Shown here: positions 1 to 11,152 of the stretch, piece after piece | Position numbering within the stretch: position 1 is the stretch's first letter | Layout: each line of letters starts with the position of its first letter | Source of the DNA: Promethearchaeota archaeon | GTDB lineage: Archaea > Asgardarchaeota > Lokiarchaeia > Sigyniarchaeales > SOKP01 | Assembly (NCBI GenBank): GCA_048941265.1 | Contig: JBHLNT010000036.1 | Coordinates: 1-11,152 of the forward strand | DNA: 11,152 nt | Direction of reading: 5' to 3' | Notes under the pieces: model-generated | Seen by the model: only the letters and a program-made list of their open reading frames with translations | The model's database searches: none | Told to the model about the DNA's origin: nothing | Translations under genes and position numbers: made by a program

Positions 1-110
1 AATAGATTTATTTTTTATTTTAATCAGATTTAAAAGATGAAAATGTAAAACATGTTTGTCTGTATTATTTAAAAAGAAAAAAATACCCGTATTTTAGCAC
101 GAAAATTTAT

Positions 111-290
111 AGGATGAAAGCAAAATGAACGGGCATTTTTTCCCAATTAGTGGAAAAATTAGGTAAATTTAATTGTTTTTATTATAAGATATAGTTGTTC
201 TCACCGTAATAACATTTAAAGGCTAAATATATAATGATTTAAAATAGAAATAAATAAAAAAAACGCTCAAATTAAAAGGATGAAAGCAAA
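111..290. repeat. 14-bp direct repeat AGGATGAAAGCAAA (111-124 and 277-290), each copy enclosed by its own inverted repeat
   Basis: The two copies are exact. Flanking stems are 78-90/129-141 and 258-268/317-327. Confidence 0.7.
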
Positions 291-431
291 TGGTTGATGA
301 AGCAATATTTTTTAGAGAGCGTTTTTTCTGCTATCATCATAAAAAAATTGATATTTATACTTTTTTGTTTGCAAACATTAATGATTCATTTAAAAATAAA
401 AAAAAAGTAAAAATCGAATAGGTGATTAAAA

Positions 432-534
432 TGCGCCCGCCGGGGATTGAATTCCCGTTCTGATTCGAAAAGAATCAGAAATCCCGGGTCGCCGGCTTGG
501 AAGGCCGATATGCTAACCACTACACTACGAGCGC
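432..534 (-). tRNA. tRNA-Gly(TCC) with 31-nt intron at position 53/54 (exons 483-534 and 432-451)
   Basis: Reverse complement folds as a cloverleaf: acceptor GCGCTCG/CGGGCGC with discriminator A, D-arm GTGT..GCAT, anticodon stem TCGGC/GCCGG with loop CT-TCC-AA, T-stem CCGGG/CCCGG. The T-loop TTCAATC is restored after removing 452-482. No encoded CCA. Confidence 0.95.
452..482 (-). other. Archaeal tRNA intron with bulge-helix-bulge splice motif
   Basis: Intron ATTTCTGATTCTTTTCGAATCAGAACGGGAA. Central helix CCCG/CGGG with bulges GG^A and AA^T, plus a 9-bp intron hairpin TTCTGATTC/GAATCAGAA. Confidence 0.9.
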
Positions 535-603
535 TTAAAAATAGGAAAAAATTCTAATTATACTAATATAACATTTCTTTTAATTTTACTGATTTTGGTA
601 AGT

Positions 604-1278
604 TTAGACAATATTATTAACTAATTCATAAAACGTAATAATTCTGTTTACTACGATACTAGCATCTAATGAATTTTTAGAAATGGAAATGATATTATCG
701 GACAGTTTTAGTACTTCATTTGAAAATATACCTTTCTGGAAACCTCCAATAAACACAATATAATTTTTAGAAATATCAGCAGAAAATAAATCGTGATAAC
801 TTTTTACTAACTTACCCTTTCTTGAAAATAATATTATCTCAGCATCATTAAATTTTTCAGTAAGATCTTTTAAATTGCCGTTAAATGGTATTATTGATGA
901 ATTATTTGTTAATTTAATTTGTCCATCTATCAATAATTTGGCTATTAATCCTTTAAATCTATTAAAATTTCTACTTATTCTAATTTCAGGTTTAATATTA
1001 AAAATTTTATTATTAGCGGTATGAATATATAATTCGAGATATCCGCTTTTATTTAAAGGAGACCCTAATGCACTTAATATACATATGTGAGCTATATCAG
1101 GTCTGCCTCTTTTTTGGAAATTCTTTAGATTTGTCATTGCAGAATGATGAATGGCATTATCTAAAAGTTGAGAAGAGTATAATTTATAATTTATATTATT
1201 TTTTACAGCGGGATGAGTTCTGATTTTATTTGGGATTAATTCTAAACCACAATCTACTAAAATCAAAATTAAAGGCAT
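604..1278 (-). CDS. nep1: 16S rRNA pseudouridine N1-methyltransferase Nep1/Emg1 (SPOUT fold)
   Basis: Family motifs LLDxxxHHxAM, RGRPDIxH, SPLNKxG, YIHT, RNFNRFxGL and IGGFxKG. Confidence 0.95.
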   Translation of the reverse strand: MPLILILVDCGLELIPNKIRTHPAVKNNINYKLYSSQLLDNAIHHSAMTNLKNFQKRGRPDIAHICILSALGSPLNKSGYLELYIHTANNKIFNIKPEIRISRNFNRFKGLIAKLLIDGQIKLTNNSSIIPFNGNLKDLTEKFNDAEIILFSRKGKLVKSYHDLFSADISKNYIVFIGGFQKGIFSNEVLKLSDNIISISKNSLDASIVVNRIITFYELVNNIV

Positions 1279-1293
1279 TTTTTACAGCTCTAT

Positions 1294-1614
1294 CTAAGTT
1301 TTTGTTTTAATATAATATCTTGTAATTTTATTACACTCTAAACAAGTTATAGAAACATGAGAACCTTTGCCTTTTCGGGATTGCATCCTTATTTGGCAAT
1401 TTATGCCAGGATATAGGAACTTTTTGCATCTATGACAAATTCTTTTTTTCCAAATAGGAGGTATTTGAATTTTCGCTCGTTGCGCATATCTTCTTGCTAA
1501 GTATACATATCTATTTGCCAATTCTTTGTTCTCAGGAAATATTTCGTGAGCCCTTTCGAAAAGAAAAATCATACGGGAGATAGAAATGCTTTTAATGATA
1601 TTTTTCGGGGACAT
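1294..1614 (-). CDS. rnp4: Ribonuclease P protein component 4 (Rpp21)
   Basis: LANRYVYLARR helix, zinc-ribbon motifs CHRC and CLEC, LxPG motif; neighbour of yhbY. Confidence 0.95.
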   Translation of the reverse strand: MSPKNIIKSISISRMIFLFERAHEIFPENKELANRYVYLARRYAQRAKIQIPPIWKKRICHRCKKFLYPGINCQIRMQSRKGKGSHVSITCLECNKITRYYIKTKT

Positions 1615-1618
1615 TTTT

Positions 1619-1891
1619 TTAAATTTGTTTTTTAATAGGATTTTTAGAAATGATAAATATTTTCCCTCTTACATCTAATAGATGAGAATTCGTTGCATTT
1701 GCGATTTCGCTTGCAATTTCACTTATATTATTTTTATTAGCCACTGATTTTAATGCTTTGATTTTCACAACTTTATATTTCTTTAATAGCTGAATTACGT
1801 GAGTTATAAACTCATCTGTAATTCCTCTCTTCCCTAATGTGCAATGGGGTTTCGAAAGCAATACTTTTTTAAATTCTTTTTGATAAACCAT
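1619..1891 (-). CDS. yhbY: YhbY/CRM-domain RNA-binding protein
   Basis: KPxxxLGKRGIT, VVKIKALKS and DVRG motifs; typical neighbourhood with rnp4 and rps19e. Confidence 0.88.
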   Translation of the reverse strand: MVYQKEFKKVLLSKPHCTLGKRGITDEFITHVIQLLKKYKVVKIKALKSVANKNNISEIASEIANATNSHLLDVRGKIFIISKNPIKKQI

Positions 1892-1930
1892 ACCCAGAAT
1901 AGCAAAATACCAAAAATTTTTAATTTATCT

Positions 1931-1952
1931 TTACTTTTAAAATTAAAAGTAA
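1931..1952. promoter_or_regulatory. Perfect 10-2-10 inverted repeat in the divergent yhbY/rps19e promoter region
   Basis: TTACTTTTAA-AA-TTAAAAGTAA lies near the centre of the 111-bp divergent intergenic region. Function is inferred. Confidence 0.45.
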
Positions 1953-2002
1953 TATTTAATATTATAATTAAATTAAAGAACTCTTGAATTAAAGATATTA
2001 GC

Positions 2003-2422
2003 ATGTCGATATATGTCGTTGAACCTGGAACTTTAATTCGAACAGTGGCAGAAAAATTAAAAGAATATCCAGAAATTAAACCTCCTAAAGGAAGTGAATT
2101 TTGGAAAACAGCATTTTTTAAAGAATTGGCACCCCTCGATTCTGAAAACTTTTGGTATCTAAGATGCGCTTCATTATTAAGAAAAGTTAATAAGTTTGGT
2201 CCAATAGGTGTGAATCGATTACGGAAATTTTATGGGGGAAGAAATCGAAGGGGTTCTGGATTAAATCACAGCGTAAAAGGAAGCGGGAAAATTGTCAGAG
2301 TTTGTTTACAACAATTAGAAAATGCTCGGTTACTTATAAAAACCGAAAAAAATGGGAGAAAACTCTCTTCCGAGGGAAAAAGTCTCTTAGATCGTATTGC
2401 ATATACAATTTTAAGAAAATAA
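2003..2422 (+). CDS. rps19e: 30S ribosomal protein S19e (eS19)
   Basis: Motifs KTxxxKELAP, WYLRCASLLRK, GPIGVxRLRKFYGG, KGSGKIVRxxLQQLE. Confidence 0.97.
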   Translation: MSIYVVEPGTLIRTVAEKLKEYPEIKPPKGSEFWKTAFFKELAPLDSENFWYLRCASLLRKVNKFGPIGVNRLRKFYGGRNRRGSGLNHSVKGSGKIVRVCLQQLENARLLIKTEKNGRKLSSEGKSLLDRIAYTILRK

Positions 2423-2460
2423 AATTAAATTTTTAACAAAAACCTCTGATGTGATTAATT

Positions 2461-2793
2461 GTGAGTGATGATGAAGAATTAGAAGAGTTAAGAAGAAGAA
2501 AACTTGCACAATTACAACAGCAGGCAGCACAGCAGGAAATAGCGGAAGCACAACAAAAAGAATTTGAAGCACAAAAATATCAAATAATGCGAAAAATTCT
2601 TTCACAAGAAGGTCGTCAGAGATTAGAAAATATTCGAATGGTTAAGCCCGAATTCGCAGAACAAATAGAATTGCAATTAATTCAATTAGCTCAATCAGGA
2701 CGTTTAAGAGGACAGTTATCGGATGCGGCATTCAAAAAGCTATTAGAACAAATAGCAGACAAGAAAAAGGAGTTTAAGATCAAGAATTTTTAA
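2461..2793 (+). CDS. PDCD5-like DNA-binding protein (GTG start)
   Basis: DEELEELRRRKLAQLQ, ILSxEGRQRLENIRMVKPEFA and LIQLAQSGR; canonical position after rps19e; GTGA SD-like element upstream. Confidence 0.93.
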   Translation: MSDDEELEELRRRKLAQLQQQAAQQEIAEAQQKEFEAQKYQIMRKILSQEGRQRLENIRMVKPEFAEQIELQLIQLAQSGRLRGQLSDAAFKKLLEQIADKKKEFKIKNF

Positions 2794-2819
2794 ATTTTCT
2801 ATATCAAAGAGGATATTAA

Positions 2820-2981
2820 ATGGCTAGAAATAAAAACTACCCTTCAAAATTAAGAAGGGCTAAGAAACTTAACCAAAGTAAATCTATACCAAGTTGGATT
2901 GTTTTGAGAACCGGGGGAAAAGTGAGAACTAGTCCGTATACCAGGCGAGAGTGGAGAAATAGGCGGTTAAAAAGAGATTAA
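2820..2981 (+). CDS. rpl39e: 50S ribosomal protein L39e (eL39), 53 aa, absent from the ORF track
   Basis: Manual translation MARNKNYPSKLRRAKKLNQSKSIPSWIVLRTGGKVRTSPYTRREWRNRRLKRD has the PxW and RRxWR motifs. GAGG SD upstream; canonical position before rpl31e. Confidence 0.96.
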   Translation: MARNKNYPSKLRRAKKLNQSKSIPSWIVLRTGGKVRTSPYTRREWRNRRLKRD

Positions 2982-3017
2982 AATGTTTTAATAAATATAC
3001 TAATAAATTGATGATTA

Positions 3018-3491
3018 ATGGCAAAAAAAAAAAGTAAAGAAATAAGTTTAGACGATTTGGAATCAGAATTAGAAGATATCGAAGAAGAAAATAAAATTGA
3101 AGAGGAAATTGAAGAAGAGATTGAAGAAATTGAAGAGTTCAGCTTAGATGAGATCTCTGAAGAGGAAGAAATTAGTGAAATTTTTGAAGAGGAAGTTGAA
3201 GAAATTGAAGAAGCAGAAGCAATTGAAGCTCCTAAAGAGGAAATTATCGATGAAAGAATATATATTGTACCTTTAACAAAAGCAAGACGAGGACCTCGAA
3301 ATAAATGGGCAAAAAAGTCAATTAGATTTCTCAGAGAATATATGGAGCGTCATTTTAAACCAGAATCTTTAATTATTTCACAGGAAGTAAATGAAAAAAT
3401 CTGGGAAAGGGGAATCCAAAAGCCTCCAAGAAAATTAAAAGTAAGGGCTACTAAGAATATTGATGGCTTAGTAGTTGTCTATTTAGCTTAA
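3018..3491 (+). CDS. rpl31e: 50S ribosomal protein L31e (eL31) with ~75-aa acidic N-terminal extension
   Basis: C-terminal core ERIYIVPL...VNEKIWERGIQKPPRKLKVR; lies between rpl39e and eif6. Confidence 0.95.
   Translation: MAKKKSKEISLDDLESELEDIEEENKIEEEIEEEIEEIEEFSLDEISEEEEISEIFEEEVEEIEEAEAIEAPKEEIIDERIYIVPLTKARRGPRNKWAKKSIRFLREYMERHFKPESLIISQEVNEKIWERGIQKPPRKLKVRATKNIDGLVVVYLA
3096..3137 (+). repeat. Imperfect tandem repeat (ATTGAAGAR units) encoding IEEE-IEEE-IEE-IEE
   Basis: attgaagaggaa attgaagaagag attgaagaa attgaagag within the acidic extension of rpl31e. Confidence 0.6.
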
Positions 3492-3560
3492 TTATTTATT
3501 TTAACGTCTTTTATAGGAACGTATCATACTTTAAAAGAACTTTTGGTGAAGTTTTAATAA

Positions 3561-4232
3561 TTGACTATTTTAAAATCCCAAATCTTTGGTGGAAGTTTAA
3601 TAGGAATATATTTAGCAGCAAATAATTCTTTTATCCTATATCCGCGATTAATGCTCAAACCAATGTTAAATAAATTGAAATCAGTATTTAATGAACCTTT
3701 ATATCCCATAACTATTAATAATTCAAATCTCATAGGTGTATATACCGCATCTAACAAATATGGGATTATTGTTCCTAACATTATGAAAGAGGAAGAAATA
3801 GAGATTTTAAAGAAAAGCATCGGGGAATCAGCAAGAATAGGAGTTCTTAAATCGATAGACAATGCTTTTGGAAATTTAATTCTCTGTAATGATAGGGGAG
3901 CAATAATTAGTTCACTCCTGAAAAAAAATAAGAAGGATATAGAGGATATATTAAATGTTGAGGTTGTAGTTTATGAATTTGCAGAATCTTATCTTCCCGG
4001 GTCAATTTCTTTGGCAAATAACTATGGATGTGTTGTACATCCTCTAACTAATGATGAAGAAATCGAGCAAATTAAATCAATTTTAAAGGTTGATGAGACG
4101 GATGTATCAACAATCAATAGAGGTATACCATATTTAAGCGCAGGGGCGATTATCAACGATCATAGTGGAATATTTGGACAAGCAAGCACTGGACCCGAGA
4201 TGATGAGAATGACTTATGTTTTAAAACTGTAA
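3561..4232 (+). CDS. eif6: Translation initiation factor 6 (aIF6), TTG start
   Basis: Pentein repeat motifs GNLILCNDRGA, ANNYGCVVHP, TINRG and STGPE. In-frame stops directly upstream fix the TTG start. Confidence 0.96.
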   Translation: MTILKSQIFGGSLIGIYLAANNSFILYPRLMLKPMLNKLKSVFNEPLYPITINNSNLIGVYTASNKYGIIVPNIMKEEEIEILKKSIGESARIGVLKSIDNAFGNLILCNDRGAIISSLLKKNKKDIEDILNVEVVVYEFAESYLPGSISLANNYGCVVHPLTNDEEIEQIKSILKVDETDVSTINRGIPYLSAGAIINDHSGIFGQASTGPEMMRMTYVLKL

Positions 4233-4341
4233 AAAACTCTACCTCTTATTAAAATAAAATGGAAAATTTAATTTAAAATGCAAAACTTAGTTAAACAATT
4301 ACTATTTTTTATCATCTTAGAATTATATATTTTGAAAAAAA

Positions 4342-4572
4342 ATGTCATCGGAGATTAAAATATTTAGGATTCAAGGAACATACTTCAAAAATCATAAGAA
4401 ATACTTATTTAGAAAAGAAGTACGTGCTTTAAAAAAGGAGGACGCATTGGAGAAAGCGATGTCTCAAATCACCAGTATCGGTCTTCTTAGACGGCAAATA
4501 AAAATTCAAGAAATTAAAGAAATTTCTGCTGATGAGTGTCAAGATTATCTAATTAGAGAATTATCCCTATAA
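4342..4572 (+). CDS. rpl18a: 50S ribosomal protein LX / L18Ae (eL20)
   Basis: KIFRIxG, FRKEVRALKKEDALEK and RRQIKIxEIKEI; canonical position between eif6 and pfdA. Confidence 0.92.
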   Translation: MSSEIKIFRIQGTYFKNHKKYLFRKEVRALKKEDALEKAMSQITSIGLLRRQIKIQEIKEISADECQDYLIRELSL

Positions 4573-4595
4573 TTAAAAGTTAATAGGAAAGAATT

Positions 4596-5009
4596 ATGGA
4601 AACCAATCAACAAGCTCAAGAATTAGTATATAGGTTTAAATATTTAAAAGACCAGCGCGACATGTTCATTGGTCAATTGGACCTTTTAAACGCATCCTTA
4701 GGAAATATTTTGAATACTAAAACCACATTGGAAAATTTAAAAAATGTAAAAGATAATGAGGAGATTTTAGTGCCTATTGGAGGATTAGCGAATGTAAAAG
4801 CTATTATAAAAGATCCTCAAAAAATTATTTTATATATAAATCAAGATGTAGCCATTGAAAAAGATTTAGAAAGTTCGATAGAGTTTCTTGATAAAATCAT
4901 CACCCAACATAATGAACAAATTAATTTTATAAGTTCCCAAATCCAGAATTTGGATGCAAATTTACAATCAATGTCTCAACAATTTCAAAGAAGTAGACCT
5001 GCACAATAA
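4596..5009 (+). CDS. pfdA: Prefoldin alpha subunit
   Basis: Coiled coils flanking EILVPIGG...D...II..I.QDVAIEK beta-hairpins; synteny. Confidence 0.93.
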   Translation: METNQQAQELVYRFKYLKDQRDMFIGQLDLLNASLGNILNTKTTLENLKNVKDNEEILVPIGGLANVKAIIKDPQKIILYINQDVAIEKDLESSIEFLDKIITQHNEQINFISSQIQNLDANLQSMSQQFQRSRPAQ

Positions 5010-5078
5010 TTTCTTTTATATTATGACTCAATATTACAAACTCAATTTTAAATAACCTCATTTTTCGTGAATAGACAA

Positions 5079-5978
5079 ATGTTAGATAAATTAAAATCTG
5101 CTTTTTCTGGTTTTATTAACAAAACTTTAACAGAAAAAAAATTAGAGAATTCAATCAGAGATTTGAAGCTTCTTCTTTTAAGTAATGACGTGGCAATAGA
5201 TACTGCCGACGAGATTTGTAGTAATTTGGTTAATTCATTTAAAGACGAGCAAATAGGGCGATTATCATCAACGAAAAACATGTTATTTGACACGCTAAAA
5301 CAGATTATTACTGATATATTAACTCCAAATCAAGAAATTGATTTACTTAAAGAGATAAAGAAAAAAAATGCAAAAAATTTACCTTATGTCATCGTATTTT
5401 TAGGAGTTAACGGAACGGGTAAAACAACTACAATGGCAAAAATTGCTCATTATTTAAAGAAAAATGACATATCTTCTGTAGCAGCGGCGGCTGATACATT
5501 TAGAGCGGGTGCTATAGAACAATTATCTTATCATATGAGTAATGTTAATATTAGAATCATTAAACATGAGTATAAATCTGATCCCGCAAGTGTATGCTAT
5601 GATGCTATAGAACATGCTAAAGCAAAAGATGTTAATGTCGTTCTTATTGATACTGCTGGCAGACAAGTAACTGATAAGAATTTAATGATTGAAATGCAAA
5701 AAATTGTAAGGATTGCCCAACCAGATTTAATAGTATTTGTTGGTGATAGCCTTGCTGGAAATGATGCTTTATTTCAGGCAAAAGAATTTAAAAAATATGT
5801 AGGTATAGATGCTAATATTTTAACTAAATTAGATGCTGATGCGAAGGGAGGCGCTGCACTATCAATTTTACATGAAACGAATAAACCAATAATATTTGTG
5901 GGAGTTGGACAGAACTATGATGATTTACTCCCTTTTGATCGAGATCTTTTTATATCAAATATTTTAAATTCAGATTAA
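5079..5978 (+). CDS. ftsY: Signal recognition particle receptor FtsY (NG domain only)
   Basis: GVNGTGKTTT, DTFRAGAIEQL, DTAGR, TKLDADAKGG and GVGQ motifs. ATG 5079 (MLDKLK) preferred over GTG 5067. Confidence 0.96.
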   Translation: MLDKLKSAFSGFINKTLTEKKLENSIRDLKLLLLSNDVAIDTADEICSNLVNSFKDEQIGRLSSTKNMLFDTLKQIITDILTPNQEIDLLKEIKKKNAKNLPYVIVFLGVNGTGKTTTMAKIAHYLKKNDISSVAAAADTFRAGAIEQLSYHMSNVNIRIIKHEYKSDPASVCYDAIEHAKAKDVNVVLIDTAGRQVTDKNLMIEMQKIVRIAQPDLIVFVGDSLAGNDALFQAKEFKKYVGIDANILTKLDADAKGGAALSILHETNKPIIFVGVGQNYDDLLPFDRDLFISNILNSD

Positions 5979-5995
5979 ACCTCGATTTTGAGGTT
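5978..5995 (+). terminator. Small hairpin immediately after the ftsY stop codon
   Basis: AACCTC-gatttt-GAGGTT followed by T-rich sequence. A terminator or processing role is inferred. Confidence 0.3.
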
Positions 5996-6053
5996 ATCTT
6001 TAATTTTATTTCATAGATAAATTTTTTAAAGAACATGAATTTAAGAGATTAGC

Positions 6054-6299
6054 ATGTCAACTAAATATCCTAAATACGAGAAGTATGCAAAATATCAGCA
6101 GAAGCAAAAGGAGAGCTCTTATCAGCGCCTTATGGCTTTTCTAAAAAATGCCAAGCGTATATTAAAAATAGCTAATAAACCAGACCGCAAAGAGTATTGG
6201 TTGGTGTTTAAAATATGTGGGATTGGTATAGTAGTGTTGGGAGTTCTTTCATATATTATTCAATTGATTTTTTCTGTTGCAATTCCACTTGGAGATTAA
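6054..6299 (+). CDS. secE: Protein translocase subunit SecE/Sec61-gamma
   Basis: RILKIANKPDRKEY motif followed by a single C-terminal TM helix (GIGIVVLGVLSYIIQLI). Confidence 0.93.
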   Translation: MSTKYPKYEKYAKYQQKQKESSYQRLMAFLKNAKRILKIANKPDRKEYWLVFKICGIGIVVLGVLSYIIQLIFSVAIPLGD

Positions 6300-6362
6300 T
6301 GATTTTCTTTTAAAATATTAAAAAATTACTTATTCTAAATTTTGATAATTTGAGGATTTATT

Positions 6363-6782
6363 ATGCAGATTACTTTAAATTATTTAGAAAAGATGCATTT
6401 TAGTGCATCTGCTCGGCATTTCAGTGATATTCATATAGATGAGCCAGAATCGTTTCATGGAACTAATTTGGCTCCAAGTCCTATTGAATATTTCTTAATC
6501 GGAACAGGCAGCTGTATTGGTAGTACATTTAATTATTGTTTACAAAAAAATAATATGGCAATTGAAAGTCTTAAAATAATCGTTGACGGGACTTTAAAAC
6601 ATATTGGTTCTAATAAAAGGTTGAAATTAGTAAAAATTAATATAGAAATATTAGTTGTTCTGAATGAAAGTGTCCCCCATGAGAAATTTGATTTATGCAG
6701 TAAAACCTTCCAGAAATATTGCCCAATATCAGATGTGATAACTCAGAGAATTCCTTTAAACATTAAGGTTATAAGAAAATAA
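6363..6782 (+). CDS. OsmC/Ohr-family protein
   Basis: DEPxxxxGxxxAPSPIEY, GSC and YCPIS two-cysteine signature; GAGG SD upstream. Confidence 0.88.
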   Translation: MQITLNYLEKMHFSASARHFSDIHIDEPESFHGTNLAPSPIEYFLIGTGSCIGSTFNYCLQKNNMAIESLKIIVDGTLKHIGSNKRLKLVKINIEILVVLNESVPHEKFDLCSKTFQKYCPISDVITQRIPLNIKVIRK

Positions 6783-6795
6783 AGAACATTAGATT

Positions 6796-7995
6796 TTAAA
6801 TAATATATACCGAAATTTGATCTGGAATTTTCAATTTCTCTTCCTTATTCTTACAGGCAATAAATTGAATTTTCATATTAATTGAAATTGAAAGAAGTCG
6901 ATTAGTAAGAATCCCGTCAATAATTAAGAATTTAGTATCTTTATGGTCTCTGATTTTTTCGAATAATTCTCCAACTGGCATTTCAAATGTTTTATTAAGT
7001 TTTTTATCAAAGCCTATACTCAGACCATTTTCGATGGTATTTATAGCTTCTATAACATTGGTAGTATCCTTTACTTTATATTTCTTTAATATTTTATTTA
7101 GATTCTTAACTTTAGAATCAACTTCTTTTGTTTCTTTAGATTTTTCCGTATCATTCAATTCGTTTAATGGTTTTTTATTTTGTAAAGCCTTAATCATTTG
7201 CTTTCGAGTCAGTTCCTCTACCTCATAACCCTCTGGAGCTCGGGCTATGTAGTCTAATTTAGCAAGTTGAAGTAGTTCATTTAAAATTATGGTTCCTCCT
7301 CGATCACCATCTAAGAAAGCTGTAACGCTCGATTTTTTTTCAATCAAATCAATTATTGATTTTGGAACTTGAGTTCCTTGAACTGCAACAGTGTTTTTAA
7401 TTCCAATTCTTAATAAATTTAAAACATCAGCACGACCTTCCACAATAATAAGGTCCTCGCTATCATCAATTTCAGGACCCGCGGGGAGATTATCAGGTCC
7501 CCAAGATATAATTTCTCCTATTTTAATATCTGTATCAATTTTTTCCTCTATTTCACTTGATTCTAATGATTTAGAATCCCATTCTTTCAATAATTCTGCA
7601 GCTCGAGAAATTATTTGCTTTCTTTTAGTCTCTCTAACATCGCTTATTTCAATTAATTTTATTTCAGCTTCACAGGGTCCCACTCGGGAGACAGTTTCAA
7701 TCGTAGCAGCTAATAAAGCTGTTTCTTTTCTCGTCAACGAAGATGGGATTTTAATTATCCCTTCAGAAACTCCTTCTTTTGATTCATTTTCAACTTCAAT
7801 CCTCCCGATTCGACCTGATTTTTGAAGGTCTCGTAAATCAAGATCTAAAAGAAGCCCCTCTGTTTGCCCAAAAATAGCGCCTACGATATCCGACTTCTCA
7901 ACTACACCTTTAATTGTAAATTTAGCTTCAATTATATATTTTGTAGTGAAATCTGTTTGATTAGTAATCTTATTCACTTCCTTTTTATGTTTCAA
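6796..7995 (-). CDS. dnaG: Archaeal DnaG-type primase / exosome-associated protein (start codon uncertain)
   Basis: DIVGAIFGQTEGLL, LRDLQKSGRIGRI and RVGPC motifs; TOPRIM motifs IIVEGRADV and DGDRGG. Confidence 0.96.
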   Translation of the reverse strand: MKHKKEVNKITNQTDFTTKYIIEAKFTIKGVVEKSDIVGAIFGQTEGLLLDLDLRDLQKSGRIGRIEVENESKEGVSEGIIKIPSSLTRKETALLAATIETVSRVGPCEAEIKLIEISDVRETKRKQIISRAAELLKEWDSKSLESSEIEEKIDTDIKIGEIISWGPDNLPAGPEIDDSEDLIIVEGRADVLNLLRIGIKNTVAVQGTQVPKSIIDLIEKKSSVTAFLDGDRGGTIILNELLQLAKLDYIARAPEGYEVEELTRKQMIKALQNKKPLNELNDTEKSKETKEVDSKVKNLNKILKKYKVKDTTNVIEAINTIENGLSIGFDKKLNKTFEMPVGELFEKIRDHKDTKFLIIDGILTNRLLSISINMKIQFIACKNKEEKLKIPDQISVYII

Positions 7996-8419
7996 ACTTT
8001 TTTCAAAAAAATCAGAATTAACTTTTCAACTTGAAAATTCGAATTATAATCTCAACTTAAAATATTAGATGAATATTTTACTCAAAATGTTGAAATCATC
8101 CAATGAATTAAAATAAATTACTGAAGTAATAACCTTGATTTAGTAATTTATTCAGACAATAAATTTATAGTCTTTTTACAATTAAATTTTTAAATTTATT
8201 TGTGAATTTAATTAAATTTATGATATTTATTATTGGTGATTGTTATTTTATTTAATTGATTATAATTCCAATTTATACGTGTGATTAATAATTCTGATTT
8301 ATTTTTTTGATTTATTACGTATTATAATAATGATTGTAATAATATTATAATATAATAAAAAGCATATATTCTTTTCTATTACCAAAAAATTTGAAATTAG
8401 TTTTAGATTTATTATATAA

Positions 8420-8923
8420 TATCTTTATGTAAAAAGTTTAAAAAATGTGAAAATCAATGGAAAAGCATTTCTGATTGGTATGGTAATTTCCTGTATGTAC
8501 TTTTTTTTAGCGACGTTTACCACGAATATTAGGATGTTCTCATTGCGTGCTTTTATTGCAGGTGGGGGTGTTGGTATATAAAATGCCGCTAAATCTGTTT
8601 TTAGATTGCAAGCGCTTGATGATTCTATATTGAAACATGGTACACGTAAGGAAGCTTAATACAATTCCGTTAATGGTGTGATTAGATCAACTAGTACTGG
8701 AATAAAAGTAATGATTTTACTTCTTATTACAATATCTTTTGGCTATAATCTTACCCTTGGTACAAATAACACTGATTTTGCCAAATTCGGTTTATTATTC
8801 CAGATAACCAGTGCTTTAGCTATATTATGCTTAATTACAGGAATAGCTTTCTGGAAGCTTTTTGATATTTCACCAGATAAAGCCGAATCGATTAAAGAAA
8901 GTTTGCTAAAGCTCGGTCGTTAA
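8420..8923 (+). pseudogene. Degraded C-terminal fragment of an MFS transporter (GPH/MelB-like)
   Basis: One frame reads ...GKAFLIG...AFIAGGGVGI*NAAKSVFRLQALDDSILKHGTRKEA*YNSVNGVIRS...FWKLFDISPDKAESIKESLLKLGR, with TAA at 8579-8581 and 8657-8659. DDxxLKHGxRKEAxY resembles the GPH-family loop motif. The N-terminal half is absent. Confidence 0.75.
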
Positions 8924-8961
8924 ATTCTTAAATATTTATTCCATCTTTTCTTTTTTTTGTA

Positions 8962-9249
8962 ATGAAAAATTATGACAGAGTTAGACCACTTTTAAAAAAA
9001 AATCATATCATGACAGTAAGATCCCTATTTTTTAAAGAAATGAATTCAATAATTACTATGAGTCGTTATTGGAATAAAATTCTCATAGATAAACTTTTTG
9101 CTGATAATAAAGAGACCCGCGTCAAGTATAAACTGAATACTAAAATTGGGCGATTTTATTTTTATTTTAGGAGAGAAGAAAATTCTATGGTTTCCGGGAA
9201 ATTGGTTTTTTTTCCGGATGTTAATTCTCATAATATTAAAAAGACATAA
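8962..9249 (+). CDS. Hypothetical basic protein, 95 aa
   Basis: ATG-initiated ORF filling the gap between the MFS fragment and the ATPase. No recognisable motif. Confidence 0.55.
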   Translation: MKNYDRVRPLLKKNHIMTVRSLFFKEMNSIITMSRYWNKILIDKLFADNKETRVKYKLNTKIGRFYFYFRREENSMVSGKLVFFPDVNSHNIKKT

Positions 9250-9373
9250 TAAAAGCCTATTTCTAAATTCTTGTTAACCTATAGACTTTATTAAAATAAT
9301 CAGTTTTTTATTACATTCTTATTTTTATTCCATATTAATCTAGTTCGCAAAAAACGGAAATAAATTTTTTAAT

Positions 9374-10414
9374 ATGATTGAAAGGATCCTTATACTTGGA
9401 GGGAAAGGTGGTGTTGGAAAGTCATCTATAAGTGCTGCAACAGCAGTAGCTTTATCTGATTTGTTACCTAATAAAAAATTGCTTCTTATTTCATTCGATA
9501 TTGCGCATAATTTATCAGATATGTTTAATAAAGAAATTGGAGGCAAATTAACTCCCTTAACAAGTAATCTTTGGGGGATCGAACCAGATCCAGATGCTTA
9601 TGCTGAAGAATATACAAAAGTTTTTGCCAAGAAAATGAAAAAACTTCTGAAAAAAATGCCAATTGTAGGTTTAATTCCTCAGATTAAAGATTTCATCGAT
9701 ACTACCTTTACAGCCGATTCAATTCCATTAGCTTTAAAAAATGCTATGTTTTTTCAAAAAATTTTGGATGCAGAAGATACGATTTATAGAAAAGGCGATG
9801 AGGAAATAGATTTTGATATAATAATTGCCGATTTTCCTCCGACAGGTAACATGGTCGCGCTTTTTGATGTGCCTGAAGATACTGTAAAAGTTGTCTTAAA
9901 ATACTCTCTTAATTTTTATAACTCAGTAAGAGGTTCAATACAAGGAGTCTCAAGGATGTTTAAAAAAGTAATGCATCCGTTTGAACCTGTGTCTAGTCAA
10001 GAGAGTTTAGGGGAAGAACTTGTAAAAATGTTAACGGAACTCGAGGAGAGAGGGGAAAGAATTAGTCAATTGATACATAATGTTGGATCACTACGACTTG
10101 TAACTATTGCAGAAAAACCGAGCTTTGAAGAAATAAAAAGAGCCCGGGATTTAACTACAAAATACGTCAATCTTGAAGGGGTTCATATAAATATGTTAAT
10201 TCCAGAAGATCATGCAAAAACATGCGACTTTTGCGGAAAAGTGCATTCTTTACAGCAAAAGTATTTAGGAGATATCAAAAATGAGTTTATCAACACTAAA
10301 ATATGGCAGTCTAACAAACTTATTGAAGAACCTATTGGTTTCGAAGGACTAAGAAGGCTCGCCCGTGAGATTTATAACAACGCAAGTGCTCAAGAAATCT
10401 TATATCCAAGATAA
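9374..10414 (+). CDS. Single-domain ArsA/Get3(TRC40)-family ATPase
   Basis: Deviant Walker A GGKGGVGKSS, switch I-like DIAHNLSD, switch II-like DFPPTGN and C-terminal CxxC (CDFC). Confidence 0.9.
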   Translation: MIERILILGGKGGVGKSSISAATAVALSDLLPNKKLLLISFDIAHNLSDMFNKEIGGKLTPLTSNLWGIEPDPDAYAEEYTKVFAKKMKKLLKKMPIVGLIPQIKDFIDTTFTADSIPLALKNAMFFQKILDAEDTIYRKGDEEIDFDIIIADFPPTGNMVALFDVPEDTVKVVLKYSLNFYNSVRGSIQGVSRMFKKVMHPFEPVSSQESLGEELVKMLTELEERGERISQLIHNVGSLRLVTIAEKPSFEEIKRARDLTTKYVNLEGVHINMLIPEDHAKTCDFCGKVHSLQQKYLGDIKNEFINTKIWQSNKLIEEPIGFEGLRRLAREIYNNASAQEILYPR

Positions 10415-10568
10415 AAAAATAAGCTCCTTTAATTCTATCTATTTTAAGTTTTTTCAAATAATCCTCTTAGATTTTTAATTAAGCAAAATACAGCTCATTT
10501 TTAAGTTATAAATGAAAAATATTTAAAAACAGAAGATTTCCCATAAACCATCATTTTAAAATATAAAA

Positions 10569-11057
10569 ATGGTGAATCACATTAAAGATAAATTTCAATT
10601 AGTTGGTTCGAAAATACAAGAATTTGAATTACCAAATTCAAGAGGAGAAGTCGTCAATATCAGAGAATTTGAGAACAAAAAGAACGTTATTGTGGTCTTA
10701 TTTAGAGGTATTAGTTGACCATATTGCCGATGGCATGCCGCGAGACTACGAAAAGATCTAAAAAAGTTTGAAGAGTTAGATGGATACCTATATCCAATCA
10801 TGGCTGATAATGAGAAAAATGCTAAAAAAATGGAAGAAAAATATGCCCGAACATATCCCGTGTTTTACGATGAAACAAAAGAAGTTCCAAAATTATTAAA
10901 TCAAGAAATTAGACTTATTAAATTGGGTCGAATGCCGGGTTTACTAGTGGTTGACAAAAAAGGTATAATACAATACGCTTACTACGGAAAAAATATGCAT
11001 GATATTCCCGAAAATGACGAAATTATTGAAGTTTTGAAAAAAATTAATAAAAATTGA
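10569..11057 (+). CDS. AhpC/TSA peroxiredoxin-like selenoprotein (Sec at codon 50, TGA 10716-10718, UPYC motif), 162 aa
   Basis: Frame MVNHIKDKFQLVGSKIQEFELPNSRGEVVNIREFENKKNVIVVLFRGIS-U-PYCRWHAARL... continues in frame into the track's 10800-11057 ORF (VVDKKGIIQYAYYG). The only interruption is a TGA at the first position of the redox CxxC. Confidence 0.85.
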
Positions 11058-11147
11058 TTTGGTAGGAATAAAAAAGAAAACATAAATGACATTTTATTCT
11101 TTAAAGTTAGCCAAACTTGACCAAATCGAATCCTTATTTTTTATTTT
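11054..11147 (+). promoter_or_regulatory. Candidate SECIS / structured 3' UTR of the selenoprotein gene
   Basis: ATGAC (11086-90), AAA (11103-05) and CGAA (11127-30) at roughly SECIS-like spacing. An alternative three-way junction fold is also possible. Confidence 0.4.
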
Positions 11148-11152
11148 ATAAA

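Follow-up and report, generated by a model that had tools for sequence, protein, structure and literature searches.

A predicted Prx-like selenoprotein gene of a Lokiarchaeial genome and the three-way-junction RNA, a candidate SECIS variant, at its stop codon

The gene and its in-frame TGA

We analysed an 11,152-nucleotide stretch of a Lokiarchaeial genome, hereafter the window (positions 1-11152 of contig C247 of the source genome, G000), which carries a ribosomal and translocation gene cluster, OsmC and DnaG, together with an ArsA-type ATPase gene located just upstream of a gene for a Prx-like protein (PrxL). A run of N starts directly past base 11152, and the PrxL 3' flank is 95 bases long. 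The features of the PrxL gene are as follows.

10569..11057, plus strand: PrxL gene, encoding a predicted 162-aa Prx-like thioredoxin-fold selenoprotein with a UxxC motif (from frame, Pfam, homologues and fold)
10716..10718, plus strand: in-frame TGA, predicted Sec50 (TGA in 112/116 distinct homologous genes)
10725..10727, plus strand: Cys53, the sole Cys of the protein and second redox-box residue (from translation and alignment)
10935..10937, plus strand: Pro123, invariant, at the position of the peroxiredoxin catalytic Arg, where thioredoxin-like proteins have Pro (from alignment)
11055..11057, plus strand: TGA stop codon, sharing bases with the first helix (P1) of the RNA described below (from sequence and fold)

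Elsewhere in the window, ribosomal protein L31e (3018-3491) has a long acidic N-terminal extension, its Pfam match covering only residues 90-145 of 157, and an AT-rich stretch at 8440-8923 contains fragmentary membrane-protein-like frames that may be remnants of a transporter gene; one of these frames, at 8678-8923 (81 aa), gave no Pfam match.

A plain ORF list reports only 10800-11057 (85 aa) for the PrxL gene. The initial annotation had proposed a hidden selenoprotein frame reaching 77 codons further 5' to ATG 10569, with a single interruption by TGA 10716-10718 in a UxxC motif, and this was confirmed by translation and Pfam searches. Indeed, when the TGA is read as U, the 162-residue protein, with the context LFRGISUPYC at codon 50, matches AhpC-TSA over residues 12-136 (E 1.6e-20) and Redoxin over residues 12-147 (E 1.2e-17), and both domains span the TGA. 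The nearest named homologues belong to Promethearchaeota (Lokiarchaeia), with up to 89% identity, and most relatives terminate with TAA or TAG at the same place, versus TGA here.

The protein is a member of a published and catalogued Asgard family. A 2016 study (PMC4989117) described Prx-like selenoproteins from Lokiarchaeota as a redox-box subclass without experimental characterisation; they were reported in 43.2% of the Sec-using Asgard genomes (PMC11227280), and they are named 'Prx-like thiol:disulfide oxidoreductase' (PF00578, UxxC/UxxU) in the literature (PMC4989117; PMC11227280; PMC13188914). PrxL shares with them the AhpC-TSA fold, Sec as the first residue of the redox box, the lack of Cys outside the box and a Lokiarchaeal host, and according to these sources a UGA stop near the SECIS is also allowed. 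Furthermore, the supplement of PMC11227280 lists close orthologues as Sec proteins, with a KDKF start, FRxIxUP[YF]CRWHAA and LGRMP, which we matched by eye on these shared motifs among the best 20 of 43 places. The view of the initial annotation that a thiol-peroxidase-like selenoprotein is less expected in archaea is thus superseded by the Lokiarchaeota proteins already published (PMC4989117, PMC11227280).

We found PrxL matches in 52/61 related genomes, and almost every strong match had one TGA; codon 50 was TGA in 30 of the 32 tblastn matches (30 loci) and GAT in the other two. Among 116 distinct full-frame genes from genomes and metagenomes, counted after the removal of duplicates, matches not reaching codon 50 and frameshifted copies, the codon was TGA in 112, GAT in two, TGC in one and TGT in one, with no TGG. 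The TGA was kept across three or more families at about 40-90% protein identity, and UxxA, UxxS and UxxU occurred as redox-box variants among the relatives. The four Cys/Asp genes formed a single clade in a quick tree (100% SH-aLRT). Tandem PrxL paralogues with differing redox boxes (UxxU, UxxC, UxxA, CxxC, DxxC) were present at loci L145, L147, L141, L017 and L032; of these, the DxxC forms probably lack activity or have a regulatory role. The dN/dS values were below 1 on both sides of the TGA, with 0.17 upstream and 0.06 downstream against locus L015, and 0.36 upstream and 0.27 downstream against locus L086, the latter from small counts; four other pairs were saturated or nearly so. As a separate observation, two GC-rich (61-62%), bacteria-like UxxC homologues (L162, L163) have a stable hairpin just 3' of the UGA, in the placement of a bacterial SECIS, and are nested among archaeal rows on a long branch of the quick tree.

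The genome also encodes Sec machinery. Both selD, itself with an in-frame TGA, and selB scored above the profile cut-offs, as did SepSecS, of which only the C-terminal half is present, at a contig start. An Rfam search of the genome for tRNA-Sec yielded nothing above cut-off, and the gene was located via its UCA anticodon arm at the end of contig C284, which cuts it about 4 kb from selB. It is 96% identical to the whole gene in a same-genus genome (G001), which has a G discriminator and an apparent T-loop intron. Besides the T-loop insert seen in G001, the tRNA-Sec genes at the C284 end (L246, about 6045-6153) and at L257 have a D-loop region that is longer by about 30 bases, possibly a second intron, and the low score in standard scans is attributed to this D-loop insert. 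Two ARAGORN 'SeC' calls look spurious. We did not find pstk in this genome, and it was detected in 5/5 relatives, each time below cut-off; since the DNA preceding pstk in G001 matches contig C348 up to base 4501 of 4503, the gene most likely falls in an assembly gap. Two weak PSTK matches proved to be adenylyl-sulfate kinases, one by a domain scan and the other, near-identical, by eye. The genome thus contains at least three Sec components, the Asgard criterion of PMC11227280, and canonical Lokiarchaeal SECIS elements lie behind its VhuD-like genes and a UxxU PrxL gene.

Several other UGA frames were noted in this and related genomes. On the minus strand of G000:C159, at about 1410-2810 (L247:612-2012), three neighbouring frames are each followed by a separate canonical SECIS. 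Two of them are paralogues in which two U residues stand side by side (ADUU, GCUU) and which match no NCBIfam family; the third, 72 aa long and containing four UGA codons, scores above the cut-off of NF041374, the GDCCVxC (seleno)protein. The UU paralogues and the GDCCVxC frame fall outside the seven Asgard families named in the text of PMC11227280, and relatives of these frames occur in other genomes (L233-L235, L239). On the plus strand of G000:C349, at about 1750-2075 (L248), a frame of 91 aa, hydrophobic near its N terminus and containing a GUGC motif, is followed by a canonical-looking SECIS. Frames of 499 and 465 aa at L215 (G060:C3) and L216 (G038:C108) share a C-x-x-U-I-L-G-P motif (TDECCIU, TDDCSIU) and have a canonical SECIS directly 3', and UGA frames at L227 (G018:C6; 89 aa with UPVC) and L236 (G017:C9; 46 aa) are followed by a canonical SECIS with a side hairpin.

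From these comparisons, UGA50 of PrxL is almost certainly decoded as Sec. Decoding as Trp or Cys, through an altered code or a suppressor tRNA, would agree with the 88 W residues found at the Sec50 site in 120 database proteins (3 others have CxxC, 1 CxxS and 16 DxxC). However, a stop codon under table 11 occupies the site in 9/9 of the W-bearing proteins matched to DNA (9 of the 88, two further matches being offset artefacts), indicating that the W stems from gene callers, and no TGG occurred in the 116 genes. In addition, TGA terminates 272/2013 long open frames in this genome, and PrxL itself, and tRNA-Sec and selB are present, all of which makes such decoding highly improbable. Less credible still is a pseudogene or sequencing error with the 85-aa C-terminal frame as the only product; that frame does appear in the plain ORF list, and a few relatives are frameshifted (the first copy of L048, and L158), but the TGA is maintained over families as divergent as those described above, the upstream half is under selection, and one domain runs across the TGA. 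The preference of the initial annotation for UGA recoding over a pseudogene or a code change therefore holds, on TGA conservation, purifying selection on both sides, the Cys homologues, which do exist in small number (TGC and TGT in 2/116 genes; the CxxC and CxxS proteins), and the Sec machinery, with pstk as its one probable gap; Trp at the site, which it had listed as contrary evidence, turned out to be a gene-caller product.

Protein fold and predicted chemistry

Peroxiredoxins use the Pro and Thr/Ser of a PxxxT/SxxC motif and an Arg ahead of the C-terminal strand as catalytic residues. The AlphaFold model of the PrxL protein (pLDDT 93.7) gave BCP/PrxQ and AhpE peroxiredoxins (PDB 3drn, 3hjp, 2cx3, 1xxu) as the best structural matches and nearest solved folds, with TM about 0.83 (0.81-0.84) and 22-23% identity. 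In these alignments, Cys53 coincides with the peroxidatic Cys of BCP-type peroxiredoxins, and also with the second Cys of CxxC proteins, whereas Arg46 and Sec50 replace the Pro and Thr/Ser, so that the motif reads RxxxUxxC, and Pro123 replaces the catalytic Arg of 2cx3. The CxxC protein 3hdc also has Pro there, and the invariant Arg121, two residues before Pro123, might stand in for the catalytic Arg. Among TlpA/ResA-type CxxC oxidoreductases (PDB 3hdc, 3c71), the CPYC-like box of PrxL and its R-L/M-P motif, which lies ahead of the last strands, align with 3hdc, but PrxL has no membrane anchor. PrxL scores far under the NCBIfam cut-offs, with 46 of 120 bits for the SelL-related redox protein NF040769 and 25 of 170 for ResA.

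Since the peroxiredoxin Pro, Thr and Arg are missing, a selenol/thiol-disulfide oxidoreductase is likelier than a peroxidase, and the designation 'thiol-peroxidase-like' in the initial annotation is doubtful. We slightly favour such an oxidoreductase, in which a Sec-x-x-Cys redox box would be mounted on a peroxiredoxin-like scaffold, with Sec50 most likely as the attacking nucleophile and Cys53 as the resolving residue; the UxxA relatives retain Sec50 and not Cys53. The enzyme would then reduce or exchange disulfides or other oxidised sulfur on partner molecules, in the manner of TlpA/ResA, rather than act on peroxides classically, and peroxide reduction by the selenol is possible.

A three-way-junction RNA at the stop codon

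The 3' flank of the gene contains a conserved RNA, which lies outside the span of the initial annotation and was not mentioned there. Its parts in the window are as follows.

11056..11127, plus strand: three-way-junction RNA, a candidate SECIS without the basal kink-turn core (from folds, covariation and model matches)
11056-11063 with 11120-11127, plus strand: closing helix P1 (from fold)
11065-11073 with 11092-11100, plus strand: long helix P2, with an A-rich loop on top (from fold)
11074..11091, plus strand: A-rich apical loop of P2, also with GA and AUGA facing each other at the tip (AAA in 103/104 elements)
11104..11118, plus strand: side hairpin P3, with the loop UAGCCAA at 11108-11114 (from fold; like the hairpin in canonical SECIS)

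The window RNA (11056-11127) folds with -15.7 kcal/mol (z -2.96), and relatives share the fold right behind the stop, with P1, P2 carrying an A-rich loop, and P3 with the loop UAGCCA; the P3 loop consensus is circular for its first five letters because elements were picked by that motif. P2 is 9-11 bp long, with AAA within the first 10 nt of its loop in all but one of the 104 elements, while the length and last base of the P2 loop are more variable than in canonical elements. GC-rich versions (L043, L208) retain the three-way fold, a U-rich tract lies 3' of the element in most loci, and both G-U pairs and model scores favour the gene strand for the RNA. RNAalifold on a plain MAFFT alignment returned no consensus structure. 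In the structure that we named by hand from single-sequence folds, 86.6% of cells were paired and 21/22 pairs had changes on both sides; 0/500 shuffles reached it, a test that relatedness inflates, and slid partners paired at 37-55%, a control over which the naming by hand favours the structure. Rfam covariance models, run on 10 loci (9 of them PrxL), identified no family, with one weak unrelated match (E 0.71).

A covariance model (R1) gave 74 strong matches in 71 of 78 further loci, and every one of these matches lay at a PrxL stop on the strand of the gene; several of the 78 loci differ little from loci used in training. The seven loci without a match comprised one where the contig ends at the gene, one Asp gene, three with diverged, three-armed structures by eye, and two GC-rich, bacteria-like loci where a hairpin lies immediately past the UGA. 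In the 61 genomes, with the best 75 candidates per genome scored, 29/29 matches at E<=1e-5 sit at the stop of the same PrxL subfamily. A model-free descriptor fitted 93/112 TGA genes (12 of its 18 misses being training rows or model matches), 0/4 Cys/Asp genes and 6/600 control 3' regions of this genome; as the Cys/Asp genes are one clade, the loss counts as a single event. At both L145 and L147, the element is present behind the UxxU as well as the UxxC paralogue but not behind the CxxC paralogue next to them.

The 18 weaker R1 matches included two clean core-less junctions at unrelated mini-frames and one at a PrxL fragment, and 15 were noise-like. At L262 (G034:C80) and L264 (G023:C24), UGA frames of about 50 aa with a CTGUGI motif precede a core-less three-way junction, and these frames are candidate unannotated mini-selenoproteins. 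Core-less junctions were also seen behind two PrxL genes from a different subfamily (L200, L201).

Relation to canonical Asgard SECIS elements

In the published lokiSECIS, AUGA precedes a stem of 9 bp, which bears an A-rich loop of 11 nt with G as its last base and is followed by GA (PMC4989117). Like this element and the Asgard type I eSECIS-like form (PMC4989117; PMC11227280), the PrxL RNA is placed directly behind the stop of a UGA gene, and it shares a stem of about 9-11 bp and an A-rich apical loop often ending in G. A closing helix and a side hairpin with a GC loop are likewise common to the PrxL RNA and to canonical elements, as found here. Indeed, a side hairpin just after the GA is present in 26/34 canonical SECIS candidates behind UGA frames, versus 11% of shuffles, and most candidates scored without it show one with a G-U loop by eye. 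The selD SECIS has a side hairpin too, and the P3 loop is identical in two canonical elements at PrxL loci (G000 C262, L204). In contrast, the stem of the PrxL RNA is neither preceded by AUGA nor followed by GA, and ordinary pairs continue down to the three-way junction; RUGA occurs near the P2 base in 8/104 elements. By eye, the consensus fold has no GAA_A bulge of the Euryarchaeal SECIS. We also considered the P3 loop GCCA as a mimic of the tRNA-Sec 3' end, and rejected it since G-C/U is all that the side hairpins of canonical elements preserve in their loops. Base pairing between the P3 loop and the codons that follow the UGA, judged by eye, is not conserved in the UxxA and UxxC-RAH groups and was rejected as well.

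For Asgard PrxL, the available text of the publications describes an AUGA/GA SECIS with a 9-bp stem and 11-nt loop, whereas our strict canonical pattern found none from -30 to +600 of 54 and 85 PrxL matches of this subfamily (some flanks shorter), using a detector that recovered 4/10 in other PrxL genes, where seven look canonical by eye. Given the 95-base flank, a canonical SECIS further 3' is possible for the window copy and is excluded for the relatives only. A loose, published-style pattern matched somewhere behind 92/109 genes, in 57 of them within 100 nt, and for this reason these PrxL genes may have been given a different structure by the 2024 pipeline; that study reports eSECIS-like calls for 85.1% of genes and allows that further patterns were missed (PMC11227280).

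On covariation and co-occurrence, the three-way-junction RNA behind PrxL is quite probably a SECIS. We consider it probable that PrxL is an intact selenoprotein gene whose recoding this RNA directs, as a core-less variant of the lokiSECIS. UGA50 would be decoded as selenocysteine by tRNA-Sec and SelB, most likely under the direction of the RNA that begins at the stop codon, and this RNA would be a Lokiarchaeal variant in which the closing helix, the stem of about one turn, the A-rich loop and the side hairpin are kept and the AUGA/GA kink-turn core is replaced by ordinary pairs. The simplest reading is that one SECIS architecture, with or without the kink-turn, covers both the canonical and the PrxL elements.

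Two other accounts of the RNA were weighed. It might be a circularly permuted SECIS, in which the kink-turn has become a K-loop at the P2 tip, with GA facing AUGA, P2 serving as the non-canonical stem and P1 as a new entry helix. At the P2 tip, GA and TGA do face each other exactly in 35/106 rows, the window included and usually with a mismatch beneath, AA stands opposite in 18 more rows, and 58 rows have ATGA. However, 31/106 rows (2 of them not elements) have no TGA at the tip and 22/106 have another dinucleotide opposite, and the P2 loops match canonical apical loops, starting with an A-run and ending with G, some letter for letter. Since the closing helix, stem and side hairpin also follow in the canonical order, a permutation is not needed, and we regard it as unlikely. 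It is similarly unlikely that PrxL is a selenoprotein recoded by another signal, with the 3' RNA acting in termination, stability or regulation specifically for this family. The U-rich tract behind the RNA and the missing published SECIS core would suit such a role, and the loss of the element together with Sec is one event, but the strict canonical pattern is absent from the searched flanks, the same fold stands behind unrelated UGA frames, the descriptor rarely fits the control 3' regions, and the loop and side hairpin are shared with canonical SECIS. The core-less SECIS variant thus remains the preferred reading.

The new part of this work is probably this RNA, the PrxL protein alone being one more member of a published family that gene callers split in two. 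We found no description of a three-way-junction or core-less Asgard SECIS in the literature outside subscription journals, no mention of a side hairpin in the available text of PMC4989117 and PMC11227280, and, in the texts consulted, no reporter test of UGA recoding by any Asgard SECIS. The covariance model of the PrxL RNA already picks up unannotated UGA mini-genes, and, if the proposal is true, models based on AUGA/GA missed a class of Asgard SECIS and small selenoproteins.

Archaea have no SBP2, and by what route a SECIS located in the 3' UTR is brought to their ribosomes is a standing question (PMC4989117, PMC11227280). The case for the descent of the eukaryotic SECIS rests mainly on the Asgard kink-turn core. 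The evidence somewhat favours the view that the working parts of the Asgard SECIS are the three-way junction, the A-rich apical loop and the short side hairpin, with the eukaryote-like kink-turn being optional. The side hairpin and apical loop would then be the likely contacts for SelB, the ribosome or a SECIS reader, and an element that keeps the loop and side arm in the absence of the core indicates which parts of the SECIS to mutate and which to use as bait.
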